From Paramoeba atlantica (lineage: Eukaryota > Protista > Discosea), in the NCBI GenBank assembly GCA_977017575.1, contig CDRNVI010000149.1, forward strand, positions 124,001-188,000: a stretch of DNA of 64,000 bases, written 5' to 3'. This document shows positions 1 through 64,000 of this stretch, in pieces. The translations under genes were made by a program, and so were the position numbers. The notes beneath the pieces are model-generated. The model did no database searches. It was not told the DNA's origin and worked only from the letters and a program-made list of their open reading frames with translations. Each line of letters starts with the position of its first letter. Position 1 is the stretch's first letter.

Positions 1-3000
1 CAAGTTACAAATAAAATTGTATTTTTTACACAATTTTACAATCTATTTGATTTATTTACAAAAAAAAAAACATATTTCCCTTTGTTTTTGATTATTTTCC
101 AATCACTTTTTTCAATGTATAAATCAATATTTGTATTATTTTCATTTTTTCTCAATTATTATTTAGTTTTTGATGTTTAAAATTTAGTTACCAGACAAGT
201 TACAAATAAAATTGTATTTTTTACACAATTTTACAATCTATTTGACTTATTTACAAAAAAAAAAACATATTTCCCTTTGTTTTTGATTATTTCCCAATCA
301 CTTTTTCAATGTCTATTTGTATTATTTTCATTTTTAGAAAATTGTTATTCAATTTTTGATATTTAAAAGTTCATTTTCAGACAAGTTACAAATAAAATTG
401 TATTTTTTACACAATTTTACAATCTATTTGATTTATTTACAAAAAAAAAAACATATTTCCCTTTGTTTTTGATTATTTTCCAATCACTTTTTTCAATGTA
501 TAAATCAATATTTGTATTATTTTCATTTTTTCTCAATTATTATTTAGTTTTTGATGTTTAAAATTTAGTTACCAGACAAGTTACAAATAAAATTGTATTT
601 TTTACACAATTTTACAATCTATTTGACTTATTTACAAAAAAAAAAACATATTTCCCTTTGTTTTTGATTATTTCCCAATCACTTTTTCAATGTCTATTTG
701 TATTATTTTCATTTTTAGAAAATTGTTATTCAATTTTTGATATTTAAAAGTTCATTTTCAGACAAGTTACAAATAAAATTGTATTTTTTACACAATTTTA
801 CAATCTATTTGATTTATTTACAAAAAAAAAAACATATTTCCCTTTGTTTTTGATTATTTTCCAATCACTTTTTTCAATGTATAAATCAATATTTGTATTA
901 TTTTCATTTTTTCTCAATTATTATTTAGTTTTTGATGTTTAAAATTTAGTTACCAGACAAGTTACAAATAAAATTGTATTTTTTACACAATTTTACAATC
1001 TATTTGACTTATTTACAAAAAAAAAAACATATTTCCCTTTGTTTTTGATTATTTCCCAATCACTTTTTCAATGTCTATTTGTATTATTTTCATTTTTAGA
1101 AAATTGTTATTCAATTTTTGATATTTAAAAGTTCATTTTCAGACAAGTTACAAATAAAATTGTATTTTTTACACAATTTTACAATCTATTTGATTTATTT
1201 ACAAAAAAAAAAACATATTTCCCTTTGTTTTTGATTATTTTCCAATCACTTTTTTCAATGTATAAATCAATATTTGTATTATTTTCATTTTTTCTCAATT
1301 ATTATTTAGTTTTTGATGTTTAAAATTTAGTTACCAGACAAGTTACAAATAAAATTGTATTTTTTACACAATTTTACAATCTATTTGACTTATTTACAAA
1401 AAAAAAAACATATTTCCCTTTGTTTTTGATTATTTCCCAATCACTTTTTCAATGTCTATTTGTATTATTTTCATTTTTAGAAAATTGTTATTCAATTTTT
1501 GATATTTAAAAGTTCATTTTCAGACAAGTTACAAATAAAATTGTATTTTTTACACAATTTTACAATCTATTTGATTTATTTACAAAAAAAAAAACATATT
1601 TCCCTTTGTTTTTGATTATTTTCCAATCACTTTTTTCAATGTATAAATCAATATTTGTATTATTTTCATTTTTTCTCAATTATTATTTAGTTTTTGATGT
1701 TTAAAATTTAGTTACCAGACAAGTTACAAATAAAATTGTATTTTTTACACAATTTTACAATCTATTTGACTTATTTACAAAAAAAAAAACATATTTCCCT
1801 TTGTTTTTGATTATTTCCCAATCACTTTTTCAATGTCTATTTGTATTATTTTCATTTTTAGAAAATTGTTATTCAATTTTTGATATTTAAAAGTTCATTT
1901 TCAGACAAGTTACAAATAAAATTGTATTTTTTACACAATTTTACAATCTATTTGATTTATTTACAAAAAAAAAAACATATTTCCCTTTGTTTTTGATTAT
2001 TTTCCAATCACTTTTTTCAATGTATAAATCAATATTTGTATTATTTTCATTTTTTCTCAATTATTATTTAGTTTTTGATGTTTAAAATTTAGTTACCAGA
2101 CAAGTTACAAATAAAATTGTATTTTTTACACAATTTTACAATCTATTTGACTTATTTACAAAAAAAAAAACATATTTCCCTTTGTTTTTGATTATTTCCC
2201 AATCACTTTTTCAATGTCTATTTGTATTATTTTCATTTTTAGAAAATTGTTATTCAATTTTTGATATTTAAAAGTTCATTTTCAGACAAGTTACAAATAA
2301 AATTGTATTTTTTACACAATTTTACAATCTATTTGATTTATTTACAAAAAAAAAAACATATTTCCCTTTGTTTTTGATTATTTTCCAATCACTTTTTTCA
2401 ATGTATAAATCAATATTTGTATTATTTTCATTTTTTCTCAATTATTATTTAGTTTTTGATGTTTAAAATTTAGTTACCAGACAAGTTACAAATAAAATTG
2501 TATTTTTTACACAATTTTACAATCTATTTGACTTATTTACAAAAAAAAAAACATATTTCCCTTTGTTTTTGATTATTTCCCAATCACTTTTTCAATGTCT
2601 ATTTGTATTATTTTCATTTTTAGAAAATTGTTATTCAATTTTTGATATTTAAAAGTTCATTTTCAGACAAGTTACAAATAAAATTGTATTTTTTACACAA
2701 TTTTACAATCTATTTGATTTATTTACAAAAAAAAAAACATATTTCCCTTTGTTTTTGATTATTTTCCAATCACTTTTTTCAATGTATAAATCAATATTTG
2801 TATTATTTTCATTTTTTCTCAATTATTATTTAGTTTTTGATGTTTAAAATTTAGTTACCAGACAAGTTACAAATAAAATTGTATTTTTTACACAATTTTA
2901 CAATCTATTTGACTTATTTACAAAAAAAAAAACATATTTCCCTTTGTTTTTGATTATTTCCCAATCACTTTTTCAATGTCTATTTGTATTATTTTCATTT

Positions 3001-6000
3001 TTAGAAAATTGTTATTCAATTTTTGATATTTAAAAGTTCATTTTCAGACAAGTTACAAATAAAATTGTATTTTTTACACAATTTTACAATCTATTTGATT
3101 TATTTACAAAAAAAAAAACATATTTCCCTTTGTTTTTGATTATTTTCCAATCACTTTTTTCAATGTATAAATCAATATTTGTATTATTTTCATTTTTTCT
3201 CAATTATTATTTAGTTTTTGATGTTTAAAATTTAGTTACCAGACAAGTTACAAATAAAATTGTATTTTTTACACAATTTTACAATCTATTTGACTTATTT
3301 ACAAAAAAAAAAACATATTTCCCTTTGTTTTTGATTATTTCCCAATCACTTTTTCAATGTCTATTTGTATTATTTTCATTTTTAGAAAATTGTTATTCAA
3401 TTTTTGATATTTAAAAGTTCATTTTCAGACAAGTTACAAATAAAATTGTATTTTTTACACAATTTTACAATCTATTTGATTTATTTACAAAAAAAAAAAC
3501 ATATTTCCCTTTGTTTTTGATTATTTTCCAATCACTTTTTTCAATGTATAAATCAATATTTGTATTATTTTCATTTTTTCTCAATTATTATTTAGTTTTT
3601 GATGTTTAAAATTTAGTTACCAGACAAGTTACAAATAAAATTGTATTTTTTACACAATTTTACAATCTATTTGACTTATTTACAAAAAAAAAAACATATT
3701 TCCCTTTGTTTTTGATTATTTCCCAATCACTTTTTCAATGTCTATTTGTATTATTTTCATTTTTAGAAAATTGTTATTCAATTTTTGATATTTAAAAGTT
3801 CATTTTCAGACAAGTTACAAATAAAATTGTATTTTTTACACAATTTTACAATCTATTTGATTTATTTACAAAAAAAAAAACATATTTCCCTTTGTTTTTG
3901 ATTATTTTCCAATCACTTTTTTCAATGTATAAATCAATATTTGTATTATTTTCATTTTTTCTCAATTATTATTTAGTTTTTGATGTTTAAAATTTAGTTA
4001 CCAGACAAGTTACAAATAAAATTGTATTTTTTACACAATTTTACAATCTATTTGACTTATTTACAAAAAAAAAAACATATTTCCCTTTGTTTTTGATTAT
4101 TTCCCAATCACTTTTTCAATGTCTATTTGTATTATTTTCATTTTTAGAAAATTGTTATTCAATTTTTGATATTTAAAAGTTCATTTTCAGACAAGTTACA
4201 AATAAAATTGTATTTTTTACACAATTTTACAATCTATTTGATTTATTTACAAAAAAAAAAACATATTTCCCTTTGTTTTTGATTATTTTCCAATCACTTT
4301 TTTCAATGTATAAATCAATATTTGTATTATTTTCATTTTTTCTCAATTATTATTTAGTTTTTGATGTTTAAAATTTAGTTACCAGACAAGTTACAAATAA
4401 AATTGTATTTTTTACACAATTTTACAATCTATTTGACTTATTTACAAAAAAAAAAACATATTTCCCTTTGTTTTTGATTATTTCCCAATCACTTTTTCAA
4501 TGTCTATTTGTATTATTTTCATTTTTAGAAAATTGTTATTCAATTTTTGATATTTAAAAGTTCATTTTCAGACAAGTTACAAATAAAATTGTATTTTTTA
4601 CACAATTTTACAATCTATTTGATTTATTTACAAAAAAAAAAACATATTTCCCTTTGTTTTTGATTATTTTCCAATCACTTTTTTCAATGTATAAATCAAT
4701 ATTTGTATTATTTTCATTTTTTCTCAATTATTATTTAGTTTTTGATGTTTAAAATTTAGTTACCAGACAAGTTACAAATAAAATTGTATTTTTTACACAA
4801 TTTTACAATCTATTTGACTTATTTACAAAAAAAAAAACATATTTCCCTTTGTTTTTGATTATTTCCCAATCACTTTTTCAATGTCTATTTGTATTATTTT
4901 CATTTTTAGAAAATTGTTATTCAATTTTTGATATTTAAAAGTTCATTTTCAGACAAGTTACAAATAAAATTGTATTTTTTACACAATTTTACAATCTATT
5001 TGATTTATTTACAAAAAAAAAAACATATTTCCCTTTGTTTTTGATTATTTTCCAATCACTTTTTTCAATGTATAAATCAATATTTGTATTATTTTCATTT
5101 TTTCTCAATTATTATTTAGTTTTTGATGTTTAAAATTTAGTTACCAGACAAGTTACAAATAAAATTGTATTTTTTACACAATTTTACAATCTATTTGACT
5201 TATTTACAAAAAAAAAAACATATTTCCCTTTGTTTTTGATTATTTCCCAATCACTTTTTCAATGTCTATTTGTATTATTTTCATTTTTAGAAAATTGTTA
5301 TTCAATTTTTGATATTTAAAAGTTCATTTTCAGACAAGTTACAAATAAAATTGTATTTTTTACACAATTTTACAATCTATTTGATTTATTTACAAAAAAA
5401 AAAACATATTTCCCTTTGTTTTTGATTATTTTCCAATCACTTTTTTCAATGTATAAATCAATATTTGTATTATTTTCATTTTTTCTCAATTATTATTTAG
5501 TTTTTGATGTTTAAAATTTAGTTACCAGACAAGTTACAAATAAAATTGTATTTTTTACACAATTTTACAATCTATTTGACTTATTTACAAAAAAAAAAAC
5601 ATATTTCCCTTTGTTTTTGATTATTTCCCAATCACTTTTTCAATGTCTATTTGTATTATTTTCATTTTTAGAAAATTGTTATTCAATTTTTGATATTTAA
5701 AAGTTCATTTTCAGACAAGTTACAAATAAAATTGTATTTTTTACACAATTTTACAATCTATTTGATTTATTTACAAAAAAAAAAACATATTTCCCTTTGT
5801 TTTTGATTATTTTCCAATCACTTTTTTCAATGTATAAATCAATATTTGTATTATTTTCATTTTTTCTCAATTATTATTTAGTTTTTGATGTTTAAAATTT
5901 AGTTACCAGACAAGTTACAAATAAAATTGTATTTTTTACACAATTTTACAATCTATTTGACTTATTTACAAAAAAAAAAACATATTTCCCTTTGTTTTTG

Positions 6001-9000
6001 ATTATTTCCCAATCACTTTTTCAATGTCTATTTGTATTATTTTCATTTTTAGAAAATTGTTATTCAATTTTTGATATTTAAAAGTTCATTTTCAGACAAG
6101 TTACAAATAAAATTGTATTTTTTACACAATTTTACAATCTATTTGATTTATTTACAAAAAAAAAAACATATTTCCCTTTGTTTTTGATTATTTTCCAATC
6201 ACTTTTTTCAATGTATAAATCAATATTTGTATTATTTTCATTTTTTCTCAATTATTATTTAGTTTTTGATGTTTAAAATTTAGTTACCAGACAAGTTACA
6301 AATAAAATTGTATTTTTTACACAATTTTACAATCTATTTGACTTATTTACAAAAAAAAAAACATATTTCCCTTTGTTTTTGATTATTTCCCAATCACTTT
6401 TTCAATGTCTATTTGTATTATTTTCATTTTTAGAAAATTGTTATTCAATTTTTGATATTTAAAAGTTCATTTTCAGACAAGTTACAAATAAAATTGTATT
6501 TTTTACACAATTTTACAATCTATTTGATTTATTTACAAAAAAAAAAACATATTTCCCTTTGTTTTTGATTATTTTCCAATCACTTTTTTCAATGTATAAA
6601 TCAATATTTGTATTATTTTCATTTTTTCTCAATTATTATTTAGTTTTTGATGTTTAAAATTTAGTTACCAGACAAGTTACAAATAAAATTGTATTTTTTA
6701 CACAATTTTACAATCTATTTGACTTATTTACAAAAAAAAAAACATATTTCCCTTTGTTTTTGATTATTTCCCAATCACTTTTTCAATGTCTATTTGTATT
6801 ATTTTCATTTTTAGAAAATTGTTATTCAATTTTTGATATTTAAAAGTTCATTTTCAGACAAGTTACAAATAAAATTGTATTTTTTACACAATTTTACAAT
6901 CTATTTGATTTATTTACAAAAAAAAAAACATATTTCCCTTTGTTTTTGATTATTTTCCAATCACTTTTTTCAATGTATAAATCAATATTTGTATTATTTT
7001 CATTTTTTCTCAATTATTATTTAGTTTTTGATGTTTAAAATTTAGTTACCAGACAAGTTACAAATAAAATTGTATTTTTTACACAATTTTACAATCTATT
7101 TGACTTATTTACAAAAAAAAAAACATATTTCCCTTTGTTTTTGATTATTTCCCAATCACTTTTTCAATGTCTATTTGTATTATTTTCATTTTTAGAAAAT
7201 TGTTATTCAATTTTTGATATTTAAAAGTTCATTTTCAGACAAGTTACAAATAAAATTGTATTTTTTACACAATTTTACAATCTATTTGATTTATTTACAA
7301 AAAAAAAAACATATTTCCCTTTGTTTTTGATTATTTTCCAATCACTTTTTTCAATGTATAAATCAATATTTGTATTATTTTCATTTTTTCTCAATTATTA
7401 TTTAGTTTTTGATGTTTAAAATTTAGTTACCAGACAAGTTACAAATAAAATTGTATTTTTTACACAATTTTACAATCTATTTGACTTATTTACAAAAAAA
7501 AAAACATATTTCCCTTTGTTTTTGATTATTTCCCAATCACTTTTTCAATGTCTATTTGTATTATTTTCATTTTTAGAAAATTGTTATTCAATTTTTGATA
7601 TTTAAAAGTTCATTTTCAGACAAGTTACAAATAAAATTGTATTTTTTACACAATTTTACAATCTATTTGATTTATTTACAAAAAAAAAAACATATTTCCC
7701 TTTGTTTTTGATTATTTTCCAATCACTTTTTTCAATGTATAAATCAATATTTGTATTATTTTCATTTTTTCTCAATTATTATTTAGTTTTTGATGTTTAA
7801 AATTTAGTTACCAGACAAGTTACAAATAAAATTGTATTTTTTACACAATTTTACAATCTATTTGACTTATTTACAAAAAAAAAAACATATTTCCCTTTGT
7901 TTTTGATTATTTCCCAATCACTTTTTCAATGTCTATTTGTATTATTTTCATTTTTAGAAAATTGTTATTCAATTTTTGATATTTAAAAGTTCATTTTCAG
8001 ACAAGTTACAAATAAAATTGTATTTTTTACACAATTTTACAATCTATTTGATTTATTTACAAAAAAAAAAACATATTTCCCTTTGTTTTTGATTATTTTC
8101 CAATCACTTTTTTCAATGTATAAATCAATATTTGTATTATTTTCATTTTTTCTCAATTATTATTTAGTTTTTGATGTTTAAAATTTAGTTACCAGACAAG
8201 TTACAAATAAAATTGTATTTTTTACACAATTTTACAATCTATTTGACTTATTTACAAAAAAAAAAACATATTTCCCTTTGTTTTTGATTATTTCCCAATC
8301 ACTTTTTCAATGTCTATTTGTATTATTTTCATTTTTAGAAAATTGTTATTCAATTTTTGATATTTAAAAGTTCATTTTCAGACAAGTTACAAATAAAATT
8401 GTATTTTTTACACAATTTTACAATCTATTTGATTTATTTACAAAAAAAAAAACATATTTCCCTTTGTTTTTGATTATTTTCCAATCACTTTTTTCAATGT
8501 ATAAATCAATATTTGTATTATTTTCATTTTTTCTCAATTATTATTTAGTTTTTGATGTTTAAAATTTAGTTACCAGACAAGTTACAAATAAAATTGTATT
8601 TTTTACACAATTTTACAATCTATTTGACTTATTTACAAAAAAAAAAACATATTTCCCTTTGTTTTTGATTATTTCCCAATCACTTTTTCAATGTCTATTT
8701 GTATTATTTTCATTTTTAGAAAATTGTTATTCAATTTTTGATATTTAAAAGTTCATTTTCAGACAAGTTACAAATAAAATTGTATTTTTTACACAATTTT
8801 ACAATCTATTTGATTTATTTACAAAAAAAAAAACATATTTCCCTTTGTTTTTGATTATTTTCCAATCACTTTTTTCAATGTATAAATCAATATTTGTATT
8901 ATTTTCATTTTTTCTCAATTATTATTTAGTTTTTGATGTTTAAAATTTAGTTACCAGACAAGTTACAAATAAAATTGTATTTTTTACACAATTTTACAAT

Positions 9001-11690
9001 CTATTTGACTTATTTACAAAAAAAAAAACATATTTCCCTTTGTTTTTGATTATTTCCCAATCACTTTTTCAATGTCTATTTGTATTATTTTCATTTTTAG
9101 AAAATTGTTATTCAATTTTTGATATTTAAAAGTTCATTTTCAGACAAGTTACAAATAAAATTGTATTTTTTACACAATTTTACAATCTATTTGATTTATT
9201 TACAAAAAAAAAAACATATTTCCCTTTGTTTTTGATTATTTTCCAATCACTTTTTTCAATGTATAAATCAATATTTGTATTATTTTCATTTTTTCTCAAT
9301 TATTATTTAGTTTTTGATGTTTAAAATTTAGTTACCAGACAAGTTACAAATAAAATTGTATTTTTTACACAATTTTACAATCTATTTGACTTATTTACAA
9401 AAAAAAAAACATATTTCCCTTTGTTTTTGATTATTTCCCAATCACTTTTTCAATGTCTATTTGTATTATTTTCATTTTTAGAAAATTGTTATTCAATTTT
9501 TGATATTTAAAAGTTCATTTTCAGACAAGTTACAAATAAAATTGTATTTTTTACACAATTTTACAATCTATTTGATTTATTTACAAAAAAAAAAACATAT
9601 TTCCCTTTGTTTTTGATTATTTTCCAATCACTTTTTTCAATGTATAAATCAATATTTGTATTATTTTCATTTTTTCTCAATTATTATTTAGTTTTTGATG
9701 TTTAAAATTTAGTTACCAGACAAGTTACAAATAAAATTGTATTTTTTACACAATTTTACAATCTATTTGACTTATTTACAAAAAAAAAAACATATTTCCC
9801 TTTGTTTTTGATTATTTCCCAATCACTTTTTCAATGTCTATTTGTATTATTTTCATTTTTAGAAAATTGTTATTCAATTTTTGATATTTAAAAGTTCATT
9901 TTCAGACAAGTTACAAATAAAATTGTATTTTTTACACAATTTTACAATCTATTTGATTTATTTACAAAAAAAAAAACATATTTCCCTTTGTTTTTGATTA
10001 TTTTCCAATCACTTTTTTCAATGTATAAATCAATATTTGTATTATTTTCATTTTTTCTCAATTATTATTTAGTTTTTGATGTTTAAAATTTAGTTACCAG
10101 ACAAGTTACAAATAAAATTGTATTTTTTACACAATTTTACAATCTATTTGACTTATTTACAAAAAAAAAAACATATTTCCCTTTGTTTTTGATTATTTCC
10201 CAATCACTTTTTCAATGTCTATTTGTATTATTTTCATTTTTAGAAAATTGTTATTCAATTTTTGATATTTAAAAGTTCATTTTCAGACAAGTTACAAATA
10301 AAATTGTATTTTTTACACAATTTTACAATCTATTTGATTTATTTACAAAAAAAAAAACATATTTCCCTTTGTTTTTGATTATTTTCCAATCACTTTTTTC
10401 AATGTATAAATCAATATTTGTATTATTTTCATTTTTTCTCAATTATTATTTAGTTTTTGATGTTTAAAATTTAGTTACCAGACAAGTTACAAATAAAATT
10501 GTATTTTTTACACAATTTTACAATCTATTTGACTTATTTACAAAAAAAAAAACATATTTCCCTTTGTTTTTGATTATTTCCCAATCACTTTTTCAATGTC
10601 TATTTGTATTATTTTCATTTTTAGAAAATTGTTATTCAATTTTTGATATTTAAAAGTTCATTTTCAGACAAGTTACAAATAAAATTGTATTTTTTACACA
10701 ATTTTACAATCTATTTGATTTATTTACAAAAAAAAAAACATATTTCCCTTTGTTTTTGATTATTTTCCAATCACTTTTTTCAATGTATAAATCAATATTT
10801 GTATTATTTTCATTTTTTCTCAATTATTATTTAGTTTTTGATGTTTAAAATTTAGTTACCAGACAAGTTACAAATAAAATTGTATTTTTTACACAATTTT
10901 ACAATCTATTTGACTTATTTACAAAAAAAAAAACATATTTCCCTTTGTTTTTGATTATTTCCCAATCACTTTTTCAATGTCTATTTGTATTATTTTCATT
11001 TTTAGAAAATTGTTATTCAATTTTTGATATTTAAAAGTTCATTTTCAGACAAGTTACAAATAAAATTGTATTTTTTACACAATTTTACAATCTATTTGAT
11101 TTATTTACAAAAAAAAAAACATATTTCCCTTTGTTTTTGATTATTTTCCAATCACTTTTTTCAATGTATAAATCAATATTTGTATTATTTTCATTTTTTC
11201 TCAATTATTATTTAGTTTTTGATGTTTAAAATTTAGTTACCAGACAAGTTACAAATAAAATTGTATTTTTTACACAATTTTACAATCTATTTGACTTATT
11301 TACAAAAAAAAAAACATATTTCCCTTTGTTTTTGATTATTTCCCAATCACTTTTTCAATGTCTATTTGTATTATTTTCATTTTTAGAAAATTGTTATTCA
11401 ATTTTTGATATTTAAAAGTTCATTTTCAGACAAGTTACAAATAAAATTGTATTTTTTACACAATTTTACAATCTATTTGATTTATTTACAAAAAAAAAAA
11501 CATATTTCCCTTTGTTTTTGATTATTTTCCAATCACTTTTTTCAATGTATAAATCAATATTTGTATTATTTTCATTTTTTCTCAATTATTATTTAGTTTT
11601 TGATGTTTAAAATTTAGTTACCAGACAAGTTACAAATAAAATTGTATTTTTTACACAATTTTACAATCTATTAAATCTATTTACAAAAAA
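1..11690. repeat. AT-rich tandem satellite, 381-bp higher-order dimer (A 195 bp + B 186 bp), ~30.6 copies
   Basis: CAAGTTACAAATAAAATTG starts at 1, 196, 382, 577 ... 11626 (=196+30x381). A and B share the first ~110 bp and differ in the last ~75-85 bp. The array begins before the window. Confidence 0.98.
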
Positions 11691-11691
11691 A

Positions 11692-11799
11692 AATTAGAAA
11701 ACTGGAAAACTGGAAAACTGGAAAATTGGAAAATTGAAAAATTAGAAAATTGGAAAATTGGAAAATTGGAAAATTGGAAAATTGGAAAATTGGAAAATT
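11692..11799. repeat. 8-bp tandem repeat (AAAATTGG/AAAACTGG), ~13 units, capping the satellite
   Basis: actggaaaactggaaaactggaaaattggaaaattg... directly after the truncated last monomer. Confidence 0.9.
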
Positions 11800-12739
11800 A
11801 AAAGAATTGAACTTGAGACCTCAAAAATGAAAAATTGAAGAAAAGGACAACTAAACTATCATACTCATCTCTAAAAAAACAAAAAAACAAGTTAGTTAAT
11901 GAAATCAGTTTAATTTTTTATTTTTCTTTTTTACAATTATTTCTTTTGTATTAATTTTTTAGAGTTTTTTTTAAAGAAAATAATAAATCATTGCAAATAT
12001 TAAATTTTTAAAGAATTTGTGATATTATTGATAAGGTGAGGGAGTCTCAAAAAGAGAAAAATAAAAATAAGAAGAAAAAGATTGTTAAATATAGTTCTTT
12101 TTTTTAAATGTTCATTCCAATCAAAGTTCATTTCTCTTAAAGCTTTTCTTTTTCAAAATAAAGAAATACCAATCAAAGATTTCCAACATTGGAGTCACTA
12201 GAGAGTTAATTGTTGTAGAAGTGTTAAGAAGATTTTCTATCTATTGTATGAAGAAGAAAAGCATTAAGAGGGATGGGTTTGGGAGCAATTTTGGTGGTGG
12301 AGTGGAAGATTGAAGTAGAATCAGTGGGGAAAAGGAAAATATAAAGAAAATAAAAAGGAAAAAGAAGTTTCTTAAGATCTCACACAAAGAGCACAGGGGA
12401 ATTGAGCAACTCAATGTATTTCAAGAATCAACTCTAGAGGAAAGAAAAATCTTTGATAGAACACAATAAAAGGTTTTTTTTGAATTACAATGTTTTTAAT
12501 AATATTGTTCAATGGAAGGTTTAACTTGTTCTTCAAAAATATCATATGAAAGAAGAGAATCCATTATTACAACAAGATATTTTCTCCTTGCACCCACCTT
12601 GAAAGTATCTGGATGCTTATTGCTCTTGCTACACAAAAAAAAATGCTTATCTGAATAAAGAAAAATGGAGAAACTTGTTTTCACTCATTTACCTCTTTTC
12701 TACACTGGAACAAAATCAATGGGGATTCTCTTGGAAAAG

Positions 12740-13830
12740 ATGGTAATGTTGTTGTACTTTATAAAGCCTCAAATGCTGGAAGAGTATGGAACATTTGTCT
12801 TGACAAGTATTTCAAATTGATTGGTTATATTTCTTCTCCAAACAAACCTGCTCTATATACCATCACACCAATGGATCAATTATTGCTCTCTGGGTCACAA
12901 TGACATCTTTATTACTGGTCCTAACAACAACCACACCACAAAGACTCTTGCATAGCTTCACAAAGAATTCCAAGTTAAAACTTTCAAGCAAGTTTCTTAC
13001 ACATTCAGTATCTCCTTCCAAATCTGCAAAGATGGATTCTACTTCCTCTCCCAAACTGCTATAATTAAAAACCTCTTGAACTCTCTTGGTTTGCCAACAC
13101 ACCAGGAACACAGAATACCCACACTTCCTTTGGATATCAACCTCATAAAGAACATTGTACTAGAAATACTACTGAACTTGAGGATATGAAGAACATCCCT
13201 TATCAATCCACCATTATTGGCAAACACTTTTATACATTTTGCAATGGCCACACATCCCAATATTCTCTACTCTGTGATCTCTCTCTCTCAATACACCTCA
13301 AACCCAAGGAAGTCTCACTGGAAACACCTGAAACAAGTGGTCAAATATTTGAAGGGAACAAAATGGATGGGATTGCTCTACAAACTGAAAACATCTGACA
13401 TCACTCTCAATGTTCACTCAGAGGCCTCCTACAACTTGGATCTCAACACTGGAAAATCATCCCTTGGCTATTGTATGAAACTGAACATGATTGTTGCTGG
13501 GCATATATGGCATTCCTCTCTCTCCAAAACCGTTCCCAAAGAGCACTCAACATACTGAGATTATATTGCTGGATCAAAATGTTTGGATAGCACCAGAGAT
13601 GATGGGCCTCATTCCTTCTTGAACACACTGATGACAACTACACTTGACCCATTCCCTTTCACACACAGACAATGAAGCACAAATAACAAATCCCCAGACT
13701 ACAAAAGGAAGCTGACATATCCTTCCCCACCACTACTTTGATCTCCACTATGCACATGATACAAAGGTCATTTCTTTTGAATCTACTTCTTACTAACAAA
13801 CTGTGCACACATCCTGACCAAAGCATTAAA
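12740..13830 (+). mobile_element. Degenerate Ty1/copia RT-RNase H remnant
   Basis: Frameshifted peptides LYKASNAGRVWNICLDKYF (LYGLKQ..R.W), WV..NDIFITG (YVDD), ATHPNILYSVISLSQYTSNPRKSHWKHLKQVVKYLKGT, HSEASYNLDLNTGKSSLGY (YSDADWAGD...RKSTSGY), HILTKAL (ADILTKAL). Confidence 0.88.
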
Positions 13831-14059
13831 TGGACAACCCTTTCTGAAAACATAGAAGTTCACTCTCAGTCTCAGATCTGCCCATTTAGCCTGCATACTC
13901 AATATCCTCTCTCTCTCTCTCTTCCTCACATATTCAACTATTCTCATTCCTGGAGGTTTTTTGCACTGTGCTCACATTCCAGTTTTCTCTCATCCAAGGG
14001 CTTTCCATGTTTTGTGGTTTTTCCCTTGTCCTTTTACTTTACAACTTCTACAATATGAT

Positions 14060-15735
14060 TCTCAATTCTCTACATACAACATCCATTTTGAAACCCATTG
14101 CACAACATAACTCAAATCAAACCAAACCCATATGAGGCTGGAGGGAATACTTCTACCCAAGGCCACCTGTTGATTTGAAGTGCATAGAGGCATTGTCCCA
14201 GCTCTCTCAAGAGTATTCAAATTCGAAAAAAAAACCCACAGACCACACAATATTTTGAGACTAAATTGCACAAGAATCATGAAATACAATGTCAAAGTAA
14301 TCCACAAGCCAGGAAGACAAATAGCAATTCCTCTGATGCGCTCAGCTGACACAAAATATCACATATGATACAAAGAAAACCAGAGCAGTTAACAGAGACA
14401 TTCACTTTTGCTGCCAAATACAAGATATTCTTGACAAACAAAATGATCTTATGGCAAAAACCGACCAAAAAAAGAGGAACAAGACAAGAGCATCCCAGAT
14501 GTTCAAATGTTTAACACCCTCTTAAAATCAATTCACACACTTGAGGGGGAGACCAATTCCCAAATCAGTTGAATTACCAAGCCTTTTGCTCAAGCATAGT
14601 AAGATGATATTCCTTCTGCACTAAAATAATCGACTATCATCTGTGTGGAATTCTTCCTCTAAAGAAACAATCAAAAAATGCTTCAAACAAAAACCCACAA
14701 ATTCTGGATAGACCTAGCAGGAATCCTCAGAAAAGTGGCTGAAATGTAACCCTAAAGAGAAAGAGGGTTGCCTCCAGCAGTCCTACCTCAATCACTTTTG
14801 GGGTGAAATACTAAATGGTGGTCACAGAAAGTTTGAGAAGCGCTTTGGATCAAGCAGTCTCTGACTCATCATTCTGTTTTTCCTAAATCATATACCCATA
14901 CATTTACTCCTTTTGCCAAAACTGTTTGGAATGTCAAGACAACAACAAAAAAAACAAAAAAAGGAATGAGAGGAGCAAGACTCAAACCTCTTCTTTACTC
15001 CATATCCTCCTGGGCCACTGCCTGCACCCCCTGGACCAAAATACCATCTACAAGGATTCACTTTTGCCTGTAATTGTGACAATTTCGATGGATCCATCCA
15101 AATCTACCCAATCTCCCAGCCACAGAAATGCAAAAACAATTGCAGAAATTGCTTTATGCAATACACACCTGCATCAACTCTATGCCTATCAAAATTATAA
15201 CCCTGACAATGGCTTTGAATTCTCAAACCAGCTTCATGGCTGATTTGGCAAATCAAGGTCATTTAAGCATATATATATATCCATCCATGATCATTGAAGA
15301 TGATTGGGATCTCCTAATTCCTCTTCACTTCATTCTTCATTCACTTTGGTAGACATCCATCAATGGTATTGGATACAACAGAGGCATATTGACGAGAAAT
15401 AGCAGTCACCACTTCTGCTGATCATTTCAATCTAGAACAACAGAACATGTGCCACAAAAATATTATGCACCTAAAGGAATTAAAAGTAAAGATATATGAG
15501 ATCTCTGTTAATTATGAAGAAGGACAAATACAAAACCAACCCCTCCTGCATGTGTCCTTGAATTGAATAAGATGGATGATTTTAACCACAGAGATGATTA
15601 CAATTACAAAGTGAAAGAGATTCATGAACACCACATTGATGAGGATGGAACACTTTAATAGAAGGACTACTGTGTTGGAAAAGCTATCAGACACCATCTC
15701 TGCTCCTGATTTAATCAAACATTATTGCAAGAATC
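14060..15735 (+). mobile_element. Degenerate Ty3/gypsy (chromovirus-like) RNase H-integrase-chromodomain remnant
   Basis: TDHT..., KYNVKVIHKPGRQIAIP/DALS (RNase H end), GGH..EK and CLECQ (HHCC), NAKTIAEI...DNGFEFSNQL (integrase core), DWDLLIPL, then YKVKEIHEHHIDEDGTL...ISAPDLIKHY (chromodomain-like, ~15599-15730). Many stops and frameshifts. Confidence 0.82.
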
Positions 15736-17506
15736 ACCCTCATGAGTCTCCTTCACCAAGGGCGAATCTGAAAAAGAAATTCGTCCAGCCTCTTCTTCTG
15801 CAGGTTTATTTTGAACCAAAAAAAAAATCAGGTTTACCTCAAAGGAAAAAGGAAAAAAGAAAGAATAAAGAAAGAATAAAGAAAGAATAAAGAAAAAAAG
15901 GAAAAGACAGAAGAAAAAGAAAAAGTAAAGAAAAGAAAAAAAGAAAAAGAAGATAACATTTTGATTCCAGTTTTATCTTTTTGCTCCTTTGTTTTTCTCT
16001 TTGCTCTGCAATCTCCATCATCTTCCCTGATCATTTGCCCAAAAATGAGATTCTTTTACAAACATCTCACAATCTCAAAAACTTTGGATGTTGCAAAACA
16101 AAACACCCCAATAAATTACTAACACTTAACCCTGAACAATATAGCAAGATCACCTGTGTTATAAGATGAACTTGAGTGTGAGAAGAGAGATGAGAAAAAA
16201 AAAATAGAACAAAAAAAAAAGAAAAGAGGATATCAACAACAACAAAAAAAAACAGACTAAAAAAACACAATCAACTAAAAATAAAAATAAAAATAAAAAA
16301 AAGTTAACAAACCATATGAAAAAGTGATCAAAGTGGTTCTCTTTGGATACTTAGTCAGACAGCCCTACAATATAACTCTTTAACTCTCTCAGACTTGGCT
16401 ATAGAGACCCAAGAAACACATCAAACAAGAATTCCAACTCTTTTTTTTCTCTTAGATCTGATAAAGAAATCGCCTCAACATTTTGAGATGTGCAAAAATA
16501 GATTGGTTGTAGTGGTCAATTCATGGAATGTAAAACCTGAAGAGAAAAGAATATTGGTATTAGAATTCTTTTAAAAGATAGAAAAAAAATAAGAAAAGAA
16601 AAAAAAAGTAAAGAAAAAAAAGGAGAAAGGGAGAAAGGAGAGACAAAGGAAAAATGAAGAATTCAAAAATCCCAAACACCAAAGTCAAAGAAAAAAAAGA
16701 GAAAAAAAGAAGAAAGAGAGAAAGAAAGAAAAAAACAAAGTGAAAAAGAGAAGAAAAAGATTAAAAAAAAGGAGGGAAACTAAAAGGAGAAAAACCAACC
16801 AATCCCCAACCCCAATCCCAAAAGCCGAAAACAACAAACATCACATCACATCTCACAAGATATAACCACATGACAAAACATGACAAACAAAAAGATTTAA
16901 AAAAGAAAAGAAAAGAAAAGAATAACCTTTTGTCTTTTTGGTGTGGATAACCCAATTGCCCCCCACGCCATTCCAAACCCCTCTTGCCTCTCTCTCGAAA
17001 AAGGAAAAAAGAAACAAGTTGGTTGTTTTCTTTTTTTTCTCTCCTTTTTTTCTTTGATCACTCTTTTTTGAAAATCTGTTTTCTTTTTTTTCTTTTAACT
17101 TCAAGGTCGGTGTTCTTTCTTCCTTTTCTCCCTCTTGCCTCTCTTGTTTTGTATCAGGGAACAAGAAGGGAAAACAAAAAAAAAACCAAAAAAAAAAATT
17201 AGCGCACTTTTAGCGAACTAAATCTGTGTTGTCGAAAGAAAAGGTTCGAAAAACAAAGCAGCAAGAGGACAATGTGAAAAAGGATCTCTTTTATTAAAAA
17301 TTAAAGTAAATAATTTTCATGGAATTCAAAAAAGAAGAAGAGGAAAGAGAAGAGAGGAGTCATTTTTTTGTCTCCTCTTTCATAAATCAACTTTTGAAAC
17401 AGACACACCCCTCCTCCACTCCCTCCACCCAAGAAAGGAGAGAGGAGAGAGAGGAAGAGAGAGAGAGAGAGAGAGAGGGAAGGGGGAATCTCCTCATTTC
17501 TGTTTT

Positions 17507-17959
17507 TCACTTCACTGTAGATCGCGCCAATGCATGTTCCAAAACTTCATCATAATCAACAGATGCAACCGAACCACCCTGAAGTCGACAAGAAATCCCA
17601 CCTTCTCCAATCTTTCCAACAATTCCATTTGCAGAAAAAGAAACAACCATCTTTTCTTTGATTTTAGCTCTGTCAGGTGCCCACATCACAAACACTAACT
17701 TACTCCTTTTGACATGATCAGAAGGAGAGATGTATTTGATGTGAGTCAATCCATACGCACATTTGTCTCTTGGGAGATGAGTCGTGAATTCAGCCCATTC
17801 TGTTCGCCCATCCACCACATCCTCACTTTTCGATAAATCATGATAATCAGTTTGACATTTTCCATCATCGATCAAGAAGATACATCCTTTTGATTTTCCG
17901 GATTTGACGGAGCGAGCAATAGAGATACATTCATCAGAAAATTGAACCACGGAAGCCAT
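17507..17959 (-). CDS. ADF/cofilin family actin-depolymerising protein (150 aa, intronless)
   Basis: MAS.V...DEC start, LPRDKCAYG, KRSKLVFVMWAPDRAKIKEKMV, LQG...VDYDEV. Confidence 0.93.
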   Translation of the reverse strand: MASVVQFSDECISIARSVKSGKSKGCIFLIDDGKCQTDYHDLSKSEDVVDGRTEWAEFTTHLPRDKCAYGLTHIKYISPSDHVKRSKLVFVMWAPDRAKIKEKMVVSFSANGIVGKIGEGGISCRLQGGSVASVDYDEVLEHALARSTVK

Positions 17960-18318
17960 AGTAGTAGTATTTGTCGATCAATCACAATCACACAAGAAGG
18001 GGCACTGTTTTTTTTGTTTTGTTTTTGTGTTTTGTGTTTTTTGTTTTGTTTTTTTTGTTTTGTTTTTTTTGTTTTGAATTTTTGTTTTTGTGTTTTTTGG
18101 TGTGTTGGGTCGAGGAGGGGACGAAGAAACCTGTTCTTGGAAAAAGTTGGCTCAGTTTCAGTGAAGTATCCATTGGGTGTGGTTTCTCATTTTTCGAAGA
18201 CAACCACTCCCAACCTCTTTTTTCGTCGTTTTGAAAAAGTTTTGTCCAAGTCCGCCCAACACCTTCACTGAATAAAAAAAAATAAAAAATAAAAAGTAAA
18301 AAAAAGGAAAATTTTGTG

Positions 18319-18329
18319 GGAATTGAACC
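18319..18329 (-). promoter_or_regulatory. Isolated Pol III B-box-like motif (GGTTCAATTCC) between the divergent cofilin and PB1 genes
   Basis: Matches GGTTCRANYCC; no surrounding cloverleaf. Confidence 0.3.
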
Positions 18330-18564
18330 TCCCGCCCTACGCCGCCCCTCTTTTTTTTTTGGCTTTGTTGGTTCTTTCGGTGATTTTGTTTTTTGTTTTT
18401 TTGTGGTTTGTGGGGTTGGTGTTCCTTCTCGCCATCACCCCCTCTTCCTCTTATCCCCTTCCATGAACGACAACAAACACAACCACTTCTTCTCTCAGGT
18501 TTTGTTTTTAATTCAAAACATTTCTTTTTCTGGATAACTTGAAACAGAAAAACAACAATCCAAC

Positions 18565-19551
18565 ATGGTGATGAGAGTTCAGTTGATGTCGTTGATCGTT
18601 GTTCGATCAAAAAACCTCGAGAGGAAAGAAGAAGAACAGTGGTGGGAAGTTCGAAACACTGAGAATGGAGAAGTGTGTTCTATTCAAGCTCAAGACTTTC
18701 GAAGTCTGCGAAGGAAGATCCAGGATGTGTACGGAACTTCGACTGCAGTTCGAGTGTTCTATCTTGATGATGAGTGTGATGTCGTCTTTGTGAAACGTAA
18801 TCAAGACTTGGAAGACGCTTTGTTTGTTCTCCCCAAAAAGGACAACAAGATGGTGACAGCAGTGAAGAGTCATCAGGAGATTGAAAATCGAGTGGATGAT
18901 GATGATGATGAAGAGAAAGTGAGTGATGAGAGTACTGATGATGATTCAGTTTCTGAGAACCCTCAGAAAAGACTCAAGGAACAACAGAAGAGAGAGAAGA
19001 AGATTGAAATGCTCAGTAAACGTGACAAGAAACTGGCAGATCAGATTGATGTTCTTGAAGAAAAGATTGTGGCTCTTCAACGAAGAAAGGAACAGTTGAC
19101 TGAAAACAAAACCCAAGTTCGAGAGAATCTTGTTGATTTGAAAAGTCAAGAGAAAAGTGAAGTTGTTGTTGCTATCAAACAAGAGGAGGAGAAGATTGAA
19201 GAAGCTGAATTGTCTGATGAGACAGTCCAAGAGGAAGAGGAAGAGGAAGAGGAAGAGGAAAAAGAAGATTGTGGTAAACCAAGATCGTTTGGACAATTGA
19301 GAAAACTTCAGAATCAACAACGGAACATCGAAAGAAGACTTTGTAATCTTGAAGCGAAAGAAAAGAAGTCAAAAAAGATGATGGAAACAGAAATTATTCT
19401 CAAGAAACGTTTGGAAGAAATCACAGAAAGGTTGGCCCTGACTGAAGTGGAAGAACAATCAGAAGAACAGAAGGATGAGAAGTTTTTTGTGAATAAGAGA
19501 AAAGGAAAAGATGGTCATTGTAAACATTTAAAGGAAAAAAGATGGAAATAG
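18565..19551 (+). CDS. PB1-domain, acidic coiled-coil protein (328 aa), paralog 1
   Basis: N-terminal FRSLRRKIQDVYG...VRVFYLDDECDVVFVKRNQDLEDAL fits the PB1 OPCA motif (Y.DEDGD.V....DL..A); two coiled-coil blocks; 5' flank conserved with paralog 2. Confidence 0.8.
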   Translation: MVMRVQLMSLIVVRSKNLERKEEEQWWEVRNTENGEVCSIQAQDFRSLRRKIQDVYGTSTAVRVFYLDDECDVVFVKRNQDLEDALFVLPKKDNKMVTAVKSHQEIENRVDDDDDEEKVSDESTDDDSVSENPQKRLKEQQKREKKIEMLSKRDKKLADQIDVLEEKIVALQRRKEQLTENKTQVRENLVDLKSQEKSEVVVAIKQEEEKIEEAELSDETVQEEEEEEEEEEKEDCGKPRSFGQLRKLQNQQRNIERRLCNLEAKEKKSKKMMETEIILKKRLEEITERLALTEVEEQSEEQKDEKFFVNKRKGKDGHCKHLKEKRWK

Positions 19552-19808
19552 AAAGGAGATCTTCAAAATCATCCTTTCAAAATAAAATCTCTCTTTTTGA
19601 ATATCTCACTTTTTTGGTTTATTTATTTATTCTTTTCTCTCACATTGTTGGGGTGCATCTCATCAAACAACAAACAACACACACACTCTCCCTTTTTTCC
19701 TTCTTTTCTCTGTTTAAGTCTCCCAATAACTCTCACTTTTTCTTCCTTAAAAATCATAATTTAGATGAAAGGGGATGTTGGCCACTGTGGAGGGATATCT
19801 TCTTGTAA

Positions 19809-19854
19809 TACTCTCTGAGTTGCTAATTTGTGAAAATTCGTAACTCAGAGAGTA
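19809..19854. other. Palindromic hairpin element, copy 1
   Basis: TACTCTCTGAGTT / AACTCAGAGAGTA 13-bp arms around GCTAATTTGTGAAAATTCGT. Confidence 0.85.
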
Positions 19855-20185
19855 ATAATAATAATTCTGTGCCTTCAAAACTCTTTTTTGCTTTTTTTGT
19901 GGAACATCTTTTGGGGGGAAATGATCAAGAAGAGAGGGAACCAAAAATAACAAAACACACCCTCCTTATTTTGAATATTTTCTCTCGAATATTTGTGTGG
20001 AGGCATACCACGATCTGCAAATAGAATAACAAGAAAAAGACTGAACCAGAATCAAATTTGTGTTTTCCTCGGACCTGTTTTTCAACAAAAAGAAAATTAA
20101 AAAAAAAAGGGAAAGAAAAAAAGAAAAAGAAAAAAAGGGAAAGAAAAAGAAAAAAAAAGAAAAAAAGAAAAAAAGAAAAAGAGAA

Positions 20186-20304
20186 GGTCTTCAGCACTCG
20201 GGATTCGAATGTGGTCACCCACCATTCTACTAACCGAGCCCACAGCTGCTTAACTTCCGAGTTCTGATGGGATCGGGTGCTTTCAACTGGGTATGACCGA
20301 AGAC
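20186..20304 (-). rRNA. 5S rRNA
   Basis: GTCTTCGGTCATACC...GATCCCATCAGAACTCGGAAGTTAAGC...GTGCTGAAGACC, 119 nt; ends pair (GTCTTC/GAAGAC); T-runs downstream. Confidence 0.97.
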
Positions 20305-20827
20305 ATTTTCTCTTCTTTTTTTTCTCCTTTTTATCAATCCAATTACTCAAAATTAACAAAAAAGAAAAGAGAAAAAGAAAGAAGAGAAAAGAAAGAAGAG
20401 AAAAAAGAAAAAGAGAGAAAAGAAAGAAGAGAGAAAAGAAAAGAGAGGAAAAGAAGAGAAAAGAAAAAACCTCAATTTTGTTTGTGGACAAAGGTTTGTC
20501 GAAAAGAATTTCTTTGTGATCTCTCTTCTTGTTTTTTCTCAGAATAAAAAACTTGTTTTAGGGGCGGGACTGAAAGGAAAAACATAAAACGGAAAACAAA
20601 AAACAAATCAAGGAAAGAGAGAGAGTGATATGGTCTTGAAGAAGAAAGAAAGAACAAGAAAGAAGTAAAAAAAGGAAAAGAAAAGGATGTGAAAAAAAAA
20701 AACAGAAAGAAAGAGATCACAACCACCAAAAGAAAAGAGAAGAGTGACTGAGAAAAAGAGAAAAAGAGTGAAAGAGAAAAAAACCACAAACCCCACGGAA
20801 AAAAAAAAAAACAAAAACGGGAAATGA

Positions 20828-20848
20828 TGGACCTCTATTTCGGGTCCA
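20828..20848. other. Short dyad motif TGGACC-N9-GGTCCA upstream of 5S
   Basis: The same motif occurs twice at 32964-33011. Confidence 0.55.
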
Positions 20849-21044
20849 GATGGTTTTTTTTGTGAAGTGAAAAGGGCTGGCAGAGAGAGAGTGTGGTTTT
20901 TTTTTGAGCGAAAGAGGAATCCGAGCAGAGAGAGAGAAGAGAGAGTGCTCAGGGTGTGTGTTCGGGGGGAGAGAGAGAGAATGGGAGAGGAGGAGGGCAA
21001 CACACAACCCTCATGCAAGATTCTCTGTTTTTTTTTGCTGGTTC

Positions 21045-21075
<31 letters not shown>

Positions 21076-21335
21076 TTTTTCTCTATTTTCTCTCCTTTTT
21101 TTTTCTTTTTTTTTTCTCCTTTTTCTTTCTTTTCTTTTCTTTATTTTTTTTTAATCTTTTTTTACTCTTTTTTTTTAAAAAGAAAAAACTTTTGAAATAA
21201 TACTTTTTTCTTTTATTCCCTTTCCTTTTTCTCTCTTTCTTTTCTCTTTCTCTTTCTCTTTCTCTTCTCCTTCTCCTTCTCCTTCTCTCTTTCTCTCTCC
21301 TTCTCTCTCTCCTCTCCTCTTTCTCTTTCTCTTTC

Positions 21336-21367
<32 letters not shown>

Positions 21368-21430
21368 CTCTTTCTCTCTCTTCCACTTTCTCTTTCTCTC
21401 TTTCTCTCTTCTCCCTTCTCCCTTTCTATA

Positions 21431-22227
21431 CAACTATCTCAGTGGGACAATCCCAACCGAAATTGGAGTTCTTTCTTCTTCTTGTTTATTTGTTTTTTTT
21501 TTCTTTTTTTTCTTTTTTTTTTCTTTTTTTTCTTTTTTTTCTTTTTTTTTTTCTTTTTTTTCTTTTTTTTCTTCTTTTTTTTCTTTTTTTTTCTTTTTTC
21601 TTTTTTCTTTTTCTTTTTCTTTCTTTTCTTTTTCTTTTTTTCTTTTAATTTTTCTCTCTTTTTTCTTTTTCTTTTAACTTTTTCTTTCTTCTCTCTCTTT
21701 CTCTCTCCTCTTTTCTCTCTCTCTTCTCTCCCCTTTTTTTTTTTCTCTCTCTCTCTCTCTCTAGAGATCTTTCTGACAATACTTTGAGAAGGACTGTTCA
21801 TCAGAAATTGAAAATCTTCATCGTGTCCAAATCATGTTTTTTTTTATTTTTATTTTTATTTTTATTTATTTTTATTTTTATTTTTATTTTATTATTTTAT
21901 TATTTTATTATTTTATTATTTTATTATTTTATTATTTTTTTTTCTTTCTTTTATTATCCTTTTAATAATTTTATCATTTTCTTCCTTTTCTTTCTTTTCC
22001 TTTCCTTTCCTTTCCTTTTCTCTTCTCTTCTCTTCTCTTCCTTCTCTTCTCTTCTCTTCTTCTCTTCTCTTTTCTTTTCTTCTCTTCTCTTCTCTTCTTT
22101 TCTCTTTTCTTTCTTTCTTTTCCAAAAGGTTTTTAGGAGCCAATCAACTGAAAGGAGAAAAAATCTTGGACAAAATTTCAAAACTTCGTTCTTTAACTGA
22201 TTTGTAATTTTTTCTTTTTCTTTTTTT

Positions 22228-22259
<32 letters not shown>

Positions 22260-23016
22260 TTTCTTTTTTTCTTTTTCTTTCTTTTTTCTTTCTTTTTTTT
22301 TCTTTTTTTTCTTTTTTTTCTTTTTTTTCTTTTTTTTCTTTTTTGTTTTTTTGTTTTTTTTTTTCTTTTTTTCTTTTTCTTTTTTTCTTTTTTTCCTTTT
22401 TTTTTTTTCTTTTTCTTTTTCTTTTTTTTTATCTTTTTTCTTTCTTTCTTTATTTCTTTCTTTCCCATTTTTCTTTCATTTCCTTTCTTTCTTCATTTCT
22501 TTTCATTTCTTTCATTTTTATTGAAATTATTTTTGATTTTATCAGATCACTGGGAGGGAATTTCTTTTCAGAGGCAATGCCTGTTGAATTTGCACAACTC
22601 TCTGATCTTCAAATGTTTTTCTTTTTTTTTTTTTTCTTTTTTTTTTCTTTCTTTTTTTCTTTTTTTTCTTTTTTTTCTTTTTTTCTTATTCTGTTTTGAT
22701 GATTTTTTTTCTTTTCTTTCTCTCTCTCTCTCTCTTCTCTCTCACTTTTCTCTCTTTCTCTTTTTCTTCTCTCTCTCTCTCTCTCTCTCCTCTCTCTCTC
22801 CTCTCTCTCTCTTCTCTCTTTCATAATATTTTCTTTTCTTTTCTTTTCTTTTTTCCTTTTTAACTCTTATTTCTTTTCTTTCCCTCTTCTTTCTTTCTTT
22901 CTTTCTTTCTTTCTTTCCCTCTTCTTTCTTTTTTCTTTCTTCTTTCTTTTCTCTTTGTAGGTATTTCAATAAGAATTCATTCACATGACCACTCAACTCA
23001 CGAATCTTGATCAAAT
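21431..23016 (+). pseudogene. Decayed leucine-rich-repeat gene, one plant-type LRR per exon
   Basis: Exons ~21431-21491 (NYLSGTIPTEIGVLSSLVYL), 21765-21835 (DLSDNTL.GTV.SEIENLHRVQI, with frameshifts), 22129-22203 (FLGANQLKGEKILDKISKLRSLTDL), 22546-22614 (SLGGNFFSEAMPVEFAQLSDLQ), 22961-23016 (YFNKNSFT*...QLTNLDQ), separated by T-rich phase-2 introns. Confidence 0.8.
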
Positions 23017-24137
23017 GTATTTTTTTCTTTTTTTCTTTTTCTTTTTCTTTCTTTCTTTCTTTTTTCTTTTTTTTTTTTTTTCTTTTTTCTTTTTTCTTTT
23101 TTTTTCTTTTTTTTTCTTTTTTTTTTTTCCTTTTTCCTTTTTTCATTTTCTTTTTCTTTTTTCATTCTCTTTTTCTTTCCACCACCAACCCAAGATCAAA
23201 AACCTTTGTTTTGTGATGTGTTTTTTTTTTCTTTTCTTTGTTTTTCTTTGTTTTTCTTTGTTTTTTTTGAATTGGAAAACTAATTTTTCTTTCTTTTCTT
23301 TTTTCTTTTTCTTGTTAGATGACAATATAATCAAAAAACAAGAAAGACAGAACAATTGAAAGGATTTTTGTGGTGATGTTTTGGAGTTTTATGAACAAAT
23401 TAAAGAGTTCTTTTGATTTGTTCAAACAACTCTTTTTTCTTCTTTGATATTTTTAAGCTATTTGGGACCCTCAAAGAATTGAAATGTCCCAGAAGATGAT
23501 CCAATTCTCTCTGAGAGAGAGAGAGAGAGAGAGAGAAAGAGGAGTTGGGGAGTTAGGGAGTCAGGGAGACTTGAGATCCCACCAGACAAGTTCTTTTTTT
23601 TCTTCTTTTTTTTCTTCTTTTTTTTTCTTCTTTTTTTTTCTTTTTTTCTCTTTTTTCTTTTTTTTTTTCTTTTTCTCTTTTCTCTTCTCTTTTCTTCTCT
23701 TTCTCCTTGTTTTTTTGATAAGGTTTTCTTTTCTTTTGAGTCTTTTTTTCTCTTATCTCTTATCTCTTTTCTCTTTTCTCTCTTTTCTTTTTTCCTTTTC
23801 TTTCTTTCTTTCTCGAAAAAACCATTCAGGTACTCTTCTTTCTCCTTTTTCTCTCTTTCTTCTTTCTTCTCTTTCTTCTTTCTTCTCTTTTCTTTTTTTC
23901 TCTTTTTCTCTTTTTTCCCCCTCTTTCTCTTTTTCTTTTTCTTTCTTTTTTATCTTATCTTATCTTTTATTTCAAAACAGATAAAAGACAAAAATGTTGT
24001 GAATTCTTCAATTCTTTGAGGGGACACTGAATTACTCAAATCAGAGAAGAGTGTCAAGAAGATCCTTTTCCTTAATTGGTCTTTGTTTATTGTCTCAATC
24101 AGGGTTTTTCTCTTTTTTTTCTTCTTTTTTTCTTTTT

Positions 24138-24181
<44 letters not shown>

Positions 24182-24557
24182 CTTTTTTTTTTCTTTTTTT
24201 TTCTTTTTTTCTTTTTTTCTTTTTTTTTTTGAACCCTAAAATCTTTTTTTTTGTGCTAAAATAATTTTTTTCCCCTGCCAAGGAGGAAAGAGCGAAAGGA
24301 GAGGGAAGAAAAGAGGAAAGAGAAAAAAGAAAAAAGCGAGATGAAAAAAAGAATTAAATTAAAAAAAAAAAAAAAGAGAAGGAGGGAAGAGGTAAGGGGA
24401 AGAGGGAAAGGAAGGTTGGGAAGGTTGGGAAAGGAGGGGAAGGTTAGGAAGGTTGGGGAAGTTTAGGAAGGTTGGGGAAGGTTGGGATGCTTGGGAAAGG
24501 TTGGGAAGAGGTGGGATCATGTTCTCTTTTTTTCTTGAGGTTTATTCTTTTTTCTTT

Positions 24558-24589
<32 letters not shown>

Positions 24590-24632
24590 TTCTTTCTTTT
24601 TTTTTCTTTCTTTTTTTCTTTCTTTTTCTTTT

Positions 24633-24664
<32 letters not shown>

Positions 24665-24707
24665 TTTTTTTCTCTTTCTCTTTTCTTTTCTTTTTCTTTC
24701 TTTTCTT

Positions 24708-24739
<32 letters not shown>

Positions 24740-24894
24740 TCTTTTTTGTTTTGTTTTTTTTCCTATTTTTCTTTTGTTTTTTCTTCTTTATCTTTTCCTC
24801 TTTATCTTTCCTCTTTTTAATCTTTTCCCCTCTCTTCTCTTTTTCTCTCTTTTTCCTTCTCTCTTTCTTTCTCTTTCTTTTCTCCTTAACACAG

Positions 24895-25262
24895 GAAAGT
24901 TGTTTAATTGAAGAGAGTGTAATTCACGTATTAAAAAAATGTTCCTTTTTTCTTCATTGATTTTTTTCTTTTTTTCTTTTGTTTTTTTTCTTTTTTTTCT
25001 TTGTTTTTTTTCTTTTGTTTTTTCTTTTTTCTTTTTTTCTTTTGTTTTGTGTTTTTCCTTTTTTTTTTTCTTTTTTTTCATCTTTTGTTTTTGTCTTTTT
25101 TATCTTTTCTCTTTCCTCTTTTTAATCTTCTCCCCCTTCTCTTTTCTCTTCTTTCCCCTCTTTCTCTTTCTCTTTTCTTTTCTTTCCTTCTCTTTCTTTC
25201 CTTTTAAGACAGTGAAGTCGTTGAAATAGAAAAGAGTGAAATCACGTATCAAAAGAGATCCT
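24895..25262 (+). pseudogene. Two related micro-exon-like segments (..VVEIEKSEITYQK..), possibly the start of a kinase domain of the LRR gene
   Basis: AG acceptors at 24893-24894 and 25207-25208; the two segments resemble each other; paralogous copies at 36111 and 36309. Confidence 0.35.
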
Positions 25263-25896
25263 TTTTCTTCACAGTTTTTTCTTTTCTTTTTTTTTTCTTT
25301 TTTTTTTTCTTTTTTTTTTTTTTCTTTTTTCTTTTTTTTCTTTTTTCTTTTTTTTTTCTTTTTTTTTCTTTTTGTTTGTTTTGTTTGTTTTGTTTTGTTT
25401 TGTTTTGTTTATTGTTCTCTTCTTTTCTTTTCTTTTTTTTTGTTTTTTTTGTTTTTTTATTTTATTTTTTTCCTTTGTTTTCTTTTCTTTTTTTTTGTTT
25501 TTTTTTGTTTTTTTTTGTTTTTTTCCCTTTTCCTCCTCTTTCTCCTTTCTTTTCTTGATCAAAGCGAAAATAAAAAGAAAATTGTTGGTTCTCTCTTTTT
25601 TCTTTTTCTCTTTTCCCTCTTCCTTCCCCCTTTCCTTTTTTTTTCCTTTCCTTTTTTCTTTTTCTTTTTTCTTTCTTTTTTTCTTTTTTCTTCTCTTTGT
25701 TTCTTTTATCTTTTCTTTTTTTCTTCTCTTTTTTTCTCTTTTTTTTTTCTTTTTTCTTTCTTGTTTCTTTTTTTCTTTTCTTTTTCTTTTCTTTTTCTTT
25801 TTTTTCTTTTTTTTTTCTTTTTTTTTCTTTTTTTTTCTTTTTTTTTCCTTTTTTTTCCTTTTTTTTTCTTTTTTTTTTCTTTTTTTTCTTTTTTTT

Positions 25897-25928
<32 letters not shown>

Positions 25929-26772
25929 CTTTGTTTTTGTTTTTTTGTTTTCTTTTTCTTTTTTTTTTCCTTTTCCCTTTCCTTTCCCTTTTCTTTCTTT
26001 TTTTTTCTTTTGACTCTTTCTTTTCTCTTTCCCTCTCCTTTTCCCCTTTATTTTGTTTTTCCTTTTCCTTTTTTCTTCTTTTTCTTTCTTTTTTTTTATT
26101 TTTCCTTTTGTTTTTTTGTTTTGTTTTTATTTATTTTTTCTTGTTTTTCTTTTTTATTTGTTTATTTTTTTATTTGTTTTTTCTTTTTTCTTTTTTTTTT
26201 TTCCTCCTCTCTTACTTTTTCCCCCCTCTTCCTGAGGAGTAGTGTGTGTGTAACATGTACCTTTAATCTTTTTATTGAAGCCAAAAAGACTACAATATTT
26301 GTGTACAAAACAAATATTGCAGCCTCTTTGGGGATTTTCAAGCATGTATGCAGCAGCGAGAGTGTGGTGGGGGAAAATTCAAAAAGAGGAGGCGTTTTTA
26401 ACAAAAAGAGATCGCCAGATTGATCTGATTTCATTATTTTTCAGGAGATGGTCCCAGAGGAGAGAAAAAACAACAAAAAGCAAAGAGAAAAGAGAGGATG
26501 AAGTTGACAAGAGAAAAAAATGGTAGTCGAGGTGGGGATTCTGTCTGGTGGGTTAATGAAACTGTGTGATGTTCTTTTGCTAACTTGACAAGGGGGCAAA
26601 GGGATTGGATTGTTTGTGTGTGTGAGAGATTTCCTCTCCTTTTGTTGAGATTGTTGTGAGAGTTCCAAAAGAGAGAGAAAAAAAAAATTATTTTAATAAT
26701 AATAATAAATATTTTTCAACCAATAATTTATTTATTTTATACAAAAGGAAAGAGAAAGTATTCAACAAAATT

Positions 26773-27245
26773 TTAATCAACTTCCTCGATCTTGGGTTCA
26801 GCAGAAGAACCAGATCCTCCTGCATTTCCACCAGAACCAGAGAAACCTCCAGAACCAGAATCACCACCAGGGAATCCACCAGCTCCACCAGGGAATCCCC
26901 CAGCACCACCAGGGAATCCACCAGGCATACCTCCTCCTGGCATACCACCGGGCATACCACTGGGCTTACCCCCAGGCATACCACCGGGCTTACCCCCAGG
27001 CATACCACCAGGCATACCACCAGGCACACCACCCTCACCACCAGCTCCTTGGTAGATCTTGGAGAAGATTGGCATCACCTTCTCTTCCAATTCCTTCCTC
27101 CTGTGTTCAAACTCAGCAACAAAGAGTAAGCATAGTTCTCAAGTCCATTCTTCGCTTCAACCTTCTTACGAGCTTCCTCATCTTCATCCTTAAACTGTTC
27201 AGCATCCTTCACCATTCAATCAATATCAGCTTGAGACAATTGACT
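26773..27245 (-). pseudogene. HSP70: Cytosolic Hsp70 3' fragment with internal deletion and premature stop
   Basis: [39 protein letters not shown] // [26 protein letters not shown]...GGMP repeats...PKIEEVD*. The lid segment is missing; TGA at 27216-27218. Confidence 0.93.
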
Positions 27246-27249
27246 CCTG

Positions 27250-29830
27250 CGAGTTCTGCAACTCCTTCAAGTTCTTCAATTCTCTCAAGTTCCTCAGCTC
27301 CTTTCCAGTTCTTCAACTCCTTCAAGTTTTTCAACTCCTTTTCAAGTTCTTCGGGTTCTTCAGGTTCTTCAACTTCATCTCGGTTTGTGATGAGAGATGA
27401 ATCTCACCGATATCTACTTGATGGCCTTTCACCTGTTCGTGGAAATGGGAAAGACGAGGCGCCCTCTTATGAAGACCTCCAGAACAGTTTTCTTCAACTC
27501 TGAGAAGAGAGACAGCTGATGAACAAGGACTTGAGTGGCATGAGAAGACAAATCTCTCAACTCAGCTCGATGTTGATGGATCGACCCTTACCCATCTCAA
27601 GACTCTGGAACGTATACAAAGGCTCAAAGAGATAATCTGAGAGAACTGGTAAAAGAAACGAATTTTTCGGACCCCACTGAAGTGAACGATTTTTGTTATG
27701 TGGCGAGAGAGAAGCTGAACTCAAAAGTCTCGCCAAATGTGGCACCTCTTGGGAGGGATCTGAAGTTATTTATCAAACTGCCTAACTCAATTAGCTGGAA
27801 GATGGTGAGCGAGTCCCAAGATCCACTTGTTTTGCTTGAGGCTTTGCGGAAAATGTTTGGACAAACTGAAGAGGAGATGACAGACTCGTCCAGGTACCAA
27901 AATTTTCGAATGCCTAATTCGAAAATGAGCAAGTTCCAGCAGTACGCGACCCATTTTCTCGATCTATATTTGAAGAAGAACAAAATTTCTCGAAGGGATG
28001 CGCGTGATAGAGATATTATTGACGAATTTGCTGAGAAATTTGAACAAGGGTCTGTATTCAAGGCGAAGTTTAAGGATTTGGGAAGAAAACTTGATTGGGA
28101 GGATACAGTGAAGAGATTTCTTGTCGATCTGAAGTTCACTTTGGAGTGCTCGACGCCAGAACCTCGATTAGCAAAGATTGGAGTTCAGGATACGGCAGAG
28201 TATCAAAAGATTGCGGACCAAACTGATCGAAAGAGAAAGAGGGAAGAACCTTTTTGTTTCATTTGTGGTGGAGCTCATCTTCTCCGACTTTGTCGCTTGA
28301 TGGAGGGATTGCGGTCTGAATCCGCAGCTTCTTTCAGGACTCAAGGGAAGATGAGATGTTCACTTTGCGGCTTTACAGACCATGGAAGTCGCCAGTGTTT
28401 CTGGTTGAACACTGCGAAATTCATAAGGGTTCGCAATTGTCAAATGCCATTTTCGGTAAGGACCCCCTGGAGGAGAGCAATGGAACAATATTCCAAAGCA
28501 ATCCAAAAGGAGTACCCTGAGACAATGGATTATCAAAAATGGCTACACGGGGAGACCAGAACCCCCCCCCATGAAAACTGACTCCCAAAGACGGAAAGAA
28601 CCTCAAAAGAAGTTCTGGAAACTAATTGAAAGAGCTTCCGAACTTTTTGATGCAATGGAAGGTGGAACACTAACACCTGAAGAGGGCACAAAAATACTGG
28701 CAAGGTTTGACTTCTTTACAATTTGACAAATCTGAAAAATACTAAGAGATCTTGGAAACAGGATACAAATCACACTTTGGTTAATCTGACTGACAAAGGA
28801 TTTGTTATATTTGACAAGAAGATCTTGACGAGAGAAGTATTTCCGAAACTGAGTCAAATAAATAACAATTGTGTTAACCATACACCCCTTGTACTGTTGA
28901 TCAAAAATGCATACAAGCACTTTGTGATTCTAGTGCTGGAATTGATGTGGTGTCGAGAAAAGCTCATTAAAAACATTGTACCAAGAATGAGAAGACCATA
29001 TCAAGGCGGCAAGGTCACTATGGCAAACAAAACAAGTGTCAAACCAAGGGAGGAAGTTCTCCTTGAAATCAACATTGCTGCTGGGGAAAGGAGGAGACAC
29101 TGGGTTCACAATCTTAAATGAGCTCTCTTCCAGCATTATTTTTGGAACTCCATTTCTTTCAAAGATTGGAGCTGTCCTTGACTTTGACAAAGGAAAAATA
29201 GAATTCCGAAAATTGTTGCATGCATTGACTTTCCCTTTTTGCAGAAAAATAAAGACAATTCTCAAATTTCCGCGGTTCTTCCAGAACCTGTGGGGAAATT
29301 GGTGAATTGAAAACAGTTGAATGGATAACTTTAGAGCCCACGGAACAATCAGAAGAGACCCTCCAGTTGGAACCTGGGAAAGGATGTCTGAAGTCTTCAA
29401 TACAAAATCCTGAGTGAGAATGATTCTGGAGAACCGAAAAAATATCGTGTTCAGATCACCACTGCAGCAGGAAAAATACGATATGAATGGTTTTTACATG
29501 AACAATTAAAAGACTTTGAACTTCTGAAAGATTACCTCTTAGAAAAAGAGAATGCAAGGAGAGAAATTCATAATCCTCCGCGAGACCATTCTCCTGAGAG
29601 AATTCAGAAAAAGACGAAAATTAACACAATCCACAAATTCAAACCTTGGACAAGAAAATAAGGGATTTGACACCCAAATTATCCAAGAAAGAATATACAA
29701 TGGATATAATCAATATCTTGTTGTTGGCCCTACTGGCAGAGGAAGAATTCAAAAACGTTGGATGTACGAAGAAGATGTGAAAGATTCACATGGGAATGAA
29801 TTAGAAAATTACCTCGAAATGAAGGGATAA
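27250..29830 (+). mobile_element. Gag-aspartic protease-2x chromodomain retroelement-like unit lacking RT/RNase H/integrase (decayed)
   Basis: Gag with CFICGGAHLLRLC and CSLCGFTDHGSRQC knuckles; protease ALCDSSAGIDVVS...FTILNELSSSIIFGTPFLSKIGAVLDFDKGKI (~28910-29250); chromodomain-like YKILSE...KKYRVQ...YEW..EQLKDFELLKDY (~29395-29545) and IIQERIYNGYNQYLVV...RWMYEEDV...ELENY* (~29670-29830). Confidence 0.75.
27682..28581 (+). CDS. Gag-like ORF with two CCHC zinc knuckles
   Basis: 299-codon open frame. Upstream Gag-like coding from ~27250 is broken by stops; the downstream frame is offset by one base at the C9 run 28562-28570. Confidence 0.75.
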   Translation: MNDFCYVAREKLNSKVSPNVAPLGRDLKLFIKLPNSISWKMVSESQDPLVLLEALRKMFGQTEEEMTDSSRYQNFRMPNSKMSKFQQYATHFLDLYLKKNKISRRDARDRDIIDEFAEKFEQGSVFKAKFKDLGRKLDWEDTVKRFLVDLKFTLECSTPEPRLAKIGVQDTAEYQKIADQTDRKRKREEPFCFICGGAHLLRLCRLMEGLRSESAASFRTQGKMRCSLCGFTDHGSRQCFWLNTAKFIRVRNCQMPFSVRTPWRRAMEQYSKAIQKEYPETMDYQKWLHGETRTPPHEN

Positions 29831-30060
29831 AGAGACTAATCTTCCGGAACTGCGAAAGGAGATCGAATTTTTTTTTCTACTTTCACGCCTGAGGGTTTTT
29901 TGCGCCGTGTTTGTCCTGGTTTTCCCTCGAACCAAGGGCTTTCCACTCGTGTGGTTTTTCCCTTGCTATCTTTGCTATTTTGCTATTTTGCTATCCTTGA
30001 CAGTCAGACTCGAACAAACAATTCAAGAAGAGTTGGCCAAGTGAGGACACTTGATTTTTC

Positions 30061-30640
30061 AAAAAGGGGGGGAGGTGTAAATACGGAAATCCTTTGCAGC
30101 TTCGAAAACAAAACTCTTTCAATTCTCTTGGTCAAACCAGAAACGTGCAAACAAGGAACCGAACGGAAACGAACACAAAATATCCTAATAAGATATTGTT
30201 GTTTGGCATTTGTCTCTTCATTCAGACCAAAAATTGAACAAAAACCTCCAAGAGAATCATTTCCTTAAGCATATATTCAGGATCTTCTTTATCTCAACTA
30301 CCCAGTCACATCTGGACCACCCAGTAATTGTATGAAGACCTTCTTCCAAGAACCCCCCCCCAAAGCAGTATTGCCTGCCTCATCCCAGTTATCCTGTTGC
30401 CAGTGAACCAATGATGAGGAAGACTTCTATGTTGAGCAGCCACTGCCACAACTTCAACTCAACCAACCTCCTTTTTCCACTAAACTTTGAGTCAAGAAAG
30501 TAATCTTGGTAGATCCACATCACACATTGTGTATTATTCAATCTCACTGCTGTCTAAAATCATCAGCCTTGTTCACATTTTTTTCTCAACCCATCACTCG
30601 CCGCACAAAGGATTAAGAAACAGAAAATTTCTTTTAAAAA
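30061..30640 (+). mobile_element. Polypurine tract plus candidate 3' LTR
   Basis: AAAAAGGGGGGGAGG immediately followed by TGTAAATAC at 30076. The LTR end and a 5' LTR were not identified. Confidence 0.5.
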
Positions 30641-31986
30641 GAAATTTATTGTTGTTTACCAACTAAATTCAACTTTTGGCGAAAACAGCAATAAAAAGAA
30701 ATCAAAGAGCAGAAAAGAAAAAAAGGAGAGAAACAGAAAAGAAAAAAAAGGAAAACAGGGGGGAAAAAAGAAAAAAAAAAAAGAAGGAAAAAGGGTAAAA
30801 AAAAAAAGAAACCAAAGGAAAAAGAGATCCTTTCAAACACAAAGTTCCTTTCTCCAAAGAAAGTTTCCTCTCTTTCTCTTTTCTTTCCTCTCTTCCTCTT
30901 TCTCTTCTCTTTCCTCTCTTCCTCTCTTTCTTCTCTTTCTTCTCTTTCTTTCTTCTCTTTCTTCTCTTTCTTTCTTCTCTTTCTTCTCTTTCTTCTCTTT
31001 CTTCTCTTTCTTCTCTTTCTTCTCTTCCCTCCCTTTCCTCTCTCTCCTCTCTTTCTTCTCTTTCTTCTTTCTCTCTTCTCTCTCTTCTATCACCTGTGCT
31101 GCTCACCAAAAAAAAGAAACAAAAAAAGCGGTTGAACCGCTGATTTAGATCCCTTAATTTTTCAGGACATCGAAAACCGTGGAAGATGCTTTTTGTAAAC
31201 TCAATAAACTGCTTTTGGTTTTTTTTTTTTTTTGTTTCTCTCTCTTTCTTGTTTCTCCCTTTTTTTCCCCCTTCCCCACTCTTTTCTCTTCTCTTTCATT
31301 CTCCTTTTTCCAAAACAATTCATGCTGTTGTTCCCCTGTCTCAGGTTGTGGCACCTTTCTTTTCAGGGGATCCGTCTCGGTGGGTGTGTTGTGTGATCTT
31401 GGGGTTGTGGTGATCTGCGCCAGCTCAAACCAAGAGGTCTTTTTTTTTTTCATTTTTTTCATTTTTTTCATTTTTTTCATTTTTTCCTTCTTTCCTTTTT
31501 TTTTCTTATTTTTTCCCTTTTTTTCTTTTTTTTTCCTTCTTTTTTTTCTTTTTTTTTTCCTTTTTCCTTTTTTCCCCTTTTCTCTTTGAAAAACAAAAAA
31601 AGAGAGAGAAAAGAAGAGGGAATTTGGAAGGAAAAGAAGAAGAAGATAAAAAAAGAGAGAGGAAGAGAGAAAAAAAAGAGAAAGAGTGAAAGAAAGAAAA
31701 AAAAAAGAGAAAGAGTAGAGACAGAAAAAGAGAGAAAAGTGAAGAAAAAAAAGAGAAAGGGTGAGAGAAAGAAAAAAAAGAGAAAGGGTGAGAAAAAGAA
31801 AAAAAAGAGAAAAGTGAAGAAAAAAAAGAGAAAGAAGGAGAGAAAGAAAAAAGAGAAAGGGTGAGAAAAAGAAAAAAAAGAGAAAAGTGAAAAAAAAAAA
31901 GAGAAAGGGTGAGAGAGAAGAAAGAAAAAAAAGATAAAAGTGAAGAAAAAAAAGAGAAAGGGTGAGAGAGAAGAAAGAAAAAAAAA

Positions 31987-32059
31987 AGCACCAGGAGGGA
32001 CTCGAACCCACAACCACCAGCTCAGAAGGCCGATGCGCTACCAATTGCGCCACTAGTGC
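31987..32059 (-). tRNA. tRNA-Arg(TCT)
   Basis: GCACTAG TG GCGC..GCGC A TCGGC CT-TCT-GA GCTGG..GTGGG TTCGAGT CCCTC CTGGTGC; T-run terminator. Two G-T pairs in the anticodon stem and one T-stem mismatch. Confidence 0.8.
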
Positions 32060-32247
32060 ATTTCTGAAAAATATTTTCCATTTTTTTTGTGTCCTTCTCT
32101 CTCTCTCTTCTCTCGAAGTCCCAAGAGGAGGGAAATGGAAGAGAGGTTTGTTGGTTGTGATTCTTTTGTTCCAATGGAGATTGGAAGATTTGATCTGGAA
32201 AAAAGAGAGATAATGTTTTTTTTTTGTTTTTTCTTTTTGGATTTGTT

Positions 32248-32298
32248 TTCATACTCTCTGGATACTTAATTTGAAAATTCGGACCCAGAGAGTATGAA
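32248..32298. other. Palindromic hairpin element, copy 2
   Basis: TTCATACTCTCTGG / CCAGAGAGTATGAA 14-bp arms. Confidence 0.85.
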
Positions 32299-32485
32299 TA
32301 TATGATCACAAAAATATAATCACAAAAGGGATGAAAAACAAAATGAACCCTGTGGGGAAGGAAAAAAACAATTTTGAGAAAAGGAGAATGAGGGAGGAAG
32401 GGGGGGAAAAAAGAGATTTAAGTTGTGAAAAAGTGAAGAAAAAAAAAAAAAAAAAAAAAGAGAAAAAAGAAAGAAAAAAAGAGAA

Positions 32486-32604
32486 GGTCTTCAGCACTCG
32501 GGATTCGAATGTGGTCACCCACCATTCTACTAACCGAGCCCACAGCTGCTTAACTTCCGAGTTCTGATGGGATCGGGTGCTTTCAACTGGGTATGACCGA
32601 AGAC
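32486..32604 (-). rRNA. 5S rRNA
   Basis: Same sequence as 20186-20304. Confidence 0.97.
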
Positions 32605-32963
32605 ACTTTCTCTTCTTTTTTTTCTTCTTTTAATATCAATCCAAATTAATAAAAAGAAAAGAGAAAAAGAAAAGAAAGAAGAGAGAAAAGAGAAAAGAGA
32701 AAAGAGAAAAGAGAAAAGAGAAAAGAGAAAAGAGAAAGAGAAAAAACCTCAATGGAAAGAGAGAAAAAGTGGTGGAATTTCAAAAAAAAGAAAGAAAAAA
32801 ATAAAGAAAAAAAACAAAGAAAGAGAAGGAAAAAAAATTAACAACCTACAAAAAGAAAGATAAGAAAAGACAGAAGAAAAGAGAAAGAGGAAAAAGAAAG
32901 ACTGAGGAAAACCAAAAAAAAAAACAAACGAACAAAAAAACACAAAAAACAAAAAAAGAAAAA

Positions 32964-33011
32964 CGGACCTCTATTTTGGGTCCGAATATGATGGACCTCT
33001 ATTTCAGGTCC
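32964..33011. other. Two GGACC-N9-GGTCC dyads between 5S and the PB1 gene
   Basis: CGGACCTCTATTTTGGGTCCG and GGACCTCTATTTCAGGTCC. Confidence 0.55.
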
Positions 33012-33253
33012 TATCAGAGCTTTTTTTCTTTTTTTTTTTCTGTGTGTGTGTTTTTGGTTGTTCTTTCAGTGATTTTTTTTGTTTTTTTTTGTTCAATTTT
33101 GATTGGTGTTCCTTCTCGCCACACCCCCCCTCTCATTCCCTCGTGAACAACAACAAACACAATCAACCACACCCTCAGGTTTTGTTTTTAATTCAAAACA
33201 TTTCTTTTTCTGGATAACTTGAAACAGAAAAACAACAATCAATCAATCAAAAT

Positions 33254-33892
33254 ATGGTGATGAGAGTTCAGTTGATGTCGATTGTCGAAAGAGAAGAAGA
33301 AGAGTGGTGGGAAGTTCGAAACACTGAGAATGGAAGAGTGTGTTCTGTTCAAGCTCAAGACTTTCGAAGTCTCCGAAGGAAGATCCAGGATGTGTACGGA
33401 ACTTCAACTGCGGTTCGAGTGTTCTATCTTGACGATGAGTGTGATGTCGTCTTTGTGAAACGTGATCAAGACTTGGAAGATGCTTTGTTTGTTATTCCAA
33501 AAAAGAACAAGACAGCAAAAGCAGTGGAGAGTCAAGTCGAAGAAGAAACCGAAAAGGAGATTAAAGAGGTCGAAAATCGAGTGGGTGATGATGAAGAGAA
33601 GAAGGTTGAGAAAGTGGGGGATGAAGTTTTTGAGAACCCTCAGAAAAGACTCAAGGAACAACAGAAGAGAGAGAAGGAGATTGAAATTCTCAGTAAACGT
33701 GACAAGAAACTGGCAGATCAGATTGATGTTCTTGAAGAAAAGATCGTGGCTCTCCAACGAAGAAAGGAACAGTTGACTGAAAACAAAACCCAAGTTCGAG
33801 AGAACCTTGTTGATTTGAAAAGTCAAAAGGACATTGTTGGAAACAAACAAGAGGAAGAGGGGATTGAAGAAATCCAATCCTCTGAGGAAGAA

Positions 33893-33924
<32 letters not shown>

Positions 33925-34231
33925 AGATTGTGGTAAACCAAGATCATTTGGGCAATCGAGAAAGCTTCAAAACCAACGACGAAACATCGAAAGAAGACTT
34001 TGTAATCTTGAAGCGAAAGAAAAGAAGTCAAAAAAGATGATGGAAACAGAAATTATTCTCAAGAAACGTTTGGAGGAAATCACAGAGAGGTTGGCGACTG
34101 GACCAGAAGAAGAAGAGAAAGACAAAATGTTTATGAATAAGAGAAAAGGAACTCGACGTTCTTCTTCCCCACCACACGGTTCAAAGAAGTTTTTCAATTC
34201 TCCTCCTCCAAAGGAGAGAAGACGAAAATAA
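33254..34231 (+). CDS. PB1-domain coiled-coil protein (325 aa), paralog 2
   Basis: PB1 and coiled-coil blocks are near-identical to 18565-19551; spacers and C-terminus differ. Confidence 0.8.
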
Positions 34232-34430
34232 TACTAAATAATAAAAATCTCTTCAAAAGAACCAAACTTCTCTTTTTTTTGTTTTTTCAAGAAAAAGTTT
34301 ATTTCTTCTTTTCTTCTTTTTTTCTTTTTCCTCTTCTTTTCTCTGCCAATATACTCGTCTTACTTTCCTTCTTTCTTCTTTTCTTTATCAAAAAGAATGT
34401 GTTGGATTGTTAGTCAAGGGGGGGTAGGTT

Positions 34431-34486
34431 TTCATACTCTCTGGGTGCTAATTTGTGAAAATTCGTGCGTGCCCAGAGAGTATAAA
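34431..34486. other. Palindromic hairpin element, copy 3
   Basis: ATACTCTCTGGG / CCCAGAGAGTAT arms, loop TGCTAATTTGTGAAAATTCGTGCGTG. Confidence 0.85.
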
Positions 34487-35269
34487 TATCTTTGCTTGTT
34501 TTTTTTTGAGCATCTTTCGAAAACATCTTTCCAGCAGACAAAAGAATAACCAAATAAAACACCTCTCTGTCTCTTCTCTTTGAATGTTCTCTTCTCTGTG
34601 GCACACACCATTTAATATGGAAAGAGAAAAGAAGAGAAAGAAGAGGAGAGAAGAAGAAAGGGGGAAAAAAAGAAAAAAAAGAAAAAAAAAAAAAGAAAAA
34701 AAAAGGGCAAGGAAAGAAGGGAAAGTGGAAAGTGAAAGAGGGAAAGGGAGAGTGGAAAGCGAAAGAGGGAAAAGGAAAGAAGAGATAGAGAAAGGGGGGG
34801 AATCAACAGAAAAAAAAGGAAGAAAAAGAAAAAAAGAAGGAAAGAAACAGGGAAACAGAGAAAGTGAAAAAAAAGAAAAGAGAAAGAAAAAAAAAAGAAA
34901 AGAGAAAGAAAAAAAAAAGAAAAGAGAAAGAAAAGAGAAAGAAAAGCAAACAAAAAGAGAAAGAAGAGAAGAGAGAAAAAGGAAAACAAAAAAAAGGAAA
35001 CAAATTATGAACTCTAAAATCGTTTTTTTGTGTGCCAAAACCAGCCCAATTGCAATCGTTTTTCTGGGTGTTGAAAAAATATTCTACAAGGAAATTTTAT
35101 GAGAATTTTTTTTTTCAATGCCCCGAAAAACCTTTGCGACCGTGCTTCTTCTTGGAAAGAGAGAGAAGGAGGGAAGAAAAAAAAAGAAAAAGAAAAGAAA
35201 AAGAAACAAAGAAAAGAAAGAAAAAAAAAGAAAAAAAGGAAAGAAAGAAGGAGGAAGGAAAAAGAAAGG

Positions 35270-35590
35270 AGGGAGAGAAGGAGAAAGAGGGAAGGAGGGA
35301 GGATGAAGGAGAAGGGATGGAGGAAGGAAGAGAGAGGAATGAAGGGAGGAGGGAGGAAAGGAAGATGAAGGGAGGGAGGGATGGATGAAGGGAGGAGGGA
35401 GGAAAGGGGGGAGGGAGGAAAGGGGGGAGGGATGGATGAAGGGAGGAGGGAGGGACGAATGAAGGAGGGAGGAAAGGGGGGAGGGATGGAGGGAGGAGGG
35501 AGGGATGAATGAAGGAGAGGAGGGAGGGAGGAAAGGAGGATGAAGGGAGGAGGAGGAAGGAAGGAGGGAGGAAAGGAGGAAGAAAAGAAA
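35270..35590. repeat. G-rich purine tract (GGAGGGAGGAA-type)
   Basis: Direct reading; an analogous G-rich tract lies at 24410-24520 upstream of the same micro-exons. Confidence 0.8.
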
Positions 35591-36110
35591 TCATGTTCAG
35601 TTCTTTTCTTTTGTTTTTCTTTAGTTTTTTTTTGTTTTTCTTTTGTTTTTCTTTTGTTTGTTTTTCTTTTTCTTTTTTTTTTTTTTTTCTTTTTCTTTTT
35701 TTTTCTTTTCTTTCTTTTTCTTTTTCTTTTCTTTTTTTCTTTTTTTTTTCTTTTCTTTTTTTTTCTTTTCTTTTTTTCTTTTCTTTTCTTTTTCTTTTCT
35801 TTTTTTTTTTTTTTCTTTTTTTTTTCTTTTCTTTCTTTTTCTTTTTCTTTTCTTTTTGTTTTTTTTTCTTTTCTTTTTTTTCTTTTCTTTTTTTTTCTTG
35901 TTTCTTTTATCTTTCCTCTTTTTAATCTTTTTAATCTTTTCCCCTTTTCCTTCTCTTTCTTTTTCTCTTTTTTTCTCTTTTTTTCTCTTTTTTTCTCTTT
36001 CTTTCTTTCTTTTTCTTTCTTTCTTTTTCTTTCTTTCTTTTTCTTTCTTTTTCTTTCTTTTCTTTTTTCTTTCTTTTCTCCTTCTTTCTTTTCTCCTTCT
36101 TTCTTTACAG

Positions 36111-36337
36111 GAAAGTTGTTTAATTGAAAAGAGTGTAATTCATGTATCAAAAATGGTCCTTTTTCGTTCATTGGTTTTTTTTTCTTTTGTTTTTTTCTTT
36201 TTTTTTTTCTTTTTTCTTTTTTCTTTTTTTTATCTTTTGTTTTTTGTCTTTTGTTTTTTGTCTTCTTTATATTCCTCTTTTAATCTTCTCTTCCCTCTTC
36301 TCTTTAAGACAGTGAAGCTGTTGAATTAGAAATCCTT
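36111..36337 (+). pseudogene. Paralogous copies of the 24895/25209 micro-exons
   Basis: ACAG|GAAAGTTGTTTAATTGAAAAGAGTGTAATTCA and TTAAG|ACAGTGAAG. Confidence 0.4.
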
Positions 36338-37178
36338 TTTCTCCACTGTTTTTTTTCTTTTTTTTTTTCTTTTTTTTCTTTTTTTTCTTTTTTTTCTTTT
36401 TTTTTCTTTTTTTTCTTTTCTTTTTTTGTTTCTTTTTTTTTGTTTTTCTTTTCTTTTTTCTTTCTTTTTTTTTTCTTTTCTTTTTTTCTTTTCTTTTTTT
36501 CTTTTCTTTTTTTCTTTTCTTTTTTTCTTTTTTTTTTCTTTTTTTCTTTTTTTTTCTCTCTTTTTCTTTTCTTTCTTTTCTTTTCTTTCTTTTTTTTTGT
36601 GTTTTCCTTTTCCTTTTTTTTTCTTTTTTTTTCTTTTTTTCCTTTTTTTTTTCTTATTATTTTTTCTTTTCTTTTGTTTTCTTTTGTTTTTGTTTTTTTT
36701 GTTTTTTTTTGTTTTTTTTTGTTTTTTTTTTGTGTTTTTTTTGGTTTTTTTGTTTTTTTTTGTTTTTTTGTTTTTTTTGGTTTGATAAAGCAAAGGATTG
36801 ATAAATTGTTCTTCTCTCAAAGGACTGGACTTGGAGAGAAGAGGAGGAAGGGGAAAAAGTTCGAAAACCTTAACTGCTCGCTGTCCGTCCACAAGAGAAG
36901 AGGAGGAGAGAGAGAGAGAGAGAAATGTGTGGTGTGTGTGTGGCATGTTTGATCTTCACCCCCACCCCCACCTCCTCCCAAAAAAAAACAAAAAAAAAGG
37001 TGTATCTTTGTATCAAGGTTAATTTTTTTGGTTTTTTTTCTCCCTCCCTTTCTTGTTTTTTTTTTTGGTGATTTTTCTCTCCTCCATGGGAGGGAGGAGC
37101 TTCTCTTTCTCTTCTCTTTTTCTCTCTCTTTTGAACTAATCAGAGAATTATAAAAGGAGAAAAAAAAGAAGAGAAAAT

Positions 37179-37279
37179 GTCTTCGGTCATATCCCATCAG
37201 AACTCGGAAGTTAAGCAGCTGTGGGCTCGGTTAGTAGAATGGTTGGGTGACCACATTTGAATCCCGAGTGCTGAAGACC
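37179..37279 (+). pseudogene. 5S rRNA variant with a 19-nt internal deletion
   Basis: GTCTTCGGTCATA|TCCCATCAG lacks CCCAGTTGAAAGCACCCGA; also a 1-nt insertion and a CpG>TpG change; T-run follows. Confidence 0.92.
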
Positions 37280-37499
37280 TTCTCTTTTTTTCTTTCTTTT
37301 TTTTCTTGTTTTTTTCTTTTCTTTTTTCTTTCTTTTTTTTTCCTTTCTGTTTTCTTTCTTTTTTTTCATTTTTTTTGTTCAAAAGATTCGAAAAATTGCA
37401 AACGAAAAAGAGAGAAGTTGCCACACAAATCAAAGTTGGATAAGGAAGGCAAAGGAGAAGAGACCAAACAACACAAAAGAGGATTATTTCGTGATAGTT

Positions 37500-37550
37500 T
37501 TCATACTCTCTGGGTCTGATTTTTCGAATTAGTACCCCAGAGAGAATGAA
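37500..37550. other. Palindromic hairpin element, copy 4
   Basis: TTCATACTCTCTGGG / CCCAGAGAGAATGAA, 15 bp with one mismatch. Confidence 0.85.
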
Positions 37551-38055
37551 GAATCCACAAAAAAAAAGAAAAGAAGATCCCATCAGTCAGCCAGGGGGAT
37601 AGGGGGTGTTGTGTGTTGTTTTGGTGTTAAAAAGAAATATCCATATTTTTTTTTGAAACAAAATATCTTTGGTGCTCTTGGATTCTCAAAAAAATTGTTC
37701 ATCATCGGTTTTTTTTTCTTTTTTTCTTTCTTTTTTTCTTTCTTTTTTTCTTTCTTTTTTTCTTTCTTGTTGTTCTTCTTTTTTCAGGGTTTTTTGGGTC
37801 CAACATATTGGTCTGTGGTTTTTTTTTTAATATTGTCGTCTCAATAAAACACCACCTCCCTTCCAAGATCTTTTTCTTATGATGTGTGTGGGTCCTTCTT
37901 AACTGATTGTGTTGGGAAGAAGAAGAAAAAAAAAGTATCTTTCACCCCCCCCCCAACCACACACTGGGTAAAGAAAAGTAGTGTGTTGTGTGTCTCAAAA
38001 AGAAAGAAGATTTTTGTTAAAGTTTCAATTTATATTTTTTTTATACAAGCTTTTT

Positions 38056-38871
<816 letters not shown>

Positions 38872-40999
38872 TCAGCGAAAACCTGAATTGAAGCCCTTGA
38901 CTAAAAATAGCGCGTTATTTTTTAGCGCTCTACTTTTTTTTTCGTTTGTTTCTGTTTTTTTTTTTGCGTTTTGTTGTTTTTTTGTGGTGGGCGAGAGGAG
39001 AAGAGAGCGCTCTCTTCTTTCTGTTTGTTTTTGTTTGTTTTTGTTTTGTTTTGTGTGTTATTTGTTTTGTTTGTTTTGCCAATCTCACCAACCACCATCA
39101 CGCAGTTTTGTGGTGGTGTGTGTTTTGTGTTTTTTTGTGTTGTGTGAGGGTTTGTTCTTCTCCTCACACCCCCTCCGCCCCCTTCTCTCTCTCTCACCTC
39201 ATCTTTTAACACACAGAGGAGAGAGGAGAAGGGAAAAAGAACCTCTCTCTCTCTTTGATGAAGGGAAATGAAAAGCAAAGAATGCGAAAAGAGGTGGTTT
39301 GTGTCTCTCTCTTCCTCTCCTTTTTCTCTCAAACACACTTCTCTTCTCTCGCACTCCTGACCATTTTTTCCCCCTTTCTCTCTCTCTTTCCCCTCTCTCT
39401 CTCTTTCCCCTCTTTCTTTTCTCTCTTCCCTTTCCTTCACACAGTTTTCAAGGGAACAAAACATAAAAGTGGGGGAAAAAGGGTGGTGTTTTGTTTCACC
39501 CATATAAAAGACAAATATTAGGGAACACGACAATCGAAAGTGGAGGGATAGTGGGTGAAAGGGGGAGAGAAAATCACCAGAGAGACATCCAATAGAGAGA
39601 GTGATGTTTGTGGTGGATGATCTCTCTTCTCTTTTTGGCCCTCTTGAGACGACGATCTTGTGTGTGTGTGTTCTGAGGAGAGGCCTTTCTTCGAGCGTGT
39701 TTTGGCGATGATGGTGTAGTGTTTGGTGGATACTTCTCTTTTGAAAATGTTGGTTATTCATGAAGAACTTTACCGCTGATATATGTTTCTGCTCTCTCTC
39801 TCTCTCCTTTCCCAAAAAATCCATGTTTGGTGTTGTTGGTGTGTGATTAGACCCTCTCTCCTCCCTCCTCTCTCTCTCTCCCCACTCTCGCTGCTGCGCC
39901 TTATTCCTCTGTTTCTTATCATTTTTTTGAGGAGTAAAAGCTCTTTCTTCTTAGCTTTCTTCTTTTGGAGGGTTCCTTTTGGATTGGTGACAGTGATATT
40001 GGATCGGATCTCTCTCCTCTTCTTTAAGTGGTATGTCCTATCATAATGAAATCAAATGTCTTCTTTCTCGAAAAAAATGTGACTTTCTTGACAAAGGTAT
40101 ACCACGTATCGGACCCTGTATGTATCGTTATACTACACACACAACACACAACACACAAGAAGATTTTTTGCCAACACGCTGAGAAGGTTACTTTTTTGCA
40201 TGGATTATTTTTTCTGTCTGTGTTTGGTGTGTTTTATTGTTTACTTTTTTTGTATTTGTATCTTTGTGTTTTAAAAATGGGGTGTGTTAATGTTGTTTTT
40301 GTGTTTTTGTTTTGTTTTGTTTTTTGAGAAGAGGAAGGGAAGGAAGGAAGGAAGGAAGGAAGGGTGTGTGAAAAATTTATTAATTTGTACAAAAAACAGT
40401 TTGTTGTCTCTCAAAGCCAAATTCTCAAATTGAAAAAAAGACAGGAATCCCCAGATTCCACTCCAAAAGTTCATCAAGAAGAAAACAGACAAAAAGAATG
40501 AAAAGAATTTAGATCACCAAGATTGGTGTATTAATTGAAAGAAGTGTCCCGTCCATTTTGAGGGGAATACGAAATCGTTGTAAATGATTGATGTCCATTT
40601 TAAAAGAAGGTTTTGTGTTCTTGTTAATTTGTTCTTGTTGAACTTGTTTTTTTATTATTTGTTTTATTTTTTGCTTTTGGTATTTTTGGTATTTGTTTTT
40701 GTTCTTTTCTTTTTTGTGGTGATTGGTTTGGTTTGGTTTGGTTGGTTTGTCTGTTATTATTGGAAAGAGTGTTTTTGTTTTTGTATTAGTTATTAGTATT
40801 TAATTAATTAAAATTCTCTGATACTAAAATCTGATTCTTCCCCCTCCCCCTTCTCTTAACTAGTGTGAGGACATCTTTTTTGTTTCCTTTGTTACAAAGA
40901 CCTCCTTCCAATCACAAGCCTTTTTGAAAATATGAGTGGCACAGGTTTCCCTTTATTTTGTGTTTTGTTGTTTCAGTGTTTTGTGTTTGGTTTGTTAGT

Positions 41000-42100
41000 T
41001 ATTTTGATTGTGTGGATTTGTTTATCTTTTTTAGTATGATGTGATTATTCTGTTGTGTTGGTTTGTTGTTGGTTTATTGTTGGTTTGTTGGTTTGTTGGT
41101 TTGTTTGTCGTTTTGTTTGTTGTTGTTGTGTCATTCAGTGTTACTTTTGTTTTGTTTGTTGTGATTGTGATTGTTGTGATTTGTGATTGTTGTGATTGTA
41201 GTTAAGTTATAGTTATTGTTGCTGTTGTTTATGATTGTTTATTGTTTTTCTTGTTGTTTGTTGTTTATTGTTTGTTGTTGTTTGTTGTTTATTGTTTGTT
41301 GTTGTTTGTTGTTGTTTGTTGTTATTATGATTATTGGTTTGTGATTGTGATTGCAATTGTTATGATTGTTGTTACTATTTTTTATAATCAATTATTGTTA
41401 TTATTGTATTGTTATGATTGTTGTTGTTATTTGATTGTTATTGCTTTTATTATTATTGTTAATTGTTAAATTGTTAATAATAGAATGGGGACATCTTTGT
41501 TTCTTTGTTATAAGACTCCCTCCACAGGCCTTTTTTTCTATTACTCCGTTCCCAACAATCCCGACTATTGTGCCACCGCCAGGTTTTTCTCTTTTTTCCT
41601 TCTTTTATTTTGTGCTTGTTTTTGTTTTTGTTAATGGTATTGCTGTTGTGGTGGTGATGATATTTTGATTGTGTTGTTATTTGTTGTTATTTGTTATTTG
41701 TTATTGGTATTCTTGTTGTTCTTGTTCTTGTTGTTGTTATTGTTGTTATTATTGTTGTTATTCTTGTTGTTATTCTTGTTGTTATTATTGTTTTATTGTT
41801 ATTTGTGATTGTTATTATTTGTTATTTGTATTGTTATTTGTTATTTGTATTGTTATTTGTTATTTGTTATTGTTGTTCTTGTTGTTCTTGTTCTTGTTAT
41901 TATTATGGTTGTTATGGTTGTTATTGTTGTTATTTGTTGTTATTTGTTGTTATTATTGTTGTTATTTGTTGTTATTGTTGTTATTATTGTTATTTGTTAT
42001 TGATATTTGTTGTTGATATTTGTTATTGTAATTGTTATTGTTGATTTTGTTTTTTTGTGTTGTGGTTATGTTGTGTTCGTACACAAAAAAAGAGAGAGAG
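41000..42100. repeat. Degenerate (TTG/TTA)n microsatellite field
   Basis: gttgttatt-type runs. Confidence 0.85.
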
Positions 42101-43322
42101 TGTGTGGAATCATTAAGACAAAGATGTGGTTGGGGATTTCTGGAGGGAGTCAGCCACATATAATGGTTGGTTGGTTCTTTTTGTTCTTTTGTAATATTTA
42201 TATTTCCGTTTTGTTGTAATATTAGTTGGTTAATTTGTCTTCTGTTTTTTGTTTGGAGGGGGTGTGTGTATTTAATTAGTGCTGTTTAAGTTAAATATTA
42301 TTATTGTTAATTGTTTTTGGTCACTTTGTTGGTAGTTGGTACATCAGTGTTTTTGTGTATTGGTTGTGTGTGTAAGTTGGTTGTGTGTTGTCTTGTGTAC
42401 ACACATTTTTCAAGGTTTATTGTTTGTTTGAACCAAACAATCAAAAATGACAATAAGGTTTTCTTTTTTTTTTTGTCTTTCTTTTGTTTCGTCCTTTTTG
42501 TTCTTTTTTTTTTTGTTCTTTTTGTTCTTTTTTTTTTTCTTTCTCCCTTTTTGTTCTTTTTCTTTTTTTTTTACTCTGTTCTATAATTTTTTTGATGTTG
42601 GTGTTGGTCTTGTGTGGAATGTGCTTTTTCTAGAAGAGGGTTTTAATTGATGTGCAGGTTTTTCTTTTGATTTTTCTTTTGATTTTTCTTTTGATTTTTT
42701 TTTTGATTTTTTTTTGATTTTTTGGTTTCTCTTTTTTTTTAAGATCCAAAAAGTTTCCACAGACACACTATGGTTTTTCTCTTTCTGTTTTTTGTTAATA
42801 TAAGTGAGGTTTGCTTTGTGGGGACGGTTTGGGTTTTCCTTTTCGATAAAATGGTGAATGTAGGTGTTTTTGTGGGAATTGTGTACCTTTTTTCTGTGGT
42901 GGCGCACCTTGTTTTTTTTTTTTGGAGGGGGGGGGGTCTTTAATTGGGAGGGGGTTTGTTCAAGTTTTTAGAAAGGAATAACACACTGTTTTGTTGAGAT
43001 TTAATAAGACTAAAAAGGTTATAATATTTGTTCACATAAACAAATGTTGCAGCCTCTTTGGGAATTTTCCAGAATGGACATGAAGATTGGGTTTTGACTC
43101 GCACACCACCTCCATAAATACTTTGTGATGGGTAAATTAGCCACAGTAGCACCAATTTTGTTGGGGGGGGGGTGGGGGACATATTGCCAAAATACATAAT
43201 TTCCACAATTATTTTTCATTTGGTTGGTGACTTGAAGGAAGGGGGGGGGAGGTTTTCGTGGTGGTGTCGTATCTCCCTCAATCCTTTTTAAACCCATTTT
43301 TTTTTTCGATTTTTATCAAATT

Positions 43323-43395
43323 GCCTCCGTAGCTCAGTCGGTAGAGCGCTAGACTCTTAATCTAGTGGCCGCGGGTTCGAGCCCCGCCGGGGGCT
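43323..43395 (+). tRNA. tRNA-Lys(CTT)
   Basis: GCCTCCG TA GCTC..GAGC G CTAGA CT-CTT-AA TCTAG..GCGGG TTCGAGC CCCGC CGGGGGC; T-run follows. Confidence 0.97.
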
Positions 43396-44039
43396 GTTTT
43401 TTTTTTTTTCTTTTTTTCTTTTTTTCTTTTTCCTTCTTTCTTTTCTTTTTTCTTTTCTTTTTCCTTCTTTCTTTACTTTTTTTCTTTCAAAGGTGGTTTT
43501 TTCTCTTCTTTTCCTCTCTCTTTTTCTCTTCTCTTTTTTTTATTTTTTTTTCATGAACTTGGTCTGAACTGAACTGCTTCTTTGTTGCTCAAAGGTTTTT
43601 CTCTCTTTCTTTCTCTTTTCTTTTTTTCCTTTTTTTTCTTTTTTTTTTTTCTTTTTTTCTTTTTTTTTCTTTTTTTTTTCTTTTTCTTTTTTCTTTTTTC
43701 TTTTTTCTTTTTTCTTTTTCTTTTTCTTTTCTATTTCTTTTTTTTTGAGCTTGGTCTCGCTCTTTTTTTCTCTTTTTTCCCCTTTTTTTCCTTTTTTTTT
43801 CTTTTTTTCCTTTCCTTTTTTCTTTCTTTTTTTCTCTTTTTCTTTTCTTTTTCTTTTTCTTTTTCTTTTTTTCTTTTTTCTTCCTTTCCTTTTTCTTTTT
43901 CTTTTTCTTTTTTTTTTTAGAGCGAGCGTGCGAAAAGATTGCGCACCAGCCTTTTTGAAGGTGCGAAAAGAAGAGGTCTTTTTTGACCCTTGATTTACCT
44001 CTTCTTTTTGGATTTGTGTTTGGGATTGGTCAAAATCAG

Positions 44040-46450
44040 TGAAAGTCCACTCGCAATTGGGTCCAGGTGTGGGGACGTAATAAAGTCACCAGAGCAATGG
44101 TTGTCACTTGGTTCATTTTTCTGTTTCCATTCTTTTGGAATTTTTTCGAAAAAAAATGGTCTCTGTTGAAGAAAGCGATGTTTCTCTGCAACAAAAAGCA
44201 TTATCAATTCGTTTTTCAGTTTTGTGAGTTTTGTCGCACTTCTGATAATCTTGCTCAAAAAGCATGAAGGTTTCTTCGTCAACATCCCTGGGAAGTTTGC
44301 ACCTACCTCACGCTCACGGATTGAGTCGAGTATTAATCGTAAGATTCGTGGTCGAGGTCTGGAACTCTGGCAGAAGAGGTGTGACTGGCGAACTCTTCGG
44401 GTGTGTTTTGGCCCACATTGTTCTGGATGAGAGGATTAATTTTCCGCTTGATAATCCAACATTTATTGAAGGTTCGTATCTGGAGTCAATTCCTCGATCT
44501 CCTTTGCGAAAAGGTTTCCTACGTGTGGTGCCATCAAATGGCAAGATGCTCCGGCGGAATCCTTTTGGGTCTTGCTGGCCCAAACCCAGAAAGACAGAAT
44601 TTTCCTTGGCCTCAACGAACATGTGAACCATGATGGAAAGTCAGTTGCTGAGGAGATAACAACAATGCTCCAAGAGATGCAAAATCTCGCAAAGGAATTT
44701 CCAGAGACACAGGAATTTGTCCAATCTCTGTCTCTTTCTTCATTCTGTGGTGTCATGGGGGACCACACCAATGTAAATCGGAGTGTGGTGGCAGGAATTA
44801 GGAATTATCGAAAGAGATTGAAAGTCCCCTTGTGTGCAGCTGGGTTGTTTTGCCCACAAATGTGATTTGGTTGAAGAATCTTTTTTGAAGGCTTTGCGGA
44901 AAAAATCAAAAGAATGACTCTCTGCCCTCTTCCTCTTCTTCCTCTTCTTGTTCCTCTTCTTCCTCTTCTTGTTCCTCTTGTGTTCCTCTTTCTCACCCCC
45001 TTCAACCAGTGCTCTCAGTGCTTCAAGTTTCCCCTGCTTTGGTTACCACCACAAGAGCCCTGTATCCTCACTTCAGATGAAGAAGGTGATGAGTCCTGGG
45101 AGGATGATATTGAGCATATTTGTGTGGAGAAAGGACCTGAGCTTGGCTTCCCTCCAAAGACTGATGAACCTGAATATGGAATGAAGGCTCCTGGAAAAGA
45201 CGATGACTTGAATACACACTCTGCAACTCAGTTTCTCTATCGAATCACAAAGGCATTATCGTTGACCTCAAAGGCAGGAAATCGCTATGGTCACTCTGAA
45301 ACCTTTTCCCAGTGGTGCATAGTGAAAGGGTTTCAGTGTCATTTAACCCCCCCCCCTTCATTCAAATCGATTCTTGGTGTATTCTTATAACGCATATGCC
45401 ATCTACAATGATCTGCATGTGTATTGGAATTTTCTTCAAGAATGTTTGGAGGACACTTGGACTCGCCAATTTCTCCTTGCCTCACTCTCATCTCCATTGA
45501 TGTGCCACGAACTCTGATTGTTGGGGTTGTTTCATTATTTCTTTGGTTTTTTTTTTCATTTTTATTTTCATTTTCATTTTCATTTTTAATTTCATTTTTA
45601 TTTTTATTTTTATTTTTATTTTTATTTTTCTTTTTCTTTTTCTTTTTCTTTTTCTTTTTCTTTTTATTAATTTTTCTTTGAAATTCTTCACAGGCCCTCC
45701 TCTGACCTTTACCCTTTCGGTTCTTACAATTGAAGAGAGTGCTGCTCTTTGGAAAGAAGTTGAACGACATTTCATTGTTTTTACCCCCGCCTCACTCACC
45801 CATCCGCAACCTTCAACAACTTATCTTTTTCACAAATTGTGGGATTATGTTGGTTTTTTATTTGAGAAAAAAATCCTCCCATTCAGGTCACAAGTGATGG
45901 TTGAAAAAGAGAAAGTTTGGGAACGCTTGGAAGGGGGAATTTTGCTGAACTGGAGCCCATACAGAGATAACAAGGTCTTTCATTTGTGTTTGATCTCAGC
46001 ACTGAAGGAAGTTCAAAAGGTAAGATTTCCTTTTTTTTTTCTCTTTTCTTCTTTCTTTTCTTTTACTAATTTTTAATTTTTTTGTTTCAAATTGGCAAAG
46101 GGTACTTGGGGAATGGATCTCTTTCAAGTGTCCCTTCTTCTCTCTCTTCCCTCCCAGCTGATAATCTGGAACTGGAACTGGAACGTGTGTTTGCAAAAGT
46201 CAAGAAGGAGAAGGATACCCATGCGAATCACTTGAACACTTCGTCGTTAAAAGGACACATTATGTGGAAAGAAAACTTGATCGATTGAACACCTTCATTG
46301 AGTTTGTCAGAAAATTCGCTTCAGCGAAAAGGGTTGTCAATTCATCACGCTGGAAAAAGGTCTGAACTCTTGAATAGATTGTTGGGACTCCTTTGATAAA
46401 TGTTTTTGACTCTCTTGGTTGTTCTCCCACAATAAAATTCATTTCTTTTG
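44040..46450 (+). mobile_element. Decayed, intron-containing DDE transposase of the C(2)H clade (hAT/P/MULE/Kolobok-like; family unassigned)
   Basis: IFLGLNEHVNHDGKSVAEEI, FCGVMGDHTNVN (D at 44761), GCFAHK (44843-44860, +1 shift), SNRFLVY..., LLGLFHYFF|GP, LPADNLELERVF (E at 46181); T-rich introns; stops and frameshifts. Confidence 0.7.
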
Positions 46451-47322
46451 ACTCATTCTCTTTCCTTCTCCCAAAACTCCACACAAAACCAGCGCCCTTC
46501 CAAAAAAAGTGGTGCGCAAAGTCAAAAAGACCCTTACTACTGGCCCAGGCTACCTCTTTTTTCTTTTTTCTTCTTTTCTTCTTTTTTCTTCTTTTTTCTT
46601 CTTTTTCTTTTCTTTTTCTTTTCTTTTTTTCTTTCTTTTTTTCTTTCTTTTTTTTAAAACCTGATTATATTGAACTACCTTCTTGTCGATTGACTCTTTC
46701 AAAAGTTTTTCTCTTTTCTTTTTCTCTTTTCTTTCTCTTTTCTTTCTTTCTTTCTTTTTCTTTTTCTTTCTTTCTTTCTCTTCTTTCCTTTTTCTTTTTT
46801 TTCTTTTCTTTTTCTTTTTTTTTTTCTTTTTTTTTTTCTTTTTTCTTTTTCTTTTTTCTTTTTTTTAAACCGGTGTGTGTGTCAAACTACTTCTCATCAA
46901 TCTTTCTCTCTTTTCTATTTCTCTTTTCTTTTTAAAACTTAGTTTGGGTCTTTATCAATTTGCTCTTTCAGAAGTTTTTCTTTCTTCTTTTTTTTCTTTT
47001 CTTTTTCTTTTTCTTTTTCTTTTTCTTTTTTTCTTTTTTCTTTCTTTTCGTTTCTTCCTTTTTTCTTTTCTTTTCTTCTTTTTTTCTTTTCGTTCTTTTT
47101 CGTTCTTTTTCGTTCTTTTTCGTTCTTTTTCATTCTTTTTTCTTCTTTTTCCACCACAGCCGATTTTTGAGAAAACGCGAATTTTAAAAATAAAGTTCGG
47201 GCCCATTTTTTTGGTAGCAATCCGGTGTTTAAAGGTGTCATAAGCAACTTTTTGATGGTTGTTAAGGTGGTAATTTTTTTTTTTTTTTCAGATATTGGAT
47301 TCACAAACCCAGCACCCATAAT

Positions 47323-48358
47323 TCAAAATCCATTTTCATTTTTCAAAGACATATGATAATATGTCGCTGCTCGAATACCAGCAACAGAGCCAGGACTGTG
47401 TTTCCAAATGTAACCCAACTCGGTAAGTCCAAAACTAGGTGTATTTTCCCATCCAAATCCTAAATAAAAGAGAAGAGAAAGCCCAATGTCTTTTTTGTCA
47501 CAATGAAGAACTGTCCCATGAGCAATTGAGAGCCAGAATTCTTCAATCAAGCGGAAAATCTTTGTTGAAAGAGTCATTTGCTGTCCGGTTGCATCAAACT
47601 TTTTGTGAATGTCTTCAATGCATTCTCTCTGTTTATCAAATATTGGTGGGGGTGGGGAAGATGAAGATGTCTCTTTGATTGTTGAAGAAACCCATTTTTC
47701 GAAACGTAACTCAAAGATCGCATATCCTCCGAAAAAGAGATTCCACAAATGGAACAATCATATCATTTGTTTGGCCTGCTTGAACATATTCCCGAATCGG
47801 ATTTGCTTGCTTTGCATGAATTCCCATCGTTAACAAACACCATCCTCGACAATTTCTCTTTGTTTGATTAAATATAAAACATTGGAGGATTGAGAGCTCA
47901 TATACCTCCTCAGGAGATCCAACCGATTCCAACCAAAACATATCCTTCAAACCACTCTCCGATTTAAAATAAACATTTCCGGTCAATTCCTTCAATAAAT
48001 TCTCATCTTTCAAAAGGTCTTGTTGGGTATTACAACCACCTGGATTCGCCAATTTTTGATAAAAATCTTCAGTGGCACCAGGAAAATGGGCCTTCCAGCT
48101 CGAATCTGAGAGGCGATCTAATGGGATCCTGTTCACATCATCAAAGAGAATTGTTGTTGTTTGAGAATTTTGTTTTGGAACTTCAAAAGATTTAAAAAGA
48201 ACTGGAACTGGCTCTGCTGGTTTGATTTCAAAATAAGTTCTCATCAACGACAGTGCTTTTTCCCTGGTTTCCTTGTCAGAATAATGTGGTCGTCCTGGTT
48301 TTGAATAATCCATCGGTTTTGAGAGTCCATGTGAACCACTTGCTTTCTTTCGACTCAT
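47323..48358 (-). CDS. Unknown ~345-aa protein split by one frameshift (~47740)
   Basis: Two overlapping complex ORFs (47711-48358 and 47323-47757) with normal composition; no motif recognised. Confidence 0.55.
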
Positions 48359-49159
48359 TCTTCCAACAATTTCAGAAACCTGGATATTGTGTGTGGAGTG
48401 GATTCAAAAAAAGATATTTATAAAAAATGAGAATAATAATAATAAAAAAAAGAGGAAGGAAAAAAAAGAGGAAGGAGAAAAAAGGAGAAAAAAAAAGAGA
48501 AAAAAAAGGAAGAAAAAAAAGGGAGAAAAAAGGGAGAAAAAAGAAAGAAAAAAAAAGAAAGAAAAAAAGAAAAGAAAAAAAAAGGGAGAAAAAAGAAAGA
48601 AAAAAAAAGAAAGAAAAAAAGAAAAGCGAGATGATCGAACGGAAACACAACCTTCTTTTCAAGCACTTCCCAAGACACTAAGCTCTTATTTGTTTTTACA
48701 AGTTCTCTTACAGTCCAAAAACGAAAACGATCAAATAATAAAGGTGAAGGAGGAGAGTAGAAACTATCCTCATATGATGGCTCTGAAAGACGAACAGGAG
48801 GTAACAATAATGTCGAGAGAGGAAAAGGGTTTTTTGGCGATAATGTCCATGAAGAAGAAGAGAAAGAATCATGGGTAATTGATTGACAGAGCAAAACATC
48901 CATTTCTAATCTCCTTCTTTTCTTTCTTTCTGATCGAATTTGTTTTTTTCTTTTGAGATTGAATTTGGTGAGCATTTTGAAAAAAAGAATCAAAAATTTG
49001 AAAGAAAGGAAAGAAAGTAGCAATTTTCGTATTGGATTCTTTTCAGATTACTTTTTTTCTTTTTTTTTATTAGAAAAATACAGCCAAAACGATTTTGTTC
49101 AAGCACTTTGTTTTTTTTTTGTTTTTTTTTTGCTTTTTGTTTTTTGTTTTTTGTTTTTT

Positions 49160-49854
49160 GTTTTTCTCAAATGTCTGAACAAACTGCTCACTCTGTTCAA
49201 ACCTGAACTCCTTCTCGAAAACTCCTTGAGGCAGATGAATCTTTCTTTAAAAGAGGAAACTCTGTTCCATATTGCTACATCTCTCTTGAACCCTCATCAC
49301 ATCAAAGCGTAAACAAACCAAAAACTACAAACCAAAAGAAAAACCAAAAAGAAAAGTGTCCTCCTTGTGCTCTTTCTCTTTTGGAGAGCAATATTGCAAG
49401 CAAGTTTTCATGTGATACAATTGTTGATTCTGTTGTTATTGAGCTTGATCGGATTGCCCATGATCTTTTTTCAAAAATTCCCTCGACTGCTTGTAGTATG
49501 CGAATCTATCGAACAAAGGTCAATGCAGTTCTGTTTGAACTCCTCATCATCCCTCATCTTTTGAGAAGTGGTGGCGACCTTTCTCCTCGCAAGAAGTCAG
49601 CGCCAGTTTTTCTGATCCAATTTTACGAAACAAAAACTTTTGAACAAATTTTTTCAGGACTTGCATCAAAGGGACTCTTCAACCCAATGACGAAAAAATT
49701 CAAAAATGGTCAAAAGATGTGGATTGTCGCTCATAAAAAGTATCCGGTTGTATGGAGATTTTCTGCAAATCTTGGAACTCTTGCAGTTCATTTTTTTGTT
49801 CAAGGATGGACAAAAGGAGGACTTCCAATCAATGATCTTTATATCTCAAATTAA
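49160..49854 (+). CDS. Unknown spliced gene (at least 2 exons) convergent with the Transib-like transposase
   Basis: Open complex frames ~49160-49310 and ~49381-49854 separated by a short GTAAAC...AG intron-like segment; start uncertain. Confidence 0.5.
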
Positions 49855-52830
49855 TAAATTTATTATTTCTTAAGATTGTGATTGATTGAAAACGTAATCT
49901 TCGTGGTTTTGCTTTCGTTTTTTCCTCTTCTTCCTCTTCTTCCTCCTCCTCTTCTTCTCCCTCTTCTTTGTCATCAAAAGAAAATTCATCCTCTTCCTTT
50001 TCTTCTTCCTCTTCCTCTTCCTCCAACGAGAATTCATCTACCTCCTCATCCTCAAAGATCTCCTGTTCTAACTCCTCCATAGACTCTCCTGTCTCTCCCT
50101 CAGGTGGAACTACATAATTCTTTAAAATGAGTTCCCTTGTTGTTTGTGGAACTCTTTTTTCACAAAAATCGATCATCTTCTTTTCAATCGCTTGACAACT
50201 TGGACATACTTTGTTTTCTTCCCCAACATCTTCCACAACACAAAACACAACATTTTCCCTTCTCAACAAAACGATACACGATCCTTGATATTGTGCCCCC
50301 GAACAGATAGTTTCACTGGACAAAGGAGGTGAGCCAAAAATCGAAAATCGTCATATTTTGTGGCTGTCTCATACTTCATTGCGCCATAGCCACATTTTTT
50401 CACAAGTCGCTTTTGAATTAAATTTCGTAACTCTCCGCTTTGGCAACTACTGACAGCTGGTCCAACTCCTATTTGAAAAAGAATGAATGAAAGGAGATAA
50501 TCAATAAAAAAAAAAAAGCAGAGGGGGGGAAAGAAAAGAAAGGAAAGCAAACCATAATTTTCATAGACTTTTTTGTAAAAATAAGGGCAGTCAAAACAAA
50601 GAGTATAAAACCATGTGATAATATTCGAGCTTGGAAATATTAATTTCATAATCTGAATAATTTGCTTTCCTGTTCTCGTCATTTCATCTAAAAGGTGTTG
50701 AACCTCACTTGGTTCCAAATCTTCCCCCTCATTATCAGTGAATTTCAAACATTCCCAAAAAGAGCTCATAAATTTAATTCGCTGACAAATAAACGAACGA
50801 AAAAGCTTGTAACTTCAAATCGAACAAGGGTGGCAACCGGTGGTGAGGAAAACAGGAATAAATCGCTTCAACAACCAACTTGTGATAATTTTGCAATAGC
50901 CTTGTTGCTTGCTCTCCAATCAACCGAAATTTCAGCTTCTTTCCTTCCTCAGTCTCAAGAATGTACTTCCATTCAATCGTCTTTGCAAAAGAGAGCAATC
51001 CAGAAACTCTTTTCATTCGCTCCACCATCTCTTGTAACATCTTTCTCCCAAATTCCTTATTGGAATTTGCAAACTCAACAATAGTAAGAAATAAGGCCAA
51101 AGTTGCAGAGCACTTGCCACTTGCCATGAAGAGGACCATCTGGAGTAAAACGCTCACAAATCGCTAACAAAGGGGCTTCTTTTTGGCTATAATTCTCTTT
51201 CCGAATAAATTGTTGAAGGATCGCATCTCTTGCATTTTCATCTATCGACTTATCTGAAACGATTTCTTGCCATTTCACTCGAACTTTTTCCCCCATTTCT
51301 TTCATTTTTGCCAATGTTCGCCTTCGTAACTTGTCTCGAGGAATGTCAGCATTGTCACGAGTCACATCAAGCCAATAAACAGAGAAATAAGTTGCAGAAC
51401 AACCTTGATGACCAGCCACTTTACTTTGGTAAGAAATGTCAGATCGACTGGATCTCAGGAGAGACGGACAAAACAAAAGCAAAGCCAAACCAAAGATCAA
51501 ATCGAAAATGTAGATTTATTCAAGGAAACAAACAAGGTGAACATTTGCTCAAGAGAGAGAAATGTGAGGGCAGTGAAAAGACAGTTGAGATGTGATCGTG
51601 ACAAGAATAAAAAGGAACACAAAAACAGCGTTTTTGTGGAAGGAAACAAGGACAAAATCAAATCAGGAAGGGATAAAATAAACATCAGGAAAAATAGGAA
51701 AAGGGAAAATAATACAAGGGGAAAAATACAACAGAGAAAGGGAAAAGAGAGAGAGAAAGAGCAGTGATCAATCGGAGGAGCGGAGCGACAGGATGGCATC
51801 AAATTGAATAGAAGACAACCGAACAGGGTTCGTAACAAGAAAGGCCACCAATTGGAAGAAAATGGCAATGGTACAGATTTGTTTTGGTATTATCGATTTC
51901 ACATGGAATTGAAACACCATTCTTTTCCACCACTGCAATTCCAGGGTTTAAAACATTCTCACAAAGCCATTTGCTCACTTCATCATCTTCTTTGAAATTC
52001 CCACCACAGATCCAAGGCATCAATGTTGGTGAACTTCCAACTCCAACAAAGTTCACAAATTGCAAATATGTATTTGTCATACCCATCTGAAAAATAGATT
52101 TTCAATTAAATCTTGTTTTGTTTCTTTTCCTCTATGCTCCCCCTCAAAAAAAAAGAAAATAATTTTTCTACTTACTTGTTTACTCTCCGGGGCACCATCA
52201 GTGAACATATTCACTAAAATTTGATATTTGCCTTCTTAAAAAAGGTGAGAGATTGTTGAACTTTCGAACATTGGAGCATTGCTTTCAGTCTTTTCTCAAC
52301 AACTTCTTCCAACTTTCGATAACCACCTTTAACCCCATACTCAGAAGGGAGTTCATGAAACCTATATGTTTATCTTTTGAGCAAATTGTTTTCATTGAGG
52401 AGGAGAAAAGAAGCTTATTACAAAAAAAAAAAAATTCTTACTTTGCTTCAAGCTCCAATGCGGACAACATTTTCTCCCCAAAATCCATCGCAGGCTTTGG
52501 AGCAGGAAGTTTTGGAAATGGAATTTCAAACTCTGGTGTTTTCAACTGAATTAGTTAGCTCCCCAGACAAAGGATCTAAGCCTCACTGAAATATTGATCG
52601 CATAATTTGGATTTTTTGGTAACCCATGTCATTCATCATCATGTTCACAAACTGTGCTTGTTTCAAATTGTCAGATTTCTCGAGGTTTTGAAAGTCTATT
52701 TATTAAATTTTGAAGAAATCAGAATCCTTCAAAAACACACACAAAAAAAAAAAATTAACCTTTTTGAACAGCTTTCTTCACAACTTGCTTCCCAACGGGC
52801 AGACAAATGACTTCTTCAATCAGTCTTTTT
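49829..52830 (-). mobile_element. Decayed, intron-containing Transib/Chapaev/RAG1-like DDE transposase with acidic C-terminal tail
   Basis: VNMFTDGA (D at 52197-52199), SDISYQSKVAGHQGCSATYF (D at 51438-51440), PLLAICERFTPDGPLH, KFRLIGEQATRLL, ITWFYTLCFDCP, YG|VGPAVSSCQSGELRN (E at 50431-50433). Introns at 52087-52175 and ~50472-50551. 5' extent uncertain. Confidence 0.75.
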
Positions 52831-52849
52831 TGAAACCTTGGATTACAAA

Positions 52850-54030
52850 ATCCATCACCTCACTATATGTGGTTCGAGCAAGGGGGCGCATTTCTTCAAG
52901 CTTTTGATAAGTCACTTGGGTTTCCAATGTATCATCATCCAACCAACATTTCAACTTCTTTTTCAACTTGTGTGGCAGAGTAACAAGTTGAGAGTGTACA
53001 GAGTTTTCGATTTTTCGATTGAAAGACATTTGCAAGAAAAGGAACCTGTCACATGGAACCTGTCACATTTAGAAAAAAAAAAAGAAAAAAAAAAAGAAAA
53101 AAAGAAGAAAATAAACCTTCTCATTTTCTTTCAGACCATCAACTTCACCATAAAGAGTTTGACAATCACCATGTCGGGTGATTCAGCTACAAAGGTCATT
53201 TTTAAAGAACATCGAGGGTCTGCTCTGGTTGCAAGAGAAAAGACTGTGCTTCCCTTGTTTTGCCAACCCTTCCGTCGCCCGGACACTCCCAAAATAGGAA
53301 TCAGCAACAACAAGAGCTCCTTCAGGAAGTTGATTCGACATACAAAGAAGGGTTTCATGCATTGGTTCGGACACCCCATCTCAATGATACTGAGAGAAAG
53401 CAACAAAATAGCCAGAAAAATCAACAAGAGACCAATTTTTAATGCCATGTGGATGAGGCTTCCTCATTATGAACACATGATGAGGATTCTTTCTTCCTTT
53501 GTGAGGAACAAGGGTTTCATCCACAACACCTGTATTTGCTGGGATCCAGATCGCACCCATAATTTTAGTGACAAAAGAACCACCCTCACTCTCAAATGTT
53601 TCTTCTGGTTGTTTATCTCTGCCAACCTTTTCTTCTCTGTTCCCAATTTTCAATAAATAAAAACTGGAATCAAAAGAAAACAAAATGACCTGACTCGGTT
53701 GATGATGTTCGGAAGTTTTTGGAGATAATCAGGGGGGAGGGCTGTCTTGATCACACCTTCCACCATTTTGTATTTTTCTTGAAGGTCAATGTGCAGACAA
53801 CCAGGCTTAATTGTTGGTGTGTGGAGCTCTTTCTTCTGTGATGTGATCTTGAGCTGAATTTGTTCTTGTTCTGTTTCTTCTTCTTTCTCCTTTCTTGTTT
53901 TTTCTCTCCTTTCTTTTGCTTTTGGGTCATTTTTTCTTTTCTCTCTTTCTTCTTCCACCCCCTCTTTTGTACATGAGACAATTGTGTGCCCAGATTTTAA
54001 ACAAAAAGTGCAAACCATTCCCTGAAACAA
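52850..54030 (-). mobile_element. Decayed piggyBac-family transposase with an upstream zinc-knuckle exon
   Basis: GVVDETLVPHKGRKNPHHVFIMRKPHPHGIKNWSLVD, LVVADSYFGSV, RKLCTLSTC, RPLARTTYSEVMDF; upstream CTFCLKSGHTIVSC; in-frame TGA at 53381 and 53183. Confidence 0.85.
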
Positions 54031-54250
54031 AAAAAAAAACCAAAAAAAAAACAAAAAAAAAACAAAAAAAAATCGTGGGGCACTAGTTTTTTGGGATCAA
54101 AAAGATGTTTTTTCAAAAAACATCTTTTGGATGTCAAAAGAAATGTTTTCTGGACATTTTTTCTTGACGTCCAGCTGGAGAAAAAAGTGTTGATTGTGGT
54201 TTGAAACAAGAATTATCTCAAAAAAAACTTTAAAAAAGAATTTGAAAATT

Positions 54251-54330
54251 GTTTGGAGTTATCTGGAATTATCTGGAATAAAATGGAATTATATGGAATG
54301 ATCTGGAATTATCTGGAATTCCATGGAAAA
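54251..54330. repeat. 10-bp tandem repeat (ATCTGGAATT), ~7-8 degenerate units
   Basis: Direct reading. Confidence 0.8.
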
Positions 54331-55903
54331 AACATAATCTTTTCAGATATTTGTGAGTTTGTATTGCTTTTTTGTATCTTATGAACATGTCCACTTTGGT
54401 ACAGACTAAAGAAGGCATGTCAGAAATATGTTGAATGGACAACTGAAGAGCAGTCCTCAGAAGTCTCACAAAAAAGCAAGAAACTTCCTGATGACATCAT
54501 CAATGGTGTTCTTTATTTAGATTCACAGAAGGTCAACTTGGAGGAGACCAAGGGTCAACTTGAAGGAGATTGGGAATTGACTTGGAGGAGATCAAGAGTT
54601 GGATCAAACAAATAGAGCAGAGAGCCAAGTGTCTTCAGAGTAGCACACATTGCTTGTGTGCACTTACCTGCCAGGGTTCTCTCCATCTCAGAATTTTTGC
54701 CTGCCCTAATTTCTCTCTTTCTTTTTTGTTCTCCTCTCTCTCTTCTTTTTCTCTTTTTTCTCTTTTTCTCTTTTTCTTTTTTTCTTTTTTTCTTTTTCTC
54801 TTTTTCTCTCTTTTTCTCTCTTTTTCTCTCTTTTTCTCTCTTTTTCTCTTTCTCTTTTCCTCTTTTTTCTTTTCTTTTCTTTTTTTCCTTTTTCTTTTTT
54901 TCCTTTTTCTTTTTCTCTTTTTCTTTTCTTTTCTTATTTTTCTTTCTTATTTTTCTTTTCTCTTCTCTCTCTCACTTTTCCAATAATTTTCTCTCTCTCT
55001 CTCTTCTTTTATTCTTCCCTCTCTCATTTTCATTTTTTCATTTTTTCATTTTTTTTTATATTTTCTCTTTTCTTTCTATTCTTCTTTTTTTTGTTTCTCC
55101 TCTTTCTCTCTTTTATTTCTCTTTCTAAAAAGGTGGGGGTAAGTGGGTGGGTGGGTAAGTATAAAAATTCAAAAATATAAAAAAACCTTTTCTTTTGATA
55201 ACTAAAGATACAAACAAAAAAAACAAACCAAAAAAATAACACTTTTATTAATTTTTCAATTCTTTCAATTTTATTTCATTTTCTCTTTCTCCTTCTCTTT
55301 CTTAATTTTTGTATACACCACACACTTAAAATTAATAATAAAAACACAAGAGGTCTTTTTTTTTTTCATTTTTTTCATTTTTTTTCATTTTTTTCATTTT
55401 TTCCTTCTTTCCTTTTTTTTTCTTATTTTTTCCCTTTTTTTCTTTTTTTTTCCTTCTTTTTTTTCTTTTTTTTTTCCTTTTTCCTTTTTTCCCCTTTTCT
55501 CTTTGAAAAACAAAAAAAGAGAGAGAAAAGAAGAGGGAATTTGGAAGGAAAAGAAGAAGAAGATAAAAAAAGAGAGAGGAAGAGAGAAAAAAAAGAGAAA
55601 GAGTGAAAGAAAGAAAAAAAAAAGAGAAAGAGTAGAGACAGAAAAAGAGAGAAAAGTGAAGAAAAAAAAGAGAAAGGGTGAGAGAAAGAAAAAAAAGAGA
55701 AAGGGTGAGAAAAAGAAAAAAAAGAGAAAAGTGAAGAAAAAAAAGAGAAAGAAGGAGAGAAAGAAAAAAGAGAAAGGGTGAGAAAAAGAAAAAAAAGAGA
55801 AAAGTGAAAAAAAAAAAGAGAAAGGGTGAGAGAGAAGAAAGAAAAAAAAGATAAAAGTGAAGAAAAAAAAGAGAAAGGGTGAGAGAGAAGAAAGAAAAAA
55901 AAA

Positions 55904-55976
55904 AGCACCAGGAGGGACTCGAACCCACAACCACCAGCTCAGAAGGCCGATGCGCTACCAATTGCGCCACTAGTGC
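55904..55976 (-). tRNA. tRNA-Arg(TCT), duplicate
   Basis: Same as 31987-32059. Confidence 0.8.
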
Positions 55977-56164
55977 ATTTCTGAAAAATATTTTCCATTT
56001 TTTTTGTGTCCTTCTCTCTCTCTCTTCTCTCGAAGTCCCAAGAGGAGGGAAATGGAAGAGAGGTTTGTTGGTTGTGATTCTTTTGTTCCAATGGAGATTG
56101 GAAGATTTGATCTGGAAAAAAGAGAGATAATGTTTTTTTTTTGTTTTTTCTTTTTGGATTTGTT

Positions 56165-56215
56165 TTCATACTCTCTGGATACTTAATTTGAAAATTCGGA
56201 CCCAGAGAGTATGAA
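56165..56215. other. Hairpin element, duplicate of copy 2
   Basis: Same sequence. Confidence 0.85.
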
Positions 56216-56402
56216 TATATGATCACAAAAATATAATCACAAAAGGGATGAAAAACAAAATGAACCCTGTGGGGAAGGAAAAAAACAATTTTGAGAAAAG
56301 GAGAATGAGGGAGGAAGGGGGGGAAAAAAGAGATTTAAGTTGTGAAAAAGTGAAGAAAAAAAAAAAAAAAAAAAAAGAGAAAAAAGAAAGAAAAAAAGAG
56401 AA

Positions 56403-56521
56403 GGTCTTCAGCACTCGGGATTCGAATGTGGTCACCCACCATTCTACTAACCGAGCCCACAGCTGCTTAACTTCCGAGTTCTGATGGGATCGGGTGCTTT
56501 CAACTGGGTATGACCGAAGAC
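56403..56521 (-). rRNA. 5S rRNA, duplicate
   Basis: Same as 32486-32604. Confidence 0.97.
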
Positions 56522-57170
56522 ACTTTCTCTTCTTTTTTTTCTTCTTTTAATATCAATCCAAATTAATAAAAAGAAAAGAGAAAAAGAAAAGAAAGAAGAG
56601 AGAAAAGAGAAAAGAGAAAAGAGAAAAGAGAAAAGAGAAAAGAGAAAAGAGAAAGAGAAAAAACCTCAATGGAAAGAGAGAAAAAGTGGTGGAATTTCAA
56701 AAAAAAGAAAGAAAAAAATAAAGAAAAAAAACAAAGAAAGAGAAGGAAAAAAAATTAACAACCTACAAAAAGAAAGATAAGAAAAGACAGAAGAAAAGAG
56801 AAAGAGGAAAAAGAAAGACTGAGGAAAACCAAAAAAAAAAACAAACGAACAAAAAAACACAAAAAACAAAAAAAGAAAAACGGACCTCTATTTTGGGTCC
56901 GAATATGATGGACCTCTATTTCAGGTCCTATCAGAGCTTTTTTTCTTTTTTTTTTTCTGTGTGTGTGTTTTTGGTTGTTCTTTCAGTGATTTTTTTTGTT
57001 TTTTTTTGTTCAATTTTGATTGGTGTTCCTTCTCGCCACACCCCCCCTCTCATTCCCTCGTGAACAACAACAAACACAATCAACCACACCCTCAGGTTTT
57101 GTTTTTAATTCAAAACATTTCTTTTTCTGGATAACTTGAAACAGAAAAACAACAATCAATCAATCAAAAT

Positions 57171-57809
57171 ATGGTGATGAGAGTTCAGTTGATGTCGATT
57201 GTCGAAAGAGAAGAAGAAGAGTGGTGGGAAGTTCGAAACACTGAGAATGGAAGAGTGTGTTCTGTTCAAGCTCAAGACTTTCGAAGTCTCCGAAGGAAGA
57301 TCCAGGATGTGTACGGAACTTCAACTGCGGTTCGAGTGTTCTATCTTGACGATGAGTGTGATGTCGTCTTTGTGAAACGTGATCAAGACTTGGAAGATGC
57401 TTTGTTTGTTATTCCAAAAAAGAACAAGACAGCAAAAGCAGTGGAGAGTCAAGTCGAAGAAGAAACCGAAAAGGAGATTAAAGAGGTCGAAAATCGAGTG
57501 GGTGATGATGAAGAGAAGAAGGTTGAGAAAGTGGGGGATGAAGTTTTTGAGAACCCTCAGAAAAGACTCAAGGAACAACAGAAGAGAGAGAAGGAGATTG
57601 AAATTCTCAGTAAACGTGACAAGAAACTGGCAGATCAGATTGATGTTCTTGAAGAAAAGATCGTGGCTCTCCAACGAAGAAAGGAACAGTTGACTGAAAA
57701 CAAAACCCAAGTTCGAGAGAACCTTGTTGATTTGAAAAGTCAAAAGGACATTGTTGGAAACAAACAAGAGGAAGAGGGGATTGAAGAAATCCAATCCTCT
57801 GAGGAAGAA

Positions 57810-57841
<32 letters not shown>

Positions 57842-58148
57842 AGATTGTGGTAAACCAAGATCATTTGGGCAATCGAGAAAGCTTCAAAACCAACGACGAA
57901 ACATCGAAAGAAGACTTTGTAATCTTGAAGCGAAAGAAAAGAAGTCAAAAAAGATGATGGAAACAGAAATTATTCTCAAGAAACGTTTGGAGGAAATCAC
58001 AGAGAGGTTGGCGACTGGACCAGAAGAAGAAGAGAAAGACAAAATGTTTATGAATAAGAGAAAAGGAACTCGACGTTCTTCTTCCCCACCACACGGTTCA
58101 AAGAAGTTTTTCAATTCTCCTCCTCCAAAGGAGAGAAGACGAAAATAA
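57171..58148 (+). CDS. PB1-domain coiled-coil protein, duplicate of paralog 2
   Basis: Identical translation to 33254-34231. Confidence 0.8.
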
Positions 58149-58347
58149 TACTAAATAATAAAAATCTCTTCAAAAGAACCAAACTTCTCTTTTTTTTGTT
58201 TTTTCAAGAAAAAGTTTATTTCTTCTTTTCTTCTTTTTTTCTTTTTCCTCTTCTTTTCTCTGCCAATATACTCGTCTTACTTTCCTTCTTTCTTCTTTTC
58301 TTTATCAAAAAGAATGTGTTGGATTGTTAGTCAAGGGGGGGTAGGTT

Positions 58348-58403
58348 TTCATACTCTCTGGGTGCTAATTTGTGAAAATTCGTGCGTGCCCAGAGAGTAT
58401 AAA
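58348..58403. other. Hairpin element, duplicate of copy 3
   Basis: Same sequence. Confidence 0.85.
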
Positions 58404-61095
58404 TATCTTTGCTTGTTTTTTTTTGAGCATCTTTCGAAAACATCTTTCCAGCAGACAAAAGAATAACCAAATAAAACACCTCTCTGTCTCTTCTCTTTGA
58501 ATGTTCTCTTCTCTGTGGCACACACCATTTAATATGGAAAGAGAAAAGAAGAGAAAGAAGAGGAGAGAAGAAGAAAGGGGGAAAAAAAGAAAAAAAAGAA
58601 AAAAAAAAAAAGAAAAAAAAAGGGCAAGGAAAGAAGGGAAAGTGGAAAGTGAAAGAGGGAAAGGGAGAGTGGAAAGCGAAAGAGGGAAAAGGAAAGAAGA
58701 GATAGAGAAAGGGGGGGAATCAACAGAAAAAAAAGGAAGAAAAAGAAAAAAAGAAGGAAAGAAACAGGGAAACAGAGAAAGTGAAAAAAAAGAAAAGAGA
58801 AAGAAAAAAAAAAGAAAAGAGAAAGAAAAAAAAAAGAAAAGAGAAAGAAAAGAGAAAGAAAAGCAAACAAAAAGAGAAAGAAGAGAAGAGAGAAAAAGGA
58901 AAACAAAAAAAAGGAAACAAATTATGAACTCTAAAATCGTTTTTTTGTGTGCCAAAACCAGCCCAATTGCAATCGTTTTTCTGGGTGTTGAAAAAATATT
59001 CTACAAGGAAATTTTATGAGAATTTTTTTTTTCAATGCCCCGAAAAACCTTTGCGACCGTGCTTCTTCTTGGAAAGAGAGAGAAGGAGGGAAGAAAAAAA
59101 AAGAAAAAGAAAAGAAAAAGAAACAAAGAAAAGAAAGAAAAAAAAAGAAAAAAAGGAAAGAAAGAAGGAGGAAGGAAAAAGAAAGGAGGGAGAGAAGGAG
59201 AAAGAGGGAAGGAGGGAGGATGAAGGAGAAGGGATGGAGGAAGGAAGAGAGAGGAATGAAGGGAGGAGGGAGGAAAGGAAGATGAAGGGAGGGAGGGATG
59301 GATGAAGGGAGGAGGGAGGAAAGGGGGGAGGGAGGAAAGGGGGGAGGGATGGATGAAGGGAGGAGGGAGGGACGAATGAAGGAGGGAGGAAAGGGGGGAG
59401 GGATGGAGGGAGGAGGGAGGGATGAATGAAGGAGAGGAGGGAGGGAGGAAAGGAGGATGAAGGGAGGAGGAGGAAGGAAGGAGGGAGGAAAGGAGGAAGA
59501 AAAGAAATCATGTTCAGTTCTTTTCTTTTGTTTTTCTTTAGTTTTTTTTTGTTTTTCTTTTGTTTTTCTTTTGTTTGTTTTTCTTTTTCTTTTTTTTTTT
59601 TTTTTCTTTTTCTTTTTTTTTCTTTTCTTTCTTTTTCTTTTTCTTTTCTTTTTTTCTTTTTTTTTTCTTTTCTTTTTTTTTCTTTTCTTTTTTTCTTTTC
59701 TTTTCTTTTTCTTTTCTTTTTTTTTTTTTTTCTTTTTTTTTTCTTTTCTTTCTTTTTCTTTTTCTTTTCTTTTTGTTTTTTTTTCTTTTCTTTTTTTTCT
59801 TTTCTTTTTTTTTCTTGTTTCTTTTATCTTTCCTCTTTTTAATCTTTTTAATCTTTTCCCCTTTTCCTTCTCTTTCTTTTTCTCTTTTTTTCTCTTTTTT
59901 TCTCTTTTTTTCTCTTTCTTTCTTTCTTTTTCTTTCTTTCTTTTTCTTTCTTTCTTTTTCTTTCTTTTTCTTTCTTTTCTTTTTTCTTTCTTTTCTCCTT
60001 CTTTCTTTTCTCCTTCTTTCTTTACAGGAAAGTTGTTTAATTGAAAAGAGTGTAATTCATGTATCAAAAATGGTCCTTTTTCGTTCATTGGTTTTTTTTT
60101 CTTTTGTTTTTTTCTTTTTTTTTTTCTTTTTTCTTTTTTCTTTTTTTTATCTTTTGTTTTTTGTCTTTTGTTTTTTGTCTTCTTTATATTCCTCTTTTAA
60201 TCTTCTCTTCCCTCTTCTCTTTAAGACAGTGAAGCTGTTGAATTAGAAATCCTTTTTCTCCACTGTTTTTTTTCTTTTTTTTTTTCTTTTTTTTCTTTTT
60301 TTTCTTTTTTTTCTTTTTTTTTCTTTTTTTTCTTTTCTTTTTTTGTTTCTTTTTTTTTGTTTTTCTTTTCTTTTTTCTTTCTTTTTTTTTTCTTTTCTTT
60401 TTTTCTTTTCTTTTTTTCTTTTCTTTTTTTCTTTTCTTTTTTTCTTTTTTTTTTCTTTTTTTCTTTTTTTTTCTCTCTTTTTCTTTTCTTTCTTTTCTTT
60501 TCTTTCTTTTTTTTTGTGTTTTCCTTTTCCTTTTTTTTTCTTTTTTTTTCTTTTTTTCCTTTTTTTTTTCTTATTATTTTTTCTTTTCTTTTGTTTTCTT
60601 TTGTTTTTGTTTTTTTTGTTTTTTTTTGTTTTTTTTTGTTTTTTTTTTGTGTTTTTTTTGGTTTTTTTGTTTTTTTTTGTTTTTTTGTTTTTTTTGGTTT
60701 GATAAAGCAAAGGATTGATAAATTGTTCTTCTCTCAAAGGACTGGACTTGGAGAGAAGAGGAGGAAGGGGAAAAAGTTCGAAAACCTTAACTGCTCGCTG
60801 TCCGTCCACAAGAGAAGAGGAGGAGAGAGAGAGAGAGAGAAATGTGTGGTGTGTGTGTGGCATGTTTGATCTTCACCCCCACCCCCACCTCCTCCCAAAA
60901 AAAAACAAAAAAAAAGGTGTATCTTTGTATCAAGGTTAATTTTTTTGGTTTTTTTTCTCCCTCCCTTTCTTGTTTTTTTTTTTGGTGATTTTTCTCTCCT
61001 CCATGGGAGGGAGGAGCTTCTCTTTCTCTTCTCTTTTTCTCTCTCTTTTGAACTAATCAGAGAATTATAAAAGGAGAAAAAAAAGAAGAGAAAAT

Positions 61096-61196
61096 GTCTT
61101 CGGTCATATCCCATCAGAACTCGGAAGTTAAGCAGCTGTGGGCTCGGTTAGTAGAATGGTTGGGTGACCACATTTGAATCCCGAGTGCTGAAGACC
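61096..61196 (+). pseudogene. 5S variant with 19-nt deletion, duplicate
   Basis: Same as 37179-37279. Confidence 0.92.
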
Positions 61197-61416
61197 TTCT
61201 CTTTTTTTCTTTCTTTTTTTTCTTGTTTTTTTCTTTTCTTTTTTCTTTCTTTTTTTTTCCTTTCTGTTTTCTTTCTTTTTTTTCATTTTTTTTGTTCAAA
61301 AGATTCGAAAAATTGCAAACGAAAAAGAGAGAAGTTGCCACACAAATCAAAGTTGGATAAGGAAGGCAAAGGAGAAGAGACCAAACAACACAAAAGAGGA
61401 TTATTTCGTGATAGTT

Positions 61417-61467
61417 TTCATACTCTCTGGGTCTGATTTTTCGAATTAGTACCCCAGAGAGAATGAA
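61417..61467. other. Hairpin element, duplicate of copy 4
   Basis: Same sequence. Confidence 0.85.
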
Positions 61468-61972
61468 GAATCCACAAAAAAAAAGAAAAGAAGATCCCAT
61501 CAGTCAGCCAGGGGGATAGGGGGTGTTGTGTGTTGTTTTGGTGTTAAAAAGAAATATCCATATTTTTTTTTGAAACAAAATATCTTTGGTGCTCTTGGAT
61601 TCTCAAAAAAATTGTTCATCATCGGTTTTTTTTTCTTTTTTTCTTTCTTTTTTTCTTTCTTTTTTTCTTTCTTTTTTTCTTTCTTGTTGTTCTTCTTTTT
61701 TCAGGGTTTTTTGGGTCCAACATATTGGTCTGTGGTTTTTTTTTTAATATTGTCGTCTCAATAAAACACCACCTCCCTTCCAAGATCTTTTTCTTATGAT
61801 GTGTGTGGGTCCTTCTTAACTGATTGTGTTGGGAAGAAGAAGAAAAAAAAAGTATCTTTCACCCCCCCCCCAACCACACACTGGGTAAAGAAAAGTAGTG
61901 TGTTGTGTGTCTCAAAAAGAAAGAAGATTTTTGTTAAAGTTTCAATTTATATTTTTTTTATACAAGCTTTTT

Positions 61973-62788
<816 letters not shown>

Positions 62789-64000
62789 TCAGCGAAAACC
62801 TGAATTGAAGCCCTTGACTAAAAATAGCGCGTTATTTTTTAGCGCTCTACTTTTTTTTTCGTTTGTTTCTGTTTTTTTTTTTGCGTTTTGTTGTTTTTTT
62901 GTGGTGGGCGAGAGGAGAAGAGAGCGCTCTCTTCTTTCTGTTTGTTTTTGTTTGTTTTTGTTTTGTTTTGTGTGTTATTTGTTTTGTTTGTTTTGCCAAT
63001 CTCACCAACCACCATCACGCAGTTTTGTGGTGGTGTGTGTTTTGTGTTTTTTTGTGTTGTGTGAGGGTTTGTTCTTCTCCTCACACCCCCTCCGCCCCCT
63101 TCTCTCTCTCTCACCTCATCTTTTAACACACAGAGGAGAGAGGAGAAGGGAAAAAGAACCTCTCTCTCTCTTTGATGAAGGGAAATGAAAAGCAAAGAAT
63201 GCGAAAAGAGGTGGTTTGTGTCTCTCTCTTCCTCTCCTTTTTCTCTCAAACACACTTCTCTTCTCTCGCACTCCTGACCATTTTTTCCCCCTTTCTCTCT
63301 CTCTTTCCCCTCTCTCTCTCTTTCCCCTCTTTCTTTTCTCTCTTCCCTTTCCTTCACACAGTTTTCAAGGGAACAAAACATAAAAGTGGGGGAAAAAGGG
63401 TGGTGTTTTGTTTCACCCATATAAAAGACAAATATTAGGGAACACGACAATCGAAAGTGGAGGGATAGTGGGTGAAAGGGGGAGAGAAAATCACCAGAGA
63501 GACATCCAATAGAGAGAGTGATGTTTGTGGTGGATGATCTCTCTTCTCTTTTTGGCCCTCTTGAGACGACGATCTTGTGTGTGTGTGTTCTGAGGAGAGG
63601 CCTTTCTTCGAGCGTGTTTTGGCGATGATGGTGTAGTGTTTGGTGGATACTTCTCTTTTGAAAATGTTGGTTATTCATGAAGAACTTTACCGCTGATATA
63701 TGTTTCTGCTCTCTCTCTCTCTCCTTTCCCAAAAAATCCATGTTTGGTGTTGTTGGTGTGTGATTAGACCCTCTCTCCTCCCTCCTCTCTCTCTCTCCCC
63801 ACTCTCGCTGCTGCGCCTTATTCCTCTGTTTCTTATCATTTTTTTGAGGAGTAAAAGCTCTTTCTTCTTAGCTTTCTTCTTTTGGAGGGTTCCTTTTGGA
63901 TTGGTGACAGTGATATTGGATCGGATCTCTCTCCTCTTCTTTAAGTGGTATGTCCTATCATAATGAAATCAAATGTCTTCTTTCTCGAAAAAAATGTGAC

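Follow-up and report, generated by a model that had tools for sequence, protein, structure and literature searches.

Does the RAG1/Transib-like transposase annotated tail-to-tail with a second gene in Paramoeba atlantica represent a ProtoRAG-like, two-gene element in a unicellular eukaryote, or a transposon of another kind? The locus lies in a 64,000-nucleotide stretch of contig CDRNVI010000149.1 (hereafter the window), which we compared by blastn with ten related loci (L001 to L010). The results suggest that the window locus is most likely the dead remnant, truncated at its 5' end, of a three-gene cut-and-paste DNA transposon of 6.04 kb that falls on an unnamed branch within the CMCT clade (EnSpm/Mirage/Chapaev/Transib and allies) and not in Transib or ProtoRAG.

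Termini, copies and decay of the element

The parent element is a 6.04-kb, three-gene transposon with terminal inverted repeats (TIRs), of which full copies on other contigs have the termini 5'-CACCGCAT..GTG-3'. The following full copies and window features delimit it:

L002, 6311-12356: full copy, 96-97% identity (blastn)
L008, 7966-14011: full copy, 96-97% identity (blastn)
L010, 8171-14209: full copy, 96-97% identity (blastn)
Window, 47152..52842, minus strand: truncated, decayed element copy, 5.69 kb long when its 406-bp secondary insertion is counted (blastn against L001-L010)
Window, 47152..47181: right TIR, plus strand reading CACCACAGCCGATTTTTGAG.., ancestral form CACCGCATYCGATTTTT (pattern scan of the window and the related loci)
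Window, 51437..51842, minus strand: secondary insertion, a small mobile element with a ~10-bp target duplication that breaks transposase exon 4

The element ends in TIRs of roughly 17-30 bp, 5'-CACCGCATYCGATTTTT..GTG-3', its minus-strand end reading ..GTG, and in L010 the two ends agree at 17/17 positions and then at about 25/30. No TIRs had been found in the initial annotation; they do exist, and the window copy has kept the right one alone (47152 onward), a deletion of the left 749 bp of the element having removed the left TIR. The paralogous locus L009 still has this left end, together with 213 bp of flank that are also missing from the window. The initial annotation had also proposed a search of other copies for CAC-initiated TIRs and 5-bp target-site duplications (TSDs), and the former are present as CAC..GTG ends while the TSD is 3 bp instead. 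At the unrelated sites of L002 and L008 the element is flanked by AGT/AGT, the 5-bp flanks differ, and two empty paralogues of the L008 site are each shorter than the filled site by exactly 3 nt; a clean TSD is seen in only two of the five two-ended copies (four full-length copies and a 2.4-kb derivative). No repeated subterminal motif was identified in the 450-bp ends of L010 by k-mer scan. Both TIRs carry a heptamer-like CACCGCA followed ~10 nt later by an A-rich run, which we considered as RSS-like ends and rejected as too weak and lacking the 12/23-type asymmetry, which is not present in the element ends.

The window copy is 98.0% identical to L010, its best-matching copy by alignment, relative to which it has gained insertions of 4, 2, 7, 4, 1, 1 and 4 bp in addition to the 406-bp element. 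The latter is missing in L002-L006, L008 and L010, and is found in L009 at another position, where there is a second, 84% copy. No second copy of the transposon was identified within the window by blastn or tblastn. Changes at CpG sites in the copies are 8-13 times more frequent than those at the remaining C/G sites, indicative of heavy CpG-to-TpG decay. That the locus is a domesticated, transposon-derived host gene pair rather than a mobile element might be suggested by the presence of introns in its genes, one at a position shared by distant relatives. This is extremely improbable given at least 10 element copies that are 90-98% identical, with TIRs, TSDs and an empty-site paralogue, and given the frameshifts or stops in every copy seen; at the window locus itself, where the copy is truncated, domestication is refuted by the copy structure.

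Gene structure and fold of the transposase

Gene 1 of the parent element would encode a five-exon DDE transposase of ~845 codons by summed exon lengths, the window remnant of which comprises, all on the minus strand:

49870..52842: transposase pseudogene, ancestral stop at 49872-49870
52842-52760: exon 1 remnant
52695-52442: exon 2, carrying a TGA
52361-52176: exon 3
52086-50553: exon 4
50468-49870: exon 5
52759-52696, 52441-52362, 52175-52087 and 50552-50469: the only four real introns

The spliced ORF first proposed therefore stands as far as these four introns are concerned, but much of the remaining apparent splicing reflects indels and the 406-bp insertion, as seen against L010. Frameshifting insertions lie near 52554, 52225, 51119, 50797, 50270, 50245 and 49885. 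The relatives P0012, P0013, P0018 and P0024 are colinear across the intron junctions, and the last intron is at the identical position in L007. Five RAG1-like motifs were confirmed in the order and at the positions originally reported, again on the minus strand:

52205-52191: FTDGA, candidate first catalytic Asp (P0012 D134); F.D.APESK in P0012 and P0013
51443-51384: SDISYQSKVAGHQGCSATYF, (G)D.SYQSKVAGHQG.., candidate second catalytic Asp (P0012 D220); conserved in P0011-P0014
51140-51126: DGPLH
50926-50894: RLIGEQATRLL
50448-50422: SCQSGELRN, candidate catalytic Glu (P0012 E510); SC.xGE in P0012, P0018, P0023, P0024 and L007

FTDGA is a candidate by motif order only and falls in a low-confidence region of the model, and the second-Asp motif has been severed from LPIG in the window by the 406-bp insertion. 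Downstream of the motifs, a Cys cluster (CxxC..CxxC, around 50209-50192) is followed by an acidic tail, as had been described.

A read-through profile (A1) covered exon 4 in 296 columns, leaving out the C-terminal pieces, and an exhaustive profile search of 1.84e9 proteins returned only 17 hits, including P0012 (657 aa), in which the D, D and E motifs are conserved. This family could not be tied to any named superfamily by sequence or profile methods: at E-values up to 5, Pfam gave no hit, and no RAG1 domain, for the window transposase pieces, L002, L010, L007 or P0012, and no RAG1 or Transib match was obtained among PDB sequences with phmmer or with hmmsearch using the family profile. The structural comparison that had been suggested against RAG1 and HzTransib did produce a match, by way of an AlphaFold model of P0012 (mean pLDDT 56, with an RNase H core at residues 113-260 below 50), confined to the insertion domain at about 233-536. 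The top 26 Foldseek matches to this model are all RAG1 or HzTransib, with E-values of only 0.02-0.3. VIA returned Z of 13.2-9.0 for 31 RAG1/BbRAGL/HzTransib entries (next 8.1), and an unbiased search of 48,161 PDB chains gave BbRAGL, HzTransib and RAG1 as the first six matches (Z 12.7-9.3, next 8.6), the best being BbRAGL of ProtoRAG at 12.7, with the caveat that a Z of 10-13 is possible for a helical domain without homology. Sequence identity across the aligned structures is 9-19%.

The VIA range 233..507, equivalent to RAG1 720..959, extrapolates D220 to residue 707/708 (RAG1 D708), and the range 318..507, equivalent to 790..959, puts E510 on RAG1 E962; in all, the aligned ranges set the reported motifs on RAG1 D708, D792/H795 and E962. 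We regard the DDE assignment as a candidate one, based on motif order and extrapolated alignment ranges, the first two Asp lying in an RNase H beta-sheet that is modelled without confidence. The model comparisons support a RAG1/Transib-type fold for the large helical insertion that separates the second Asp from the Glu. Protein-language-model neighbours of the transposase are RAG1/Transib clusters, and an Atlas shape search with its model retrieved only unnamed cnidarian and arthropod clusters. Equivalents of the RAG1/Transib zinc ligands C727/C730 and H937/H942 are missing from the family alignment, which has YFSVYW or WSVFYC at the CxxC position and one conserved Cys only at the H..H position.

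The partner and a third gene

The two remaining genes of the window copy are:

49171..49854, plus strand: partner gene, a single-exon ORF of 227 codons convergent with the transposase, interrupted only by a TGA at codon 12 (49204-49206)
47323..48358, minus strand: third gene, putative TET/JBP-like dioxygenase with the HxD motif LHCDKKD

The partner had been annotated as a convergent spliced gene, but is one unspliced ORF. Its reported 26-nt overlap with the 3' end of the transposase (49829-49854) is genuine in the window, being due to the 4-bp insertion at about 49885, and is copy-specific, as intact copies have a 15-nt spacer. Gene 2 of the parent element would be this convergent, unspliced 227-codon partner 15 nt past the transposase stop codon, the spacer that separates the two stop codons in L010 and L002. 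The window partner is 93% identical to P0008, a cluster of 12 members. As reported, it has no kelch or PHD hit, nor any Pfam domain, and an Atlas feature search gave no usable match. Its AlphaFold model has a pLDDT of 47, the conserved part of ~140 aa being predicted with low confidence as mixed alpha/beta; with 227 codons and such a conserved part, the partner appears too small for, and unlike, a kelch propeller.

On L007, a metagenome contig, a partner that is 54% identical (P0009) again lies tail-to-tail with a transposase, itself 43-49% identical, which argues for a conserved accessory gene and is one instance of the co-occurrence of the two genes that the initial annotation had proposed checking. 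Its suggestion of a possibly new accessory protein may still be correct, the pairing being kept at 43-54% identity, and we infer that the partner may have an accessory function. It could instead have been captured from the host, or be an ORF that arose by chance and rides along, as might be expected from its lack of a recognizable domain, from a word search with the partner and P0009 that found only two clusters in 5.8e9 proteins, and from the capture of cargo genes such as TET and SET by transposons of this kind. We consider this rather unlikely in view of the position and convergent orientation maintained on L007, the 59 invariant columns of the partner alignment, an ORF that many decayed copies retain uninterrupted or almost so, and a conservation at least equal to that of the transposase.

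The third gene would comprise ~408 codons in the parent element. It is broken in the window by a 1-bp insertion near 47735 and a TGA at 47320-47322; the L010 version is an ORF of 408 aa that extends across the right TIR. Neither Pfam hmmscan nor phmmer against PDB returned anything for it. In a language-model search, 58 of its 60 nearest named clusters have PF12851 Tet_JBP (score 0.96), and an HxD motif (LHRDKKD or LHCDKKD) with a later His can be recognized by eye, which together point to a probable DNA-demethylating enzyme. With this gene present, the locus is better described as a three-gene CMCT-clade transposon than as the two-gene RAG-related transposon originally envisaged.

During transposition, the transposase would bind the CAC..GTG ends and catalyse excision and integration through its DDE residues, with a 3-bp stagger like that of EnSpm/CACTA and Chapaev elements. 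The dioxygenase would oxidize 5-methylcytosine on the element, which could then resist methylation-based silencing, and the partner may serve as an accessory factor, for example an end-binding or regulatory subunit in a TnpA- or RAG2-like role.

Placement among known transposons and implications

ProtoRAG has a RAG2-like kelch (and PHD) partner tail-to-tail with RAG1L, and a 5-bp TSD that is also found in Transib. It is very unlikely that the Paramoeba element is a true member of this group, with a RAG1-like transposase, a RAG2-like or RAG2-replacing partner and RSS-like TIRs. The two do appear to share a helical ZnC2/ZnH2-type insertion fold (with BbRAGL the best match), a candidate colinear DDE, language-model neighbours, CAC at the ends and a conserved second gene arranged tail-to-tail. 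The ProtoRAG/Transib-like layout of the initial annotation nevertheless fails on the 3-bp TSD, with 5 bp excluded at L002 and L008, the absence of heptamer/nonamer 12/23 asymmetry, zinc ligands and any RAG1 profile match even at E = 5, and a small partner that is not of the kelch/PHD type, beside which there is an extra TET-like gene. We know of no EnSpm, Chapaev or Mirage structure in the PDB, and for this reason RAG1/Transib would be the closest solved structure whichever CMCT member was compared.

Similarities to maize En/Spm (CACTA) elements include CAC.. termini and a 3-bp TSD, the termini here being CACCG and not CACTA. En/Spm requires a second element-encoded protein, TnpA, as an accessory to the TnpD transposase, and a comparable need may exist in the present element. 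Unlike En/Spm, it has no Transposase_21 or other CACTA Pfam hit and no subterminal repeat arrays, and its partner is a separate convergent gene rather than an alternative splice product. In pairing a DNA transposase with a probable TET/JBP dioxygenase, the element recalls the KDZ (Kyakuja-Dileera-Zisupton) elements of basidiomycetes; we rejected a KDZ identity, as there was no supporting hit, the neighbours are RAG1/Transib-type, and the ends and TSD are EnSpm-like.

The element is best placed in an unnamed branch of the CMCT clade, which is defined by 5'-CA..TG-3' termini, a TSD of 2-5 bp, and a C(2)C and H(3-4)H zinc motif common to its lineages (Kojima 2025, PMC12730594). The CAC..GTG ends and 3-bp TSD found here agree with the terminal part of this definition, and neither C(2)C nor H(3-4)H is conserved in the family alignment. 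Fungal TET-carrying EnSpm elements have CAC..GTG termini and 3-bp TSDs (PMC12730594), and the Paramoeba element shares both with the fungal TET/JBP EnSpm/CMCT elements, together with TET/JBP-type cargo beside a DDE transposase. It differs from the fungal CMCT elements in its non-fungal host, its lack of C(2)C/H(3-4)H, its conserved convergent partner and a transposase without a Pfam match. As in the CMCT clade of Kojima, where ESTA transposases match RAG1 in HHpred (PMC12730594), similarity to RAG1 is apparent by remote methods only, in our case a fold search.

The window element is therefore probably a member of a broader group of transposons that is already described, rather than a ProtoRAG, and it adds no new ProtoRAG to the question of RAG origins as such. 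It is doubtful that the RAG1-fold transposase depends on the partner as an obligatory accessory subunit of a new structural type; if it did, two-component RAG-like recombinases, with a catalytic subunit and an unrelated tail-to-tail helper, would have arisen outside animals, either independently or very early, in a lineage that also dispensed with the RAG1/Transib zinc site. The element probably takes the range of RAG1-fold (CMCT-clade) transposases that carry anti-silencing cargo (TET/JBP-like here, SET in a relative) beyond fungi to another eukaryotic lineage, and appears to represent a branch that keeps a RAG1-type insertion domain without zinc ligands. Its conserved helper gene, located where ProtoRAG has RAG2L, makes it testable whether RAG1-type enzymes generally need a partner.

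Termini and target sites of the repeat family

A word search with the query exon containing GHQG..DGPLH returned seven ORF fragments, 79-96% identical and all from one ENA assembly, whose contigs, together with three more reached via the protein cluster of the partner gene, make up the loci compared here (L001-L010). In blastn against these fetched loci the repeat unit reaches window position 47152, its 3' (right) end, and for most copies the match breaks off at 52842, a limit set solely by the truncation of the window copy. No second copy was found inside the window. Full copies are present at three loci:

L002 6311-12356: full copy, 6.04 kb
L008 7966-14011: full copy, 6.04 kb
L010 8171-14209: full copy, 6.04 kb

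These are mutually 96-97% identical. The element starts with 5'-CACCGCATYCGATTTTT.. and finishes with ..GTG-3', its two ends agreeing at 17/17 positions and then at ~25/30, and the CACCACA, CACTGCA and CACTATA variants among copies are CACCGCA after CpG decay; no subterminal repeats turned up in a k-mer scan of 450 bp at either end of the L010 copy. The initial annotation reported no TIRs; the window copy retains only the right one, and the full copies have TIRs that start with CAC. The copies in L002 and L008 are both flanked by AGT/AGT at unrelated insertion sites, and two unoccupied paralogues of the L008 site, both in L002, are shorter than the filled site by exactly 3 nt. Target site duplications (TSDs) are thus of 3 bp and not of the 5 bp originally anticipated, a length excluded wherever the TSD is legible. 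A clean TSD is absent at L010, L009 and a 2.4-kb derivative (L002 1093-3504), which has both TIRs, is made up of 1.1 kb from the left end, 1 kb of internal sequence in inverted orientation and 0.4 kb from the right end, and looks like a rearranged non-autonomous copy.

The transposase gene and its state in the window copy

ORF pieces in shifting frames on the minus strand (52.4-49.8 kb) bear all five motifs earlier paired with RAG1 (FTDGA, SD..GHQG.SATYF, DGPLH, RLIGEQATRLL and SCQSGELRN), at the positions and in the order first described, with the Cys cluster and acidic tail downstream and a convergent plus-strand ORF ending at 49854. The proposal of a spliced transposase ORF stood for four true introns:

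52759-52696, minus strand: intron
52441-52362, minus strand: intron
52175-52087, minus strand: intron
50552-50469, minus strand: intron

Relatives are colinear across all four junctions, the last intron being identically placed in L007 (a metagenome contig with a distant relative), and the summed exon lengths give a transposase of ~845 codons in five exons. Other frame changes are mutational lesions relative to L010, the least damaged copy, to which the window copy is 98.0% identical. The window copy has frameshifting insertions of 4, 2, 7, 4, 1, 1 and 4 bp, an exon 2 stop (CGA-to-TGA) and a secondary insertion, with ~10-bp duplication, exactly between LPIG and D.SYQSK:

51437-51842: 406-bp insertion, ~10-bp direct repeat either side

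Mutation, and not splicing, therefore accounts for the changes of frame that follow DGPLHGK, precede FTDGA and lie near ICQRIKF and VSFVEKGKC. The 406-bp insertion, a small mobile non-autonomous element, has a 98% copy elsewhere in the paralogous element (L009 11265-11674) and an 84% copy at L009 13769-14111. Similarly, the 26-nt gene overlap is present in the window copy but was made by a 4-bp insertion near 49885 that is absent from L010 and L002, in which 15 nt separate the transposase and partner stop codons. The first 749 bp, including the left TIR, are missing from the window copy; the paralogous locus L009, with flanks as in the window on both sides, retains the left end and 213 bp of flank, indicating that the window copy underwent a deletion.

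Just beyond the truncated end lies a piggyBac-type transposase fragment (53183-53683, minus strand; Pfam DDE_Tnp_1_7, E 6.8e-6), the only Pfam match near the unit. L001 and L009 resemble paralogous (96-98%) versions of the window 44-55 kb region. An ORF set at 31.4-39.8 kb is repeated at 55.3-63.7 kb (offset 23,917 bp, base composition matching), so that the window contains a large duplication in direct orientation, and positions 1 to ~11,700 are a satellite of 381-bp period (186+195) with 18% G+C and 100% identical copies.

Sequence family and fold of the transposase

No ORF piece of the transposase or partner in the window matched Pfam. A profile (A1) built as a tiled alignment of undamaged pieces (296 columns) obtained only 17 matches among 1.84e9 representative proteins, including a 369-aa ORF of L007 and the near-full-length P0012 (657 aa). 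These relatives match no Pfam family, and the family profile matches no PDB sequence. The family alignment conserves F.D.APESK, GD.SYQSK..GHQG, PD.PLHGK, RLIG and SC.xGE, and both zinc motifs are missing from it.

An AlphaFold2 model of P0012, made from a shallow alignment, has a mean pLDDT of 56 and is confident at residues ~265-530, the RNase H sheet being of low confidence. For that confident part, the top 26 Foldseek hits are RAG1 or HzTransib throughout (E 0.02-0.3), and VIA-align gave Z values of 13.2-9.0 for 31 RAG1, BbRAGL and HzTransib entries, followed by 8.1. A Foldseek-independent search of 48,161 representative chains ranked the six RAG-family representatives 1-6 (Z 12.7-9.3; next 8.6), and the language-model neighbours of the transposase are Transib and RAG1 clusters. 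Helical domains easily attain Z values of such size and, to our knowledge, the PDB contains no structure from EnSpm, Chapaev or Mirage; any member of the wider group would therefore find its best match among solved structures in RAG1/Transib. The aligned ranges (P0012 233..507 with mouse RAG1 720..959, and 318..507 with 790..959) would place E510 on E962, D320/H324 on D792/H795 and D220 near D708; by this extrapolation, the motif pairing with RAG1 agrees with the structural placement.

Partner gene, cargo and placement of the family

The partner, initially considered spliced, is a single unspliced ORF:

49171-49854, plus strand: partner, one exon, 227 codons, codon 12 reads TGA in the window copy

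It has no domain matches, in keeping with the reported lack of kelch or PHD motifs, and no language-model neighbours, and its structure model is of low confidence (pLDDT 47). A six-bladed kelch propeller is impossible within its conserved part of ~140 aa. The 90% cluster to which it belongs comprises 12 members in the assembly, and L007 encodes a homologue (54% identity, 59 invariant columns) tail-to-tail with a transposase of 43-49% identity, so the two genes still occur together in a distant relative. The partner is a real, conserved gene, most economically read as an accessory factor. On L007 (2-3904; JGI metagenome contig) it is followed by a 292-aa gene, then cupin/JmjC-like (E 1.6e-4) and SET-domain (E 1.3e-5) genes. 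Cargo varies among family members; transposase and partner stay together. The window copy has a third gene:

48358-47323, minus strand: third gene, 408-codon ORF in L010, frameshift and TGA in the window

It matches neither Pfam nor PDB sequences; an HxD motif is present and 58/60 of its nearest language-model clusters carry Tet_JBP, and we regard it as putatively TET/JBP-like. Its frame is open, with no stop, through the right TIR into the flank (L010 8118-9344, minus strand; window 47152-47322).

In rust fungi, TET-carrying EnSpm families have been described that end in CAC..GTG and make 3-bp TSDs; ESTA transposases, in the same paper, match RAG1 in HHpred (Kojima, 2025; PMC12730594). The present family resembles these elements in its CAC..GTG termini, 3-bp TSD, putative TET cargo and remote RAG1 likeness, but differs from the EnSpm/Mirage/Chapaev/Transib clade (CMCT) in lacking both the C(2)C and the H(3-4)H zinc motif. 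It lacks the 5-bp TSD, zinc site and kelch partner that are hallmarks of Transib/ProtoRAG and, with its third gene, does not bear out the ProtoRAG-like identity first proposed. Given these absences and the shared EnSpm-type traits, we place it as an unnamed lineage either inside CMCT or next to it, whose mode of action would resemble that of EnSpm or Transib, and not within Transib.

CpG loss in the copies is 8-13x faster than at other C/G sites: across the window, L001, L002, L005, L006 and L008, C/G has become T/A at 11-51% of sites in CpG context versus 1.4-10% elsewhere, and premature stops are mostly CGA-to-TGA. This pattern is a signature of decay driven by cytosine methylation and fits a methylated genome, in which a TET/JBP-like cargo gene would benefit the element.
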